The position numbers were made by a program, and so were the translations under genes. A stretch of DNA of 32,000 nucleotides, taken from Sinorhizobium meliloti. GTDB taxonomy: Bacteria > Pseudomonadota > Alphaproteobacteria > Rhizobiales > Rhizobiaceae. Shown piece after piece: positions 1-32,000 of the stretch. The notes beneath the pieces were generated by a model, which searched no databases, was not told where the DNA came from, and saw only the letters and a list, made by a program, of their open reading frames with translations. How positions within the stretch are numbered: position 1 is the first letter of the stretch; each line of letters begins with the position of its first letter. Location of the stretch: the NCBI RefSeq assembly GCF_017876815.1, contig NZ_JAGIOS010000001.1:3060001-3092000 (forward strand), given 5' to 3'.

Positions 1-2
1 CC

Positions 3-1028
<1,026 letters not shown>

Positions 1029-1054
1029 AGCTGCGGACTGGATTGCAAAATGAA

Positions 1055-1091
1055 GAACCCCGGAGCGACGGTGCTTCGGGGTTCTTTTTTT
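1055..1091 (+). terminator. Rho-independent terminator of the TRAP binding-protein gene
   Basis: 11-bp stem GAACCCCGGAG / CTTCGGGGTTC (one G-U pair), 8-nt loop, then a run of 7 T (1085-1091), about 27 nt after the stop codon. Confidence 0.85.
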
Positions 1092-1164
1092 GCTTATCAC
1101 CTGACGAAATCGGTTCTCATCTTCGTTTCACCGAATCGATGACCGGTAAAATGCTTCAACAAAT

Positions 1165-1200
1165 TGAAATTCCGTTCGCACATACTTTTCCATCCCGCTT
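1165..1200 (+). repeat. Degenerate right arm of repeat family B (copy B1), abutting family A copy A1
   Basis: gaaattccgttcgcacatacttttccatcccgctt aligns with ggaaaatcgcacacacttttcctcatcccgctc at 17549-17581. Only the right stem arm CATCCCGCT is retained. Confidence 0.5.
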
Positions 1201-1374
1201 TAAGGCCTGTTGAGATTCATCTGGTGTTTATGACGGCTGCTGCGAGATCGGTGATGGCGTTTCTCCTGGCCCTCATCTCTGTGCTTGTCACAGAGATCCA
1301 GCAGCGCCGCGTCTGCGGCGCGGGAAATGTTTTTTCAGGCCAAGGACCTGGCCTGGCTGGATCCCTGTGACCAG
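1201..1374 (+). repeat. Repeat family A, copy A1, left part (interrupted by an IS at 1375)
   Basis: Begins with the terminal inverted repeat TAAGGCCTGTTGAGATTC. It contains hairpins ATCTCTGTG-N5-CACAGAGAT and GCGCCGC-GTCT-GCGGCGC, plus the left arm ATCCCTGTG and loop ACCAG of the last hairpin. Near-identical to 7707-7813 and 17641-17749. Confidence 0.9.
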
Positions 1375-2639
1375 TGTTTAGCCCGGGGACATGGCGGACA
1401 CCTGTTCGGATACATCACTGACGGATTGCTTGTTGGTCAAGTTGATTGTTGCGATGTGATGGGCACCGAAGAAAGCGCCATAGTGGCCGTCGCGGTCGAG
1501 CGGGCGGATGGCGAGGCGTTCTCCGCAGAAAGCTTTGGGAACTTTCCATAGCCGGCCTTTGAAGCTGACATAGGCTTTGGTGGCGGAAACCTTGCGCACG
1601 ATCTCGCCCTCGTCATAGACGGGCTCGGGCAGGCGATCCGGCATGGCGCGCGGACTGGGGTGGTAGCGGCTGGCCGGCACGTCATGATCGAGTGCCCCAT
1701 GCGGGCGCTCGAAATTGTAAAGCTCGCGCCAGGCATCGAAGGCGCGCTGAACGGCAGCAAGATCCCTGAAACGGTCAAAGGCGAACACCTCGGCCTTGAG
1801 TGTGCGATGGAAGCGTTCATTCTTGCCACGGCTCTGCGGATGGTAGGGGCGACTGTGCAGTAGGGCGACGCCGAGCTTCAGAAGCCATACGCCGAGGCCG
1901 GTCCAGCCCTCGCCTGACGGATCGCCCCATGGCGCGCCATTATCCACGAACATGGCGTCCGGCAGCCCGTAGCGCCGGAATGTCCGCTCCAGATGGCCGC
2001 GTACGGTCGCGCCTCGCTGATCGGCGCAGGCCATGAGACAAGGCACGAAGCGGGAATGGTCATCGATCACCGTCAACGGGTGGCAGAGCGTGGCGTCGGC
2101 CAATTGCACCCAGCCCTTGAAATCCATTTGCCAGAGCTGGTTCGGCGCCTCCTTCTCGAAGCGCTGCAACGCCGGCGCGCCGCCCGGCGGTGCTACGATC
2201 CGATCATGGCGCTTGAGGATGGCATGAACGGTCGAAACCGCCGGCGGGTGGGTTCCCTGCCGTTCCAGATAGCCCACAATTTTGCGCGCCCCCCATGCCG
2301 GATGCGCATCGCGCACCCCAAGCACCTCGGTCTCTACCGCTTCGTTGCAACGCATCGGACTTATATGCGGGCGCCGTGAGCGATCCGCCAACTCGCGGTC
2401 GCCGGCTTCCCACCGCGCCAGCCATTTATAACCGATATCCGGGCTGATCCCGAACCGCCGGCACAATTCCCGCCGGTTCACACCCTCCTCAAGCGCAAGT
2501 CGCACAAACTCCCGCCGCTCTCCCATCGTCGATACCTCTCGCCACGGCATGGAATACCCCCTTCGAAGCCAAATCCATGCCAGTATGACGTGTCAGCCAT
2601 CTCCCCGAACACCCGTCAGTTATGTCCCCGGGCTAAACA
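1375..2639 (-). mobile_element. Complete IS481-family insertion sequence (1265 bp)
   Basis: Perfect 18-bp terminal inverted repeats TGTTTAGCCCGGGGACAT (1375-1392 and the reverse complement of 2622-2639). A 5-bp direct duplication ACCAG flanks it (1370-1374 and 2640-2644). A single DDE transposase ORF fills the element and its stop codon lies inside the left IR. Confidence 0.93.
1378..2550 (-). CDS. IS481-family DDE transposase (integrase/rve core)
   Basis: N-terminal HTH (CRRFGISPDIGYKWLARW). rve catalytic signature: WQMDFKG, VIDDHSRF, DNGAPW, SRPYHPQSRGKNERFHRTLK. An alternative start is ATG at 2526 (MGERREF), which has a GAGAGG Shine-Dalgarno sequence. Confidence 0.92.
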   Translation of the reverse strand: MPWREVSTMGERREFVRLALEEGVNRRELCRRFGISPDIGYKWLARWEAGDRELADRSRRPHISPMRCNEAVETEVLGVRDAHPAWGARKIVGYLERQGTHPPAVSTVHAILKRHDRIVAPPGGAPALQRFEKEAPNQLWQMDFKGWVQLADATLCHPLTVIDDHSRFVPCLMACADQRGATVRGHLERTFRRYGLPDAMFVDNGAPWGDPSGEGWTGLGVWLLKLGVALLHSRPYHPQSRGKNERFHRTLKAEVFAFDRFRDLAAVQRAFDAWRELYNFERPHGALDHDVPASRYHPSPRAMPDRLPEPVYDEGEIVRKVSATKAYVSFKGRLWKVPKAFCGERLAIRPLDRDGHYGAFFGAHHIATINLTNKQSVSDVSEQVSAMSPG

Positions 2640-2705
2640 ACCAGCACAGGGATGAGGAGATCAAACAAGCCGCCCCGGGGGTATCCCGAATCTCAACGGA
2701 CCTTA
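2640..2705 (+). repeat. Repeat family A, copy A1, right part (after the IS)
   Basis: ACCAG (duplicated loop) + CACAGGGATGAGGAGATCAAACAAGCC...GAATCTCAACGGACCTTA. This aligns with the right ends of A2 (7809-7875) and A3 (17745-17802). Confidence 0.9.
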
Positions 2706-4496
2706 GTTGAACGACGGCGGTGCGCTGAGATCGGGGGCCGGATTGTTCTGTTGAGGCGCCGTATTCGGTTGGGCCGGCTGCTGGCCACCCCCGTCGAGCG
2801 GACTGCCGCCCGGCAGCTGCAGGCCGCCGGGAAGGCCGAGGCCGCCGCCATTGTCGGGCAGGGTAAGACCGCCGCCGCCGGTGCCGAAGCCCGGGACCTC
2901 GATCTTGATCGTCGACGGATCGACCGCCGCGCCGCTGCCTTTATAATGCAGGACCATCTGCGGGAACATGAGGGTCAGCGCAACCATGACGACCTGTATG
3001 CAGACGAAAGGCACGGCGCCCCAATAGATCTGTCCGGTCGTCACGGGCTGCATCATCTTGCCGGTCACCCTGTCCAGATAGGGCACCCTGGCTGCCACGG
3101 AACGCAGATAGAAGAGCGCGAAGCCGAAGGGCGGATGCATGAAGCTCGTCTGCATGTTGATGCCGAGCAGCACGCCGAACCAGATCAGATCGATGCCCAG
3201 CTTGTCGGCCGCCGGCGCGAGCAGGGGGACGATGATGAAGGCGAGCTCGAAGAAATCGAGGAAGAAGGCCAGGAAGAAGACGAGCACGTTGACGGCGATC
3301 AGGAAGCCGATTTCGCCGCCCGGCAAGGCCGTCAGCAGATGCTCCACCCAGAGATGCCCGTTGACGCCGTAGAAGGTGAGCGAAAAGACGCGGGCGCCGA
3401 TCAGGATGAACAGAACGAAGGCGGAGAGCCGCGTCGTGGAGGCGAGTGCGGCGCGGACCACTTCCATGTTGAGGCGGCCCTTGCCGGCCGCCATGACGAG
3501 CGCGCCGACGGCTCCCATGGCGCCGCCTTCGGTGGGTGTGGCGATGCCCAGGAAAATCGTCCCGAGAACGAGGAAAATCAGGGCCAGTGGCGGGATCAGA
3601 ACGATGATCACCTGTTGCGCCAGCCGCGAAAGCGCGTTGATCTTGAGCGTCCTGTCGGCGAGGGCGGCCAGGTAGATGAATATGATGCCCACCGTCGCGC
3701 CGAGGATGTCCGCGTTTTCGCCCTGCGTCGGCGAAAGATAGACGTGGGCCGCATAGGCGATCGCGCAGGCGACCAGGAGCGCGATCGCAAGCGAGGTGAC
3801 GCCGGACCCGAGCGTGCGCGCTTCCAGAGGCAGCGCCGGCATGGAGTGCCGCTTCACGAAGGTCATCAGCAGGATGTAGCCCATATAGAGCCCGGTCAGA
3901 ACGAGGCCGGGGATGAGGGCGCCGGCATACATGTCGCCGACCGAGCGGCCGAGCTGGTCGGCAAGAACGATCAGCACCAGCGACGGCGGGATGATCTGCG
4001 CAAGCGTGCCGGAGGCGGCGATGACGCCGGAGGCGATGCGCCGGTCGTAGCCGTAGCGCAGCATGATCGGCAGCGAGATCAGGCCCATCGCGATGACGGA
4101 AGCTGCGACGACGCCGGTGGTCGCCGCAAGCAGCGCGCCGACGAAGATGACCGCGTAGGCAAGTCCGCCGCGCACGGGACCGAAGAGCTGGCCGATCGTG
4201 TCGAGAAGGTCCTCGGCCATGCCCGACCGTTCGAGCACTATGCCCATGAAGGTGAAGAAGGGGATGGCGAGAAGCGTGTCGTTCGACATGACCCCCCAGA
4301 ACCGTTCCGGCAGTGCGTTCAGCAGTGGCCAGGAAAGATTGATGGAATCGGACAAAGGCGCGAGTTCGACGCCGATGATGAAGAACAGGAGACCGTTGGC
4401 GGCGAGCGAGAAGGCGACCGGGTATCCGAGCAGAAGGAATACGATCAGCGACACGAACATGATCGGCGCCAGGTTTTCAGCGACGAACTCGATCAT
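2703..4496 (-). CDS. TRAP transporter large permease subunit (DctM-like, COG4664-type) with a Gly/Pro/Gln-rich C-terminal tail
   Basis: 597-aa polytopic membrane protein with typical DctM segments. Its ATG overlaps the upstream small-permease stop (ATGA). The C-terminal ~90 aa are low complexity. Confidence 0.9.
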   Translation of the reverse strand: MIEFVAENLAPIMFVSLIVFLLLGYPVAFSLAANGLLFFIIGVELAPLSDSINLSWPLLNALPERFWGVMSNDTLLAIPFFTFMGIVLERSGMAEDLLDTIGQLFGPVRGGLAYAVIFVGALLAATTGVVAASVIAMGLISLPIMLRYGYDRRIASGVIAASGTLAQIIPPSLVLIVLADQLGRSVGDMYAGALIPGLVLTGLYMGYILLMTFVKRHSMPALPLEARTLGSGVTSLAIALLVACAIAYAAHVYLSPTQGENADILGATVGIIFIYLAALADRTLKINALSRLAQQVIIVLIPPLALIFLVLGTIFLGIATPTEGGAMGAVGALVMAAGKGRLNMEVVRAALASTTRLSAFVLFILIGARVFSLTFYGVNGHLWVEHLLTALPGGEIGFLIAVNVLVFFLAFFLDFFELAFIIVPLLAPAADKLGIDLIWFGVLLGINMQTSFMHPPFGFALFYLRSVAARVPYLDRVTGKMMQPVTTGQIYWGAVPFVCIQVVMVALTLMFPQMVLHYKGSGAAVDPSTIKIEVPGFGTGGGGLTLPDNGGGLGLPGGLQLPGGSPLDGGGQQPAQPNTAPQQNNPAPDLSAPPSFN

Positions 4497-5068
4497 GAAC
4501 GGGCCTCCGGCGCAACGGCGTCATCGAGCGGTGCATGGGCCGGGACGTAAGGCGTCGGATCATCCATGTTCCCGGTCATGATGGCGATTTTTTTGATGAT
4601 TTCCGAAACGCCCTGCAGCGCGAGAAGCACGAAGCCGATCAGCAGGATCGCTTTCGCCGGCCATATGATGAGCCCCCCGGCGCTCGAGGAAAGCTCGCCC
4701 GAGACATATGACATCCGTACGTAGGGTACGAGGTAATAGAGCATGAGAACCACGAAGGGCATCAGGAAGAAGACGTGCCCGAAGAGGTCGATCCAGTGCT
4801 GCACGCGGCGCGAGAACATTCCGTAGACGACGTCGATGCGGATGTGCTCGTTCTGGCTCAGCGTGTAGGCGGCAGCGAACATGAAGGCCGCGCCGAAGAG
4901 ATACCACTGCGCCTCCAGCCATGCATTGGACGACATGTTGAACACTTTTCGGATGACGGCGTTGCCGGCGCTCACGAGCACGGCCACCAGAATAAGCCAA
5001 GAGACCGCCTTGCCGATCCTTTCGGTAATGGCGTCGATCAATCGGCTGAAGCCGAGTAACGGTTTCAT
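4493..5068 (-). CDS. TRAP transporter small permease subunit (DctQ-like)
   Basis: Start chosen at ATG 5068 (MKPLLGFSRLIDAITERIGKAVSWLILV), preceded by GGAGG. Four predicted TM segments. 4-nt overlap with the large permease start. The longer ORF up to 5218 has no RBS and a non-protein-like N-terminus. Confidence 0.85.
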   Translation of the reverse strand: MKPLLGFSRLIDAITERIGKAVSWLILVAVLVSAGNAVIRKVFNMSSNAWLEAQWYLFGAAFMFAAAYTLSQNEHIRIDVVYGMFSRRVQHWIDLFGHVFFLMPFVVLMLYYLVPYVRMSYVSGELSSSAGGLIIWPAKAILLIGFVLLALQGVSEIIKKIAIMTGNMDDPTPYVPAHAPLDDAVAPEARS

Positions 5069-5418
5069 CGAGTTCCTCCCCGCAATGGTTTTTGTTTTTT
5101 TGCCAAGCACAGGCAGAGTGCCCATTTCAAGCCTGCTTTCAAGTGCGACGGCCGATTTTCCGGGATAGGGGCGGGGTCTCAGACGAAAGTCGAATACAGT
5201 CCGCCGGCGAATGATCAAAACTTAGGCACGCGAGCGCGATTCCCGCCGATGTTCCGCCGCAGCTTTCGTGGAAAATAAAGCCCGTGCAGGGGATTTCACG
5301 CGATTCGAGAGGTGGCAACCTGCCAGGATCGCCGGTGTGGGAGCGCCTGCGTGAAAGGTCTTGAAAAGACGGTGAGCATGGGGCTGGATGCGGCACCGCG
5401 AAGAGGGAGATGCAAGAG

Positions 5419-7044
5419 ATGACCGCGACGATCCGGAACCCGATCCTGCCCGGTTTCAATCCGGACCCATCCATCTGTCGGGTCGGCGAAGACTATTACA
5501 TCGCGACCTCGACATTCGAATGGTACCCCGGTGTACAGATTCACCATTCGCGCGATCTCGTGAACTGGCGGCTCGTGCGCCGCCCGCTCGAGCGCGCAAG
5601 TCAGCTCGACATGCGCGGCAATCCCGACAGTTGCGGCGTATGGGCTCCGTGCCTCTCCTATTGCGACGGGCTGTTCTGGCTCGTCTACACCGACGTCAAA
5701 CGCCTGGACGGCAACTTCAAGGATGCCCACAACTACATCGTGACGGCGGAAGCGGTGGAGGCCACCTGGTCCGATCCGGTCTATGTCAATTCGTCGGGCT
5801 TCGATCCGTCGCTGTTCCATGACGACGATGGCCGCAAATGGTTTCTCAACATGCAATGGAACCACCGCTCGGAAAGCTTCGCCGGCTCGCCCAAGAGCCC
5901 CGCTTTCGACGGTATCCTGCTGCAGGAATGGGACGAGCGGACCCGCAAGCTCGTGGGCCCAGTGAAGAACATCTTCGCCGGCAGTCCGCTCGGCCTTGTC
6001 GAAGGGCCGCATCTCTTCAAACGCGACGGTTGGTATTACCTGACGGTCGCCGAGGGTGGAACAGGTTACGACCACGCCGTGGGCATGGCGCGGTCCCGCA
6101 CGATCGACGGACCTTACGAGATGCACCCGAATGTTCATCTCATCACCTCCAAGGATCACCCGGAGGCAGCTCTGCAACGGGCGGGGCACGGGCAATATGT
6201 CGAGACGCCGGACGGCCAGGCCTATCATACGCATCTTTGCGGCCGGCCGCTGCCGCCGCAGCGACGCTGCACGCTCGGGCGCGAGACTGCGTTGCAGAAA
6301 TGCGTCTGGCGGGAGGACGGTTGGCTCTATCTCGAAAATGGCGGGCCGGTTCCCGGGGTGACCGTGCCCGCGCCGGGAGCCGCGGGAACCGTCGCTGAGC
6401 GCGTCCTCTTTGAAACGGACTTCGACGAGCAGGTGCTTCCGCCGGAGTTCCAGTGGCTGCGCACTCCGGTACCGGAGCGGATCTTCTCGTTAGCCGCCCG
6501 GACCGGGCATCTCCGGCTCTTCGGCCGCGAGAGCATCGGCAGCTGGTTCGAGCAGGCGCTGGTGGCGCGGCGGCAGGAACACCATTCCTTCCGCGCAGAA
6601 GCCGTCGTCGATTTCGCTCCCGATACCTATCAGCAGGTCGCGGGACTGACCCATTATTATAACCGGCACAAGTTCCATGCCCTCGGTGTCACACGGCACG
6701 AAACCCTCGGACGCGTCCTAACCATACTCTCCTGTCCGGGCGATTTTCCGAACGGGCGGTTGACCTATCCGGTCGGCAGCGGTTTCGCCGTACCGGACGG
6801 TCCAGTTCAACTCGCCATGGAGGTCAGAGACAACGATCTCCAGTTCTTCTGGCGGGGAGCGGCCCAGGCAGAGTGGCTGACCATCGGGCCGGTGCTCGAC
6901 GCCGGCGTGATTTCGGACGAAGGCGGGCGCGGCGAGCACGGTTCCTTCACGGGGGCGTTCGCCGGCATTTTCGCTTTCGACATCTCGGGTTGCGCGACGC
7001 CTGCCGACTTCGACCGGTTCCGCTACCAGGCGCTCAGCGTTTGA
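5419..7044 (+). CDS. Glycoside hydrolase family 43 beta-xylosidase / alpha-L-arabinofuranosidase (XynB/YagH-like)
   Basis: N-terminus IRNPILPGFNPDPSICRVGEDYYIATSTFEWYPGVQIHHSRDLVNW is the classic GH43 opening. GVWAPCL and LVEGPHLFKRDGWYYL are also present. The ~540 aa length includes the C-terminal beta-sandwich domain. AGGGAG lies 9 nt upstream of ATG 5419. Confidence 0.9.
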   Translation: MTATIRNPILPGFNPDPSICRVGEDYYIATSTFEWYPGVQIHHSRDLVNWRLVRRPLERASQLDMRGNPDSCGVWAPCLSYCDGLFWLVYTDVKRLDGNFKDAHNYIVTAEAVEATWSDPVYVNSSGFDPSLFHDDDGRKWFLNMQWNHRSESFAGSPKSPAFDGILLQEWDERTRKLVGPVKNIFAGSPLGLVEGPHLFKRDGWYYLTVAEGGTGYDHAVGMARSRTIDGPYEMHPNVHLITSKDHPEAALQRAGHGQYVETPDGQAYHTHLCGRPLPPQRRCTLGRETALQKCVWREDGWLYLENGGPVPGVTVPAPGAAGTVAERVLFETDFDEQVLPPEFQWLRTPVPERIFSLAARTGHLRLFGRESIGSWFEQALVARRQEHHSFRAEAVVDFAPDTYQQVAGLTHYYNRHKFHALGVTRHETLGRVLTILSCPGDFPNGRLTYPVGSGFAVPDGPVQLAMEVRDNDLQFFWRGAAQAEWLTIGPVLDAGVISDEGGRGEHGSFTGAFAGIFAFDISGCATPADFDRFRYQALSV

Positions 7045-7082
7045 AATGCCGTACGTTTATGAGGGAATTCTTATAAGCATCG

Positions 7083-7093
7083 GTAATCATTAC
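7083..7093. promoter_or_regulatory. AT-rich palindrome GTAATCATTAC upstream of the RcnB-like gene (possible metalloregulator operator)
   Basis: Perfect 5-1-5 palindrome in an AT-rich stretch about 80 nt upstream of ATG 7173. Its half-site GTAAT/ATTAC resembles the half-sites of the boxes at 9036-9075. Assignment is speculative. Confidence 0.25.
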
Positions 7094-7172
7094 TTATTTG
7101 TAATGTCACGCTTCATATTCGGTTCAGGAAGGGAGGCTTAGTTTCGGGGGGTAATAACGAAAGGGAAACCCC

Positions 7173-7553
7173 ATGAAACGCCTTCTGATCGCGCTCGTCG
7201 CAAGCTCATTCTTCGCCACTCCGATGGCGCTTGCTCAGCCGGCCGGCTCCTTCGAGCTTGCGCAGGCGCATGATCGCAATCGCCACAGGCACGTCGATCG
7301 ACATGTCGAGAAACGCGTCGACCGACACGTCGAGAAGCATGTCGAAAAGCGCGTGATCATCAAGAAGCACCGCTGGGCGCGCGGCCACAGGCTGAGCCCG
7401 TCCGAGCGGCGCCACATGGCTTATGTCCGTGACTACCGCCGCTACAAGCTGCGGCCGCCGCCGCGGGGCCAGCAATGGGTGCGTGTCGACAATGACTTTC
7501 TGCTGATCAGCCTCGCAACGGGCGTGATCGCAGGCCTTGCATCGGCTTATTGA
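7173..7553 (+). CDS. RcnB-family periplasmic protein with a His-rich HVEK repeat region
   Basis: Signal peptide MKRLLIALVASSFFATPMALA. The C-terminal signature HRWARGHRLSP...YVRDYRRYKLRPPPRGQQWVRVDNDFLLISLATGVIAG matches the RcnB (YohN) family pattern. The region between them is HRHVDRHVEKRVDRHVEKHVEKRV. Confidence 0.8.
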   Translation: MKRLLIALVASSFFATPMALAQPAGSFELAQAHDRNRHRHVDRHVEKRVDRHVEKHVEKRVIIKKHRWARGHRLSPSERRHMAYVRDYRRYKLRPPPRGQQWVRVDNDFLLISLATGVIAGLASAY

Positions 7554-7574
7554 CGCCGTCGCGTCTCCGCGGCC

Positions 7575-7603
7575 CTCGTTCCTGTGCCTTTCACAGGAAC
7601 GAG
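7575..7603 (+). terminator. Stem-loop downstream of the RcnB-like gene (possible terminator, no T-tract)
   Basis: 12-bp perfect stem CTCGTTCCTGTG / CACAGGAACGAG with a 5-nt loop, 22 nt after the stop codon. No U-run follows. Confidence 0.4.
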
Positions 7604-7671
7604 GAGATTGGGAGGGGGTGGGTGTCACGGCAGCTGCCGTTTGCGCGTATGTAAGCCATCTTGCCGACTGC

Positions 7672-7875
7672 GCGGTCTGGGAAACATCTCTGAGGCCTGC
7701 AATCTCTCCTCACCCTCATCTCTGTGCTTGTTACAGAGATCCAGCAGCGCCGCGTCTGCGGCGCGGAGAACGTTCTTTCAGCCCAAGGACTTGGTCTGGC
7801 TGGATCCCTGTGACGAGCACAGGGATGAGGAGATCAAACAAGCCGCGGGGGTATTCCGGATCTTACAGGCCCTAG
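7672..7875 (+). repeat. Repeat family A, copy A2 (intact core, degenerate or partly deleted left terminus)
   Basis: The core 7700-7850 is near-identical to A3 and includes all four hairpins, with the uninterrupted loop ATCCCTGTG-ACGAG-CACAGGGAT. The right end is GGATCTTACAGGCCCTA. Confidence 0.85.
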
Positions 7876-7946
7876 CAAATGCTGGTCAAAAGAGCCCGAA
7901 CGCGCTTCAGGGCCGATCCAATCCATCAAATGCCGGGACTAAACAC

Positions 7947-8969
7947 TTAGCTCGCCGAAGAAAGGCATTCCTTCAGCGAGGCGCCGATGTTTTCCATCAT
8001 CTGGAAGTAGAGATCCGGTCCAGCCTCGAGGGTGCCGGCTTCCGGATCGAGCGTGCCGGATTTCGCCGGCGTGCCTTCTATGACGACGCTGACGAGCTTC
8101 GGTTCGAACTGCGGCTCGGCGAAGACGCAGGTCGCGCCCAATTCCTTGATCTTCGCGCGAATCTCGGAGAGCCGCTCGGCGCCGGGCAGCACCTCCGGGC
8201 TGACGGTGATCGAGCCGGCGACGCGCACCTGGTAGCGGTTTTCGAAATACTGATAGGCATCGTGGAAGACGACGAAAGGCTTGTCCTTGACGGCAGCCAC
8301 CGTCTCGGCGAGGCTCTTGTCGAGAGCGTCGATCCGCGCGTTGAACTTCTCCAGATTTGCCTTGTAGGCGGCGGCGTTGGCCGGATCGGCCGCGGCCAAG
8401 GTCTTCTCGATCTCGGTCGCCATGGCCTTGGCGTTCATCGGGTCGAGCCACATATGCATGTCGAACTCGCCCTCGGCATGATCGTGATCGTCATGCTTAT
8501 CGGCGTGCTCGGCACCCTCCGCTTCGCCGGCATGGGCATCGCCGTGATCCTCGTGCCCCTCGTGGCCCGCTTCCTCGCCATGGCCCTCTTCACCGTGATC
8601 GTGCCCCTCGAAGGCGCCGCCCTCGCGGAACTTCAGCTTCGCGAGCCCGGGAGCCTCGCCGAGTTCGACCACCTGGGCTCCTGTGCCGAGCGTATCAAGC
8701 GGCTTGTCGAGGAACGCCTCGAGGCCGGGTCCGACCCAGAACACGACCTTTGCCGCCTGCAGTGCCGCGGCGTTCGAAGGCTTCATGGTGTAGGTATGAG
8801 GGGAGGCGCCGCCCTCGACGATGAGCGAGGGCTCGCCGATGCCCTGCATGATCGAGGCGACCAGCGAATGGACCGGCTTGATCGAGACGACCACATTGGG
8901 CGCCGCCGCAAATGCGGGGGAGGCCAGGAGAAGCGTCGAGGCGAACAGGAGGGCAGTCGTCGATTTCAT
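7947..8969 (-). CDS. znuA: Zinc ABC transporter periplasmic binding protein ZnuA with a His/Asp/Glu-rich loop
   Basis: Signal peptide MKSTTALLFASTLLLASPAFAAAP. Cluster A-I binding-protein fold motifs are present. Long loop: HDHGEEGHGEEAGHEGHEDHGDAHAGEAEGAEHADKHDDHDH. GGAGAA RBS. Divergent from znuCB-zur. Confidence 0.92.
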   Translation of the reverse strand: MKSTTALLFASTLLLASPAFAAAPNVVVSIKPVHSLVASIMQGIGEPSLIVEGGASPHTYTMKPSNAAALQAAKVVFWVGPGLEAFLDKPLDTLGTGAQVVELGEAPGLAKLKFREGGAFEGHDHGEEGHGEEAGHEGHEDHGDAHAGEAEGAEHADKHDDHDHAEGEFDMHMWLDPMNAKAMATEIEKTLAAADPANAAAYKANLEKFNARIDALDKSLAETVAAVKDKPFVVFHDAYQYFENRYQVRVAGSITVSPEVLPGAERLSEIRAKIKELGATCVFAEPQFEPKLVSVVIEGTPAKSGTLDPEAGTLEAGPDLYFQMMENIGASLKECLSSAS

Positions 8970-9035
8970 CGTTTTCTCCGAATTGTCCGGTGGGCTGCAG
9001 CCGGCTTTTACGGCCGGACATTGCTTGTAACGGCG

Positions 9036-9075
9036 TTGTTATGTTATTACATCAATTGCGTTATGCTATAACGTG
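9036..9075. promoter_or_regulatory. Two Zur-box-like palindromes in the znuA / znuC divergent promoter region
   Basis: GTTGTTATGTTATTACAT (9036-9052) and GCGTTATGCTATAACGTG (9058-9075, core GTTAT-N3-ATAAC). Both resemble the TGTTAT...ATAACA core of proteobacterial Zur boxes. They lie between divergent zinc uptake genes, with zur encoded in the same operon. Confidence 0.65.
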
Positions 9076-9140
9076 TGCGATAGCCAGTGGCAACCACCAG
9101 CCGGAACTTTTTGATGTTGAACTTCCGATCACCAGAAACG

Positions 9141-10022
9141 ATGCCCTTGGTCAGCCTCGCCAATGCCGGGGTGCGGCGAAACGGCAGGTGGCTCGTGCGC
9201 GGTGTCGATTTTTCGATCAGCCGCGGCGAGATCGTCACCCTCATAGGGCCGAACGGATCGGGAAAGTCGACGACGGCAAAAACGGCGATCGGGGTTCTCA
9301 AGCCGGATGAGGGACACGTCGAGCGGCTCGCAGGGCTGAAGGTCGGCTATGTGCCGCAGAAGCTTGCGGTCGACTGGACGCTGCCTTTGACGGTGGAGCG
9401 GCTGATGACGCTGACGGGGCCGCTTAAAGGTCGGGAAATCGAGGAGTCGCTCGCAGCGACGGGCATGCTGCACATGGCGAAGGCCGAGGTACAGCACCTT
9501 TCGGGTGGCGAGTTCCAGCGGGCGCTGCTTGCCCGCGCTATCGCCCGCAAACCCGACCTGCTGGTCCTGGACGAGCCGGTGCAGGGGGTCGATTTTTCCG
9601 GGGAGATAGCCCTTTACGAGTTGATCAAGCAGATCCGCAACCGCACCGGCTGCGGTATCCTGCTCATTTCCCACGATCTCCATATCGTCATGGCGGAAAC
9701 CGATACGGTCGTCTGCCTCAACGGCCATGTCTGCTGTCGCGGAACGCCGCAGGTGGTGAGCCAGAGTCCGGAATATCTCAAACTCTTCGGCCGCCGGGCC
9801 GCCGGCGCGCTTGCGGTCTACAGTCATCACCACGACCACACGCACCTCCCGGACGGGCGGGTGCTGCATGCGGACGGCAGCATCACTGAAAGCTGCTTCC
9901 CGGGCGACGGCCATCATCATCACGAAGAGGCCGACAACATTCATGACCACGATCCGGACTGCGGCTGCGGCCATCACGCGCGGCTCCAGGGTTACGACGG
10001 GACGGAGAAGCGCGATGCTTGA
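9141..10022 (+). CDS. znuC: Zinc ABC transporter ATP-binding protein ZnuC with an extended His/Cys-rich C-terminal tail
   Basis: Walker A GPNGSGKST, signature LSGGEFQR, Walker B LLVLDEP. Start chosen at ATG 9141 (MPLVSLANAGV), not the upstream GTG at 9087. The tail HHHDHTH...GDGHHHHEEADNIHDHDPDCGCGHH follows the ABC domain. Confidence 0.9.
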   Translation: MPLVSLANAGVRRNGRWLVRGVDFSISRGEIVTLIGPNGSGKSTTAKTAIGVLKPDEGHVERLAGLKVGYVPQKLAVDWTLPLTVERLMTLTGPLKGREIEESLAATGMLHMAKAEVQHLSGGEFQRALLARAIARKPDLLVLDEPVQGVDFSGEIALYELIKQIRNRTGCGILLISHDLHIVMAETDTVVCLNGHVCCRGTPQVVSQSPEYLKLFGRRAAGALAVYSHHHDHTHLPDGRVLHADGSITESCFPGDGHHHHEEADNIHDHDPDCGCGHHARLQGYDGTEKRDA

Positions 10023-10842
10023 CGATTTCTTCATTCGCGCGCTCGTCGCCGGAATTGGCATCGCCATGGTCGCCGGGCCGCTCGGTTGCTTCGTCATCTG
10101 GCGGCGCATGGCCTATTTCGGCGATACGATGGCGCATTCGGCGCTGCTCGGGGTGGCGCTCTCGCTGCTCATGGACCTCAACCTCATGGTAAGCGTGTTT
10201 ATCGTCGCCTCGGTCGTCTCGGTGCTGCTTCTCTTCCTGCAGAAGCGCGGCGCGCTCTCGACCGACGCGCTGCTCGGCATCCTCTCGCACTCGGCGCTGT
10301 CGATCGGCCTCGTCATCGTCGCCTTCATGACCTGGGTCCGGATCGACCTCGTCGGCTTCCTCTTCGGCGACATCCTCGCGGTTTCCCGCGCCGATATCGA
10401 CATCGTCTGGGGCGGTGGCATTCTGGTGATCTTCGCGCTCGTCTATCTATGGCGGCCGTTGCTCGCATCGACCGTCAATCCGGAGCTGGCCGAAGCGGAA
10501 GGCCTCAATCCCGAAAGGGCGCGGTTCTTTTTCATGCTGCTGATGGCTCTGGTGATTGCGATCGCCATGAAGATCGTCGGCATCCTGCTGATCACCTCGC
10601 TGCTGATCATACCGGCGGCGACCGCCCGTCGCTTCGCCTCGTCTCCGGAAGTCATGGCTGTCTGCGCCTCGCTGATCGGCGCGGTCGCCGTTGCCGGCGG
10701 GCTTTTCGGCTCGCTTCATTGGGATACGCCGTCGGGACCGTCTATCGTGGTTGCGGCGCTGGTCCTTTTCGTGCTGAGTCTGCTGCCGGTCGGCCGCCGG
10801 ATCGAGAGCGCCCCGCATACTTCGCATGGAGGACATCACTGA
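10015..10842 (+). CDS. znuB: Zinc ABC transporter permease ZnuB
   Basis: Start MLDDFFIRALVAGIGIAMVAGPLGCFVIWRRMAYFGD at ATG 10015, overlapping the znuC stop by 8 nt. Polytopic ABC-3 family permease. The upstream part of ORF 9811 is the alternative frame of the znuC tail. Confidence 0.9.
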   Translation: MLDDFFIRALVAGIGIAMVAGPLGCFVIWRRMAYFGDTMAHSALLGVALSLLMDLNLMVSVFIVASVVSVLLLFLQKRGALSTDALLGILSHSALSIGLVIVAFMTWVRIDLVGFLFGDILAVSRADIDIVWGGGILVIFALVYLWRPLLASTVNPELAEAEGLNPERARFFFMLLMALVIAIAMKIVGILLITSLLIIPAATARRFASSPEVMAVCASLIGAVAVAGGLFGSLHWDTPSGPSIVVAALVLFVLSLLPVGRRIESAPHTSHGGHH

Positions 10843-11237
10843 TGGTTACGCCCCAACTGACCAAGAACCAGTCGCTGGTGATGGGGGCGCTTGCCCATTC
10901 GGACGGTCCGATGAGCGCTTACACCATTCTCGACAAGCTGCGCGACAATGGCTTTCGCGCACCGCTGCAGGTCTATCGCGCACTCGACAAGCTGCTCGAA
11001 TACGGGCTGGTTCATCGGCTGGAGAGCCTCAACGCCTTCGTGGCCTGCAGCTGCCCGCATGAACACGAGCACGACCACGGCGTCACGGCCTTCACCATCT
11101 GCGAAGGCTGCGGCCAGGTGACCGAGTTTCATGACGAGGTGATCGAGGATCGGCTTTCCACGCTCGTGCGGGCGCAGGAGTTCAAGACCGAGAAGACGAC
11201 GATCGAGATCCGCGGACACTGCAAGAGCTGCGCGTAA
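10842..11237 (+). CDS. zur: Zinc uptake regulator Zur (Fur family)
   Basis: 131 aa, MVTPQLTKNQSLVMGALAHSDGPMSAYTILDKLRDNGFRAPLQVYRALDKL (winged helix). Metal sites HEHEHDH, CEGCG and CKSC. Its ATG overlaps the znuB TGA (TGATG). Confidence 0.88.
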   Translation: MVTPQLTKNQSLVMGALAHSDGPMSAYTILDKLRDNGFRAPLQVYRALDKLLEYGLVHRLESLNAFVACSCPHEHEHDHGVTAFTICEGCGQVTEFHDEVIEDRLSTLVRAQEFKTEKTTIEIRGHCKSCA

Positions 11238-11246
11238 GGCCGCGTA

Positions 11247-11777
11247 TCAATCCAGCAGCGTAAACTGGGCGGCGTAACGCTGCCAATTCTTCACATAATG
11301 TTCGGCCGAACGCTTCAATCCCTCGACTGCGGCGTCGTCGAGTGTCCGCACCATCTTGGCCGGAGCGCCGACGATGAGTGAATTGTCGGGGAATTCCTTC
11401 CCCTCGGTCACCAGCGCATTGGCGCCGACGAGGCAATTGCGGCCGATCTTCGCGCCATTCAATATCGTCGCTCCCATGCCGATCAGCGAATTGTCGCCGA
11501 TGGTGCAGCCGTGAACGATCGCCCGGTGACCGATGGTGCAGCCTTCGCCTATAGAAACCGGGTGACCGGGATCGACATGGATGATGACGGCCTCCTGGAT
11601 GTTCGTGCGCGCGCCGATGCGGATCGGCTCGTTGTCGCCGCGCAGCGTCGCGCCGAACCAGATGCCGACGTCCTCGCCGAGCTCAACCTGCCCGATGATA
11701 TTGGCGTCCGGCGCCACCCAATAGCTGCCTTCGGTCGGCGTCTGCGGTCTGAGCGGTCCTAGAGCGTAAAGCGGCAT
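11247..11777 (-). CDS. Gamma-class carbonic anhydrase family protein (hexapeptide-repeat, YrdA/PaaY-like)
   Basis: 176 aa with left-handed beta-helix hexapeptide repeats. Typical motifs WFGATLRGDNEPIRIGARTNIQE and HGCTIGDNSLIGMGA. Confidence 0.88.
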   Translation of the reverse strand: MPLYALGPLRPQTPTEGSYWVAPDANIIGQVELGEDVGIWFGATLRGDNEPIRIGARTNIQEAVIIHVDPGHPVSIGEGCTIGHRAIVHGCTIGDNSLIGMGATILNGAKIGRNCLVGANALVTEGKEFPDNSLIVGAPAKMVRTLDDAAVEGLKRSAEHYVKNWQRYAAQFTLLD

Positions 11778-11828
11778 TGGCGGCTGCGTCCTTTAATCGA
11801 AGGCGGTGACTTTCGCTCTTCCTGTTTC

Positions 11829-12515
11829 TCAAACGATATTGACGGAGATCGCGCCGATCCCGTCGATGCCGCAGGCGACGACATCGCCTTGCGTGACGGG
11901 ACCCACACCTGATGGCGTCCCGGTCATGATGATATCGCCCGGTGCGAGAGTGAAGAGGCGGGACAGTTCGGCGATGATTTCGGGCACCTTCCAGATCATT
12001 TGATCAAGATCGCCCTGCTGGCGCAGTTCGCCATTGACCTTGAGCCATATGTTGCCGCTTGCGGGATGACCGATCGCGGTGACGGGGACGATCGCGGAGA
12101 CCGGAGCGGAATGCTCGAACGCCTTGGCGGCCGTCCACGGCTTGCCGGCCTTCTTCGCTTCCGCCTGCAGGTCCCGGCGGGTGAAGTCGATGCCGACGCC
12201 ATAACCGAAGATGTGATCTGCCGCTTCCGAGACGGGAATGTCCGCTCCGCCGGTGCGCATCGCGACGACCAGTTCAACCTCGTGGTGAACGTCGGAAGAG
12301 CGCGTCGGATAGGGGAAATTCTCGCCCGGCGGCAGAAGATTGTCGGCGTTCTTCTGAAAGAAGAAGGGTGCCTCCCGGTCCGGGTCGTGACCCATCTCGC
12401 GGGCGTGGGCCGCATAGTTGCGGCCGACACAATAGACCCGGCGCACCGGAAACCCGACGGAACTGCCGGAGATCGGCAGCAGGATGAGCGGCGGGGGTGT
12501 CAGGGCTGTCTGCAT
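11829..12515 (-). CDS. Fumarylacetoacetate hydrolase (FAH) family protein
   Basis: 228 aa. Motifs VYCVGRNYAAHAREMG, HEVELVV, DFTRRDLQ and PGDIIMTGTPSGVGPV are typical of small FAH-family hydratases/isomerases. Confidence 0.88.
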   Translation of the reverse strand: MQTALTPPPLILLPISGSSVGFPVRRVYCVGRNYAAHAREMGHDPDREAPFFFQKNADNLLPPGENFPYPTRSSDVHHEVELVVAMRTGGADIPVSEAADHIFGYGVGIDFTRRDLQAEAKKAGKPWTAAKAFEHSAPVSAIVPVTAIGHPASGNIWLKVNGELRQQGDLDQMIWKVPEIIAELSRLFTLAPGDIIMTGTPSGVGPVTQGDVVACGIDGIGAISVNIV

Positions 12516-12701
12516 GATCGTCCGGCTCCATCATTCGGTCTCGGTCTGGCCCGAGCGGTTCGTTCGCAGAATCGACGCACCGGCACCGCCCGGTAAGTCA
12601 GGGCGACGCCGAAGCGAATCTGGAGAGAAGGACGTTAGCAGCCGGACGGGCTGCTGCAATAGGCAGAGCATGAGGATGATGCCGGAGCCGCGCTCTCGGG
12701 C

Positions 12702-12908
12702 TCAGGCGCAGCGCGCATAGGCCTCGAGTTGGTCACGCGTGAGGAAGCGCCCGTCGGACCGCGAGTTTAGCTCCGGATGGCTGTATTCGAGGCTCGGTAC
12801 CTGGGGAAGCTCAAGGGCCTGGCGTACGGTCATGATGCCGATTTCCTTCCGGCCGCTTTCGCGCTTCATGCTGACTTCGACGATACGATAGAGATTACGC
12901 TCTCTCAT
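12702..12908 (-). CDS. Small hypothetical protein (68 aa)
   Basis: The ORF has a GGGAGAG RBS just upstream of the ATGATG start and an AT-rich promoter-like region upstream (12912-13010). No family was recognised. Confidence 0.4.
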   Translation of the reverse strand: MRERNLYRIVEVSMKRESGRKEIGIMTVRQALELPQVPSLEYSHPELNSRSDGRFLTRDQLEAYARCA

Positions 12909-13354
12909 CATAGCTCTCCCGTATTATTTTCTTATGTCCCTCTTTTGATGGGACCTTAAACATTCGATATTGGTTTTTGTGAGACGGACTAAAATATAAC
13001 CCCGCAAGATGAAGCCTTCACGACAGAAATCGGGCGGTTTGGCGAAGATTTCCGACTTATTTCGAGGCTGGACCGCGCGATTGCGAAGGTCGCATTCCCA
13101 TATTCGCGGATTAAATCTCGGGATCGGTTATATTAGCGGTTTCTTTGTTTTTCAAGCGGTCCGACTGGGTGCAGGCGAATATTGCGCCGCACAAGAATTG
13201 TATTACGAATACATGGGCCCCGACTGGAGGCGCCGAGCAATGATCCGCGCAGGAGGCGGAGGATCACGCCATTCGCCATTCGCCATCGTCACCGGCAGCC
13301 GCCAACGCAAAGGATCGATCACGTGTCGCGGTCGGTTGCTCGGGTTATCGTGAG

Positions 13355-13591
13355 CTAGTGCGCTTTAAGGCGCGCCTCCTCAGCGGCGGAAAGAAAGAGT
13401 CTGCGTGCTTCCTCGCAGGTACGGCGCCCGTCGATCGCGGCGCGGCACGCGCTGCGCGCGGCGACATAATAGGGGCCGCGATAAGGCCAATGGTCCGCGA
13501 GGCACCGGAGCGCATCGGACGGTCCCTTGACCATGCGCACGTCACCCCCGGTCATTCCAAGCTCGATGGGATTGCTCCACAAGACCTGCAT
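13355..13591 (-). CDS. DUF982 domain-containing protein
   Basis: 78 aa. The pattern W..PI......G..R.V.GPSDALRCL.DHWP...GP.Y..A...C..A..G....EEAR..F..AAEEA matches the rhizobial DUF982 family. Strong GGAGGAG RBS 4 nt upstream of the ATG. Confidence 0.75.
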   Translation of the reverse strand: MQVLWSNPIELGMTGGDVRMVKGPSDALRCLADHWPYRGPYYVAARSACRAAIDGRRTCEEARRLFLSAAEEARLKAH

Positions 13592-14025
13592 GCTTCTCCT
13601 CCTGGATTGCAGCGACGCGGCAATCGTGCCCCGCGTCGTGGGTATGTTCGGTTCCTATCGGGCGACAAGCGACGGACACCGGCTTCGACTGCCGCTTTCC
13701 CGCTCCCGGGATCATGTACAAGAACGCTGCCGGGTCAGCCCCGGTTCCCTGCCGCGAAAGGCCGGAGACCGAGCCAAGCGCTTCAATGTAGCTCAGGGAT
13801 TCCGGTTTGTCCGCAATTTTGCTGAAACACAATTTTGCTTCTGTCCGCCGCCGCTGCGGCCGACCGGATATCTTCGCCGGAAGGGGCGCTAGCTCATCGC
13901 CGAACAAGCCCTTATCTGGAGTTGTCCTTTCCTTCGCCACCCGCATTGCGCTGCATCCCCTTAAATGGCGGGGTTTCAAGCACTTGGCCCCCATTCTATA
14001 CCTTTTCTGCTGTTGGAGGGCTGGA

Positions 14026-14274
14026 ATGGTGACGGTTGCAGAGATCCGTTTGACTTGGTTGCCGCTGCAGAATGGGACTTTCTGCGCGATGCTTGGCATA
14101 CATGAAGTCGCCTTTGTCATGAAACGGCAGGCCATGAGCGATTGGGCCTGGCGTATCTCCCATTGCAACGGTACCGGTGAAACAGGCTTCCGCTACGCGC
14201 CGACGCTCGAGGGCGCCAAAGCGGAAGTTCTTGCCGGCATTCAGGAGTGGTTCCGTCAGGCGGGGTTTCAATGA
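14026..14274 (+). CDS. Small hypothetical protein (82 aa)
   Basis: ATG 14026 is preceded by GGAGGG. The sequence looks protein-like (MVTVAEIRLTWLPLQNGTFCAMLG...TLEGAKAEVLAGIQEWFRQAGF). The upstream part of the 155-aa ORF has no support. No family was recognised. Confidence 0.4.
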   Translation: MVTVAEIRLTWLPLQNGTFCAMLGIHEVAFVMKRQAMSDWAWRISHCNGTGETGFRYAPTLEGAKAEVLAGIQEWFRQAGFQ

Positions 14275-14300
14275 GCTTCAACCGCCTCTGCCTGTGGCAG

Positions 14301-14398
14301 TAGAGCGGGATGAGGAGAAAAGTGTGCGGTTTTCCGTCCGCATCCCGCCCTAACTTCCTAGAGTCGATCACGTTCATGATGTCAGGTCGACCCGACCT
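14301..14398 (-). repeat. Repeat family B, copy B2 (inverted relative to B3, not associated with a family A element)
   Basis: The reverse complement aligns with 17485-17581. Shared features: hairpin AGGTCG-N3-CGACCT, CATGAACGTGATCG, and the long hairpin AGCGGGATG...CATCCCGC(T/C). Confidence 0.8.
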
Positions 14399-14433
14399 GA
14401 AATCATCGTGATTCAGCGACTATTGGTGCTGTG

Positions 14434-15186
14434 TCAGTCGCTCGAAGTGGAAGCCGGGGTTTCTCCACCGCCTGAGCCGGTATCCTGGCCGCCGCCGGAG
14501 CCGCTGTCCTGACCGCCGCCGGAGCCTTCGCCACCGCCGGAGCCGCTATCCTGGCCGCCGCCGGAGCCAGTGTCCTGACCGCCGCCGGAGCCTTCGCCGC
14601 CGCCGGAGCCGCTATCCTGGCCACCACCGGAGCCGCTGTCCTGACCGCCGCCAGAGCCGGTATCCTGACCGCCACCTGAGCCGCTGTCCTGACCGCCGCC
14701 GGAGCCTTCGCCGCCGCCGGAGCCGCTATCCTGGCCACCACCGGAGCCGGTGTCCTGACCGCCGCCAGAGCCGGTATCCTGACCGCCACCTGAGCCGCTG
14801 TCCTGACCGCCGCCGGAGCCTTCGCCGCCGCCGGAGCCGCTATCCTGGCCACCACCGGAGCCGGTGTCCTGACCGCCGCCAGAGCCGGTATCCTGACCGC
14901 CACCAGAGCCGGTATCCTGGCCGCCGCCGGAGCCTTCGCCGCCGCCGGAGCCGCTATCCTGACCGCCGCTGGAACCGGTATCCTGGCCGCCACCTGAGCC
15001 AGTCTCCTGACTTCCGCCTGGCGCGCTGCCGGCGTCGGCAACGACAAGGACGTCACCATGAGGACCGGCGAGCGCTGTACTCTGACGCAGGCCGTCATCG
15101 AACGACGCTAGTGAGGCAAATGGCGTGGCAACGACATAGGCGAGACCAAGCAATGAGCCGATGATAGTTTTTCCTGTTCTACGCAT
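14434..15186 (-). CDS. Secreted glycine-rich tandem-repeat protein, (GSGGGQD[ST])n with GGGEGS punctuation
   Basis: Signal peptide MRRTGKTIIGSLLGLAYVVATPFASLA. GGAAGGAAG RBS. About 190 aa consist only of G/S/Q/D/T/E repeats. This frame and strand were chosen because they are the only ones with a signal peptide and an RBS. Confidence 0.6.
   Translation of the reverse strand: MRRTGKTIIGSLLGLAYVVATPFASLASFDDGLRQSTALAGPHGDVLVVADAGSAPGGSQETGSGGGQDTGSSGGQDSGSGGGEGSGGGQDTGSGGGQDTGSGGGQDTGSGGGQDSGSGGGEGSGGGQDSGSGGGQDTGSGGGQDTGSGGGQDSGSGGGEGSGGGQDSGSGGGQDTGSGGGQDSGSGGGQDSGSGGGEGSGGGQDTGSGGGQDSGSGGGEGSGGGQDSGSGGGQDTGSGGGETPASTSSD
14461..15010 (-). repeat. Coding tandem repeat array: 24-nt units nested in 114-nt higher-order units
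   Basis: The marker GGAGCCTTCGCC recurs at 14521, 14587, 14701, 14815 and 14929 (spacings 66, 114, 114, 114 nt). The three 114-nt units are nearly identical. Confidence 0.9.
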
Positions 15187-15554
15187 TGTCCTGCTTCCTT
15201 CCCTAAAGTTTAGGACATGTTTCGAACCTCAGCCTCCAGCGCGGCGCAGGATGGCACAGAAAGTGCTGGCTTACGCAAGAATATTATAACTGACTGATCT
15301 GCAACAGAATATCCAGTTGCAGGCGCCGAGAGCTGCCCGATTTTGGCCACAAGATACAATCGACAGTATTAATTGCGAAGGAACAATACATCCAATAATC
15401 TGGTTCTGATCTGTTTCTTCTATCGGTTATATTAACGATCTCTCTTTCACTCGACGATTGTGCACGTGATTTGCTACAAGCCTCGGACCGCTGCCGCATG
15501 TAGCAATGGCAACGCAAAACGGGTTAAAAGGGATCAAACGAGAGCTGACGAGAC

Positions 15555-16712
15555 ATGATGGAATCGGTGCAAACTGACGGGAAGAGGGGAGAAAACAGGT
15601 ACTTCAAGGCGCCTGTCTTTGCCGTGGCGCCTATGATCGACTGGACCGATCGTCATTATCGGTTCTTCGCGCGCCAGCTCTCGAGCCATGCTCTGCTCTA
15701 TACGGAAATGATCGTCGCGGATGCGATCCTGCGAGGCGACCGGGAAAAGCTGCTCGGCCACGACACCTCGGAACATCCGGTCGCCCTGCAGCTCGGCGGC
15801 AGCGATCCGGCGAAGATGGCGGAGGCGGCGCGGATCGCCGAAGGCTTCGGCTACGACGAGATCAACATGAATGTCGGCTGCCCATCAGACCGGGTGCAGT
15901 CCGGCACCTTCGGCGCTTGCCTGATGCAGGAGCCGGCGTTGGTCGCCGACTGCATCGCGGCGATGAAGGCGGCGGTCAAGATTCCCGTCACGGTCAAATG
16001 TCGCATCGGCGTCGACGATCAGGATCCGGAAGTAGCACTTCGCGACCTCGTCCAGCGTGTCAAGGATGCCGGAACGGATGCCGTCTGGGTGCATGCCCGC
16101 AAGGCATGGCTCAAAGGGCTGAGCCCGAGAGAGAATCGCGAGATTCCGCCGCTCGATTATGGCCTCGTACACCGGCTCAAGGCGGAAAATGCGAATCTTT
16201 TCATCGGTCTCAATGGGGGTCTTCAAAGGCTGGATCAGGCGCTATCCCACCTCGATCCGCTGTCGCTGCCGACGGGAGGAACCACCGGGACTGCGGCAGA
16301 GCCGGCGTGCGGTGCTCCTCTCGACGGCGTGATGCTCGGCCGTGCGGCCTATCACGACAGCGGCCTGCTGACGGCCGCCGACGGCTATTTCGTCCACCCG
16401 CTGACGGGGGCCGAGCCCATGCCGGTCGATCGCGACGGCTTTTCCGATCATGACCATAAACTGTCGCTGGATTTCTGGTCCGGGATTCGTGACGCCATGG
16501 CGGACTATGCCGCCGCGCATATCGAGAATGGCGGCCGGCTGATCCACGTCACGCGGCACATGGTCGGGCTCTTTCAGGGCTGGCCCGGCGCGCGGCGCTA
16601 TCGTCAGATACTCTCTACCGAGGCCACCCGCAAGGACGCCGGTCCGCAAGTGATCCATGCTGCCTTCGACGCGGTGTTCGAGGCGGTAACGGCAAGGCAG
16701 GCGGCAGAGTAG
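15555..16712 (+). CDS. dusA: tRNA-dihydrouridine synthase A
   Basis: FAVAPMIDWTDRHYRFFARQLS, LYTEMI, VALQLGGSDP, INMNVGCPSDRVQSGTFGACLM, VTVKCRIG, RHMVGLFQGWPGARRYRQ. These are the full DusA signature. Confidence 0.92.
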   Translation: MMESVQTDGKRGENRYFKAPVFAVAPMIDWTDRHYRFFARQLSSHALLYTEMIVADAILRGDREKLLGHDTSEHPVALQLGGSDPAKMAEAARIAEGFGYDEINMNVGCPSDRVQSGTFGACLMQEPALVADCIAAMKAAVKIPVTVKCRIGVDDQDPEVALRDLVQRVKDAGTDAVWVHARKAWLKGLSPRENREIPPLDYGLVHRLKAENANLFIGLNGGLQRLDQALSHLDPLSLPTGGTTGTAAEPACGAPLDGVMLGRAAYHDSGLLTAADGYFVHPLTGAEPMPVDRDGFSDHDHKLSLDFWSGIRDAMADYAAAHIENGGRLIHVTRHMVGLFQGWPGARRYRQILSTEATRKDAGPQVIHAAFDAVFEAVTARQAAE

Positions 16713-16785
16713 CTCGACTGCGGCGCGAGTCTCCGCCGCCGGCGAGGGGAAGGTGGGCGGCAGGCCGGATGGGCGCTCTCCAATG

Positions 16786-16812
16786 AAAAACGGCGCCTCT
16801 TGCGAAGCGCCG
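16786..16812 (-). terminator. Rho-independent terminator of cspA
   Basis: On the minus strand: stem CGGCGC / GCGCCG extended by 2 bp around a tetraloop, followed by TTTTT. It lies 27 nt downstream of the cspA stop. Confidence 0.7.
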
Positions 16813-16839
16813 CTCTTCAAGCTTTGTCGAACGCCAGGC

Positions 16840-17052
16840 TTAGAGAGCCTGGAGGTTGACGGCCTTCGGGCCCTTGCCCATGCGATCCGGCTCCGTGTCG
16901 AAGCTGACCTCCTGGCCATCGTTCAATGTGGTGAGGCCTGCGGCCTGGACAGCGGTGATGTGGACGAAAACGTCCTTCGAACCGCCTTCCGGCGTGATGA
17001 AACCAAAACCCTTGTCCTGGTTGAAGAATTTGACGATGCCTTTGGTGGCCAT
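16840..17052 (-). CDS. cspA: Cold-shock protein (CspA family)
   Basis: 70 aa. [35 protein letters not shown] carries the RNP1 (KGFGFI) and RNP2 (VFVH) motifs. Confidence 0.95.
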
Positions 17053-17484
17053 GGAAGAAGTCCTTTTCCTTCAGTCTGTCTTTGCCGCAACCCTGCGCTT
17101 CAATATCACGCATCGGTTGCTTTAGGTAGTGTGTCCGCGCCCCCGGGAGGAAGCGAACGTGTCGTCTTCAGCGAAATGCGCTGAAAGGCGTCGAGTGGTC
17201 ACGATATCGGGGAAAAGACGTCTACGATGCCGCTTGCGGCAGTCCCGGCGTCAAGCCAGGCTCAAAGCGAAAGTCCAGTCTCCGGGATTGAAAACGCCCG
17301 AACAGAGATAGGATTGGCAGTATTCCGCGAAAAAGGCAAGGGGGAGTTCTTGCGACCTCGCACCTGCGGCGATGCCTTATGCCGAAGCGCCGGCGTGACC
17401 TCTCGGTGCCATCTGCCGCAGGACGAATGTCGTGGATTGCTTCGTTTGACCACATTTTCGTCCCGGCACTGGATCACGATGTTT

Positions 17485-17581
17485 TTAGGTCGGATCGACC
17501 TAGAAACATGAACGTGATCGATTCCAATAGTTTAAGCGGGATGCGGGCGGAAAATCGCACACACTTTTCCTCATCCCGCTC
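17485..17581 (+). repeat. Repeat family B, copy B3, directly abutting family A copy A3
   Basis: AGGTCGGATCGACCT hairpin, CATGAACGTGATCG, and the long hairpin AGCGGGATG-N29-CATCCCGCT. Homologous to the reverse complement of 14301-14398. Confidence 0.8.
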
Positions 17582-17802
17582 TAAGGTCTGTTGAGATTGA
17601 TCCTAGGAAACCTATCGGAGGACTGCAATCTCTCCTCCTCCTCATCTCTGTGCTCGTCACAGAGATCCAGCAGCGCCGCGTCTGCGGCGCGGGAAGAGTT
17701 CATTCAGCCCAAGGACTTGGTCTGGCTGGATCCCTGTGACGAGCACAGGGATGAGGAGATCGAACAAGCCGTGGCAGGTATCCCGAATCTCAACAGGCCT
17801 TA
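17582..17802 (+). repeat. Repeat family A, copy A3 (best preserved, 221 bp)
   Basis: Terminal inverted repeats TAAGGTCTGTTGAGATTG / GAATCTCAACAGGCCTTA (16 of 18 positions). Four internal hairpins: ATCTCTGTG-N5-CACAGAGAT; GCGCCGC-GTCT-GCGGCGC; CAGCCCAAG-GA-CTTGG(TCT)GGCTG; ATCCCTGTG-ACGAG-CACAGGGAT. Confidence 0.9.
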
Positions 17803-17883
17803 GGTTGAGCCTGCGCTCTCCCTACGGGCCTCGCGGGCTTGCTGCTGCCGCGGCGAACCGGTAGGTCTATACCGGAGACGAAT

Positions 17884-18501
17884 ATGCGAGTTGACGATGA
17901 GCAGGTGGCCGGCGTGATCGATCCCTATGCCCTCCTTGGAATTGAGCGCGACGCCGACGAACGGGCGGTCCGGACGGCCTACCGTCGGGCGGTGAAGACC
18001 GCGCATCCCGACCGCGGCGGTGATGCCGAGAAGTTCGGCAAGCTGCAGGCGGCCTACGACCTCCTGAAGGACCCAGTGCGCCGCAAAGTCTACGATGACA
18101 CCGGCTACGATCCGCAACTCGCCGACCCGAAAGACCTGAAGGGCCTGATGATGCTGGAGACGCTCGTCAACGATTTCATTCTCGACGAGCGCGAGCCCGG
18201 CAGTTTCGATCCGGTCGCGGCGATGCGGCGCAAGCTCTCCGACGACATCGTCAAGAACCGCTTCCACATTTTGGAACTGGAACGCCACCGCTCCCGCGTG
18301 CGCAAGCATCTCGACCGCCTCGGCCGGCGGCCCGAGACAGACGTGCTCGGCTCCATGCTGCGCGCCCGCAGCCAGTCGATCGCCGAGGCGATCAGGAATG
18401 CCGAAGCCCAGATCGAGGCGATCGAGCAGGCCTACACCATGCTCGAGGGATATTCCTACGAATTGGAAGCGGTGGAGGCGAAGGCGCGCGCGGCGGAGTA
18501 G
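17884..18501 (+). CDS. J-domain (DnaJ-like) protein, about 205 aa
   Basis: DPYALLGIERDADERAVRTAYRRAVKTAHPDRGGDAEKFGKLQAAYDLLKDPVRRKVYD is a complete J domain with the HPD motif. The C-terminal part is helical/coiled-coil. ATG 17884 has a GGAGA RBS; the upstream TTG at 17839 is less likely. Confidence 0.85.
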   Translation: MRVDDEQVAGVIDPYALLGIERDADERAVRTAYRRAVKTAHPDRGGDAEKFGKLQAAYDLLKDPVRRKVYDDTGYDPQLADPKDLKGLMMLETLVNDFILDEREPGSFDPVAAMRRKLSDDIVKNRFHILELERHRSRVRKHLDRLGRRPETDVLGSMLRARSQSIAEAIRNAEAQIEAIEQAYTMLEGYSYELEAVEAKARAAE

Positions 18502-18654
18502 AGCAGGTGCCGCCTGTCCATGCCAGGGTACCGCTCGTTGGAGCACTTCCACTGTGAAATAGGTTCCCGTCCGGCCGTGGTTACCTTCAGAGCTGGATGC
18601 TCGCCGGCAACGCACCCGGATCTGCACGCATGTAGTGCGCGTGGTCAGGGCGCG

Positions 18655-18690
18655 GACGTCGTGCCGGCTATGAAAAGCCGGCACGACGTC
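18655..18690. terminator. Perfect 15-bp hairpin between convergent genes (possible bidirectional terminator)
   Basis: GACGTCGTGCCGGCT-ATGAAA-AGCCGGCACGACGTC. It lies between the J-domain gene stop (18501) and the Gly-rich gene stop (18771). There are no flanking T/A tracts. Confidence 0.45.
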
Positions 18691-18770
18691 CTGGTCATTT
18701 GCGGTCGAGCGCTCTTGCAACCAATCCTTCAGTGGCCCGACTTCCCGCCATCGCGGTGATCGTGACCTGG

Positions 18771-19364
18771 TTAATCCTGATTACCTTTGAGGCCGCCATC
18801 TTGGCTGCCTTTGCCGTTGTCCTGGTTGCCGTTGTCCTGGCTGCCCTTGCCGTTGTCCTGGCTGCCTTTGCCGTTATCCTGGCTGCCCTTGCCATTGTCC
18901 TGGCTGCCCTTGCCGTTGTCCTGGTTGCCCTTGCCATGGTCTTGGTTACCCTTGCCGGTGTCTTGGCCACCGCCACCGCCGGGATCGCCGCCGCCGCCGC
19001 CGCCGCCACCGCCGCCACCGCCGCCACCGCCGCCGCCGCCACCGCCGCCGGGATTACCACCGCCGCCGTCATCGCCGTTCAGGTTGCGAGGACCGCTGTC
19101 GGTGGAGGTCGTGGAAAACGAATTTCCGATGGCCGCCGTGGAGAGGGGCGGGCATTGCTCTATTTGCCCGGCCGTGAGGATATCCGCTCTGTTCTGAGCC
19201 ATGCAGCATGCTTCGTAATTGGCGTCCGTCAGAGGGCTGCACTGCTCAGCCACGAGCATGGGGCCCGTAAGGTTCTGGGCGTGCGCGGGAATCGTTGTCG
19301 AAGTTGAAAAACCGACCATCAGAGCCAGGCCGGTGCTCGTAAGAAATACATCCAGGGTTTTCAT
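18771..19364 (-). CDS. Secreted protein with a Cys-containing N-domain, a poly-Gly tract and GKG[SN]QDN heptad repeats
   Basis: Signal peptide MKTLDVFLTSTGLALMVGFSTSTTIPAHA. GGAGA RBS. Four Cys in the first 45 mature residues. A Gly-dominated stretch (about 35 Gly, broken only by N, P, D and P) leads into GGGGGQDTG, followed by (GKGSQDN)n. Confidence 0.6.
   Translation of the reverse strand: MKTLDVFLTSTGLALMVGFSTSTTIPAHAQNLTGPMLVAEQCSPLTDANYEACCMAQNRADILTAGQIEQCPPLSTAAIGNSFSTTSTDSGPRNLNGDDGGGGNPGGGGGGGGGGGGGGGGGGGGGDPGGGGGQDTGKGNQDHGKGNQDNGKGSQDNGKGSQDNGKGSQDNGKGSQDNGNQDNGKGSQDGGLKGNQD
18801..19070 (-). repeat. Coding 21-nt tandem repeats (18801-18965) followed by a (GCC/ACC)n triplet tract (18966-19070)
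   Basis: Units such as GGCTGCCCTTGCCGTTGTCCT repeat about 8 times. An almost pure CCG/CCA triplet run encoding poly-Gly on the minus strand follows. Confidence 0.9.
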
Positions 19365-19662
19365 GTTTTTCTCCCTAAATTAGTGTCAACTTAAATTCGA
19401 ACCGGGAGAGAAATGTTCCATAAAAATTTATGGGTTTGAGTGGTATGTCGGGCTAATCATTTCGGATTACCACTAAAAAAAGGGGGTAGTTAGCGTATCC
19501 TTGGACGCGTTCTTACGGCCGCCTCTTGCAGCGACCCTCTCGAGCAATTCGACGGTCCGGAAAGGCCCAGCACCGGGTGGAGCCGGTTGCGACTGCGGCG
19601 GCAGCGAGTGCTTCGTGATCGGTAAGCGGCTCAGCAGATCGTCGGATTCTGATACGACCGGC

Positions 19663-22620
<2,958 letters not shown>

Positions 22621-22834
22621 GGCGGGAATATGGACAGAGTCAGGTCGAAAGTGAAGGGGGAACGAGTACAAAAGGGAAACGGAAAGCCGCGATCTTCTCG
22701 TCGTTTCCCGGACCTTCGAGGCGGCGGCTTGAACCGACGGTCGCATCGTTGCACTGGCAGCCTAAGGGCACTTGCAACGCCGGCACTCGGCGGAGCATCC
22801 TCGGCGTGCGATTCGCGCTCTTCCCGAGGTTTCC

Positions 22835-23188
22835 ATGCCATTTGCCATCAATCCTGCCTATGTCTGGCCGGTCATCCTGCTGCTCCTCTCCAATGTCTTC
22901 ATGACCTTCGCCTGGTACGGCCACCTGAAGTTCACTTCGTCGCCGCTCTACATCGTCATCGTCGCAAGCTGGGGGATCGCCTTCTTCGAATATTGGCTGG
23001 CCGTGCCGGCGAACCGCATTGGACATTCGGTCTATTCGGCGGCGCAGCTGAAGACGATGCAGGAGGTGATCACGCTTACCATTTTCGTCCTCTTCTCGAT
23101 TTTCTGGCTGAAGGAACCGATCGGCTGGCATCAGCTCATCGGCTTCGCGCTGATCGCGCTCGGGGCGTCGTTCATCTTCAAGGGGTGA
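22835..23188 (+). CDS. Small DMT-superfamily membrane protein (DUF486-like)
   Basis: 117 aa with four TM segments. SNVFMTFAWYGHLKF and LKEPIGWHQLIGFALIALGASFIF are typical of the DUF486/DMT family. ATG 22835 has a GAGG RBS. Confidence 0.75.
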   Translation: MPFAINPAYVWPVILLLLSNVFMTFAWYGHLKFTSSPLYIVIVASWGIAFFEYWLAVPANRIGHSVYSAAQLKTMQEVITLTIFVLFSIFWLKEPIGWHQLIGFALIALGASFIFKG

Positions 23189-23217
23189 GACGTCGCCACG
23201 AGGGGCGTTTGCCCCTG

Positions 23218-23808
23218 TCAATCGAGAAGGTCGAAGGCGCGATACATCCATGTGAGCTGGTAAAGAACCGCGCCCACCAGAAAAGACGCATGGAAGCGCC
23301 GGTCGGGCGTGACCGCCGCGATGATGCAGAGCGCGATATAGGCCGCGTTGCGCAGCGGATATTCGATCCCGAAGGACTGGAAATAGGCCTTGCCCTTCAA
23401 GGCCGTGTCGATGAGGTCGACTGCGAATGCGATGGCGAGGAAGCCGAAGAACCAGGCGCGCCTGGACATGAAATAATGTTCGTAGCCGCTGTATTCGTCG
23501 AGCGTCGTCGGGAAGAGGAAGACGCAGAGGAGGAAGAAGACGCAGCTATAGAGGATGACGAACAGGTAGACGCTGACGTCGATCACCGCCAGCGAGTGCA
23601 GGTGATACTCCCACCACCAGAAATGGACGAGGAAGACGAACATGAACAGCACCCAGCCGAGGTGTATCCAGTAGACCTTCGTCTTGCCCGGGTGCTGCAC
23701 GAAAAGCGCGACACCGCTGAGGAGCCGCGCAAGCGAGAGGCTGATCACCATGCCCATGACGACGCGTATGTGCGAAAAGATCGCCGGATCGGGCTGCACC
23801 TGCTCCAT
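23218..23808 (-). CDS. Hypothetical polytopic membrane protein (196 aa)
   Basis: Start MEQVQPDPAIFSHIR at ATG 23808, 11 nt after the thioesterase stop (operon). Five to six hydrophobic segments. The upstream 179 codons of the listed 375-aa ORF overlap the thioesterase gene in another frame and are rejected. Confidence 0.65.
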   Translation of the reverse strand: MEQVQPDPAIFSHIRVVMGMVISLSLARLLSGVALFVQHPGKTKVYWIHLGWVLFMFVFLVHFWWWEYHLHSLAVIDVSVYLFVILYSCVFFLLCVFLFPTTLDEYSGYEHYFMSRRAWFFGFLAIAFAVDLIDTALKGKAYFQSFGIEYPLRNAAYIALCIIAAVTPDRRFHASFLVGAVLYQLTWMYRAFDLLD

Positions 23809-23819
23809 GAATGCGGCCC

Positions 23820-24209
23820 CTATTGCTCGGACGGAACCGGCGTCGGCTTGCCGGTCGAGTCGAGCGCCACCATCACGAAGATCGCGTCGGTGACCTTTTC
23901 CATGACATGCGAGAGGTAACGCTGCGCCCATGCCTCGACCTTGAGCGTCATCGACGTCCGCCCGACCGTGACGATGTCGGTATAGATGCAGAGTGTGTCG
24001 CCGATCTTCACCGGCATGGCGAAGGCCATTTCCTTTACCGCCGCAGTCACGACGCGGCCCCTGGCGCGCTCGGCGGCCCGGATACCGCAGGAAAGGTCCA
24101 TCTGCGCCATGACCCAGCCGCCGAAGATGTCGCCGGCGGCATTGGCGTCGCCGGGCATTGCGAGCGTGCGCAAGGTCAGTTCGCCATTCGGCTTGCTTGC
24201 TGCGTTCAT
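23820..24209 (-). CDS. Acyl-CoA thioester hydrolase, YciA-like (hotdog fold)
   Basis: LTLRTLAMPGDANAAGDIFGGWVMAQMD...VTAAV..M.F..PV.IGD is the YciA/4HBT pattern. ATG 24209 is preceded by GGGAGA; the upstream TTG at 24236 is less likely. Confidence 0.85.
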   Translation of the reverse strand: MNAASKPNGELTLRTLAMPGDANAAGDIFGGWVMAQMDLSCGIRAAERARGRVVTAAVKEMAFAMPVKIGDTLCIYTDIVTVGRTSMTLKVEAWAQRYLSHVMEKVTDAIFVMVALDSTGKPTPVPSEQ

Positions 24210-24418
24210 TCGGCCTGTCTCCCTGTTGACGAACAAGGTTTAACGCACTGCCGTCAGGCGAGCAAAGAGGCGCCGGAACAATTCCACGCTGAAGAAGCAA
24301 AGGCGGCACGCGTGACGGTTTTATCGTTAATTTGATCACCCTCAAATCTAGTGAGTGTTTGTTAGGAGCTTTGCAAATAACCGCTCATATTCTGCATGCC
24401 TCGAAATGGAGGCAGGGG

Positions 24419-26233
24419 ATGAGAAGAATTCGGATTTCAGCGCGTCTTTACGCGCTGGTCGCGTTTGCGCTTTTGACGATGGCGGCGGCGCTGACCTTCG
24501 GACTGATCCAGGCGCAGGACAAGCTGGTTGCCGAGCGCAAGGCCATGCTCGCGGCGATGAACGAGAACGCGATCACGGTGTTCGACGCCTATCACGCCCA
24601 GGAAAAGGCCGGAACGCTCACGCGCGAGGAGGCGCAGGGCTGCGCTCTGGAGGCGATCCGGGCGATGCGCTATCAGGACAGCGGCTATTTCTGGGTGAAC
24701 GATATGCATCCGAAGATGGTGATGCATCCGATCAAGCCCGAACTCGACGGCGCCGACCTGACGCAGAACAAGGACCCGAACGGCAAGTTCCTGTTCGTGG
24801 AATTCGTCAAGACGGTGCAGGCGCACGGCAAGGGCTTCGTCGATTATTACTGGCCGAAGCCCGGCGCCGACGAGCCCGTGCTGAAATATTCGCATGTGGC
24901 CGGTTTCGAGCCCTGGGGATGGGTGGTCGGCACCGGTGTTTATGCAGACGATCTCGCCGCCATGTTCCGCGAGCGCGCCTGGCAGATGGCCGGCATTCTG
25001 GTCGCGGCAGCGCTCGCGATCCTCATGGCGGCCTTGGCGATCGTGCGCAGCGTCGTTCGGCCCATCGAAAAGCTGAAGGTCTCGATGCGGGCGATCGCAG
25101 ACGAGGACCTTTCCTCGGATGTTCCGGAAACCGATCGCGCCGACGAGATCGGGCAGATGGCGAAGGTGCTCGTCGTCCTGCGCGACTCCGTCAGGGAGCG
25201 CCTCGAACTGCGATCGCGCGAGGCGGAGCAGCAGGACCGCCTCGACGCAGAACGGCGCGGCCACGAGGAGCGCCAGCGTACGACTGCCGCAACCCAGGCC
25301 GAGGCGATGGAGACGCTCGGCGCCGCGCTCGAGCGGCTGGCAAACGGCGACCTCACCGCCGCGGTCGCCCGGATCGCGCCGGAATATGCCAAGCTCAAGG
25401 ACGACTTCAACACGGCGGTCGCCGCGCTTCGCGACGTCATCGGCGCCATTTCCCGATCCACCGAAATCGTCCATGGCAGTGCCGCCGATATATCAGAGGC
25501 GGCCAACAACCTGTCGCGCCGGACCGAACAGCAGGCGGCGGCTCTTGAAGAGACAGCCGCGGCTCTTGACGAGATCACCTCCACCGTACGTCATGCGTCG
25601 GGTCGTGCCCTCGAGGCGCGCGACATGGTCGACGAGACGAAGGCGAGCGCCGCAAAATCCGGTGATATCGTGCGCAACGCGATCGATGCCATGGGGCGGA
25701 TCGAAGCCTCATCGAGCCGGATCAGCCAGATCATCGGCGTGATCGACGAGATCGCCTTCCAGACGAACCTGCTGGCGCTGAATGCAGGCGTCGAGGCGGC
25801 GCGGGCAGGGGAGGCCGGCCGCGGTTTCGCCGTCGTTGCCCAGGAGGTCCGCGAACTCGCGCAACGCTCGGCCGGCGCGGCAAAGGAAATCAAGGCGCTG
25901 ATAGGCACCTCGGTGAAGGAAGTCGGTGCCGGCGTCGAACTCGTCCGCTCGACGGGTGATGCGCTGATGGAGATCGATGCTCTGGTCAACCGTGTCAACG
26001 AGCAGGTGGCCGCGATTGCGACCGCTGCTCGGGAACAGGCGACCGGACTGCAGGAGGTCAACACGGCCGTCAACAGCATGGACCAGATGACGCAGCAGAA
26101 CGCGGCAATGGTCGAGGAGACGACCGCGGCAAGCCAGACACTGGCGCAGGAAAGTCGTGAGCTGAAGGCGCTGCTCGAACAGTTCAGGCTCGAGGAACGG
26201 GGCGCGCAGCCGGCCTATGGCAGGGCAGCGTAA
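24419..26233 (+). CDS. Methyl-accepting chemotaxis protein with a periplasmic single-Cache (sCache_2-like) sensor and a HAMP domain
   Basis: TM1 [16 protein letters not shown]. Cache motifs [35 protein letters not shown] and [11 protein letters not shown]2 plus HAMP. Highly conserved signalling hairpin [42 protein letters not shown]. Confidence 0.92.
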
Positions 26234-26466
26234 ACGATAACAGCAAGCGTAGCGGCGACAAGGCCTGCGTTCGGAAGGACGTGGGCCTCTTCGTTAAACC
26301 TGCGTCGCTCGGGCGGGTGAGCCTGCTCCTGTCGGTGGTGAGTGGATGGCGCATCTCGCGGGAGTTGACGCGTGGCCGCAAGACAGGCGAGATGGTGCGA
26401 CGGAAGGACGGTCGCTATCGCGCGCCGATCCGGCCGCATCCGAGATGCCAGTCAAGGGGGAGACCT

Positions 26467-27021
26467 GTGTTGCCTTTCAAGCGTTTCATCATGAAGTCTG
26501 CCGCCATCTTCCTGGCCGCCGCCGGCTTCCTTTCTGCCTGTACCGTGGTCGTCGACGAACCGCGCCCCGGTCCGGGGCCGATCCGCCCGCCAGGCCCGCA
26601 AATGTGCACGATGGAATTCGCGCCGGTCTGCGGCGAGCGCGGCAATCGCATGCGGACCTTCCCCAATGCCTGCCAGGCACGCGCCGACGGCTTCCGTGTC
26701 GTTCATCGCGGCGAATGCCGCCCGGCATCCCGTCCGCCGGAAGAACAGGCCTGCACGCGCGAGTTTTCGCCGGTGTGCGGTCAGCGCGGCCCGAGAAGGC
26801 AGACCTTCCCCAATTCATGCGTGGCGCGCGCCGAGGGTTTTCGCGTCGTCGCACCCGGCGAATGCCGCCGCGAGGATGATCGCCCGCAGCAGCCGCAATT
26901 CTGCACCCGGGAATTCGCGCCGGTCTGCGGCGAGCGCAACGGACGATCAAGAACATTCCCGAATGCCTGCGAGGCACGGGCGGACGGGTTCCGCGTGGCT
27001 CATCCCGGGGAATGCCGTTAA
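26467..27021 (+). CDS. Lipoprotein with three tandem Kazal-like serine-protease-inhibitor domains
   Basis: Lipobox FLSAC. Three ~50-aa repeats of the form C-T-[MR]-E-F-x-P-V-C-G-x(8)-F-P-N-x-C-x-A-R-A-x-G-F-R-V-x(5)-C-R. GTG 26467 has a GGGGGAG RBS; an alternative ATG at 26491 lacks an RBS. Confidence 0.8.
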   Translation: MLPFKRFIMKSAAIFLAAAGFLSACTVVVDEPRPGPGPIRPPGPQMCTMEFAPVCGERGNRMRTFPNACQARADGFRVVHRGECRPASRPPEEQACTREFSPVCGQRGPRRQTFPNSCVARAEGFRVVAPGECRREDDRPQQPQFCTREFAPVCGERNGRSRTFPNACEARADGFRVAHPGECR

Positions 27022-27041
27022 CCGGACGAAAACCGACGTTG

Positions 27042-27080
27042 AAAAGGCCCGCATTCGTAAGGATGCGGGCCTTTTCTTTT
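27042..27080 (+). terminator. Rho-independent terminator after the Kazal-like gene
   Basis: Stem GGCCCGCAT / ATGCGGGCC, 8-nt loop, followed by TTTTCTTTT. A-rich upstream flank. Confidence 0.85.
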
Positions 27081-27252
27081 GTGCCCGCTCGCCTGATTTG
27101 GCGTGCCGCCGGCAAGGCTTCGTTTACCACGTTTGCTTAAATTGCCTTGCAAAGCCGACTTTCTCGACCGAGCGCCCGTTTGGCGACATTCCGCACGTTC
27201 ATTCTCGGCTGTGGGCAGGCGGCGCACGGACAAGGCCGAAGCTTTGTCATGG

Positions 27253-28467
27253 ATGAAGGCGGCAATCAGTATGGCGTATGTTTCTCTTCTTCATCGTCCA
27301 TTGGCGGCGCTGCTGTTGTCCATTCCACTCGTTGCCTGCACGACCGACGTGCTTGCGCCACCGGCCAGGATCGACGGGAGCTCTCGTGTCGGCGCGATCA
27401 GGCCGGCGCCTGCAGCCATGCCGGAGCAGGAAGTCGCTGCCTATCCGTCGTCAGAGCCGGTCGCCATGGCCAGCCAGACCTCGGTTGCCCCGGTTTCCGA
27501 TAATGCGGCCGTTGCGCCGCAGGGCCAGGTCGCCGCGGCCGGATCGATGACGGTTCCGCCCGAGGGGGTGAACATGGACGCCATGCTCGGCGTCGAACCG
27601 GTCGTCGGCCTGGCGCAGGAGCAGGCCGGTGAAATCGCCGAGGGGAATACGACGCAGCCGGTCGTGGCCGGTATCGGCGACAGCGATGTGCGCCAGCTTG
27701 CCGGAGCGCCGCAGCCGGTACCGGTGGCTGAGGCGAATCCCGGCTATGATCCCGACCTGCCGCCCCTTGCGCCCGCGCAGAGCGCGGCCGAGGAAGCGAA
27801 TCGAACGCATGTACTCCAGCCGCAGCGGGCGACGCGCACCGAGCAGCCGCAGCAGGTCGCTTTCATACCGCGCGCCCGCAGCCCGGTGTCGACGCCGGAA
27901 TATACCGGCGAAATGCCGGGCTCGGAGGTCGCGTGCAGGCAGCGGTTGAAGAAGCTCGGGGTCGTCTTCCGCGACGTTCCGCGAGTCCATAACGGACCGT
28001 CCTGTGGCATCGACTACCCGATCGAACTCAGCGGCCTTTCCGGCAATATCGGCGTCAAGCCCGCGGTGAAGCTCAATTGCCAGGTGACGGAAGCCTTCGC
28101 CAAATGGGTGAAGTATGAGCTCGCGCCATCGTCGCGCTACCGTTACTGGTCGGGCGTCAAGACGATCAAGCCGCTCGGCGGCTATTCCTGCCGGACGATG
28201 AACTCCCGGCGCGGCAATCCCATGTCGGAACATGCGCGCGGCAACGCGATAGACGTCGGCAAGTTCGTGCTGAAAAACGGCAAGGAAATCGATGTACGCA
28301 GGAAAGGTCTCTTCGCTTTCCGCGAAAGAGGGCTCTTGAAGGCCGTGCGCACCGATAGCTGCAAGTATTTCAACACCGTGCTCGGCCCCGGCAGCGATCC
28401 TTTCCACAAAGACCATTTCCACTTCGATCTGAGGACGCGCAAATCCGCCTACCGGCATTGCGACTAG
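27253..28467 (+). CDS. Extensin-like lipoprotein: Pro/Ala/Gln-rich linker plus a C-terminal domain with LAS-type (VanY/M15-like) metal-binding motifs
   Basis: Lipobox PLVAC. About 230 aa of low-complexity linker. The C-terminal ~190 aa (CRQRLKKLGVVF...SEHARGNAIDV...HKDHFHFD) match the bacterial extensin-like C-terminal family. An alternative start is ATG 27271. Confidence 0.8.
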   Translation: MKAAISMAYVSLLHRPLAALLLSIPLVACTTDVLAPPARIDGSSRVGAIRPAPAAMPEQEVAAYPSSEPVAMASQTSVAPVSDNAAVAPQGQVAAAGSMTVPPEGVNMDAMLGVEPVVGLAQEQAGEIAEGNTTQPVVAGIGDSDVRQLAGAPQPVPVAEANPGYDPDLPPLAPAQSAAEEANRTHVLQPQRATRTEQPQQVAFIPRARSPVSTPEYTGEMPGSEVACRQRLKKLGVVFRDVPRVHNGPSCGIDYPIELSGLSGNIGVKPAVKLNCQVTEAFAKWVKYELAPSSRYRYWSGVKTIKPLGGYSCRTMNSRRGNPMSEHARGNAIDVGKFVLKNGKEIDVRRKGLFAFRERGLLKAVRTDSCKYFNTVLGPGSDPFHKDHFHFDLRTRKSAYRHCD

Positions 28468-28622
28468 GCGCGGCCTGAAAGCGCCCCTGCTCGACAGACC
28501 GGATTCGGTATTAGCCTCTGGCGACGCTGTGCGGTAGATTTTCTCTATGCGGCGGATATCGGCCAGCTCGACGCTACATCGTAGCTAAATAACGATACAT
28601 ATTATATTTAACCGTATACTTA

Positions 28623-29047
28623 TCATTGGAGGTGGCCACGCCTGCAGCGCGTCTTGCTTGGAACGACATCCTCTACCAGAATAGATTTGAATGCTTTCAC
28701 CACTTGGAACCCGGAAGGAGCCTTGGCAGCACCTTGGCGGTCGCAAACTCAACGCTGTCCAGTTCCGGCACTGGACCAAGATGCGGGAAGGAGTTCTGCG
28801 GGTTCAGCGCAGCCTTTTTCTTTAGCGGCGTTGCCGGATTGGCCGACAACAATTGCAGATGGATCGGCGCGATAAGCATTTCACCGAACGCGGCAACGTC
28901 ATCCACCGTCCCGACCTCGCAACCGATGGCCGATACGCCGGATCGTTTCGGTCGTCTGGAATTGCTCAACATGACCTGATGACCGGCTTTCACCGCAATC
29001 GATCCAACGGCCTGTGCCATTCGACCCGCGCCTATGATCCCGGTCAT
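28623..29047 (-). pseudogene. Frameshifted and truncated NADP oxidoreductase (F420-oxidoreductase/Rossmann family) remnant
   Basis: N-terminus MTGIIGAGRMAQAVGSIAVKAGHQVMLSNSR (GxGxxG Rossmann motif). The reading frame stops at PGSKW*. The conserved continuation VVKAFKSIL is found in the adjacent frame starting at about 28706 and ends at 28623, far short of the ~210 aa I would expect for this family. Confidence 0.6.
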
Positions 29048-29229
29048 CTTTGTTCCTTCCGTGCCTATGGCGTTCATCTGAGTTCAACGCGACAAGGCTT
29101 CCGCCTGCATCGCCTTCTTGCCTCCGAAGACAAGGAAGCTCATCAGCGCGAGGCTCCAAGCCGAGACTGCGCCATAGAGAGTGACCCAGCCGATGCCATG
29201 CGCCAGCGCGTCGCGGGCCGTGTCCGTGC

Positions 29230-29880
29230 CTAGCGGTCGAGGTCTTGGTCGATAATTCGCGCGCACTGCTGGACGCCTATGAGGACGGAACGCTGGACGC
29301 CGTGATCGTGCGCAGCGACGACGACCGGCGGGACGGAGAAGTGCTCGGCCCCGAGCATTTCGGGTGGTTCGCGTCATCGGATTTCGAGCATCACACTGGC
29401 GAGCCGTTGCGGATCGCAAGTCATCCTTCGTGCTGTACGGTTCGAGAAGTGGCGACACGCTTGCTCGATGCCGCTTCGATTCGGTGGACCGAGGTATTCG
29501 TTGGCGGCACCTCGGCGGTGACGGCAGCATTGTCCGCCGGTCTTGCGGTTGCTGCATTCCCTTGTCGGCTGGCAACTGCGGACATGATCGAGGTTAGCCA
29601 GATGCTCAACCTGCCGTCAATTCCGTCATTGTCCATCGTTCTGCACTCGTCCCTGACTGACCCCAAAACGCGCGAAACACTTCGCGCGATCACCGCGGCG
29701 TTCAGTGAGCATCGCAGGAACAGCAACAAGCAAATCAGCCTCGTTCCCTCGGAGTGGCCGGACGGAAAGCGCCCCGACAAAGAGAGGCCGGCTAATGACA
29801 ATCGCCCAACTGATGGAGATGCCGGCAACGAAACCGACGTCGCCGCGCGGCTCGCGGTGGTGCTGTCCATCCCCGCCTGA
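29230..29880 (+). pseudogene. LysR-family regulator fragment (substrate-binding domain only, no HTH)
   Basis: LAVEVLVDNSRALLDAYEDGTLDAVIVR...LRIASHP...WTEVFVGGTSAVTAALSAGLAVAAFP is a LysR effector-domain pattern. The frame opens only at 29185, and no N-terminal winged-helix domain is present upstream. Confidence 0.6.
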
Positions 29881-29985
29881 TCGGCAGGCGCGTGGCGCGT
29901 GAGGACTTCGAGAAGGCCATGCGTGCCGCCAATGACCCGCGCCGAATCCGACGACGAGAAGTAACCATCTTGATTTTCTTTAGTG

Positions 29986-30004
29986 GTACGGGTATCGTCC
30001 GTAC
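29986..30004. promoter_or_regulatory. Palindrome GTACGG-N7-CCGTAC upstream of the antitoxin gene (candidate autoregulatory operator)
   Basis: 6-bp perfect arms ending 15 nt upstream of ATG 30020, in the only available promoter space. Ribbon-helix-helix antitoxins typically bind such palindromes. Confidence 0.35.
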
Positions 30005-30019
30005 GTAACGGAGATCGAT

Positions 30020-30310
30020 ATGGCCCAGACGCTTCCCAACCGTGACGACCGCATCGAATTGCGCACCACGCGCGAGGAAAAACGGCTTCTCACCGCCGCC
30101 GCCGCCCATGAGCGGCTGGACGTGACCAGCTTCATCATGCGCGCTGTTCTGCCCGCCGCCCTCGATGTGGTCGAGAACGCCGAACGCATCTCGCTCTCGG
30201 AGCGGGACTCCTTGCGCCTGCTCGACCTTCTGGAAAACCCGCCCGCTCCGACGCCGGCTCTGCTTGCCGCAGCACGCCGCCGCATTGCCCGAGGCGGGAA
30301 GAGTGCTTGA
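30020..30310 (+). CDS. DUF1778-family (TacA-like, ribbon-helix-helix) antitoxin
   Basis: 96 aa. RIELRTTREEKRLLTAAAAHERLDVTSFIMRAVLPAALDVVE matches the DUF1778 pattern. Its stop overlaps the start of the downstream GNAT gene. Confidence 0.85.
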   Translation: MAQTLPNRDDRIELRTTREEKRLLTAAAAHERLDVTSFIMRAVLPAALDVVENAERISLSERDSLRLLDLLENPPAPTPALLAAARRRIARGGKSA

Positions 30311-30827
30311 CTGGCGCGAAGAGCCCATCGGACGCAACCATGACCGCAAGGCGTTCGATTGCGGCACGCCGGAACTGAACGAATATCTGCGCCGACATGC
30401 CCGCCAGAACCATGAGGGCGGCGGCTCCAAGACCTTCGTGGCGGTGGCTCCGTCCGCGCCCGAAAGCATCCTCGGCTACTATTCCATCAGCCCTGCCTCG
30501 ATTGCCTTCGCAAAGGTCCCCGATTTCCTGACCAAAAGGCTGGGGCGCTACGAGGTCGCCGTTTACCGGCTTGCCCGTCTGGCCGTAGCGCTGCCATTGC
30601 AGGGTCAGGGGCTTGGCGGCGATCTGTTGCTGGCAGCGGGCGCGCGGGCGCTGGCCGTGGCCGCGCAGGTCGGCGGGGTGGCGCTGGCTATCGACGCCAA
30701 GGATGAAAAGGCGGCGCGCTGGTACGAGCGTTTCGGCGCAATGCCACTGCTTGACAGCAGCCCGCTCAGCCTGATCCTGCCGTTCAAGACCATCATCGAC
30801 GCTCTGGACGCCGCGCAGAGCGAATAA
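30303..30827 (+). CDS. GNAT-family N-acetyltransferase toxin (TacT/AtaT-like)
   Basis: 174 aa from GTG 30303, with an 8-nt overlap with the antitoxin stop. FDCGTPELNEYLRRHARQN, YYSISPASI, YRLARLAVALPLQGQGLGGDLL (acetyl-CoA site Q/RxxGxG) and AIDAKDEKAARWYERFGA. These are the typical partner pattern of DUF1778 antitoxins. Confidence 0.85.
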   Translation: MLDWREEPIGRNHDRKAFDCGTPELNEYLRRHARQNHEGGGSKTFVAVAPSAPESILGYYSISPASIAFAKVPDFLTKRLGRYEVAVYRLARLAVALPLQGQGLGGDLLLAAGARALAVAAQVGGVALAIDAKDEKAARWYERFGAMPLLDSSPLSLILPFKTIIDALDAAQSE

Positions 30828-30854
30828 CCGATCAGAAAGGCCTCCGTCACGCTC

Positions 30855-31022
30855 CGCATTGCCCGTTACGCCTGCTCCGAGAACCAGCGTAACGCCTCCG
30901 TCGAGGACCAGTTGCGCCAGTGCCGCGAGCGTACGGACCGCGGCGGCCGTCTGCCGGAACCGGAGGCCGATGGCGCCCGTTACCTGAAGTTCAACGCGCT
31001 CAAGGGAGCAGCGTGGGGCTGA
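30855..31022 (+). pseudogene. Serine recombinase (resolvase/invertase family) N-terminal remnant
   Basis: The translation RIARYACSENQRNASVEDQLRQCRERTDRGG resembles the conserved N-terminus of serine recombinases (..IYARYSS.NQ...SIEDQ...C+E.A...G). The catalytic Ser-Ser position reads Cys-Ser. Similarity is lost after about 30 codons and the frame stops at 31022. Confidence 0.45.
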
Positions 31023-31032
31023 GGGCCTGACC

Positions 31033-31350
31033 ATGGGAACGGTGACCAAATTCCGGAATATACGCCCTTGCATGACCGAAAGGGCAGACGAAGCTGCGGC
31101 GCTGCTCAAGGCGGCGGCGAACCAGAACCGGCTGATGATCCTGTGCACGCTCATCGAAGGCGAGCACTCGGTCGGTCAGCTGGAAGAGATGCTCGGCATC
31201 CGCCAACCGTCCTTGTCGCAACAGCTGACCGTGTTGCGTGAGGCTGGTATCGTCGCAACACGACGCGACGCCAAACAGATCTTTTACCGGCTCGCCGAGG
31301 AGAAGGCCGTAAGGCTGGTAATGGCGCTCTATCAGATATTCTGCCGCTGA
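31033..31350 (+). CDS. ArsR/SmtB-family transcriptional regulator
   Basis: 105 aa. AAALLKAAANQNRLMILCTLIEGEHSVGQLEEMLGIRQPSLSQQLTVLREAGIVATRRDAKQIFYRL is the canonical ArsR winged HTH. Confidence 0.88.
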   Translation: MGTVTKFRNIRPCMTERADEAAALLKAAANQNRLMILCTLIEGEHSVGQLEEMLGIRQPSLSQQLTVLREAGIVATRRDAKQIFYRLAEEKAVRLVMALYQIFCR

Positions 31351-31470
31351 AGCGACTGATTTGACGGAGTGTCAACGCAAATTTGGCTTGGATGGGCTGC
31401 AAATCCATGTGAATCGGCCCATATAGAGCAGCACCCTGCCGACTTTGCACCTCTTCCCCGGATCTGTTTC

Positions 31471-32000
<530 letters not shown>

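What the first reader, a model, noticed from the sequence alone, without database searches (positions are those of the whole stretch)
1361..2653. IS481-family element inserted exactly in the loop of a repeat-element hairpin, with the empty site visible in the same window
The two intact family A copies carry the hairpin ATCCCTGTG-ACGAG-CACAGGGAT (about 17741-17763 and 7804-7826). In copy A1 the left arm plus loop (ATCCCTGTG ACCAG, 1361-1374) and the loop plus right arm (ACCAG CACAGGGAT, 2640-2653) are separated by a 1265-bp IS with perfect 18-bp IRs. The 5-nt target duplication is therefore precisely the hairpin loop. Loop-specific insertion into palindromic repeats is known for a few IS elements in enterobacteria (IS1397 into BIME/PU loops), and I do not know of it being described for IS481-family elements. 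The perfect IRs and intact ORF suggest a recent, possibly active copy.
Basis: partly seen in the sequence, partly recalled or inferred. Interest (0 to 1): 0.6.

Follow-up and report, generated by a model that had tools for sequence, protein, structure and literature searches.

The report
ISRm20 targets REP hairpin loops
A jumping gene (ISRm20, IS481 family) of Sinorhizobium meliloti sits exactly in the loop of a small repeated DNA hairpin; every other copy examined, and its relatives in other Alphaproteobacteria, do the same, a targeting habit known for other insertion-sequence families but which I could not find described for this one.

Summary
Window 1375-2639 is a 1265-bp IS481-family element with perfect 18-bp inverted repeats and an intact 390-aa transposase. 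It is annotated elsewhere as ISRm20 of Sinorhizobium meliloti. It is flanked by a 5-bp duplication (ACCAG) that is the whole loop of a 9-bp-stem hairpin.

At least 11 distinct ISRm20 loci in S. meliloti are all in this loop. Allelic empty sites exist. One loop carries the IS in opposite orientations in two strains, and one repeat array carries two copies.

Relatives down to about 57-60% transposase identity sit in REP loops of Rhodopseudomonas, Bradyrhizobium-group and Neorhizobium genomes and various MAGs. Three informative relatives at 50% identity or less do not.

The duplication length follows the loop length: 4, 5 or 6 bp. In one case the same transposase duplicated a 6-nt loop, and the empty orthologous site confirms that loop.

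REP-loop targeting is known for IS3, IS110 and IS4 family elements. I found no description for the IS481 family or for CGTC REPs. Verdict: real, targeted transposition; a new member of a known kind; moderate interest.

The parts
1234..1360 (+). It includes the first REP hairpin, CCTC-ATCTCTGTG-CTTGT-CACAGAGAT-CCA, at about 1271-1300.
   Evidence: Repeat family D4; alignment to 7677-7848 and 17603-17774; hairpin match at 1277.
1361..1369 (+). 5' arm (ATCCCTGTG) of the target REP hairpin.
1370..1374 (+). Left copy of the 5-bp target-site duplication, ACCAG (the hairpin loop).
1375..2639 (-). ISRm20, an IS481-family insertion sequence of 1265 bp. The strand given is that of the transposase.
   Evidence: 100% identical copies occur in other S. 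meliloti replicons. In CP090106 the gene is annotated 'IS481-like element ISRm20 family transposase'. The protein equals UniProt Q925X4.
1375..1392 (+). Terminal inverted repeat TGTTTAGCCCGGGGACAT, at the end distal to the transposase start (IRR).
   Evidence: 18/18 match with the other end.
1378..2550 (-). Transposase ORF, 390 aa: N-terminal HTH domains plus an rve (DDE) core. Candidate catalytic residues are D143, D203 and E245.
   Evidence: The DDE residues were assigned by motif inspection and are an inference.
2622..2639 (-). Terminal inverted repeat at the end proximal to the transposase start (IRL).
2640..2644 (+). Right copy of the target-site duplication, ACCAG.
2645..2653 (+). 3' arm (CACAGGGAT) of the target REP hairpin.
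2654..2706 (+). Right end of the interrupted family A copy: the GAGG tag plus a conserved tail.
   Evidence: Repeat families D7 and D10; alignment.
7677..7848 (+). Intact paralogous REP dimer. Its uninterrupted target-type hairpin, ATCCCTGTG-ACGAG-CACAGGGAT, is at 7804-7826.
17603..17774 (+). Intact paralogous REP dimer. Its uninterrupted target-type hairpin is at 17730-17752.

Best explanation
Window 1375-2639 is a copy of ISRm20, an IS481-family (DDE transposase) insertion sequence of Sinorhizobium meliloti. It arrived by transposition into the loop of a CGTC/CCTC-tagged REP hairpin, CCTC-ATCCCTGTG-CTCGT-CACAGGGAT-CCA, here seen in the reverse orientation. The hairpin lies in an inverted REP dimer in the gap between the convergent TRAP-transporter genes dctM and dctP.

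Target choice belongs to the transposase lineage, not to this one copy. ISRm20 and its relatives down to about 57-60% protein identity, most of them sharing the IR TGTTTAGCCCGGGGACAT, place their two ends at the two stem-loop boundaries of such palindromes. The whole loop is therefore duplicated, whether it has 4, 5 or 6 nt. The element can sit in either orientation.

Inferred steps: the two 3'-OH ends of the IS attack the phosphodiester at the 5' edge of the loop on each strand, and gap repair then duplicates the loop. The transposase reads the palindrome arms, or an extruded hairpin, rather than a fixed stagger. Which of these two it reads is not settled.

Because the target is intergenic and multicopy, insertion is nearly harmless and many landing sites are available.
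For: Shown:
1. Anatomy and family.
2. Identity with ISRm20.
3. At least 11 distinct S. meliloti loci are all in the loop, each with the loop duplicated: the window site, L001, L002/4, L003/8/102/130, L005/L080, L078, L079, L081/L129, L090, L101.
4. Allelic empty sites carry one uninterrupted hairpin: L077, L094, L096.
5. Independent hits are documented. The same pSymB loop carries the IS in opposite orientations in two strains. Two copies sit in adjacent units of one REP array (L102).
6. A scan of one genome per species with the 18-bp IR gave 66 loci in many Alphaproteobacteria. For 49 of 69 outward flanks, the predicted intact hairpin (up to 2 mismatches) occurs uninterrupted elsewhere in only 440 kb of fetched DNA.
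7. Of 24 complete elements, 18 have a 5-bp TSD directly flanked by a perfect 9-bp inverted repeat. One has a 4-bp TSD in what reads as a 4-nt loop with imperfect arms.
8. Stems differ between hosts, and within one MAG, while the insertion position is constant.
9. TSD length tracks loop length. It is 4 bp in L075 and L084 and 5 bp in most. It is 6 bp (CTCCGT) in L107, made by a transposase that elsewhere makes 5-bp TSDs. The uninterrupted orthologous site L138 shows the 6-nt loop.
10. Relatives at 50% identity or less (Cupriavidus, Mesorhizobium, Acidovorax) have 5-6-bp TSDs with no flanking hairpin.
11. The target matches the published definition of CGTC REPs (PMC3733652).
Against: - No transposition was observed. 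Everything is inferred from end products.
- The 6-nt-loop case is a single locus. The 4-nt cases come from different, more distant IS species, so TSD length could be a property of each transposase rather than of the target.
- Whether the hairpin is read as structure or as duplex sequence is open. All 11 S. meliloti targets have the CCCTGTG stem and none has the sister CTCTGTG stem, which hints at sequence reading, though only weakly.
- As single strands, the REP dimers prefer one long hairpin in which the 'loop' is paired.
- About 20 of 69 flanks from other species could not be matched to an intact hairpin in the limited DNA fetched.
- The occupied window allele has loop ACCAG, while empty alleles have ACGAG.
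Confidence: 0.85

Rival explanations
1. Insertion is random. Only copies that landed in harmless intergenic repeats survived purifying selection, which creates an apparent preference.
For: The sites are intergenic, often between convergent genes, where insertions are least harmful.
Against: Selection can explain 'intergenic' but not single-nucleotide precision. Every copy duplicates exactly the loop nucleotides of one hairpin type. REP loops are a minute fraction of intergenic DNA (estimate). The same precision recurs in unrelated genera with different stems.
Confidence: 0.03
2. The IS spreads among repeat copies by homologous recombination or gene conversion, using the flanking repeat as homology, and not by targeted transposition.
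For: - Family A copies share about 170 bp of 90% identity.
- Hybrid flanks show that IS copies do recombine (L034, L048, L070, L071, L112, L113, L115).
- The concerted ACGAG/ACCAG difference between L003 and L008 could be a co-conversion tract.
Against: - Many occupied sites share only the 9-bp stems plus a 3-4-bp tag with each other. Examples are the window site versus L008 or L002, and single REPs in Bradyrhizobium-group genomes.
- The same loop is occupied in both orientations.
- TSDs differ between sites and equal the local loop, including a 6-nt loop.
Confidence: 0.04
3. The hairpin arms belong to the mobile element, which would then have longer inverted repeats. In that case there is no target specificity at all.
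For: Arm plus IR forms a 62-nt imperfect inverted repeat (I3).
Against: - Empty allelic sites contain one intact hairpin and nothing else.
- The same IS in one genome is flanked by different stems (ATGCCCGGC, ATGCGCGGG, ATGGCCGGG).
- The IR is identical across genera whose REP stems differ.
Confidence: 0.01
4. Targeting is real but purely sequence-specific on ordinary duplex DNA. A symmetric transpososome with a fixed stagger is centred on the dyad, and the equality of TSD and loop is a coincidence of sizes.
For: - Most DDE transposases have palindromic target consensus sequences (established knowledge).
- Loops are similar across hosts (CTTGT, CTTGA, CTCGT).
- Stems begin AT and end GC-rich.
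- The CTCTGTG sister hairpin is never used.
- Variation of one bp in TSD length is common in the IS3 family (own knowledge).
Against: - The 6-bp TSD in a 6-nt loop was made by a transposase that otherwise makes 5-bp TSDs.
- Relatives make 4-bp TSDs in 4-nt loops.
- Very different stem sequences are tolerated at a constant position.
Confidence: 0.3

Closest known systems
IS1397 and ISKpn1 (IS3 family) inserting into the loops of palindromic units (PU/REP) of enterobacterial BIMEs. The reference is Clement et al. 1999, cited in PMC10433421; the details are from my own knowledge.
   Same: A DDE transposase of the IS3/IS481 superfamily. Insertion is in the loop of a multicopy extragenic palindrome, with a short TSD made of loop nucleotides. 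Specificity resides in the transposase.
   Different: - IS1397 and ISKpn1 have two ORFs with a programmed frameshift; ISRm20 has one ORF.
- The targets are GTAG-type enterobacterial PUs, against CGTC/CCTC-type REPs of Alphaproteobacteria.
- Their TSD is 3-4 bp, against the whole loop (4-6 bp) here.
- Here the trait is shared by a clade spread over several families of Alphaproteobacteria.
ISRm22 (IS4 family) and ISRm19 (IS110 family) of S. meliloti 1021, and ISPsy8 (IS3 family) of Pseudomonas syringae. These are the 'type 1' REP associations of Tobes & Pareja 2006 (PMC1525189).
   Same: 100% of copies lie at one position of a REP. The insertion point is at the palindrome axis for ISRm22 and ISPsy8. 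For ISRm22 and ISRm19 the host species is also the same. Hybrid direct repeats are explained by recombination between copies.
   Different: These are other IS families, and IS110 uses different chemistry. ISRm22 makes 6-bp direct repeats. I could not check whether their REP is this same hairpin, because the figures are not held. ISRm20 is not mentioned in that study.
IS481 of Bordetella, the type element of the family.
   Same: Transposase family (NF033577); a single ORF; IRs beginning TGT; a short TSD with a palindromic character.
   Different: IS481 duplicates a 6-bp NCTAGN sequence (own knowledge), not the loop of a repeated hairpin. Relatives at 50% identity or less examined here also lack hairpin targets.
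IS110-family REP occupants (ISPpu9, ISPpu10, ISPa11, IS621).
   Same: Strict occupancy of REP sequences.
   Different: They use a DEDD recombinase with bridge-RNA-guided target choice, lack classical IRs, and make little or no TSD (PMC11208160, listed). That mechanism is unrelated to a DDE IS481 element.

Membership tests
IS481 family of insertion sequences | Transposase matches the family profile above the curated cut-off. | tested here: met
   NF033577 scores 282.8 bits against a cut-off of 224. The IS3 model scores only 107, below its cut-off of 160. Pfam finds rve, rve_3, LZ_Tnp_IS481 and HTH domains.
IS481 family of insertion sequences | A single long transposase ORF with no programmed frameshift, unlike IS3. 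| tested here: met
   One 390-aa ORF fills 1378-2550 of the 1265-bp element.
IS481 family of insertion sequences | Terminal inverted repeats and a short target-site duplication. | tested here: met
   18/18 IRs beginning TGT; 5-bp TSD.
ISRm20 (named element) | Near-identity to the ISfinder reference sequence. | not testable with these tools
   ISfinder is not available. Indirectly, the protein is identical to sequences that NCBI names 'IS481-like element ISRm20 family transposase' and to UniProt Q925X4.
CGTC-tagged REP (Di Nocera et al. 2013, PMC3733652) | Terminal tag CGTC, or the variants TGTC or CCTC. | tested here: met
   CCTC in S. meliloti; CGTC in Rhodopseudomonas, the Bradyrhizobium group and Neorhizobium.
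CGTC-tagged REP (Di Nocera et al. 2013, PMC3733652) | An 8-9-bp stem beginning with AT, a 4-5-nt loop, and a short unpaired CCA-like tail. | tested here: met
   ATCCCTGTG / CACAGGGAT with loop ACGAG and tail CCA. One variant has a 6-nt loop.
CGTC-tagged REP (Di Nocera et al. 2013, PMC3733652) | Multicopy, extragenic, often in inverted dimers. | tested here: met
   Three dimers lie in the window. The 33-mer has 277 places in 81 plasmid records. Tandem arrays occur in L002 and L003.
'Type 1' REP-associated IS (Tobes & Pareja 2006) | [quoted passage not shown] | tested here: met
   At least 11 of 11 loci; reconstruction.
IS1397/ISKpn1 group | IS3-family organisation (orfA/orfB with a frameshift) and an enterobacterial PU target. 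| tested here: not met
   Single ORF; IS3 model below its cut-off; the target is a CGTC-type REP. It works like this group but is not a member.
RIME1 (Rhizobium-specific intergenic mosaic element, Osteras et al. 1995) | Sequence identity of the repeat to the published RIME1 consensus. | not testable with these tools
   The paper is not held, and no Rfam family matches. The dimer of two palindromes resembles what I recall of RIME1, but that is only a lead.

The most novel reading that the evidence does not exclude
The ISRm20 clade recognises the REP as a structure: an extruded hairpin or cruciform, or at least the two arms independently. It joins its ends at the two stem-loop junctions, so the target, not the enzyme, dictates the length of the duplication (4, 5 or 6 bp). 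That would be a structure-gauged DDE transposition. It would also be the first transposase lineage found specifically tied to the CGTC REP superfamily, which has no known associated transposase.
Probability: 0.25. Interest if true: 0.7.

Novelty: new member of a known kind. Interest (0 to 1): 0.55.

Why it matters
REP sequences are among the most abundant and least understood repeats of bacterial genomes. The CGTC superfamily of Alphaproteobacteria was reported to have no meaningful association with transposases.

A widespread IS481-family clade whose members land only in CGTC-REP loops would do three things:
- It adds a fourth IS family to the known REP targeters.
- It provides a natural series of targets (different stems; loops of 4, 5 and 6 nt) for asking how a DDE transposase reads a palindrome.
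- It explains part of the strain-to-strain variation and the IS-mediated rearrangements at REP sites in rhizobia.

Practically, such an element is a candidate 'safe-harbour' insertion tool for Alphaproteobacteria. Its occupancy pattern could also serve as a strain-typing marker for S. meliloti.

Tried and rejected
1. An Rfam scan of the whole window found no family at gathering score, so the repeat has no curated RNA model.

2. I considered that the IR (ATGTCCCCGGGCTAAACA) mimics a REP half-site (ATGGCCGGGCTTGA), so that the transposase would bind both. I rejected this as evidence. The same CCGGGGACAT motif is present in the IRs of relatives at 50% identity or less that do not target hairpins.

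3. I looked for MITE-like partners of 14 solo IR matches whose inner sequence does not resemble ISRm20. No second IR lies within 3.5 kb, so they are remnants.

4. The left flank of ISEc19 (yagA of E. coli, 49% identity) contains a CCCC-TTT-GGGG palindrome. The right end is truncated, so nothing can be concluded.

5. 'Inverted-loop' flanks (left flank equal to the reverse complement of the right flank, as in L070, L071, L115, L119-121, L133 and L135-137) at first looked like an exotic insertion product. The flanks turn out to be halves of two different REPs. This is what inversion between two oppositely oriented IS copies produces. Some cases are short Logan contigs, where the assembly may also mislead.

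6. On the ACCAG puzzle (see Noticed in passing), an error during gap repair cannot change both TSD copies, so that explanation is rejected. Whole-repeat gene conversion between the two ACCAG sites is also rejected, because their flanks differ beyond about 14 bp.

7. The Osteras 1995 RIME paper could not be read.

8. I did not use the metagenome scan, the structure prediction or the large protein searches. The genome, plasmid and exact-protein look-ups already gave enough independent sites.
Full report
**1. Observation**

The window sequence reads ...GGCTGG ATCCCTGTG ACCAG | TGTTTAGCCCGGGGACAT ... ATGTCCCCGGGCTAAACA | ACCAG CACAGGGAT GAGGAG... The IS occupies 1375-2639 (1265 bp). Its terminal inverted repeats match 18/18, and a 5-bp direct repeat, ACCAG, lies at 1370-1374 and 2640-2644.

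The only long ORF is 1378-2550 on the minus strand, 390 aa. It carries HTH domains and an rve core. It scores 282.8 bits against the NCBIfam IS481-family model (cut-off 224), while the IS3 model stays below its cut-off.

Removing the IS and one ACCAG gives a sequence that aligns over its whole length with the two intact repeat copies at 7677-7848 and 17603-17774. They fold as DNA into a 9-bp stem with a 5-nt loop (-9.2 kcal/mol, z = -4.3).

**2. What the element and the target are**

The IS is 100% identical to copies in S. meliloti pSymB replicons. In CP090106 it is annotated 'IS481-like element ISRm20 family transposase'. The protein equals UniProt Q925X4 and occurs on 159 contigs of the protein collection.

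The repeat fits the published definition of CGTC-tagged REPs. That definition has a tag of CGTC, TGTC or CCTC, an 8-9-bp stem starting with AT, a 4-5-nt loop and a CCA tail. These REPs occur mostly in Alphaproteobacteria, including S. meliloti, and often as inverted dimers (PMC3733652).

TGG-ATCCCTGTG-ACGAG-CACAGGGAT-GAGG. The insertion lies between the convergent genes dctM (2703-4496, minus strand) and dctP, and disrupts no gene.

**3.

Exact-protein look-ups, plasmid BLAST and annotated-region fetches gave at least 11 distinct ISRm20 loci in S. meliloti:

| Locus | Loci fetched |
|---|---|
| dctM/dctP (the window site) | L006, L007, L009, L010, L091, L093, L095, L097, L099, L127, L128 |
| downstream of rpsA | L001 |
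| mazG/hflX | L002, L004, L103, L104 |
| exonuclease / GIY-YIG array | L003, L008, L102, L130 |
| pSymB LysR / xanthine dehydrogenase | L005, L080 |
| dusA / cold-shock | L078 |
| KH46 pSymB | L079 |
| pSymB AhpC locus | L081 (truncated), L129 |
| DUF4440 / DUF924 | L101 |
| old remnant in pSymB of strain 1021 and most other strains | L090 |

Every one lies between ATCCCTGTG and CACAGGGAT, with the loop duplicated.

True allelic empty sites exist for the window locus, in L077, L094 and L096.

Independent events are documented twice:
- L005 and L080 are the same pSymB locus (flanks 98-99% identical over 400 bp on each side) but carry the IS in opposite orientations.
- L102 carries two copies in adjacent units of one tandem REP array.

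Under any plausible number of loops per genome, chance is excluded.

**4. Beyond S. meliloti**

The 18-bp IR was used as an exact pattern against one genome per species. It gave 66 loci: Rhodopseudomonas faecalis and R. palustris, Bradyrhizobium and Xanthobacteraceae MAGs, Aestuariivirga, Rhodobiaceae, Ensifer, Sinorhizobium and others.

Nearly all outward flanks end in tag + stem + 4-5 nt, for example CGTC-ATGGCCGGG-CTTGT | IS | CTTGT-CCCGGCCAT-CCAC. For 49 of 69 flanks, the hairpin predicted by mirroring the arm is found uninterrupted elsewhere in the 440 kb fetched.

Of 24 complete elements:
- 18 have a 5-bp TSD directly flanked by a perfect 9-bp inverted repeat;
- 1 has a 4-bp TSD in what reads as a 4-nt loop with imperfect arms;
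- 4 have flanks from two different REPs, which is what recombination between IS copies produces (Tobes & Pareja noted the same for ISRm22);
- 1 is an internally deleted derivative.

The IS is found in both orientations relative to the REP tag (11:7).

Transposase identity to ISRm20:

| Relative | Identity |
|---|---|
| second Sinorhizobium element | 80% |
| Bradyrhizobium-group elements | 68-72% |
| Neorhizobium galegae (L084; 4-nt loop TCGA, 4-bp TSD) | 61% |
| Rhodobiaceae elements | 57-59% |

Relatives at 47-50% identity (Cupriavidus, Mesorhizobium, Acidovorax) have similar IRs. Their TSDs are 5-6 bp and are not flanked by a hairpin. The trait therefore marks a clade within the family.

**5. 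How it works**

Shown:
- The two IS-target joints lie exactly at the two stem-loop boundaries.
- Either orientation occurs.

The most informative case is L107. The 80% relative, with the exact transposase P0033, makes 5-bp TSDs in 5-nt loops at L114, L116, L117 and L123. In L107 it sits in ATCCCTGTG-CTCCGT-CACAGGGAT with a 6-bp TSD, CTCCGT. The orthologous uninterrupted site in Sinorhizobium sp. K101 (L138) shows that the loop really has six nucleotides. Together with the 4-bp TSDs in 4-nt loops of more distant relatives, this shows that the duplication length follows the loop.

Inferred: the DDE chemistry (3'-OH attack at the 5' edge of the loop on each strand, then gap repair), and positioning by the arms or by an extruded hairpin rather than by a fixed stagger.

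Duplex-sequence reading with some flexibility of stagger is not excluded. The loops are similar across hosts, and the sister hairpin with stem CTCTGTG is never used. That second point is weak, since this hairpin type is only about a quarter of the hairpins I saw. As a single strand, the whole dimer prefers one long hairpin in which the loop is paired. In vivo extrusion of the small hairpin is therefore not a given.

**6. Rivals**

- Survivorship after random insertion cannot explain nucleotide-level precision.
- Spread by recombination between repeats fails because many sites share only about 13 bp beyond the TSD, because both orientations occur at one site, and because TSDs equal the local loop.
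- The idea that the arms belong to the IS fails on the empty sites and on the different stems seen with identical IRs.

**7. An unexplained detail**

The window copy is flanked by ACCAG. The empty alleles have ACGAG, even in strains whose DctM protein is identical, and they differ at three more positions within 30 bp on the inner side of the dimer.

At the exonuclease / GIY-YIG site, L003 has ACGAG on both sides and L008 has ACCAG on both sides. Their flanks are otherwise identical over 400 bp to the left and 127 bp to the right.

Uninterrupted ACCAG hairpins are rare: 1 place against 277 for ACGAG in the plasmid collection. That single place (GR4 pSymB, L083) is a locus that carries ISRm20 in other strains (L081, L129).

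Possible explanations:
- a diverged pre-insertion haplotype at the window site, followed by co-conversion of IS plus TSDs between copies, since the REP arms extend the homology by about 14 bp on each side;
- a strong preference for ACCAG loops;
- retention of donor-derived 5' flaps from a circle junction.

I could not discriminate between these.

**8. Comparison with what is known**

REP sequences are established IS targets:
- IS1397 and ISKpn1 (IS3 family) insert into the loops of enterobacterial PUs.
- ISPsy8 (IS3 family) inserts at a hairpin axis.
- ISPpu9, ISPpu10, ISPa11 and ISRm19 belong to the IS110 family.
- ISRm22 (IS4 family) does so in S. meliloti itself (PMC1525189).

ISRm20 works like IS1397 and ISKpn1 but is not a member of that group. 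It has a single ORF, belongs to the IS481 family, and targets a CGTC-type REP.

The full-text library has no paper containing the word ISRm20. None links the IS481 family to REPs or hairpin loops. The survey of CGTC REPs reported only fortuitous associations with transposases. ISfinder itself could not be read.

**9. Verdict**

It is a new member of a known kind (REP-loop-targeting IS). Two features go beyond the single copy: the trait defines a clade spread across Alphaproteobacteria, and the duplication length follows the loop. Interest is moderate (0.55). It would be higher if structure-gauged joining is confirmed experimentally.

Noticed in passing
window 1370-1374 and 2640-2644; L077, L094, L096, L003, L008, L083: The TSD of the window copy is ACCAG, but allelic empty sites have ACGAG. 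At a second site two strains differ in the same way, on both sides of the IS. Uninterrupted ACCAG hairpins are about 0.4% of this hairpin type in the plasmid collection (1 against 277 places). The single one found is at a locus that carries ISRm20 in other strains.
   Followed up: partly
L107 601-1773 with flanks; L138: An 80%-identical relative of ISRm20 sits in a 6-nt-loop variant of the hairpin with a 6-bp duplication. Elsewhere the same transposase makes 5-bp duplications. The empty orthologous site confirms the 6-nt loop.
   Followed up: yes
L002 769-1700; L003 3391-4140; L102: The REP dimers also occur as tandem arrays of about 227-bp units whose copy number differs between strains. One array carries two ISRm20 copies in neighbouring units.
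   Followed up: partly
L029 3397-4119 (Ensifer sp. USDA 6670): A 723-bp internally deleted, non-autonomous derivative of an ISRm20-like element (IS positions 276-818 missing). Both IRs are kept. Its flanks are irregular: the two sides have different stems and only a 1-bp repeat.
   Followed up: no
L034, L048, L070, L071, L112, L113, L115: These complete copies have flanks that are halves of two different REPs, some in tail-to-tail arrangement. This is the signature of deletions or inversions by recombination between IS copies, so these elements are reshaping genomes at REP sites.
   Followed up: partly
window 14301-14416 and 17469-17583; also about 1180-1215: A second repeat family (about 115 nt, 85% complementary) occurs as an inverted pair 3 kb apart. 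It flanks the region with the Gly-rich repeat gene and directly adjoins family A copies. It is possibly another annotated S. meliloti intergenic repeat (Sm-repeat or RIME type).
   Followed up: no
window 14398-15081 and 18790-19086: Long GC-rich tandem arrays with 18/24-nt and 21/9-nt periods (GCC/GGC-rich). They probably lie inside genes for Gly/Ser/Asp-rich repetitive proteins.
   Followed up: no
window 26605-27019: Three copies of a 118-nt unit spaced 147-150 nt apart (75-77% identity).
   Followed up: no
L086 (E. coli F' / K-12 yagA region): yagA of E. coli K-12 (ISEc19) is a 49%-identical relative with a related left IR (TGTACGGTCCGGGGACAT). Its right end is truncated. Its left flank ends in a CCCC-TTT-GGGG palindrome next to a second similar palindrome.
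   Followed up: no
L014, L033, L040, L046, L051 and L050, L063, L067, L076: In Rhodopseudomonas faecalis, five or more contigs share the same 32-nt flank next to the IS, and one flank is shared with R. palustris JSC-3b. The REP there is part of a longer conserved repeat unit.
   Followed up: no

Follow-up and report, generated by a model that had tools for sequence, protein, structure and literature searches.

Can a bacterial gene whose product consists almost entirely of one glycine-rich octapeptide be a genuine, selected gene, and what would such a protein do? The locus that raises this question lies on the minus strand of a 32,000-nt stretch of the Sinorhizobium meliloti genome (hereafter the window; GCF_017876815.1, NZ_JAGIOS010000001.1:3060001-3092000), at positions 14434-15186. 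A preliminary description of the window, made from the sequence alone, read it as a secreted, acidic polymer of GSGGGQD repeats and knew of no characterised family to which it could belong.

Identity of the locus and structure of its repeat

We parsed the ORF at 14434-15186 into 250 aa with 18 octads, 5 hexads scattered among them and an incomplete unit at the end. We take its locus tag to be SMc04236, an assignment that rests on the published description of the protein. In that description, the Sm1021 isoform of Rns2 has 250 aa, 18 (T/S/E)GSGGGQD octads and 5 interspersed (S/E)GSGGG hexads (Yu et al., Sci Adv 2024, PMC11290524), and our parse agrees with it. Taken whole, the best explanation is that the ORF is rns2 (SMc04236), a stand-alone, monocistronic orphan of the S. 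meliloti/S. medicae clade, and we regard this as highly probable. The remark that no family with this repeat had been characterised is therefore outdated, since rns2/SMc04236 was characterised genetically in 2024 as the bacterial determinant in NS2-mediated discrimination (PMC11290524). As the gene and its genetic role were published then, in a paper that states the biochemistry of Rns2 to be unknown, our finding has no claim to novelty. The window is S. meliloti chromosome: over 4 kb, the region has 97.6% identity with the chromosome record of strain Ak57, where the orthologue lies between znuB/zur/gamma-CA/FAH and dusA/csp. That chromosome record carries the wrong label pSymB, and the rns2 orthologue in it is annotated as "hypothetical protein".

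Rns2 comprises a 27-aa Sec-type signal sequence, a 34-aa linker, a 180-residue array and a 9-aa tail (sequence parse), in keeping with the signal-peptide-like N-terminus and ~30-aa linker first described. The features of the coding sequence are as follows.

14434-15186, minus strand: rns2 (SMc04236) coding sequence, 250 codons plus stop, ATG start (ORF list; match to Sm1021 Rns2; frame kept in five orthologues)
15106-15186, minus strand: Sec-type signal sequence MRRTGKTIIGSLLGLAYVVATPFASLA, codons 1-27, cleavage predicted by inspection between ASLA and S
15004-15105, minus strand: non-repeat linker SFDDGLRQSTALAGPHGDVLVVADAGSAPGGSQE, codons 28-61, nearly invariant between taxa, under purifying selection; a search of 1.84 billion cluster representatives gave no relative outside the clade
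14464-15003, minus strand: repeat array, codons 62-241, with 18 octads xGSGGGQD, 5 interspersed hexads xGSGGG and a terminal TGSGGG
14596-14937, minus strand: three 114-nt (38-aa) higher-order units, each EGSGGGQD plus three octads plus a hexad (Tandem Repeats Finder period 114; identities)
14464-14595, minus strand: two 66-nt (22-aa) units, each EGSGGGQD plus an octad plus a hexad (Tandem Repeats Finder period 66; 92.4% identity)
14434-14463, minus strand: C-terminal tail ETPASTSSD (residues 242-250) plus stop, kept in S. meliloti-like taxa and replaced by ESPTTTPSN in S. medicae

Residues 62-241 contain G (95), S (34), Q (18), D (18), T (10) and E (5) and nothing else; these are the six residues originally listed, although the stretch measures 180 residues and not the ~190 given for it. 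With O for an octad xGSGGGQD and h for a hexad xGSGGG, the unit string reads OOhOOOOhOOOOhOOOOhOOhOOh, and GGGEGS is consequently spaced by 38 aa three times and then by 22 aa twice, so that the periodicity of 38 residues first proposed holds for three intervals and fails for the last two. Over 14461-15011, Tandem Repeats Finder returned period 24 (23.8 copies), period 66 and period 114 (4.6 copies, 91% matches, score 810). The three consecutive 114-nt units (14824-14937, 14710-14823 and 14596-14709) are nearly identical, as had been noticed, with pairwise identities of 96.5, 95.6 and 99.1%; the two 66-nt units that follow them are 92.4% identical. By comparison, the mean DNA identity among the 18 octads is ~82%, and at the protein level octad positions 2-8 are invariant except for one G-to-S. 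Among the alleles compared (see below), the 114-nt unit was found in S. meliloti only, and this restriction, together with the higher identity of the units than of the octads, bears out the recent origin suggested for them. The repeat structure of the ORF is incompatible with chance, and the preliminary description of it holds except for minor numbers.

The predicted mature protein is highly acidic, again as first described: 18.6 kDa, 30 D+E against 1 R, net charge ~-29, 45% Gly and GRAVY -1.04. Since it holds a single trypsin site, most of it would be invisible to trypsin-based proteomics; our search of the literature found no usable S. meliloti exoproteome or periplasm proteomics.

Reading frame, expression and natural alleles

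An Ala/Pro-rich ORF at 14403-15098 overlaps the array, is open for 231 codons in the window and has a sub-threshold match to Cornifin (25.1 bits vs a cut-off of 34.8). The real product might accordingly belong to this or another frame or strand, or the array might be non-coding. The start and length of the Ala/Pro-rich ORF vary between taxa, however (231, 222, 191 and 152 aa, from different start codons). Every complete allele has the same ATG, signal segment and tail in the GSGGGQD frame. Besides the window, these alleles are four from metagenomes and four full-length orthologues taken from genome records, those of S. meliloti Ak57, Sinorhizobium sp. C101, S. medicae USDA1037 and Ensifer sp. 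USDA 6670. Comparison of S. meliloti with S. medicae over the 61 non-repeat codons gave pS 0.275 and pN 0.064 in the GSGGGQD frame (pN/pS ~0.23), whereas pN exceeded pS in each of the other two frames, and the differences between the two species fell on codon positions 1/2/3 as 22/26/78. Within the array, pairwise differences among the 18 octads fell on these positions as 82/101/469, nearly all of the position-1 and position-2 changes being in the variable first codon. Such a concentration on position 3 means that the GSGGGQD peptide is under purifying selection, beyond mere recent duplication, and that the motif itself matters, since selection holds it invariant while synonymous sites drift. 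Moreover, deletion of rns2 and its transfer each give phenotypes (PMC11290524). The comparative data thus refute the alternative-frame reading, to which we attach virtually no probability, and uphold the GSGGGQD frame and the minus strand.

Published transcript data show that the gene is expressed. SMc04236 mRNA was up 3.23-fold and 2.95-fold in two JspA-overexpression comparisons (p<0.001; PMC10659215 S6-S8 Tables), and JspA overexpression activates ExoR-ExoS-ChvI envelope-stress signalling (PMC10659215). The gene also appears in the JspA, ExoR/ExoS, ChvI-regulon, NCR247-treatment and podJ1 gene sets of that study (PMC10659215 S6-S8 Tables). Expression of rns2 therefore changes with ChvI pathway activity, with a rise of about 3-fold on activation of ExoR-ExoS-ChvI. 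Two routes to refutation had been set out beforehand, namely lack of transcription or translation evidence and conservation of another frame or strand such as the Ala/Pro-rich one; given the conserved frame and the published expression, both fail.

The flanks of rns2 carry the following features.

15194-15203, minus strand: strong Shine-Dalgarno block GGGAAGGAAG, 7 nt before the ATG, invariant in five taxa
15187-15286, minus strand: conserved 100-nt promoter-proximal region/leader, 92% identity between S. meliloti and S. medicae
15283-15288, minus strand: TATAAT, candidate -10-like hexamer with a poor -35, ~97 nt ahead of the ATG, invariant in five taxa
15335-15348, no strand assigned: GCCCGATTTTGGCC, GCC-N8-GCC, candidate ChvI box, at the same position in five taxa and the only one in the 400 nt upstream
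14301-14426, minus strand: structured 3' flank with two strong hairpins, the second with a terminator-like stem and a T-run (14342-14325); MFE -57.4 kcal/mol, z = -5.5

The identity of the leader compares with ~70% further upstream and with the coding pS given above. Its predicted fold pairs the Shine-Dalgarno region, but RNAalifold detected no covariation in the leader and we make no claim of RNA structure for it; a search of the whole window against Rfam gave no match. SMc04236 is absent from the transcription start site supplements of Schluter 2013. The candidate box fits N-GCC-N8-GCC, the consensus quoted for ChvI of S. meliloti (PMC9731502). It lies ~65 nt upstream of the -10-like element and, having only 6 specified bases, carries little information, which makes it weak evidence for a ChvI box. 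The neighbours of rns2 encode FAH, gamma-carbonic anhydrase, Zur, ZnuC, DusA and UvrB, with no T1SS or glycosyltransferase among them, and homology to relatives ends just past the rns2 promoter. These housekeeping neighbours, the break in homology and the gene's own flanks make rns2 look monocistronic and self-contained. Insertions beside dusA in relatives contained no integrase within the short loci examined.

Length polymorphism between strains had been predicted from the near-identical units, and it was found: the nine complete alleles measure 100, 188, 206, 211, 212, 224, 236 (two) and 250 aa, and within S. meliloti the Ak57 allele is shorter than that of the window. Their structures are listed here.

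Sm1021-type (window), 250 aa: OOhOOOOhOOOOhOOOOhOOhOOh
S. meliloti Ak57, 211 aa: 39 codons missing, which amounts to a 38-aa unit and a single Gly codon
Sinorhizobium sp. C101, 224 aa: 15 O followed by hhOOh
Ensifer sp. USDA 6670, 206 aa: 10 O followed by hOOhhOOh
S. medicae (genome and metagenomes), 188, 212 and 236 aa (the last on two contigs): 14, 17 or 20 O, with no internal hexad
Metagenome contig L011, 100 aa: 3 O, which may reflect collapse of short reads

Internal hexads rise stepwise, from 0 in S. medicae through 2 in C101 and 3 in USDA 6670 to 4-5 in S. meliloti, and the longest uninterrupted run of octads is 14-20 in S. medicae, 15 in C101, 10 in USDA 6670 and 4 in S. meliloti. The array would evolve through unequal recombination or slippage between its 24-, 66- and 114-nt units; rapid variation in length and pattern would result, with GSGGGQD itself kept invariant by selection.

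Outside these taxa we found next to nothing. A scan with a back-translated two-octad pattern (one genome per species, 185,579 species) had matches confined to S. medicae, Ensifer sp. USDA 6670 and an isolated, ORF-less site in an actinomycete MAG; S. meliloti was not returned. In a plasmid/replicon collection, Rns2 occurred in four Sinorhizobium records only. A search with the first 60 aa had been proposed as a check, and an exhaustive phmmer search of 1.84 billion cluster representatives with the N-terminal 62 aa found no relative except a truncated Rns2 fragment (P0003). A second phmmer match (P0004) was rejected as an artefactual ORF of tandem copies, with 12 matched stretches. Against a 5.8-billion-protein collection, the N-terminus alone had no match and whole Rns2 had 2 compositional matches, one of them an SSB tail, low-complexity words having flooded the candidates; three Rns2 alleles had no exact-sequence cluster in the collection. 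A genome contig scan based on the N-terminus gave 600 pattern matches, of which tblastn confirmed 0. The narrow matches in these scans and the absence of N-terminal relatives mark Rns2 as a lineage-restricted orphan, and, judged by the sequences searched, the family is confined to the meliloti/medicae clade.

Host discrimination and the location of Rns2

The known effect of rns2 is on the choice of partner. A transposon screen recovered the allele of S. medicae ABS7, which has 220 aa and 18 uninterrupted octads (PMC11290524). Deletion of ABS7 rns2 allowed S. medicae to nodulate Medicago DZA220-H, expression of the ABS7 allele in Sm1021 abolished nodulation, and knockout of the plant MLD-LRR receptor kinase NS2 restored it (PMC11290524). 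The S. medicae allele is thus necessary for the NS2 nodulation block, and sufficient once in Sm1021, while the S. meliloti allele gives no block; among natural strains, 22/24 S. medicae were blocked and 28/30 S. meliloti nodulated (PMC11290524). No physical interaction between NS2 and Rns2 was detected, and the authors favour an indirect product (PMC11290524). We found no domain swaps in that study, and S. meliloti and S. medicae also differ in the C-terminal tail and at ~9 of the first 62 residues. Nevertheless, it is plausible that what the NS2 pathway senses as specific to the allele is the repeat array, and not the few substitutions in its flanks. In S. meliloti, interruption of the long octad run by hexads would allow the protein to go unrecognised, and sensing may target Rns2 or a fragment of it, or act through an effect of Rns2 on the envelope.

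How the plant could sense Rns2 depends on where the protein resides. The N-terminus, whose architecture we judged by inspection, begins with the n-region MRRTGK (+3), followed by the 14-aa h-region TIIGSLLGLAYVVA and the c-region TPFASLA before S, with Pro at -6 and S-L-A at -3 to -1. It has the positive n-region, the h-region of 7-15 aa and the small residues at -3 and -1 expected of a Sec/SPase I substrate. ASLA is invariant in all alleles, as are most of residues 1-61 in the five-orthologue alignment. This invariant n/h/c architecture favours a soluble, exported polyanion over the membrane anchor assumed in PMC11290524, and we consider that the N-terminus is probably a Sec signal peptide cleaved between ASLA and S, and not a signal-anchor. 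After cleavage there, a polyanion of 18.6 kDa, with a net charge of -29 and 45% glycine, would be set free in the periplasm or envelope. The "extracellular polymer" of the preliminary description goes further than the evidence, as a Sec signal alone reaches only the periplasm/envelope and the published study treats the N-terminus as a membrane anchor.

That study calls the N-terminal segment a transmembrane domain and presents an AF2 model in which the octads form a beta-repeat domain of 9 turns with 2 octads per turn (PMC11290524); a 2026 review likewise calls Rns2 a transmembrane protein and otherwise adds nothing further. Rns2 could then be an uncleaved, N-terminally anchored (type II) inner-membrane protein whose glycine-rich region is a compact periplasmic beta-repeat solenoid, as modelled by Yu et al., and the plant would sense not Rns2 but a downstream envelope or metabolic product. 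The uncharged stretch of residues 7-29 (23 residues) does have the length needed to cross a membrane, the ChvI regulon includes many envelope proteins (PMC10659215), and the failure to detect NS2-Rns2 binding fits an indirect signal. However, an SPase I c-region of textbook form, followed by an acidic mature N-terminus and invariant across alleles, is at odds with an uncleaved anchor, and the array offers no hydrophobic residue for a solenoid core. The main text of PMC11290524 gives no confidence values for its model, and our own single-sequence AF2 run was of low confidence, with a pLDDT of 40.5 overall and ~35 over the array, where it placed no secondary structure; its helix at residues 8-37 agrees with an anchor. 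A "metabolic product" would be unlikely from a low-complexity, non-enzymatic protein, and the dominant, allele-specific effect of ABS7 rns2 in Sm1021 (PMC11290524) is typical of a directly sensed determinant. We therefore consider the anchored solenoid unlikely. For the exported polyanion, disorder and cation binding, as first suggested, are plausible.

These elements can be joined into one tentative scheme. Rns2 would be a cleaved, exported polyanion; the host would sense, directly or via a co-receptor, the length of its uninterrupted octad run; and S. meliloti would have escaped NS2-type surveillance by amplifying hexad-bearing units. The native role would be protective: induced through ChvI, Rns2 would serve in the envelope as an acidic buffer or decoy that counters cations or cationic NCR peptides; the gene is a member of the NCR247-treatment set mentioned above. 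The stepwise series of internal hexads described above supports this order of escape, although the scheme in its entirety is a conjecture that we think quite improbable. In any case, very few bacterial genes are known to govern the choice of partner between two close rhizobial species and their legume hosts. As rns2 is one of them, a biologically important gene had been picked out from raw sequence. The graded natural alleles are ready material for experiments on octad run length.

Comparison with known systems

The RTX nonapeptide (GGxGxDxUx; PF00353, HemolysinCabind) is a short, tandem, Gly/Asp-rich repeat, and the SGGGQD of Rns2 resembles its Ca-binding turn: in our own alignment, SGGGQD and GGxGxD agree at 5/6 positions. 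The array might on this basis be an RTX-like, Ca2+-binding beta-roll with RTX-type secretion that binds Ca2+ via its SGGGQD turns, the more so as each unit holds one Asp, the protein is highly acidic and each turn of the published Rns2 model holds two repeats, as a beta-roll does (PMC11290524). However, RTX proteins are built of nonads with a hydrophobic U and carry a C-terminal T1SS signal, whereas Rns2 is built of octads and has an N-terminal Sec signal, with no C-terminal T1SS signal and no T1SS genes nearby. Its period is 8 and not 9, residues 62-241 hold no hydrophobic core position, and neither PF00353 nor any other Pfam family matched at E<=1. The array was from the outset said not to be RTX, and for these reasons we agree, regarding an RTX-type beta-roll as very improbable.

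Neither Pfam nor NCBIfam has a family for Rns2; the only matches were sub-threshold and compositional, to Cornifin for the Ala/Pro-rich frame and to the SD-repeat MSCRAMMs for Rns2. The latter, at 12.8 bits vs a cut-off of 2500, are the one resemblance in NCBIfam. The SD-repeat stalks of these staphylococcal proteins (SdrC/SdrD/ClfB) share with Rns2 a repeat region that is acidic, of low complexity and polymorphic in length, within a protein exported to the surface or envelope. Their repeats are dipeptides, however, and belong to Gram-positive proteins that are anchored through LPXTG and possess folded domains for ligand binding, which are missing from Rns2. The glycine-rich families of Pfam gave no match at E<=1, and their likeness to Rns2 is high glycine content alone; we saw no sign of homology, and an annotation on that ground is compositional. 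A PDB sequence match, 9ufe (GQPS-repeat), was rejected as compositional.

Pairs of the MAMP/receptor-kinase type, such as flg22/FLS2, offer a functional comparison. Rns2 acts like an avirulence- or MAMP-type determinant, as an allele-specific trigger of a kinase-dependent restriction of infection (PMC11290524). Unlike MAMPs with conserved epitopes, however, it is a polymorphic, low-complexity repeat whose direct binding to NS2 was not detected (PMC11290524). Rns1, of the Rns1/NS1 pair in the same system, is a type I-secreted, polysaccharide-lyase-like protein unrelated to Rns2. With the published Rns2/SMc04236 (PMC11290524) our locus shares the gene, the species background and the N-terminal hydrophobic segment, with no substantive difference. 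To that account we add the higher-order DNA repeats, the intermediate alleles of Sinorhizobium sp. C101 and Ensifer sp. USDA 6670, the selection tests, the restriction of Rns2 to one clade and the reading of its N-terminus as a probable signal peptide.

The rns2 leader and the rns2-dusA junction

On the 5' side of rns2 (SMc04236), which encodes the octad-repeat protein Rns2, S. meliloti and S. medicae share 92% identity across the 100 nt preceding the ATG (window 15187-15286, - strand), far above the identity of the adjoining intergenic DNA (~70%) and beyond what is seen at synonymous sites (pS 0.275). In the predicted fold of this leader, the SD region is paired with a UCCUGC stretch upstream, and no covariation supporting the fold was found among the 4 sequences. 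Conservation of the leader may reflect post-transcriptional control or the footprint of a regulator.

Further upstream, the junction between rns2 and dusA is uninterrupted in the S. meliloti window. It is broken by an insertion of ~2.3 kb in Ensifer sp. USDA 6670 (L005 3782-6132) and by one of ~1.5 kb in S. medicae (L004 1623-3132), and homology to Sinorhizobium sp. C101 ends at the same junction point (L002 beyond 6049). A duplicated dusA 5'-end fragment of ~100-195 bp borders both insertions, and its counterpart lies in the window as follows:

15444-15649, dusA 5' end

The insertions look like dusA-targeted integrative elements or remnants thereof; no integrase ORF was seen in them within the short loci covered.

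The 3' flank of rns2 and neighboring small ORFs

Four features were recorded in the window on the 3' side of rns2:

14301-14426, - strand, two long hairpins in the 3' flank of rns2 (MFE -57.4 kcal/mol, z = -5.5)
14026-14274, + strand, small ORF of 82 aa, hypothetical protein in the annotation of S. meliloti Ak57
13355-13591, - strand, DUF982 ORF of 78 aa (PF06169 match, E 1e-25)
12702-12911, - strand, small ORF of 69 aa, hypothetical protein in the Ak57 annotation

Only the second of the two hairpins has a T-run. The first, consisting of 8 bp and a 3-nt loop within a longer stem, may be an mRNA-stabilizing or REP-like element. The 82-aa ORF, which is convergent with the 3' end of rns2, is kept in both C101 and USDA 6670; neither it nor the 69-aa ORF had a Pfam match. 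The DUF982 ORF falls in the apparently gene-poor region that separates rns2 from the FAH gene; the Ak57 feature table in PLSDB does not list it and skips locus tag 26455.

Octads and octad-like repeats in metagenomic contigs

Two metagenome contigs carried ORFs of interest:

L006 (ERZ1645185 NODE-81778, 1070 nt), 468-872, - strand, lipoprotein-like ORF beginning MKTVLISLCTALLAATGC, then a Cys-rich segment
L011 (Ga0307409_100273519), 132-434, complete Rns2 allele of 100 aa with three octads only

Repeats of the lipoprotein-like ORF, DTGSGG(G)QD and EGDTGSGG, strongly resemble the Rns2 octad, and the ORF, which lies on a truncated contig, had neither the Rns2 N-terminus nor a Pfam match. The ORF is otherwise unrelated to Rns2, and its motif is apparently an independent occurrence. 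The 100-aa allele has N-terminal residues of the C101 type, and its three-octad array could be either a genuine extreme contraction or a collapse of the short-read assembly.

Mobile and dispersed repeats

The following elements were located in the window:

1176-2710, IS481-family insertion sequence copy with an ORF at 1378..2550 (- strand)
7672-7876 and 17604-17804, dispersed intergenic repeat of ~190-200 bp

The IS481-family copy matches an element of Ak57 annotated as ISRm20. Since the Ak57 element lies at another site, near cspA, the location of this IS is polymorphic between strains. The intergenic repeat, whose copies share 83-89% identity, occurs in tandem in C101 (L002 3353-3758), and it may be an element of the RIME/Sm-repeat type.

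Follow-up and report, generated by a model that had tools for sequence, protein, structure and literature searches.

A copy of the Sm-4 repeat in Sinorhizobium meliloti is probably an IS5/IS427-group-derived MITE carrying a conserved four-hairpin core

Several families of short palindromic repeats are known from bacterial genomes and resemble the Sm-4 repeat of S. meliloti in one respect or another. The Correia elements (CREE) of Neisseria, like Sm-4, are non-coding (100–150 bp), have terminal inverted repeats (TIRs) and a TA duplication, are abundant and co-transcribed, and form long hairpins; their processing by RNase III and their creation of promoters are known. The ERIC/IRU sequences of enterobacteria, again like Sm-4, are imperfect palindromes (~125 bp) that lie in transcribed intergenic regions in either orientation and carry insertions at defined internal sites, and we know of no parent IS for ERIC. 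The palindromic repeats Bru-RS1 and Bru-RS2 of the alphaproteobacterium Brucella (~100 bp) are hot spots for a single IS, IS711. RIME1 and RIME2 are Rhizobium-specific intergenic mosaic elements, reportedly described by Osteras et al. in 1995, and the name Sm-4 is said to go back to the Capela/Galibert 2001 annotation of S. meliloti 1021. Several ISs are specific for REP sequences, including IS1397, ISPpu9/10 and, in S. meliloti, ISRm22/ISRm19 (Tobes & Pareja 2006, PMC1525189). In S. meliloti 2011, the Sm-4 class comprises 73 copies, and RIME is counted apart from it as a class of 209 copies (Sallet et al. 2013, PMC3738161).

Sm-4 is unrelated in sequence to the Correia elements and differs from them in that its parent IS family can be identified and in the four-hairpin core that it carries as cargo; ERIC/IRU sequences are unrelated to it in both sequence and taxon. 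The REP/BIME sequences of enterobacteria and pseudomonads and Sm-4 are alike in being extragenic palindromes that are enriched between convergent genes, are found in 3' UTR transcripts and are targeted by an IS that enters each copy at the same point of the palindrome axis. However, a REP/REPIN is a single hairpin of 20–40 nt, whereas the Sm-4 core has four hairpins in ~120 nt and lacks the GTAG/CGTC tag. Sm-4 is thus not a structural member of this group, and the likeness (extragenic, downstream-enriched, orientation-independent, IS-targeted) is one of behavior only. The Bru-RS repeats can be likened to the Sm-4 core by description, as a palindromic hot spot for one IS. RIME1/RIME2 share with Sm-4 their restriction to Rhizobiaceae, their intergenic position, their palindromes and their tendency to form mosaics, but are set apart from it by annotation class. 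Those parts of the published Sm-4 annotation on which we draw give neither an origin nor a mechanism, and literature searches on rhizobial MITEs and on ISRm20 returned nothing relevant; the present analysis adds the IS427-type nature of the ends, the TA/CTAG target, the occurrence of the core across the Rhizobiaceae and the specificity of ISRm20.

The window analyzed (the whole stretch of DNA under study, 32,000 nucleotides) corresponds to the reverse strand of the S. meliloti 1021 chromosome, with Sm1021 coordinate = 2078394 − window coordinate. This offset is anchored by znuA and csp (Schlueter et al. 2010, Table S1, PMC2873474) and by the ISRm20 transposase (AL591688.1, 2075844–2077016). 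Because these genes fix the offset, SMc04504, annotated as "Sm-4 repeat" at 2070519–2070689 in Sm1021, equals window positions 7875–7705, which is copy 2 of the three copies described below. The positional match to an annotated Sm-4 feature is direct for copy 2 only; copies 1 and 3 are homologous to it over the whole length of the repeat, with 88–91% identity, a range that widens to 85–91% when comparisons with copy 3 are included. Copy 3, the element at 17582–17802, is 88.5% identical to copy 2 over 200 nt and 89% and 85% identical to copy 1 in its two halves. It is one copy of Sm-4, a repeat that is already known, and should be masked as such in annotation rather than called as an sRNA or ORF. 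A candidate position for copy 3 at 1.5297 Mb in Sm1021, where a REP-REP-Sm-4 array has equal spacing, was ruled out by the flanking genes.

Copy 3 is 221 bp long and non-coding, its sole internal ORF (17591–17803) being a GC-rich artefact. The element splits a CTAG target into CTA...TAG, and the TA dinucleotides at 17582–17583 and 17801–17802 form the left and right halves of the target-site duplication. The left TIR, AGGTCTGTTGAGATT (17584–17598, plus strand), matches the termini GGGCTTGTTGAGATT and AGGCCTGTTGAGATT of IS5/IS427-group ISs and pairs with the right TIR, AATCTCAACAGGCCT (17786–17800, minus strand). Between the TIRs lie a left subterminal module (GATCCTAGGAAACCTATCGGAGGACTGCAATCTCTCC..., 17599–17637, plus strand) of type I, unlike the type II module of copy 1, the palindromic core (17638–17757, plus strand), and a right subterminal module (ATCGAACAAGCCG...GGTATCCCG, 17759–17785, plus strand) that is homologous to the IS end proximal to orfA. 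The core, delimited by a covariance model and by folding, starts with CCTCATCC and is followed by purine-rich sequence. It is composed of hairpins H1 (17646–17664, loop 17653–17657), H2 (17673–17690), H3 (17706–17723) and H4 (17732–17750), the last with the loop ACGAG (17739–17743) that is the ISRm20 target. Two closing helices, ATCCAGC/GCTGGAT (17665–17671/17725–17731) and CCTCAT/ATGAGG (17640–17645/17751–17756), complete the structure. Core lengths range from 116 to 121 nt, with differences that are not multiples of 3.

In alignments, the Sm-4 termini and their subterminal DNA show homology to the two ends of an IS of the IS5 family, IS427 group. About 62 nt of the type II left module are homologous to the first part of the IS. 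For copy 1, the alignment of this module with the end of an IS copy on pSymB of S. meliloti ml47 covers 67 nt at 94% identity. Intact ISs from R. leguminosarum and Mesorhizobium, annotated with IS5-family transposases and flanked by TA in CTAG, match the module at 79–81% (81% over 59 nt). Some 45 nt of the right module align with IS copies of S. meliloti Rm41 pSymA, Mesorhizobium and R. leguminosarum. The homology beyond the TIR concerns type II, as found in copy 1; the left side of copy 3 shares the terminus alone, and no IS counterpart was found for its type I module past that terminus. The parent-type IS is ~830 bp long, with an orfA (DUF4096) and an orfB (DDE_Tnp_1) identified by Pfam matches. 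Copies of it occur in S. meliloti and other Rhizobiales, those retrieved from S. meliloti being partial only. Thirteen of the 16 distinct termini are preceded by TA, ten of them by CTA.

Sm-4 has the features by which a MITE is recognized: 15-nt TIRs, a TA duplication, IS-homologous ends, a small non-coding body and insertion polymorphism. A MITE was one of two identities that the first-pass annotation had offered, and the IS-homologous termini, the TA in CTAG and the empty and filled orthologous sites described below bear it out. Sm-4 is a chimeric MITE, in which a ~120-bp core stands in place of the transposase genes, and its ends identify it as being of IS427 type. For the copy at 17582–17802, the full reading, an IS5/IS427-group-derived MITE that carries a four-hairpin core with a possible role in RNA, is probably correct. 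Copies would have spread when an IS427-type transposase, supplied in trans, acted on their termini. An IS630-like reading of the TA/CTAG signature was dropped because BLAST searches with the left module hit IS5-family/IS427-group ends.

A covariance model of 58 cores from other loci finds exactly three full cores in the window, at 17638–17757 (134 bits), 7712–7831 (131 bits) and 1269–1395 (97 bits, cut by an IS), which confirms the three copies of the first-pass annotation, and it reports an additional solo hairpin at 7572–7605. Copy 1 is in two parts. The left part (1201–1374, plus strand) comprises TA, the TIR (1203–1217), the type II left module to 1261, H1–H3 and the 5' half of H4, and the right part (2640–2705, plus strand) contains a second ACCAG, the 3' half of H4, the right module, the TIR (2689–2703) and TA. 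The intervening ISRm20 (1375–2639, minus strand), a 1265-bp member of the IS481 family with its transposase at 2550–1378, lies in the H4 loop and is flanked by a 5-bp duplication, ACCAG, the first at 1370–1374. Copy 2 (7672–7875, plus strand; core 7712–7831) has lost ~15 nt at its left terminus and has a degenerate right terminus (7858–7872). Inverted termini, initially ascribed to all three copies, are accordingly found at both ends of copies 1 and 3 only. The mosaic build with differing left segments, also proposed at that stage, holds: there are at least two types of left module, and the core occurs in other shells or in none.

Copy 3 is directly adjoined by a separate repeat, a double-hairpin unit of RIME/REP type (17469–17581, plus strand) with an inverted copy at 14301–14416. 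The 3' end of this unit, ...CCCGCTC, is followed by the TA at 17582–17583, and together they provide the CTAG that holds Sm-4. A neighboring RIME-type unit may in this way supply CTAG and give rise to mosaic clusters. The rhizobial mosaic would then be built in layers: the CTAG at the end of a RIME-type hairpin receives a MITE specific for CTAG/TA, and this MITE in turn receives an IS specific for a hairpin loop. The other identity offered at first pass, that Sm-4 is itself RIME-like, would suit an element that is mosaic, intergenic, palindromic, specific to Rhizobiaceae and adjacent to RIME/REP-type hairpins. However, copy 2 carries the Sm-4 annotation, the Sm-4 and RIME classes are counted apart, and the adjacent double hairpin has no sequence in common with the Sm-4 core; we consider membership of the RIME1/RIME2 family highly improbable.

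In the sister species Sinorhizobium sp. C101 (94% identical), there is one clean reciprocal site: the window is empty at 13356 (GAGC-TA-GTGCG, 13350–13360), and the C101 sequence is filled (GAGC-TA[AGGCCTG...CAGGCCC]TA-GTGCG). The whole block 17471–17800 is missing at the orthologous site in C101, which reads GGCAC-TA-GGTTGAG, and the C101 ortholog of copy 2 is truncated. Recent activity of Sm-4 is unproven, because copy 3 is fixed in all 11 S. meliloti strains inspected. In 8 of 10 strains, the intergenic region around copy 3 shows no differences at all, and the other two differ at 1 and 79 positions.

A search of plasmids and chromosomes locates the family at 1636 places in 160 rhizobial plasmid, chromid or chromosome records, as expected for an independent repeat rather than a set of local copies. 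Around 21 of these places are on pSymB of strain 1021, and there are at least 40 on chromosomes; copy numbers of Sm-4 are those of the literature and of these counts of places. That the copies might instead be segments of a larger duplicated region had been named at the outset as the finding that would overturn the repeat. The sequence shared to the left of copies 1 and 3 amounts to only ~25 nt. The flanks are otherwise unrelated, hundreds of copies are dispersed over all replicons and many genera, and orthologous sites are empty, so that a segmental duplication can be set aside with near certainty.

The 221 nt of copy 3 fold at −125.9 kcal/mol, compared with −74.5 ± 5.2 kcal/mol for shuffled sequences (z = −9.9), and the reverse strand folds with equal stability. 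In the 58 cores, 97.0% of cells are paired under the four-hairpin model. Changes on both sides are seen in 13 pairs, against 6.7 ± 1.2 in shuffles (0 of 500 reach 13) and 2–8 in slid-partner controls, for a set of cores in which H2 and one strand of a closing helix are necessarily invariant, since the cores were picked by an exact 22-mer, and in which copies from the same genome are not independent. The stems of the core hairpins are preserved by compensatory substitutions, and the four consecutive stem-loops noted in the first-pass annotation are real. An alternative long-range helix between the arms pairs less well than the local hairpins, with a C.A mismatch that recurs systematically in 53 of 58 cores, but its two loops are complementary and covary; either the local hairpins or the arm-to-arm helix may form as an alternative conformer. 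Comparison with Rfam 15, a check proposed together with folding, gave 0 hits at gathering thresholds in the whole window, and at E up to 10 only sub-threshold artefacts resembling microRNA precursors.

These structural features also bear on the idea that the core is a DNA-level structural or protein-binding site similar to BIMEs (IHF, gyrase, Pol I), bound by a dimeric protein or extruded as a cruciform, and connected with supercoiling between convergent genes. The pairing is symmetric in the Watson–Crick sense, with 23 G-U and 28 A-C cells and hence no wobble asymmetry, each arm is itself palindromic, and convergent intergenic regions are enriched for the element. The DDE transposase of ISRm20 recognizes the hairpin axis precisely, indicating that the DNA can be read as a symmetric site. 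A binding protein is putative, however, and covariation within the local hairpins would be needless for binding to duplex DNA. A DNA-level site of this kind is an unlikely explanation of the core.

According to the first-pass annotation, all copies are intergenic and located at gene ends. This is the case for copies 1 and 2, which lie between convergent gene ends; copy 3 is intergenic but occupies a promoter region, between the divergent csp (17052–16840, minus strand) and a J-domain gene (17884–18501, plus strand). For the family, convergent, tandem and divergent regions number 37/45/7 where the element is present, against a background of 72/172/94 (chi-square p = 9e-6), values that are approximate since gene context was assigned by a crude GC3-based caller, which mis-called znuC/znuB in the window. 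The element is preferentially found downstream of genes, and divergent regions are depleted. Its orientation relative to genes is unbiased (25 versus 20), and there is no strand bias.

The core of copy 2 is covered by SmelC856, a 138-nt minus-strand transcript (7842–7704) that lies downstream of znuA (Schlueter et al. 2010, PMC2873474). Listed transcripts of other Sm-4 copies come from both strands, and the published table lists none for copies 1 and 3 (PMC2873474); Sm repeats as a whole are reported to be highly transcribed (PMC3738161). A dedicated sRNA gene or a cis-regulatory RNA, transcribed from a promoter of its own, would account for this transcript and for the transcription of Sm repeats, and a sigma-70-like match at 7889–7860 (minus strand) is positioned just upstream of SmelC856 (1 match versus 0.0 ± 0.2 in shuffles). 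Such a gene is nevertheless quite doubtful, given the transcription from both strands, the copies with no listed transcript, the lack of orientation bias and of wobble asymmetry, and the empty result with Rfam at gathering thresholds.

By its sequence, Sm-4 is not a classical intrinsic terminator, because it has no T-tract; no T-run terminator-like site is present inside copies 2 or 3. The location bias and the stable transcript, a single one from a published table, are compatible with a role at RNA 3' ends. On read-through from an upstream gene, the stable fold (−126 kcal/mol) could act as a barrier to 3' exonucleases or as a processing site. In either orientation, this would leave a stable fragment and perhaps stabilize the mRNA of the upstream gene or bring it to an end. 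A host function of this type would not imply an essential role for Sm-4, and the same data fit a DNA-level element or a purely selfish one.

If Sm-4 is purely selfish DNA, its core hairpins would be kept only because a putative mobilization machinery recognizes them, and its siting downstream of genes would reflect purifying selection against insertions into promoters and genes. Presence/absence polymorphism, the decay products (the truncated C101 ortholog of copy 2, the lost terminus of copy 2 and IS-interrupted cores), the lack of strand or orientation bias, the depletion of divergent regions and arrays of at least seven cores within a single intergenic region are all in keeping with this. 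It leaves unaccounted for a near-invariant 29-nt sequence, GATCCAGCAGCGCCGCGTCTGCGGCGCGG, that is shared across genera, and no hairpin-recognizing transposase was identified. Copy 3 is also identical in most strains, although this may reflect recent common ancestry. Overall, a purely selfish element is a possibility to be taken seriously, though somewhat improbable.

An exact 22-mer scan finds the core in Rhizobium, Ensifer/Sinorhizobium, Neorhizobium, Pararhizobium, Mycoplana, Agrobacterium, Ferirhizobium and Aliirhizobium. The scan retrieved 98 stretches, none from S. meliloti, and indicates taxonomic breadth rather than a per-genome census; no match from Brucella is among the 98. In the genera that carry it, the core is mostly found without IS427-type termini. 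This spread, together with the compensatory conservation of the core, is not explained by IS427-type transposition and raises the question of why a cargo core is kept by compensatory change across genera. A bolder reading, which we regard as unlikely, is that the core is an independent, selectively maintained Rhizobiaceae module carried as cargo by at least two unrelated shells (the IS427-type shell in the S. meliloti group and ACACGACAGTAGC...GCTACTGTCGTGT in other Ensifer). It would be spread by a hairpin-recognizing system or kept for a conserved function in the host, for instance in protecting or processing mRNA 3' ends or in structuring the nucleoid, and would also serve as a landing pad for ISRm20.

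ISRm20 (IS481 family), which splits copy 1 (1375–2639), is not among the REP-targeting ISs listed by Tobes & Pareja (2006, PMC1525189). At eight independent sites, it is integrated exclusively in the 5-nt loop of the core hairpin CCCTGTG/CACAGGG. Insertions of ISRm20 are thus predictable, in one hairpin loop, and can be used as strain markers.

The element at window 17582–17802 (copy 3, 221 bp) shares a core, CTCATCTCTGTGCTYGTYACAGAGATCCAGCAGCGCCGCGTCTGCGGCGCGG...CAGCCCAAGGACTTGGYCTGGCTGGATCCCTGTGACSAGCACAGGGATGAGGAG, with copy 1 (1201–1374/2640–2705) and copy 2 (7672–7875), as region reading and alignment both confirm. The first-pass annotation thus made a real observation, and the repeat finder returns the family as direct repeats D4, D7 and D10. 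In copy 3, the four hairpins of this ~120-bp core (H1, 17646–17664; H2, 17673–17690; H3, 17706–17723; H4, 17732–17750) are enclosed by the helices ATCCAGC/GCTGGAT and CCTCAT/ATGAGG, and a 34-nt arm-to-arm inverted repeat (I5) was detected inside the same copy. The fold is very stable: the 221 nt reach −125.9 kcal/mol, compared with −74.5 ± 5.2 for shuffled sequences (z = −9.9), and the opposite strand folds equally (z = −10.9). The inverted termini ascribed to all copies are present in copies 1 and 3, while copy 2 has no left terminus and a degenerate right one. An insertion sequence of 1265 bp, flanked by a 5-bp duplication (ACCAG), interrupts copy 1.

An S. meliloti chromosome matches the window at 98.5% identity. 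The published positions of znuA (SMc04245; Sm1021 2069425–2070447, window 8969–7947) and the cold-shock gene SMc04234 (2061342–2061554, window 17052–16840) define the Sm1021 coordinate as 2078394 minus the window coordinate. An exact-protein look-up places the window’s ISRm20 transposase at AL591688.1 2075844–2077016 (L122), as this offset predicts. SMc04504, a ‘Sm-4 repeat’ at 2070519–2070689 (+) in Table S3 of Schlueter et al. (2010; PMC2873474), maps by the offset to window 7875–7705, which is copy 2. The family is therefore already annotated and, judged from its sequence, copy 3 is the known Sm-4 repeat. RIME identity, one of the original suggestions, is not supported: the annotation to which copy 2 belongs counts Sm-4 (73 copies in strain 2011) as a class apart from RIME (209 copies) (Sallet et al. 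2013; PMC3738161).

The other original suggestion, a MITE, is strengthened and refined by the element ends. Sm-4 termini read (A/G)GGYCTGTTGAGATTC; TA precedes 13 of 16 distinct ends and CTA precedes 10. A BLAST search with the leftmost 64 nt of copy 1 gave hits in Rhizobium, Mesorhizobium and Bradyrhizobium that carry the annotation ‘IS5 family transposase’. The matched elements are ~830 bp long, encode orfA (DUF4096) and orfB (DDE_Tnp_1), a pair typical of the IS427 group, and terminate in GGGGCTGTTGAGAATC / GGGCTTGTTGAGATTC with TA on either side, within CTAG. Partial copies of this IS are present in S. meliloti; the end of one of them, on ml47 pSymB, matches copy 1 at 94% identity for 67 nt, and the two part company exactly at the start of the core. 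At its opposite end, the IS aligns with the right module (ATCAAACAAGCCG...GGTATCCCGAATCTCAAC...), both in Rm41 pSymA and in Mesorhizobium. Because IS homology is found at both sides, Sm-4 consists of IS-left end, core and IS-right end, with the core occupying the place of the transposase genes. Copy 3 has the termini and right module of copy 1, but its left subterminal segment is of another type (type I), for which no IS counterpart was found beyond the terminus.

Empty and filled sites are found in the sister species Sinorhizobium sp. C101, which is collinear with the window at ~94% identity. Window 13350–13360 reads GAGC-TA-GTGCG, and the C101 site reads GAGC-TA[AGGCCTGTTGAGATTC ... GAATCTCAACAGGCCC]TA-GTGCG: a unit of 540 bp that contains two cores between Sm-4 termini, with the TA duplicated. 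The block 17471–17800, comprising a RIME-type double hairpin and copy 3, is absent from C101, whose sequence there is GGCAC-TA-GGTTGAG; in the C101 ortholog, copy 2 is reduced to H4 and the right end. Copy 3 is fixed among 11 S. meliloti strains, which give no sign of recent activity. The shell of Sm-4 is thus of IS427 type, targets TA/CTAG and shows insertion polymorphism, and we regard the identity of Sm-4 as a MITE as very probable. Mobilization would occur in trans, through a related IS transposase.

The RIME-type unit (~113 bp; hairpins of ~56 and ~55 nt) lies at 17469–17581, inverted at 14301–14416 and partially at 1170–1200, with 84–85% identity between copies, and probably corresponds to the RIME/‘REP’ features of the Sm1021 annotation. 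It ends ...CCCGCTCTA (CCCGCTC, then TA at 17582–17583) and adjoins Sm-4 in copies 1 and 3. Since this ending beside a G makes CTAG, the unit would itself supply the target, which would account for the adjacency and for the ‘mosaic’ appearance noted earlier. A REP-REP-Sm-4 arrangement with equal spacing is annotated at Sm1021 1529620–1529943.

The insertion in copy 1 is ISRm20 (IS481 family; LZ_Tnp_IS481, rve; 1265 bp; ends TGTTTAGCCCGGGGACA), which occupies the 5-nt loop of H4 (window 1375–2639). It also lies in L001 18630–19894, L111, L112 and L113–L122; at other sites this IS, 99.9–100% identical, again sits in a loop of this kind. The exact transposase was found in ten places, all in such loops, representing five distinct loci (downstream of rpsA; between mazG and hflX; near a GIY-YIG gene; pSymB; dctM/dctP). 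In strain Ak57, ISRm20 lies in the equivalent loop of copy 3 and copy 1 is intact; in strain AK21 it lies in another Sm-4 copy on pSymB. A degenerate relative near 73.5 kb on pSymB of strain 1021 is inserted in opposite orientation, again in the same kind of loop. The flanks are in every case CCCTGTG-[CTSGT or ACSAG]-IS-[same 5 nt]-CACAGGG; all eight independent sites examined lie in the CCCTGTG/CACAGGG loop of an Sm-4 core, with a 5-bp duplication and in both orientations. This resembles the palindrome-targeting associations described for IS1397, ISPpu9/10 and, in S. meliloti, ISRm22/ISRm19 (Tobes & Pareja 2006; PMC1525189). ISRm20 is not in that published list, and our literature search found neither a description of its loop targeting nor biological papers with ISRm20. 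In some species the H1 loop carries small insertions (L086 7427–7559; L048, L075, L087), including a 12-nt CCGGGCTAAGCA resembling a left-behind ISRm20-type end and a nested hairpin, CCTCGGGCTTGACCCGAGG; insertions seem to favour the hairpin loops in general.

Beyond the window, copies are dispersed genome-wide and across genera, as expected of an independent repeat. The 221-bp query matches 1636 places in 160 records of a plasmid collection that includes some mislabelled chromosomes, in Sinorhizobium, Rhizobium, Agrobacterium, Neorhizobium and Ensifer; pSymB of strain 1021 has ~21 of these places, and chromosomes have at least 40. The density described as high is a local excess: three copies in 32 kb compared with 0.35 expected from 73 copies in 6.7 Mb (Poisson P ~0.005). 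An exact scan of species-representative genomes for the 22-mer GATCCAGCAGCGCCGCGTCTGC gave 98 stretches, from Rhizobium, Ensifer/Sinorhizobium, Neorhizobium, Pararhizobium, Mycoplana, Agrobacterium, Ferirhizobium and Aliirhizobium; none is an S. meliloti locus, so the scan indicates breadth and is not a census. The 22-mer also occurs in actinobacterial MAGs (Solirubrobacterales/Actinomycetota; L013, L019, L060, L066, L089, L093) in a conserved, apparently coding, hairpin-free context; these matches are coincidental and do not belong to the family. The mazG–hflX intergenic region of S. meliloti (L114/L116) and loci L115/L120 have as many as eight Sm-4-type cores in array within a single intergenic region, ~225 bp apart, one with ISRm20.

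Sm-4 carries the core as a structured, covarying cargo. In an alignment of 58 distinct cores (A1), the four-hairpin model pairs 97.0% of cells, compared with 35–41% when partners are slid by 1–3 columns. Both sides change in 13 pairs, compared with 6.7 ± 1.2 in shuffles (0/500 reach 13) and 2–8 in slid controls; retrieval by the 22-mer forces H2 and part of the closing helix to be invariant. Stems switch as whole units, H1/H4 between CCTGTG/CACAGG, CTCTGTG/CACAGAG, CCGGCC/GGCCGG and CTCGCC/GGCGGG, and H3 between GCCCAAGGACTTGGGC and CGCGAAGGACTTCGCG; core copies within one genome are related, and the switching represents only a handful of independent events. A long arm-to-arm helix pairs more poorly: at one position, 53 of the 58 sequences have a C·A mismatch. 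However, the loops of H1 and H4 complement each other and covary (UA 24, CG 12), so an extended arm-to-arm conformer is possible. G-U cells (23) compared with A-C cells (28) favour neither strand as RNA. A protein-coding core was rejected because lengths vary from 116 to 121 nt. In most genera the core lacks Sm-4 termini, and in some Ensifer (L099, L037, L092 and other loci) another inverted repeat, ACACGACAGTAGC...GCTACTGTCGTGT, surrounds it, suggesting a second, unrelated shell. A solitary hairpin like H1/H4, CTCGTTCCTGTGCCTTTCACAGGAACGAG (window 7575–7603; covariance model 23 bits, E = 0.0015), sits directly past the stop of the RcnB-family gene, upstream of copy 2, and could represent one of the short Sm repeats.

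The cores lie preferentially downstream of genes. By a crude GC3-based caller, imperfect when checked on the window, 37 are in convergent, 45 in co-directional and 7 in divergent contexts, compared with 72/172/94 for element-free intergenic regions ≥50 bp of the same loci (chi-square p = 9e-6; odds ratios 2.6 convergent, 0.22 divergent). Copy 3 departs from the claim that all copies sit at gene ends, lying between divergent genes (cold-shock, minus strand; J-domain, plus strand). In co-directional contexts the core has the same orientation as the genes in 25 cases and the opposite in 20. No T-run terminator was found inside copies 2 or 3, and no Rfam family matched. A stable, core-sized RNA is documented for copy 2: SmelC856 (2070552–2070690, 138 nt; PMC2873474) maps by the offset to window 7842–7704, minus strand, downstream of znuA. 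We infer that, on read-through from an upstream gene, the −126 kcal/mol fold would block 3′ exonucleases or be processed; the protected fragment would be the observed RNA, and the upstream message might be stabilized or ended in either orientation, as for REP and ERIC elements. The same data fit a purely selfish element, a possibility we consider appreciable though under even odds, and a DNA-level binding site, which seems unlikely; neither is mutually exclusive with MITE identity. An RNA role, like any function beyond mobility, is putative.

A sigma-70-like match at 7889–7860 (minus strand) is directed into copy 2; its −10 hexamer falls within the degenerate terminus, and SmelC856 starts at 7842. 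Between the copy 2 right end (…CAGGCCC TA G) and a second TA-GCTCGCCG, ~75 nt (7876–7947) absent from C101 end in GCCGGGACTAAACAC. This ending is similar to the ISRm20 terminus CCCGGGCTAAACA and could be what is left of an IS end. Other repeats in the window include a long, GC-rich in-frame tandem array at 14398–15081 (sub-periods 24 and 18 nt, super-period 114 nt) within an ORF (14403–15098, minus strand; ‘hypothetical protein’ in strain Ak57). Tandem 21-nt and 9-nt repeats at 18790–19086 lie within ORF 18771–19364 (minus strand), whose product ranges from 182 to 204 aa across S. meliloti strains, so that repeat number is polymorphic. Three ~118-nt direct repeats (75–77% identity, spacing 147–150 nt) lie at 26605–27019, a region annotated in strain Ak57 as a hypothetical or extensin-family protein.

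Follow-up and report, generated by a model that had tools for sequence, protein, structure and literature searches.

The window, by which we mean the whole stretch of S. meliloti chromosomal DNA analyzed (32,000 nt), contains on its minus strand an open reading frame (18771-19364) that is the ortholog of S. meliloti SMc04232, a gene annotated in strain Sm1021 as a "hypothetical glycine rich transmembrane protein." It is flanked by uvrB (SMc04231) and the J-domain gene SMc04233, within a znuC/zur ... uvrB context. The N-terminal domain of the mature protein, here called the head, matches S. meliloti proteins at 100% identity. The locus is the same as in Sm1021, with identical promoter, spacer, -10 box, transcription start site (TSS) context, and antisense promoter, whereas repeat length differs, the protein having 192 aa in Sm1021 and 197 aa in the window. 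No copy of the exact 197-aa protein was found in a collection of 15 billion proteins. An initial annotation of this DNA had described a 197-aa reading frame with a signal peptide, a four-cysteine head, a poly-Gly tract, and 21-nt repeats, and all of these are borne out, the signal peptide on inspection. The features of the locus are as follows.

18655..18690, minus strand: perfect 15-bp stem with a 6-nt loop, 80 nt past the stop codon, between SMc04232 and the convergent J-domain gene
18771..19364, minus strand: coding sequence of the SMc04232 ortholog, 197 aa plus stop, ATG start
18774..18965, minus strand: acidic heptad repeats, residues 134-197 (QDTGKGN, QDHGKGN, QDNGKGS x4, and others), in 21-nt units
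18966..19067, minus strand: poly-Gly linker, residues 100-133 (G4-NP-G21-DP-G5), a GGC/GGT triplet tract
19101..19274, minus strand: head domain, residues 31-88, with core C42-C71 (19152-19241), then CPPLSTAAIGNSFSTTST
19154..19191, plus strand: sigma-70 promoter ATTGCT-N18-GGATAT and TSS (19191) of SMc_asRNA_1559, opposite the head-coding part
19275..19364, minus strand: predicted signal peptide, residues 1-30, of n-h-c layout, with predicted cleavage between AHA and QN
19368..19383, minus strand: invariant 5'-UTR and ribosome-binding block CTAATTTAGGGAGAAA, containing the Shine-Dalgarno sequence GGGAG
19386, minus strand: TSS of SMc04232, giving a 22-nt 5' UTR, transferred to the window via identical sequence
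19393..19419, minus strand: RpoE2 (EcfG-type) general-stress promoter, with -35 GGAACAT (19413-19419), a 14-nt spacer, and -10 GAATTT (19393-19398)

Coding Potential and Conservation

SMc04232 is a real gene rather than chance simple sequence, because GC3 peaks in its frame (0.72, versus 0.64 and 0.55 in the other frames), dN/dS of the head is low (0.12-0.25 against ten species), and the reading frame is unbroken in every ortholog not truncated by a contig end. The dN/dS values indicate that the head is under purifying selection. Gene order uvrB - SMc04232 - J-domain gene - csp - dusA is conserved at the nine loci with flanks reaching that far. Overlapping open reading frames at 18699-19307 (plus strand), 18787-19197 (plus strand), and 18695-19072 (minus strand) are Ala/Pro/Arg-type read-throughs of the SMc04232 repeats. 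The initial annotation had named a head lacking homologs and a frame broken in relatives as marks of non-coding sequence; homologs were found, and complete orthologous frames are intact.

Stress Promoter and Transcript Ends

Expression of SMc04232 has been documented in Sm1021, where RNA-seq maps SMc_TSS06225 to 2059014, the ATG lying 22 nt downstream (PMC3616915). The same source gives a log ratio of 3.29 upon rpoE2 overexpression (Schlueter et al. 2013, PMC3616915), and its main text names the gene as rpoE2-dependent. The entry for SMc04232 in Table S19 (PMC3616915) lists -35 GGAACAT, spacer TTCTCTCCCGGTTC, and -10 GAATTT; the promoter in the window is identical to this sequence, and its format matches the other promoters in that table. 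It has the GGAAC element, the 16-17 nt spacing, and the (C/G)(G/A)TT-type -10 box of RpoE2/EcfG promoters. Each of the 13 orthologous loci carries a GGAAC-N15-17-N[AG]TT motif, always in the corresponding position, and the motif recurs in other lineages of the family (L018, L020, L022, L027/32/37, L028, and L031). The literature, together with the sequence identity, shows that RpoE2 transcribes SMc04232 from this EcfG-type promoter, and the protein would therefore be made under RpoE2-activating conditions. A link to stress had been suggested initially; published data bear it out, SMc04232 being an RpoE2 general-stress target.

Downstream of the TSS, 11 species share the sequence CTAA(A/T)TTAGGGAG without any change, whereas the bases on either side of it have diverged. 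Matches to CTAA-N1-4-TTAGGGA in the 32-kb window occur only before SMc04232 and before rns2, with 0.00 expected by chance. The 5' motif common to these two genes can be written as CTAATTTAGGGA.

At the other end of the gene, the region 18640-18775 folds with -63.7 kcal/mol (z = -4.7), and the stem at 18655-18690 probably marks the 3' end of SMc04232 or acts as its terminator. In Sm1021, the probe set for the intergenic region between SMc04232 and the J-domain gene is rpoE2-dependent too (log ratio 1.95; PMC3616915). The promoter of SMc_asRNA_1559, given in the main text and the supplementary promoter table of the same paper (PMC3616915), is also found in the window. We rejected a conserved antisense regulator, as the -10 box of this asRNA varies even within the species, being unconserved in Ak57 as well as in C101 and other species. 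A search of the whole window against Rfam gave no matches.

Predicted Export

On inspection and by hydropathy, the N-terminus (MKTLDVFLTSTGLALMVGFSTSTTIPAHA, followed by QN) resembles a Sec signal peptide, with an n-h-c arrangement and an AxA site. Orthologs of SMc04232 keep small residues at -3 and -1 (ARA, ARG, and ASS, each followed by Q), and Gln occupies position +1 in 48 of 75 family cores. The predicted signal peptide and the four invariant cysteines, typical of extracytoplasmic proteins, support the initial proposal that the protein is secreted. The product would be exported by Sec and cleaved after AHA, leaving a predicted mature protein of ~16 kDa with a pI of ~4.3. The word "transmembrane" in the Sm1021 annotation stands against this by-eye reading of a cleavable signal peptide.

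A Conserved Four-Cysteine Head

The SMc04232 protein has exactly four cysteines (C42, C53, C54, and C71). Their spacing, C-x10-CC-x16-C, is fixed in 75 distinct head cores, among which the C, L, CC, A, and C positions are invariant. Searching for head homologs, as had been recommended from the sequence, yielded 54 representatives at 50% identity (HMM E-values 1e-53 to 1e-4). The family is recognized by a signal peptide and then the signature QC-PLT-N(Y/F)-CC-A-NR-(I/L)L(T/S)-Q-CPP(L/I)TT, which is present in SMc04232. The C-x10-CC-x16-C head defines an undescribed protein family, so far found only in Hyphomicrobiales.

An AF2 model of the head core is predicted with pLDDT 88-89 and consists of short helices. 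The head of SMc04232 would be a helical domain of ~45 residues, presumably clamped by two disulfides. The initial description of the head as "Cys-knot-like" does not hold: a cystine knot needs at least six cysteines in three knotted disulfides, whereas SMc04232 has four, and the model is that of a small helical domain. Neither the protein nor its relatives matched Pfam or NCBIfam, a sequence-profile search of the head against the PDB found no match, and Foldseek with the head model returned none, although the domain is possibly too small for Foldseek.

The Glycine-Rich Tail

The head is followed by a tail whose poly-Gly tract reads GCC/ACC on the plus strand (Tandem Repeats Finder [TRF]: period 3, 21.7 copies, 18986-19050). 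The tract leads into GGGGGQDTG, seven full GKG[NS]QD[HNG] heptads, and two degenerate units (TRF: period 21, 6.8 copies, 87% matches, 18826-18967). The (GCC/ACC)n-encoded glycine stretch, the GGGGGQDTG junction, and the GKGxQDx heptads are thus present as first described. Glycine makes up 31.5% of the mature protein, which has a GRAVY of -1.16. Tails in ten species contain 42-61% Gly and carry net charges of -3 to -36, and their repeat units differ by species (e.g., GKGNQDx, DPDNGDD, and GGDVGGGVSEEG).

The tail of ~100 residues is predicted to be intrinsically disordered, highly hydrophilic, and net acidic. The suggestion of disorder in the initial annotation is supported by the AF2 model, in which the tail has pLDDT 36-46 and no secondary structure, although such low values may stem from the alignment, which is shallow and of low complexity, and not from genuine disorder. 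The poly-Gly stretch might adopt a PGII structure. RTX nonapeptides (GGxGxDxUx, period 9) were considered and rejected, because the SMc04232 heptads have a period of 7 and no hydrophobic position; there is also no Pfam match.

Among finished genomes, the protein measures 192 aa in Sm1021 (from coordinates), 197 aa in the window, and 215 aa in Ak57, and the ortholog in Sinorhizobium sp. C101 has 194 aa. The longest glycine run is 21 residues in the window, 31 in Ak57, and 38 in C101, and SMc04232 alleles contain 7-11 heptad units. No variant switches frame, so the in-frame change of length between strains that had been foreseen from the repeats is borne out. Draft assemblies, in which glycine runs at this locus reach at most 4, supply the greater part of the length variation seen in the poly-Gly tract; this is probably repeat collapse, because finished genomes carry runs of 21-38. 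All short poly-Gly alleles come from draft assemblies and were discounted as evidence of slippage. Two assembly chimeras fuse the SMc04232 locus to a paralog inside the glycine tract, and users of draft assemblies should be warned that the locus is collapsed or mis-joined in them. Selection may act on the composition of the tail alone and not on its sequence, which would explain how slippage of the triplet and 21-nt repeats can alter length, and even repeat type, between strains and species.

Paralogs and BTLCP Genes

Outside the uvrB locus, 23 of 29 family loci have a PF06035 gene (BTLCP, LapG/HvyA-type) divergently adjacent, and these form 12 lineages at 80% core identity; metagenome loci were sought with a degenerate DNA pattern. 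Such adjacency is absent from all 13 uvrB-type loci, that of SMc04232 included. At those BTLCP-linked loci that were examined, none of the called genes was recognized as LapD.

S. meliloti itself has a paralog, SMc04357 ("glycine-rich protein"), located ~180 kb away and divergent beside the BTLCP gene SMc04352. Like SMc04232, it encodes a signal peptide, a C-x10-CC-x16-C head, a poly-G run, and GKGxQDx heptads; the two heads share only 39% identity. The paralogs differ in several respects. SMc04357 adjoins BTLCP and MacB genes, whereas SMc04232 does not adjoin a BTLCP; SMc04357 lacks a GGAAC promoter and has predicted CtrA boxes instead; and in Ak57 it encodes 301 aa with 17 DNGGGGGG octads, unlike SMc04232. 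SMc04352 is homologous to LapG (PDB 4FGO), with the Cys motif GDCEDFAI. It is not the S. meliloti BTLCP that partly substitutes for HvyA, which is SMc00998. Neither SMc04352 nor SMc04357 was found in the part of the RpoE2 supplementary tables that was searched (PMC3616915).

Against a BTLCP partner for SMc04232 itself stand the absence of such a neighbor at its locus and the fact that the link is through homology of a head with only 39% identity to that of the paralog.

Proposed Function

SMc04232 would most likely act in the periplasm or envelope, as a protein that is induced by stress and has a tail resembling hydrophilins, and it is possibly a BTLCP partner or substrate. We consider the chances somewhat better than even that it is an RpoE2-induced exported protein whose head docks an envelope partner, likely SMc04352, and which bears a disordered, hydrophilin-type tail. 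The conserved head would be the specific part, docking the protein to that partner; SMc04352 is the most likely partner or processing enzyme, because a periplasmic BTLCP peptidase is the usual genomic partner of the family. The tail would have a general, physical function, as a flexible and hydrated polymer that binds cations. SMc04232 would be a relocated paralog in which the head was kept and expression placed under stress control.

The hydrophilin-like role is proposed from composition and regulon membership. Garay-Arroyo and colleagues (in 2000) reportedly set a glycine content above 6% and a high hydrophilicity index as the criteria for hydrophilins, and SMc04232, with the composition given above, lies within both. 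Like hydrophilins and LEA-like proteins, it is Gly-rich and strongly hydrophilic, its disorder is predicted, and a general-stress sigma factor controls it. For the accumulation under water deficit and the protective function expected of hydrophilins, RpoE2 control gives indirect support. The classical hydrophilins of bacteria reside in the cytoplasm and have no disulfide domain, whereas SMc04232 is predicted to be exported, with a disulfide head, and has no sequence homology to any such family; Pfam KGG, CsbD, and LEA domains were sought in the protein and gave no match.

A different emphasis, which we regard as doubtful though worth some weight, would make SMc04232 chiefly a substrate or regulator of a BTLCP, its tail being cargo or signal and not a stress protectant. 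As a substrate, its head and T-A-A-I junction would mimic the retention module and di-alanine site recognized by LapG, and cleavage would free the Gly-rich tail; as a regulator, the head would sequester or target the protease, as LapD does LapG. The divergent pairing of BTLCP and family genes in 12 lineages speaks for either version, and HvyA, a BTLCP of alphaproteobacteria, has no known targets so far. In its layout SMc04232 resembles the N-terminus of LapG substrates: a folded module comes first, then a junction of small residues, and then a long region in extended form. LapG-type enzymes, which need Ca2+, cut a PAAG/AAAG di-alanine just past a stable N-terminal domain, and in the window allele PLS-TAAI-G stands right after the last cysteine, with Asp-rich tails following in the family. 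The di-alanine is not conserved, however, relatives having TASI, TALI, TTSLI, or TTASI (consensus T-[AS]-x-[IV]), and SMc04232 has no (T/P/A)AAG site after a retention module of a type I secretion system (T1SS) adhesin. Known substrates are giant T1SS adhesins rather than small Sec proteins; unlike the LapA type, SMc04232 would be exported by Sec and has neither RTX repeats nor a C-terminal secretion signal. SMc04232 itself is unlinked to any BTLCP, and the absence of SMc04352 and its paired paralog from the part of the RpoE2 tables that was searched (PMC3616915) also speaks against this emphasis.

It is very unlikely that the protein is instead a periplasmic divalent-cation buffer or chaperone, whose Asp/Asn/Gln heptads, like the His/Asp repeats of relatives, would bind Ca2+, Zn2+, or other ions. 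The acidity of the tails in all species (net charge down to -36), DRDHHDGDRDHH repeats in one relative (L029), and the Ca2+ dependence of BTLCPs are compatible with such a role, but the tails of L004, L007, and L040 are nearly uncharged Gly/Ser/Ala sequences, there is no recognized metal-binding motif (the period of 7 without a hydrophobic position being unlike RTX), and signs of regulation by Zur were not observed, despite the presence of znuC and zur in the window at a distance of 8-9 kb.

The initial annotation had also placed SMc04232 in one family with the gene at 14434-15186, on the same strand about 4 kb away (3.6 kb as measured). This gene is rns2 (SMc04236). It encodes a Gly-rich octapeptide-repeat protein without which NS2-mediated nodulation restriction does not occur (Sci Adv 2024, PMC11290524); the gene is reported to be a target of ExoS/ChvI, and the authors of that work modeled the repeats of the protein as a beta-repeat domain (PMC11290524). 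We consider it highly improbable that the two form a single extracellular Gly-rich family in which SMc04232 is likewise a polymorphic determinant read by host receptor kinases. Both proteins do have a hydrophobic segment at the N-terminus and tandem repeats that are rich in Gly and contain a QD core, and both are polymorphic in length and sequence between species, the repeats of S. meliloti and S. medicae differing in each; the two genes also share the rare 5'-UTR motif CTAA-N-TTAGGGA. The 7-mer GGGQDTG is common to both, and such sharing arose in 1.2% of tail shuffles, a figure that overstates its significance because a residue shuffle destroys the QD periodicity. Kinship is nevertheless not supported: the heads are unrelated (BLASTP E = 15), Rns2 lacking the Cys head; DNA matches are confined to (GGC)n; and GGGQDTG, a low-complexity 7-mer, is the sole shared string. 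SMc04232 has GKG[NS]QDx heptads of period 7 in place of the tandem (T/S/E)GSGGGQD octapeptides (period 8) and N-terminus that characterize Rns2, regulation is by RpoE2 rather than ExoS/ChvI, and no rns2-like gene was found within 6 kb of SMc04232 orthologs in nine other species with full flanks.

That SMc04232 is non-coding simple sequence, a spurious frame made by triplet repeats, has virtually no chance of being correct and is refuted, since despite several long overlapping frames across its repeats the head is conserved across genera under purifying selection, a mapped TSS and rpoE2-dependent mRNA have been published, and all complete orthologs keep the frame intact.

Implications

The existence of SMc04232 is not news, the gene having been listed before among RpoE2 targets whose function is unknown. 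What is new is the uncatalogued Hyphomicrobiales head family, which has no match in Pfam, NCBIfam, or the PDB by sequence or fold, together with the candidacy of the SMc04232 family as small BTLCP partners or substrates, and a possible host-facing role of SMc04232. Adhesin release (by LapG) and capsulation (by HvyA) are both governed by BTLCP enzymes, for which no targets are known in alphaproteobacteria. As a second polymorphic, predicted secreted Gly/QD-repeat protein encoded 3.6 kb from the host-compatibility gene rns2, SMc04232 is a reasonable candidate for strain-by-host specificity and for desiccation survival of inoculants.

A bolder proposal, which as a whole we think unlikely, is that orphan BTLCPs of alphaproteobacteria have small partners or substrates, exported by Sec, that form a class so far unrecognized, with the head as their recognition module. 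SMc04232 would be the stress-induced member, processed by or titrating SMc04352. If this were true, a step at SMc04352 in times of stress would free or display a strain-specific, Gly-rich acidic peptide; the envelope or capsule would be remodeled, and the host may sense the peptide in parallel with Rns2.

Identity and Layout

The minus-strand ORF is the orthologue of SMc04232, which in S. meliloti 1021 adjoins uvrB (SMc04231) at 2059036-2059614, coordinates that imply 192 aa, and is annotated as a "hypothetical glycine rich transmembrane protein" (PMC3616915). Its head shares 100% identity with S. meliloti proteins, and the window also contains znuC, zur, dusA, a csp gene, a J-domain gene, and uvrB. 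As a find the gene is ordinary, being an already annotated member of a known regulon. Features at the locus are as follows.

18771-19364, minus strand: coding sequence, 197 aa
18986-19050: triplet tract, period 3, 21.7 copies (Tandem Repeats Finder)
18826-18967: heptad-coding repeat, period 21, 6.8 copies (Tandem Repeats Finder)
18655-18690: perfect 15-bp hairpin between this gene and the convergent J-domain gene
19372-19383, minus strand: CTAA-N1-4-TTAGGGA just upstream of the start codon; second copy at 15200-15213, minus strand, just upstream of the rns2 start codon

Translation and Tandem Repeats Finder bear out the layout put forward in the initial annotation: a hydrophobic N-terminus ending in AHA/QN, four cysteines (C42, C53, C54, and C71), a glycine linker (G4-NP-G21-DP-G5) in GGC/GGT codons (GCC/ACC on the plus strand), and, following GGGGGQDTG, seven full and two degenerate GKG[NS]QDx heptads built from 21-nt units. 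The mature protein is approximately 15.8 kDa, with a pI of 4.3, 31.5% Gly, and a GRAVY of -1.16.

A Conserved Head

A profile built from five Sinorhizobium heads and searched against 1.8 billion proteins recovered 54 representatives (at 50% identity), with named members in Chelativorans, Mesorhizobium, and Phyllobacterium. The spacing C-x10-CC-x16-C is constant in all 75 distinct cores, whose consensus is Q-C-x-P-L-T-x-x-N-Y-x-x-C-C-x-A-x-N-R-x-x-I-L-T-x-x-Q-x-x-Q-C-P-P-L-T-T. Head dN/dS is 0.12-0.25 against ten species, and the order uvrB, SMc04232, J-domain gene (convergent), csp, dusA is retained in the nine species with sufficiently long flanks. Non-coding simple sequence had been considered, should the head lack homologues and the ORF be disrupted in relatives; homologues were found, and the ORF is open in all orthologues except those truncated by a contig end.

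The head gave no match in Pfam, NCBIfam, PDB sequences, or PDB folds, and represents a previously undescribed domain family. An AlphaFold2 model from 40 sequences shows a small helical domain (core pLDDT 88-89). The earlier description of the head as Cys-knot-like did not hold, a cystine knot being ruled out by the presence of only four cysteines; in a protein that is exported, two disulfides would be expected. Several distant members (P0017, P0023, P0030, P0039, P0044, and others) carry a second conserved C-terminal motif, approximately N-x-G-x-G-N-G-G-E ... D-P-G-N-S-G-x-(H/N)-N-N, which is missing from the Sinorhizobium proteins.

A Variable Tail

To this conserved head is joined a variable, Gly-rich, acidic tail. 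Across ten species the tails are 42-61% Gly with net charges of -3 to -36, and their repeat units fall into three groups.

Tail units in Sinorhizobium
meliloti, medicae, saheli, shofinae group: GKGNQDx
S. psoraleae and its relative: DPDNGDD
S. terangae group: GGDVGGGVSEEG-type

Tails of more distant relatives consist of G/S, G/A, G/D, or even His/Asp repeats. Composition is thus kept while sequence is not, the pattern expected of a physical, disordered module; the full-length AlphaFold2 model agrees with the disorder proposed initially, the tail having pLDDT 36-46 and no secondary structure. One relative on a metagenome contig (L029, Ga0056909_1000021), linked to a BTLCP peptidase gene, has a 200-aa His/Asp-rich tail of DRDHHDGDRDHH repeats, a composition pointing to metal binding by at least part of the family.

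Length variation between strains had been anticipated from the repeats, and alleles from finished genomes do differ, every change being in frame.

Alleles in finished genomes
Sm1021: 192 aa
Window: 197 aa
Ak57: 215 aa, G run of 31, one heptad more
Sinorhizobium sp. C101: 194 aa, G run of 38

The many database alleles of 158-174 aa all have G runs of at most 4 and all come from draft assemblies, and in several entries (P0001, P0002) the Gly tract is the site of a truncation or a chimeric join. Two short-read Logan contigs (L011/L012) are chimeras, compared here with window 17732-19037, in which the head of the paralogue SMc04357 and its BTLCP/MacB neighbourhood are fused within the (GGC)n tract to the SMc04232 tail and J-domain gene; mis-joins like these account for database "proteins" such as P0031, P0001, and P0002. 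Slippage-type variation is real, and its extent is overstated by public short-read data.

In Ak57, an ISRm20 (IS481-like) copy lies just past the J-domain gene (L014 3114-3263), and the window has an IS481-family transposase at 1378-2550 (minus strand), so that IS content around the locus differs between strains. The Ak57 GenBank record CP090106.1 is labelled "plasmid pSymB"; at 3.72 Mb, it carries uvrB and other chromosomal genes and is therefore the chromosome.

Relationship to Rns2

The gene at 14434-15186, 3.6 kb away on the same strand, is rns2 (SMc04236); its 250-aa product equals that of Sm1021 in length. Rns2 is a Gly-rich octapeptide-repeat protein needed for the restriction of nodulation that the NS2 receptor kinase mediates in Medicago; rns2 is a reported ExoS/ChvI target (Sci Adv 2024, PMC11290524). 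A shared GGGQDTG had suggested that the two genes form one family. The string is indeed present in both proteins and is the longest that they have in common, but no test run supports homology: BLASTP gives E=15, DNA similarity is restricted to (GGC)n, and in the nine other species whose flanks are complete, no rns2-like gene is found up to 6 kb from the orthologue.

One unexpected link is CTAA-N1-4-TTAGGGA, whose only two occurrences in the 32-kb window (0.00 expected by chance) precede these two start codons. The SMc04232 copy belongs to a 13-nt block invariant across 11 species, and the element may be a ribosome-binding site or a regulatory element common to both genes.

Transcriptional Control

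Expression of SMc04232 depends on rpoE2, overexpression of which gives a log ratio of 3.29 (Schlueter et al. 2013, PMC3616915). Table S19 of that study gives a -35 of GGAACAT, spacer TTCTCTCCCGGTTC, -10 of GAATTT, and discriminator AAGTTGA, and its RNA-seq places the transcription start 22 nt ahead of the ATG. Window 19386-19419 matches this promoter exactly; we had first reached the motif independently by phylogenetic footprinting, GGAAC-N15-17-N[AG]TT standing at a constant distance from the coding region in 13 of 13 orthologous loci, ten of them in species represented by GTDB genomes, two in strains Ak57 and C101, and the last on a metagenome contig. Literature and sequence identity together establish RpoE2-driven transcription. 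EcfG-type promoters also precede further relatives, BTLCP-linked and unlinked (L018, L020, L022, L027/32/37, L028, and L031), making stress control a recurrent family trait. Other known or candidate promoters of this type in the window are as follows.

13722-13748, minus strand: second RpoE2-type promoter GGAACCGGGGCTGACCCGGCAGCGTTC, before the ORF at 13355-13591 (minus strand)
15380-15406, plus strand: GGAAC-N17-GTTC, approximately 150 nt upstream of dusA (15555-16712)

The first is identical to the Table S19 entry for the 78-aa conserved hypothetical protein SMc04238 (PMC3616915); the second is a putative promoter that resembles the EcfG type, and its pattern is no rarity, being expected 0.9 times per window by chance.

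A sigma-70 antisense RNA, SMc_asRNA_1559, maps opposite the head-coding part of SMc04232 (PMC3616915). Its promoter is found in the window; the -10 box shows no conservation in the other strains or species compared, and we therefore give it little weight. Signal-peptide codons (19275-19364, minus strand) have a dS of 0.2-0.3 versus 0.8-1.8 for the head in six of ten species, mainly the closest, a difference that, taken with the invariance of the 5' UTR block, hints at nucleotide-level constraint on the translation-initiation region. Downstream, the hairpin (fold of the surrounding 136 nt, z = -4.7) is likely a terminator or 3'-end structure common to the gene and its convergent neighbour.

Association with BTLCP Peptidases

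The second S. meliloti family member, SMc04357 ("glycine-rich protein"), lies approximately 180 kb away and in Ak57 comprises 301 aa: a head with 39% identity to that of SMc04232, G16, 17 copies of DNGGGGGG, and then GKGxQDx heptads. Its Ak57 annotation (L013, CP090106.1 2326596-2327501) begins at an internal Met and so leaves out the signal peptide and the greater part of the head. The gene adjoins SMc04352 in divergent orientation. SMc04352 is a BTLCP (PF06035), one of the transglutaminase-like cysteine peptidases, and its homology to Legionella LapG (PDB 4FGO) extends to the catalytic motif GDCEDFAI. The same divergent pair occurs in Chelativorans, a Mesorhizobium MAG, and two other contigs, and it is also present in 18 of the 22 metagenome loci that a degenerate DNA pattern picked out. 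Counting all loci, the pairing is seen in 23 of the 29 that lie outside the uvrB context (12 lineages at 80% core identity) and in none of the 13 uvrB-type loci. This genomic association is previously unreported and statistically strong.

BTLCPs are periplasmic and Ca2+-dependent. LapG cuts adhesins at a di-alanine directly after a folded N-terminal module, and HvyA limits capsulation in Caulobacter. Family members resemble LapG substrates in that C-P-P-L-T-T-[AS]-x-[IV] links a folded head to an extended tail, and the window allele carries T-A-A-I; they differ in that the di-Ala is not conserved and, for SMc04232, in predicted export by Sec. A substrate or partner relation is a lead rather than a result. 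The shared promoter region of the S. meliloti pair contains predicted CtrA-binding motifs (Table S15, PMC3616915), and HvyA-type BTLCPs are likewise under CtrA and MucR control.

Sm1021 2236719-2236756; L013 3831-4000: SMc04352-SMc04357 intergenic region

RpoE2 drives transcription of SMc04232, and in the most likely mechanism its product, judging from the sequence, would be exported by Sec with two disulfides in the head. Composition, predicted disorder, and regulon membership suggest that the tail could then behave like a hydrophilin, forming a flexible, hydrated polymer that binds cations in the envelope under stress, and the family-wide gene neighbourhood suggests that the head may dock to, or be processed by, SMc04352.

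What the first reader, a model, noticed from the sequence alone, without database searches (positions are those of the whole stretch)
26467..27021. Bacterial lipoprotein composed of three reduced-cysteine Kazal-like inhibitor domains with predicted P1 residues Met, Arg, Arg
Each repeat reads C-T-[M/R]-E-F-x-P-V-C-G-...-F-P-N-x-C-x-A-R-A-x-G-F-R-V-...-G-E-C. This lines up with the reactive-site region of classical Kazal domains (turkey ovomucoid third domain: C-T-L-E-Y-R-P-L-C-G-...-N-K-C-...-G-K-C). Under that alignment the Cys2, Cys3, Cys4 and Cys6 equivalents are present, while the Cys1-Cys5 pair is absent. The P1 residue, the second residue after Cys2, would be Met in domain 1 and Arg in domains 2 and 3. 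That predicts one chymotrypsin/subtilisin-directed unit and two trypsin-directed units. Kazal domains are mainly eukaryotic. In oomycete plant pathogens they block host apoplastic proteases. A membrane-anchored triple Kazal in a likely plant-associated bacterium could protect the envelope against host or competitor serine proteases.
Basis: partly seen in the sequence, partly recalled or inferred. Interest (0 to 1): 0.7.

Follow-up and report, generated by a model that had tools for sequence, protein, structure and literature searches.

The report
Three-headed Kazal-type lipoprotein of Sinorhizobium
This Sinorhizobium meliloti gene encodes a membrane-tethered protein made of three small Kazal-type protease-inhibitor domains that each lack one of the usual three disulfide bonds. 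Databases already label its relatives as Kazal proteins, but I found no experimental study of any bacterial member.

Summary
Window 26467..27021 (+) is a real 184-codon gene with a conserved GTG start, a Shine-Dalgarno sequence, a lipoprotein signal peptide (L-S-A-C) and its own terminator. It carries three repeats spaced C-x7-C-x13-C-x14-C. Pfam Kazal_2 and Kazal_1 both match above their curated cut-offs, with three stretches each.

An AlphaFold2 model gives three high-confidence hairpin-helix-strand domains. These superpose on leech tryptase inhibitor (LDTI) and on Galleria silk inhibitor GmSPI-2. GmSPI-2 is a proven subtilisin inhibitor that, on my reading of its sequence alignment, has the same four cysteines (Cys1 and Cys5 missing).

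Across 309 homologous domains the reactive-loop scaffold and the loop-supporting Asn are almost invariant, while P1 varies (Arg, Met, Gln, Leu, Phe).

The family is widespread in Rhizobiaceae and Phyllobacteriaceae, including genera I know as non-symbionts. NCBI already names members [quoted passage not shown]. No protease gene is a conserved neighbour, and I found no experimental literature.

It is most likely a tethered canonical serine-protease inhibitor. Its target, location and any role in symbiosis are untested. I rate it a new member of a known kind, of moderate interest.

The parts
26262..26287 (+). Hairpin directly after the stop codon of the upstream chemoreceptor gene. It is the likely terminator that separates that gene from the Kazal gene.
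   Evidence: GGCCTGCG...CGTGGGCC followed by TCTTCGTT. The hairpin is conserved, and a perfect palindrome, in five other species (alignment A2). The terminator scan did not report it because the loop exceeds 8 nt.
26365..26393 (+). Tentative promoter: TTGACG (26365-26370), a 17-nt spacer, then CGAGAT (26388-26393).
   Evidence: TTGAC is conserved in all six aligned species. The second hexamer is weak, and the sigma-70 scan found nothing. This is inference only.
26454..26462 (+). Shine-Dalgarno sequence AAGGGGGAG, 4 nt before the GTG start.
   Evidence: Purine-rich equivalents are conserved in the six-species alignment.
26467..27021 (+). Coding sequence: 184 codons, GTG start, TAA stop. Encodes the pre-lipoprotein with three Kazal-type domains.
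   Evidence: GC by codon position is 0.68/0.60/0.75, as expected for a coding frame.
26467..26538 (+). Signal peptide, residues 1-24: basic n-region (K5, R6, K10) followed by a hydrophobic core.
   Evidence: Read directly from the sequence. Homologues have the lipobox Cys at the same distance from the start.
26530..26541 (+). Lipobox L-S-A-C. Cys25 is the predicted lipid-attachment site and the +2 residue is Thr.
   Evidence: A lipobox is present in 112 of 121 family members. LSAC and LAAC are the commonest forms, and +2 is Thr in 87 of 112.
26542..26604 (+). Pro/Gly-rich tether (TVVVDEPRPGPGPIRPPGPQM) between the lipid anchor and domain 1.
   Evidence: pLDDT is 57-77 and no secondary structure is predicted.
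26605..26718 (+). Kazal-type domain 1 (residues 47-84). Predicted P1 is Met49 (26611-26613).
   Evidence: P1 is Met in 21 of 21 Sinorhizobium/Ensifer orthologues.
26752..26865 (+). Kazal-type domain 2 (residues 96-133). Predicted P1 is Arg98 (26758-26760).
   Evidence: P1 is Arg in 17 and Met in 4 of the 21 orthologues.
26902..27015 (+). Kazal-type domain 3 (residues 146-183). Predicted P1 is Arg148 (26908-26910).
   Evidence: P1 is Arg, Met, Gln, Ser or Gly among the 21 orthologues.
27041..27076 (+). Intrinsic terminator with a 16-bp stem followed by TTTTGT, 20 nt after the stop codon.

Best explanation
The gene is a single-gene transcription unit of the Sinorhizobium meliloti chromosome. Its product is exported, and its signal peptide is cut at the lipobox. 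It is lipidated on Cys25 and oxidised in the periplasm to give two disulfides per domain (Cys2-Cys4 and Cys3-Cys6).

The mature protein is about 17.8 kDa and basic. It is three compact Kazal-type domains strung on flexible proline-rich linkers and held to a membrane by an N-terminal lipid and a tether of about 20 residues.

Each domain presents a canonical, substrate-like reactive loop (P3 Cys, P2 Thr, P1, P1' Glu, P2' Phe/Tyr, P4' Pro, P5' Val), braced by an invariant Asn. It should inhibit serine proteases of the chymotrypsin/trypsin (S1) or subtilisin (S8) clans by the standard tight-binding mechanism.
- Domain 1 (P1 Met) would favour chymotrypsin-, elastase- or subtilisin-like enzymes.
- Domains 2 and 3 (P1 Arg) would favour trypsin-like or basic-residue-specific enzymes.

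The most likely role is to protect the cell envelope against serine proteases that arrive from outside (competitors, predators, hosts), as the periplasmic inhibitor ecotin does in other bacteria.

What is shown: gene structure, family membership, predicted fold, cysteine pattern, and the conservation pattern of the loop.
What is inferred: lipidation, disulfide pairing, inhibitory activity, specificity, cellular location and biological role.
For: - Kazal_2 and Kazal_1 HMM hits lie above the curated cut-offs, three per protein.
- The AlphaFold2 model gives pLDDT of about 95 for each domain, with hairpin, helix and strand three times over.
- Foldseek's best hits are all Kazal inhibitors: rhodniin 1tbq_R (E=2e-3), LDTI 1an1_I (TM 0.85, rmsd 1.6 A, 40% identity) and GmSPI-2 4hgu (TM 0.75, 41% identity).
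- In the HMMER alignment, GmSPI-2's four cysteines fall on the same four positions. GmSPI-2 strongly inhibits subtilisin and proteinase K (PMC4169406).
- In 309 domains from three-domain family members, the four Cys and the Asn two residues before Cys4 never vary. That Asn is the equivalent of ovomucoid Asn33, which braces the loop (my own knowledge). P2 Thr, P1' Glu, P2' Tyr/Phe, P4' Pro and P5' Val are nearly invariant. P1 and P3' are the variable loop positions, at 1.8 and 2.0 bits of entropy.
- A lipobox is present in 112 of 121 members.
- The gene has its own terminator, and a hairpin separates it from the upstream gene.
- Ecotin is a precedent for a periplasmic inhibitor that protects against outside proteases (PMC9904509).
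Against: - No inhibition data exist for any bacterial member that I could find.
- No protease gene is a conserved neighbour, so the context does not point to a target.
- Domain-specific P1 residues are fairly stable within the genus. Domain 1 is always Met. That fits fixed targets, possibly the cell's own, better than an arms race.
- If the protein faces the periplasm, outside proteases would first have to cross the outer membrane.
- Some Kazal-like domains (follistatin, SPARC, agrin) are not inhibitors.
Confidence: 0.6

Rival explanations
1. It inhibits one of the bacterium's own periplasmic or secreted serine proteases (an HtrA/DegP-type S1C enzyme, a trypsin-like S1 enzyme or a subtilisin-like S8 enzyme). 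It would act as a safety catch or regulator, as AprI/Inh-type and SSI-type inhibitors do for their partner proteases.
For: Domain-specific P1 residues are conserved (domain 1 Met in 21 of 21; domain 2 mostly Arg), which fits fixed partners. The family is kept in free-living as well as symbiotic genera. A membrane tether would hold the inhibitor where envelope proteases act.
Against: No protease gene is linked to it in any of the four genomic contexts found. Known self-protection inhibitors are usually encoded next to their protease (my own knowledge). HtrA proteases prefer aliphatic P1 residues, not Arg, and are not known targets of Kazal inhibitors (my own knowledge).
Confidence: 0.2
2. It is a symbiosis factor that blocks legume apoplastic, infection-thread or symbiosome serine proteases (subtilases). 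This is the reader's proposal, by analogy with the oomycete inhibitors EPI1 and EPI10.
For: The organism is a legume symbiont. EPI1 and EPI10 show that Kazal inhibitors can target plant subtilase P69B (PMC1236909, PMC8364246). A two-disulfide Kazal domain can be a stable subtilase inhibitor (PMC1236909).
Against: The family is chromosomal and is present in Chelativorans, Nitratireductor, Aquamicrobium, Hoeflea marina and Shinella, which to my knowledge are not legume symbionts. A lipoprotein is not obviously exposed to the host. I found no literature linking it to symbiosis.
Confidence: 0.12
3. It is a non-inhibitory Kazal-like module that serves as a binding, adhesion or structural element of the envelope, as in follistatin, SPARC or agrin.
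For: Kazal-like domains without inhibitory function exist (my own knowledge). The protein is very Arg-rich (26 Arg in 160 residues, pI 8.9), which could favour binding to acidic envelope polymers.
Against: The canonical loop residues and the loop-bracing Asn are almost invariant in 309 domains. The variable positions are exactly the primary specificity positions P1 and P3'. That pattern is what an inhibitor would show.
Confidence: 0.07
4. The ORF is not a real gene. The true product would be the overlapping 196-codon ORF 26666..27256, which several S. meliloti annotations call.
For: That ORF is deposited as a hypothetical protein (for example AGA06878.1) and is seen on 137 contigs.
Against: The alternative ORF runs through the strong terminator and has no coding-type GC pattern (0.61/0.64/0.67, against 0.68/0.60/0.75 for the Kazal frame). 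The Kazal frame is conserved with Pfam hits across at least 80 species.
Confidence: 0.01

Closest known systems
[quoted passage not shown]
   Same: A four-cysteine Kazal domain with two disulfides. In the HMMER alignment its cysteines fall on the same four positions (Cys2, Cys3, Cys4, Cys6), so I read it as also lacking Cys1 and Cys5. It has the same compact helix-to-C-terminus spacing, the loop C-T-x-E-[WYF]-x-P-V-C-G, and ends in G-E-C. Identity is 41% and TM 0.75. It is a proven inhibitor of subtilisin and proteinase K (PMC4169406).
   Different: It is an insect, secreted, single-domain protein with P1 Thr. Its hairpin between Cys3 and Cys4 is 10 residues, against 13 here. It has no lipid anchor and no tandem array.
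LDTI, leech-derived tryptase inhibitor, a non-classical Kazal (PDB 1AN1, 1LDT, 2KMO)
   Same: The best structural match per domain: TM 0.85, rmsd 1.6 A over 40 residues, 40% identity. The spacing from Cys4 to Cys6 is the same. It has a basic P1 (Lys) and targets trypsin-like enzymes.
   Different: LDTI keeps the Cys1-Cys5 disulfide (C-x-C at the N-terminus and C-x3-C after Cys4). Here those positions are Gln and Ala (the Gln position is my own count).
Classical Kazal inhibitors (ovomucoid third domain, SPINK1/PSTI); MEROPS family I1; Pfam PF00050 and PF07648
   Same: HMM membership. The reactive-loop sequence C-T-P1-E-Y-x-P-x-C-G and the T-[YF]-x-N-x-C motif are shared. Like ovomucoid, it is a tandem multi-headed protein with a different P1 in each head.
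   Different: Classical domains have six cysteines and about 55 residues. This one has four cysteines and 38 residues. It is also bacterial and lipid-anchored.
Atypical two-disulfide Kazal domains (LEKTI domains, Phytophthora EPI1a)
   Same: Only two disulfides, and EPI1a is still a stable inhibitor (PMC1236909).
   Different: A different disulfide is missing: Cys3-Cys6 there, Cys1-Cys5 here.
Ecotin (MEROPS I11), the periplasmic serine-protease inhibitor of Gram-negative bacteria
   Same: The proposed mode of use: an inhibitor in the envelope that protects the cell from outside serine proteases, including in plant-associated bacteria (PMC9904509).
   Different: An unrelated fold. Ecotin is a soluble dimer with very broad specificity and is not lipidated.

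Membership tests
Kazal-type inhibitor domain (Pfam PF07648/PF00050; MEROPS I1) | A significant match to the family HMMs above the curated gathering score. | tested here: met
   Kazal_2 scores 54.2 bits (cut-off 22.8) and Kazal_1 49.4 bits (cut-off 21), three stretches each. All 120 listed homologues carry both Pfam domains.
Kazal-type inhibitor domain | The fold: a beta-hairpin, a short alpha-helix and a third strand. | tested here: met
   The AlphaFold2 model has pLDDT of about 95 per domain with strand-strand-helix-strand repeated three times. The top Foldseek PDB hits are all Kazal inhibitors, with TM up to 0.85. This is a prediction, not an experiment.
Kazal-type inhibitor domain | Six cysteines paired 1-5, 2-4 and 3-6. 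| tested here: not met
   There are only four cysteines per domain, and they align with Cys2, Cys3, Cys4 and Cys6. The Cys1 and Cys5 positions are Gln and Ala. Accepted family members with two disulfides exist (GmSPI-2, PMC4169406; EPI1a and LEKTI, PMC1236909). So this places it in an atypical subgroup and does not exclude it.
Kazal-type inhibitor domain | A canonical reactive-site loop (P3 Cys, P2 Thr/Pro, P1, P1' Glu, P2' Tyr, P4' Pro) braced by the conserved Asn before Cys4. | tested here: met
   The loop reads C-T-[M/R]-E-F-x-P-V-C. The Asn is invariant in 309 of 309 domains. P2, P1', P2', P4' and P5' are nearly invariant, and P1 and P3' are variable.
Kazal-type inhibitor domain | The classical Kazal sequence signature: 10 residues between Cys3 and Cys4, a Tyr, then C-x(2,3)-C. 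I recalled this as PROSITE PS00282 from memory. | tested here: not met
   The Cys3-Cys4 spacing is 13 in 285 of 288 domains (14 in the other 3), and there is no Cys5. The pattern itself is recalled, not retrieved.
Kazal-type inhibitor domain | Tight-binding inhibition of S1 or S8 serine proteases, with slow cleavage at P1-P1'. | not testable with these tools
   This needs enzyme assays. No published assay of a bacterial member was found.
Bacterial lipoprotein | An N-terminal signal peptide ending in a lipobox [LVI][ASTVI][GAS]C. | tested here: met
   The N-terminus is VLPFKRFIMKSAAIFLAAAGFLSA|C. A lipobox is found in 112 of 121 family members. Lipidation itself is not testable here.
Ecotin-like envelope protection (functional analogy only) | Periplasmic location, and protection of the cell against outside proteases. 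| not testable with these tools
   Only export and a lipid anchor are predicted. Which membrane, and which face, is unknown.

The most novel reading that the evidence does not exclude
This would be the first characterised bacterial canonical Kazal inhibitor. It would be a lipid-tethered, three-headed inhibitor whose heads have distinct fixed specificities (Met, Arg, Arg). It would sit at the rhizobial surface and neutralise specific legume subtilases or trypsin-like proteases (or those of soil predators and competitors), and so influence infection or survival in the nodule. Its two-disulfide, long-hairpin domain would be a distinct bacterial Kazal subtype.
Probability: 0.15. Interest if true: 0.6.

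Novelty: new member of a known kind. Interest (0 to 1): 0.35.

Why it matters
Kazal inhibitors are among the best understood protease inhibitors in animals, and in oomycetes they are known virulence factors. I found no experimental work on a bacterial one.

This family is conserved across two large families of soil and plant-associated alphaproteobacteria, including the model symbiont S. meliloti. The protein is small, easy to express, and has clearly predicted specificity residues, so the inhibitor hypothesis is directly testable. A positive result would add a new class of envelope protease defence to rhizobia and give a bacterial model of a two-disulfide Kazal scaffold.

There is also a practical point. 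In S. meliloti the gene is often annotated with a wrong start, in a wrong frame, or fused to the neighbouring chemoreceptor. This may have hidden it from omics studies.

Tried and rejected
- NCBIfam: no family model matches. The only row is noise at E=4.2.
- Literature: eight full-text searches for bacterial, rhizobial or periplasmic Kazal proteins returned only eukaryotic work or irrelevant hits.
- Search for a conserved protease partner: I clustered the neighbouring genes of 80 loci. Four different contexts appeared.
  - Chemoreceptor, Kazal, Extensin-like_C gene in Sinorhizobium, Ensifer and Pararhizobium.
  - An M24-type aminopeptidase-like gene, a lipoprotein gene, a PRPP-synthetase-like gene, then Kazal in Rhizobium, Shinella and Neorhizobium.
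  - A BA14K-like gene and a cold-shock gene, then Kazal in Mesorhizobium.
  - RecR, a lytic transglycosylase, Kazal, then a prepilin peptidase in Chelativorans.
  - None contains a serine protease. I named these neighbours by reading their sequences, apart from the Pfam labels.
- Exact look-up of the 184-, 183-, 176-, 208-, 209-, 218- and 234-residue versions failed. Only the 246-residue over-extended version and the wrong-frame ORF are on record.
- Exhaustive profile search: 6906 representatives at E<=1e-3. The top of the list is dominated by long, apparently eukaryotic multi-Kazal proteins, and the library has no names, so it gave no taxonomy. It did show the same x7/x13/x14 spacing in other, apparently bacterial, larger proteins. 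Some of these retain the C-x-C and C-x3-C positions of Cys1 and Cys5.
- Disulfide geometry could not be measured, because the model coordinates are not exposed.
- Concerted evolution of the repeats: domains within a protein are about as similar (0.62-0.69) as same-position domains between proteins (0.60-0.63). I did not pursue this.
- The sigma-70 promoter scan found nothing.

Full report
**1. The observation**

Window 26467..27021 (+) is an open reading frame of 184 codons that starts at GTG and ends at TAA.

The start is well supported:
- AAGGGGGAG lies 4 nt upstream of the GTG.
- In an alignment of six Sinorhizobium/Ensifer species the GTG and the purine-rich box are conserved.
- The DNA further upstream has low identity and indels that are not multiples of three, so it is non-coding.

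The same alignment shows a conserved hairpin directly after the stop codon of the upstream chemoreceptor gene. A 16-bp-stem terminator follows the Kazal stop codon at 27041-27076. The gene is therefore its own transcription unit.

GC content by codon position (0.68/0.60/0.75) resembles that of the neighbouring genes. The overlapping 196-codon ORF at 26666..27256 shows no such pattern.

**2. Anatomy of the protein**

- Residues 1-24 are a signal peptide ending in the lipobox L-S-A-C.
- After Cys25 comes a Pro/Gly-rich tether of 21 residues.
- Three 38-residue repeats follow (residues 47-84, 96-133, 146-183), separated by Pro/Arg/Glu-rich linkers.
- Every repeat is spaced C-x7-C-x13-C-x14-C.
- The mature protein is 160 residues, about 17.8 kDa, with pI 8.9 and 26 Arg.

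**3. Family membership**

Pfam Kazal_2 (E=1.6e-14, 54.2 bits against a cut-off of 22.8) and Kazal_1 (E=4.4e-13, 49.4 bits against 21) each match three times.

Sequence search of the PDB finds only Kazal proteins: ovomucoid, LDTI, the Anemonia elastase inhibitor, infestin, SPINK1, RECK and Galleria silk inhibitor 2.

The alignments place the four cysteines on Kazal Cys2, Cys3, Cys4 and Cys6. LDTI's Cys5 aligns with Ala. I counted that its Cys1 position (two residues before Cys2) falls on Gln. GmSPI-2 ([36 protein letters not shown]) aligns cysteine for cysteine with these domains. P1, the second residue after Cys2, is Met49, Arg98 and Arg148.

**4. Predicted structure**

An AlphaFold2 model built on an 80-sequence alignment has pLDDT of about 95 in each domain and 57-77 in the tether and linkers. 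Each domain is a hairpin, a short helix and a third strand.

Foldseek against the PDB returns, at the top:
- rhodniin, a two-domain Kazal inhibitor (E=2e-3);
- LDTI (TM 0.71-0.85, rmsd 1.6-1.9 A, 36-40% identity);
- GmSPI-2 (TM 0.75, 41% identity);
- a termite Kazal inhibitor and greglin.

Everything below these is noise.

GmSPI-2 has four cysteines forming two disulfides, resembles LDTI, and is a strong inhibitor of subtilisin and proteinase K (PMC4169406). This cysteine arrangement is therefore compatible with full inhibitory function. It differs from the better-known atypical Kazal domains of LEKTI and Phytophthora EPI1a, which lack Cys3-Cys6 (PMC1236909).

**5. Conservation pattern**

A search of 5.8 billion protein clusters gave 519 relatives at E<=1e-3, and the best 120 all carry the two Pfam Kazal domains. 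Among those 120 plus the query:
- 103 have three domains, 12 have two and 4 have four;
- 112 of 121 have a lipobox, and the +2 residue is Thr in 87 of 112;
- in 288 domains from full-length members the spacing is x7/x13/x14 in 285.

In 309 aligned domains the four Cys and the Asn two residues before Cys4 never vary. P2 Thr, P1' Glu, P2' Tyr/Phe, P4' Pro and P5' Val are nearly invariant. P1 (Arg 173, Met 84, Gln 22, Leu 12, and others) and P3' are the variable positions of the loop.

From my own knowledge of the ovomucoid third domain, that Asn corresponds to Asn33, whose side chain hydrogen-bonds the loop, and P1 is the main determinant of specificity. A conserved scaffold with a variable P1 is the pattern expected of working canonical inhibitors.

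Within Sinorhizobium/Ensifer:
- domain 1 P1 is Met in 21 of 21 orthologues;
- domain 2 is Arg in 17 and Met in 4;
- domain 3 is mostly Arg, but also Met, Gln, Ser or Gly.

**6. Organism, distribution and context**

The window is Sinorhizobium meliloti. The neighbouring chemoreceptor is an exact S. meliloti protein, and one S. meliloti assembly is identical to the window over 7.8 kb.

A scan of one genome per species found 253 relatives. The best 80 are all Rhizobiaceae or Phyllobacteriaceae: Sinorhizobium/Ensifer, Rhizobium, Pararhizobium, Neorhizobium, Shinella, Mycoplana, Mesorhizobium, Chelativorans, Nitratireductor, Aquamicrobium, Pseudaminobacter, Kumtagia and Hoeflea. To my knowledge several of these are not legume symbionts.

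NCBI already names many members [quoted passage not shown].

Gene order around the gene differs between genera. There are four contexts and none includes a serine protease. In S. meliloti the neighbours are UvrB, small membrane and thioesterase genes, an sCache/HAMP chemoreceptor upstream, and an Extensin-like_C lipoprotein downstream.

**7. How it most likely works**

The evidence supports an exported, lipid-anchored protein carrying three independent canonical inhibitor heads on flexible linkers. I infer, but have not shown, the following:
- Each head binds the active site of an S1 or S8 serine protease like a substrate and is cleaved extremely slowly.
- Met at P1 directs head 1 to chymotrypsin-, elastase- or subtilisin-like enzymes.
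- Arg directs heads 2 and 3 to trypsin-like or basic-specific enzymes.

The tether would keep the inhibitor at the envelope.

The most economical biological reading is protection of envelope proteins from foreign serine proteases, as shown for ecotin (PMC9904509). The main rival is control of an endogenous envelope protease. The stability of the domain-specific P1 residues fits that rival, but the absence of any linked protease gene argues against it.

A non-inhibitory role is unlikely given the conservation pattern.

**8. Comparison with what is known, and novelty**

By sequence, predicted fold and loop, this is a Kazal domain of the non-classical, LDTI-like compact type. It lacks the Cys1-Cys5 bridge and carries a three-residue longer hairpin. 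Its closest characterised relative is GmSPI-2.

It fails the six-cysteine criterion, as GmSPI-2, LEKTI and EPI1a also do. I therefore file it as an atypical member rather than excluding it.

The exhaustive profile search shows the same long-hairpin spacing in other, apparently bacterial, larger proteins. Some of these still have the Cys1 and Cys5 positions. This suggests the rhizobial form arose by loss of that bridge, which is an inference.

Because automated annotation already recognises the family, the identification itself is not new. What I did not find in the literature I could search is any experiment on a bacterial member, or a description of its particular lipoprotein, three-head, two-disulfide architecture.

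Verdict: a real feature, correctly read by the first stage. It is a new member of a known kind, of moderate interest.

Noticed in passing
window 26281..27256 (both frames): The Kazal gene is inconsistently annotated in S. meliloti. The protein collection holds four versions: an over-extended 246-residue product starting at GTG 26281, inside the upstream terminator hairpin (P0299, 317 contigs, unnamed); a wrong-frame 196-residue 'hypothetical protein' at 26666..27256 (AGA06878.1 and others, 137 contigs); a frameshift hybrid of the two frames (P0135); and an 868-residue chemoreceptor-Kazal fusion named 'methyl-accepting chemotaxis protein' (WP_234843652.1). The 184-residue product is not on record as an exact sequence. 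The fusion pulled the 246-residue version into the chemoreceptor cluster, which is why no S. meliloti hit appeared in the homology search.
   Followed up: yes
window 27253..28467 (+): The downstream gene encodes another lipoprotein (signal ...LVAC) with a long Pro/Ala/Gln-rich region and an Extensin-like_C domain (PF06904). Its C-terminus carries SEHARGNAID and HKDHFHFD motifs, which to me resemble the zinc ligands of LAS-type (VanY/M15-like) cell-wall metallopeptidases. It sits next to the Kazal gene only in Sinorhizobium, Ensifer and some Pararhizobium, and a terminator separates the two.
   Followed up: partly
window 18771..19364 (-): An ORF with a signal-peptide-like N-terminus, a run of about 25 glycines, and tandem GKG[SN]QDN repeats. 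This is an unusual low-complexity secreted protein.
   Followed up: no
window 26605..27015; family alignment: The three domains within one protein are about as similar to each other (0.62-0.69 identity) as same-position domains are between proteins (0.60-0.63). In this protein, domains 1 and 3 are 82% identical in protein and 78% in DNA. The cause could be gene conversion between repeats or simply very strong constraint.
   Followed up: partly
loci L001-L080 versus the window: The Kazal protein diverges faster than its conserved neighbours. For example it is about 71% identical in Ensifer adhaerens, where the chemoreceptor is about 86%, and 51-56% in Pararhizobium and related strains, where the chemoreceptor is 75-79%.
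   Followed up: no
proteins P0258, P0260, P0279, P0281, P0228 (exhaustive profile search): Large proteins with bacterial-looking signal peptides contain several Kazal-type domains with the same x7/x13/x14 spacing. Several retain the C-x-C and C-x3-C positions of Cys1 and Cys5. Long-hairpin Kazal domains therefore seem to exist well outside the Rhizobiales, in quite different architectures. Their organisms could not be identified with the tools.
   Followed up: partly
window 24419..26233 (+): The upstream gene is an sCache_2/HAMP/MCPsignal chemoreceptor. It is identical to UniProt Q9F5N0 of S. meliloti and is conserved next to the Kazal gene across Sinorhizobium, Ensifer and Pararhizobium, although a hairpin separates the two genes.
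   Followed up: partly
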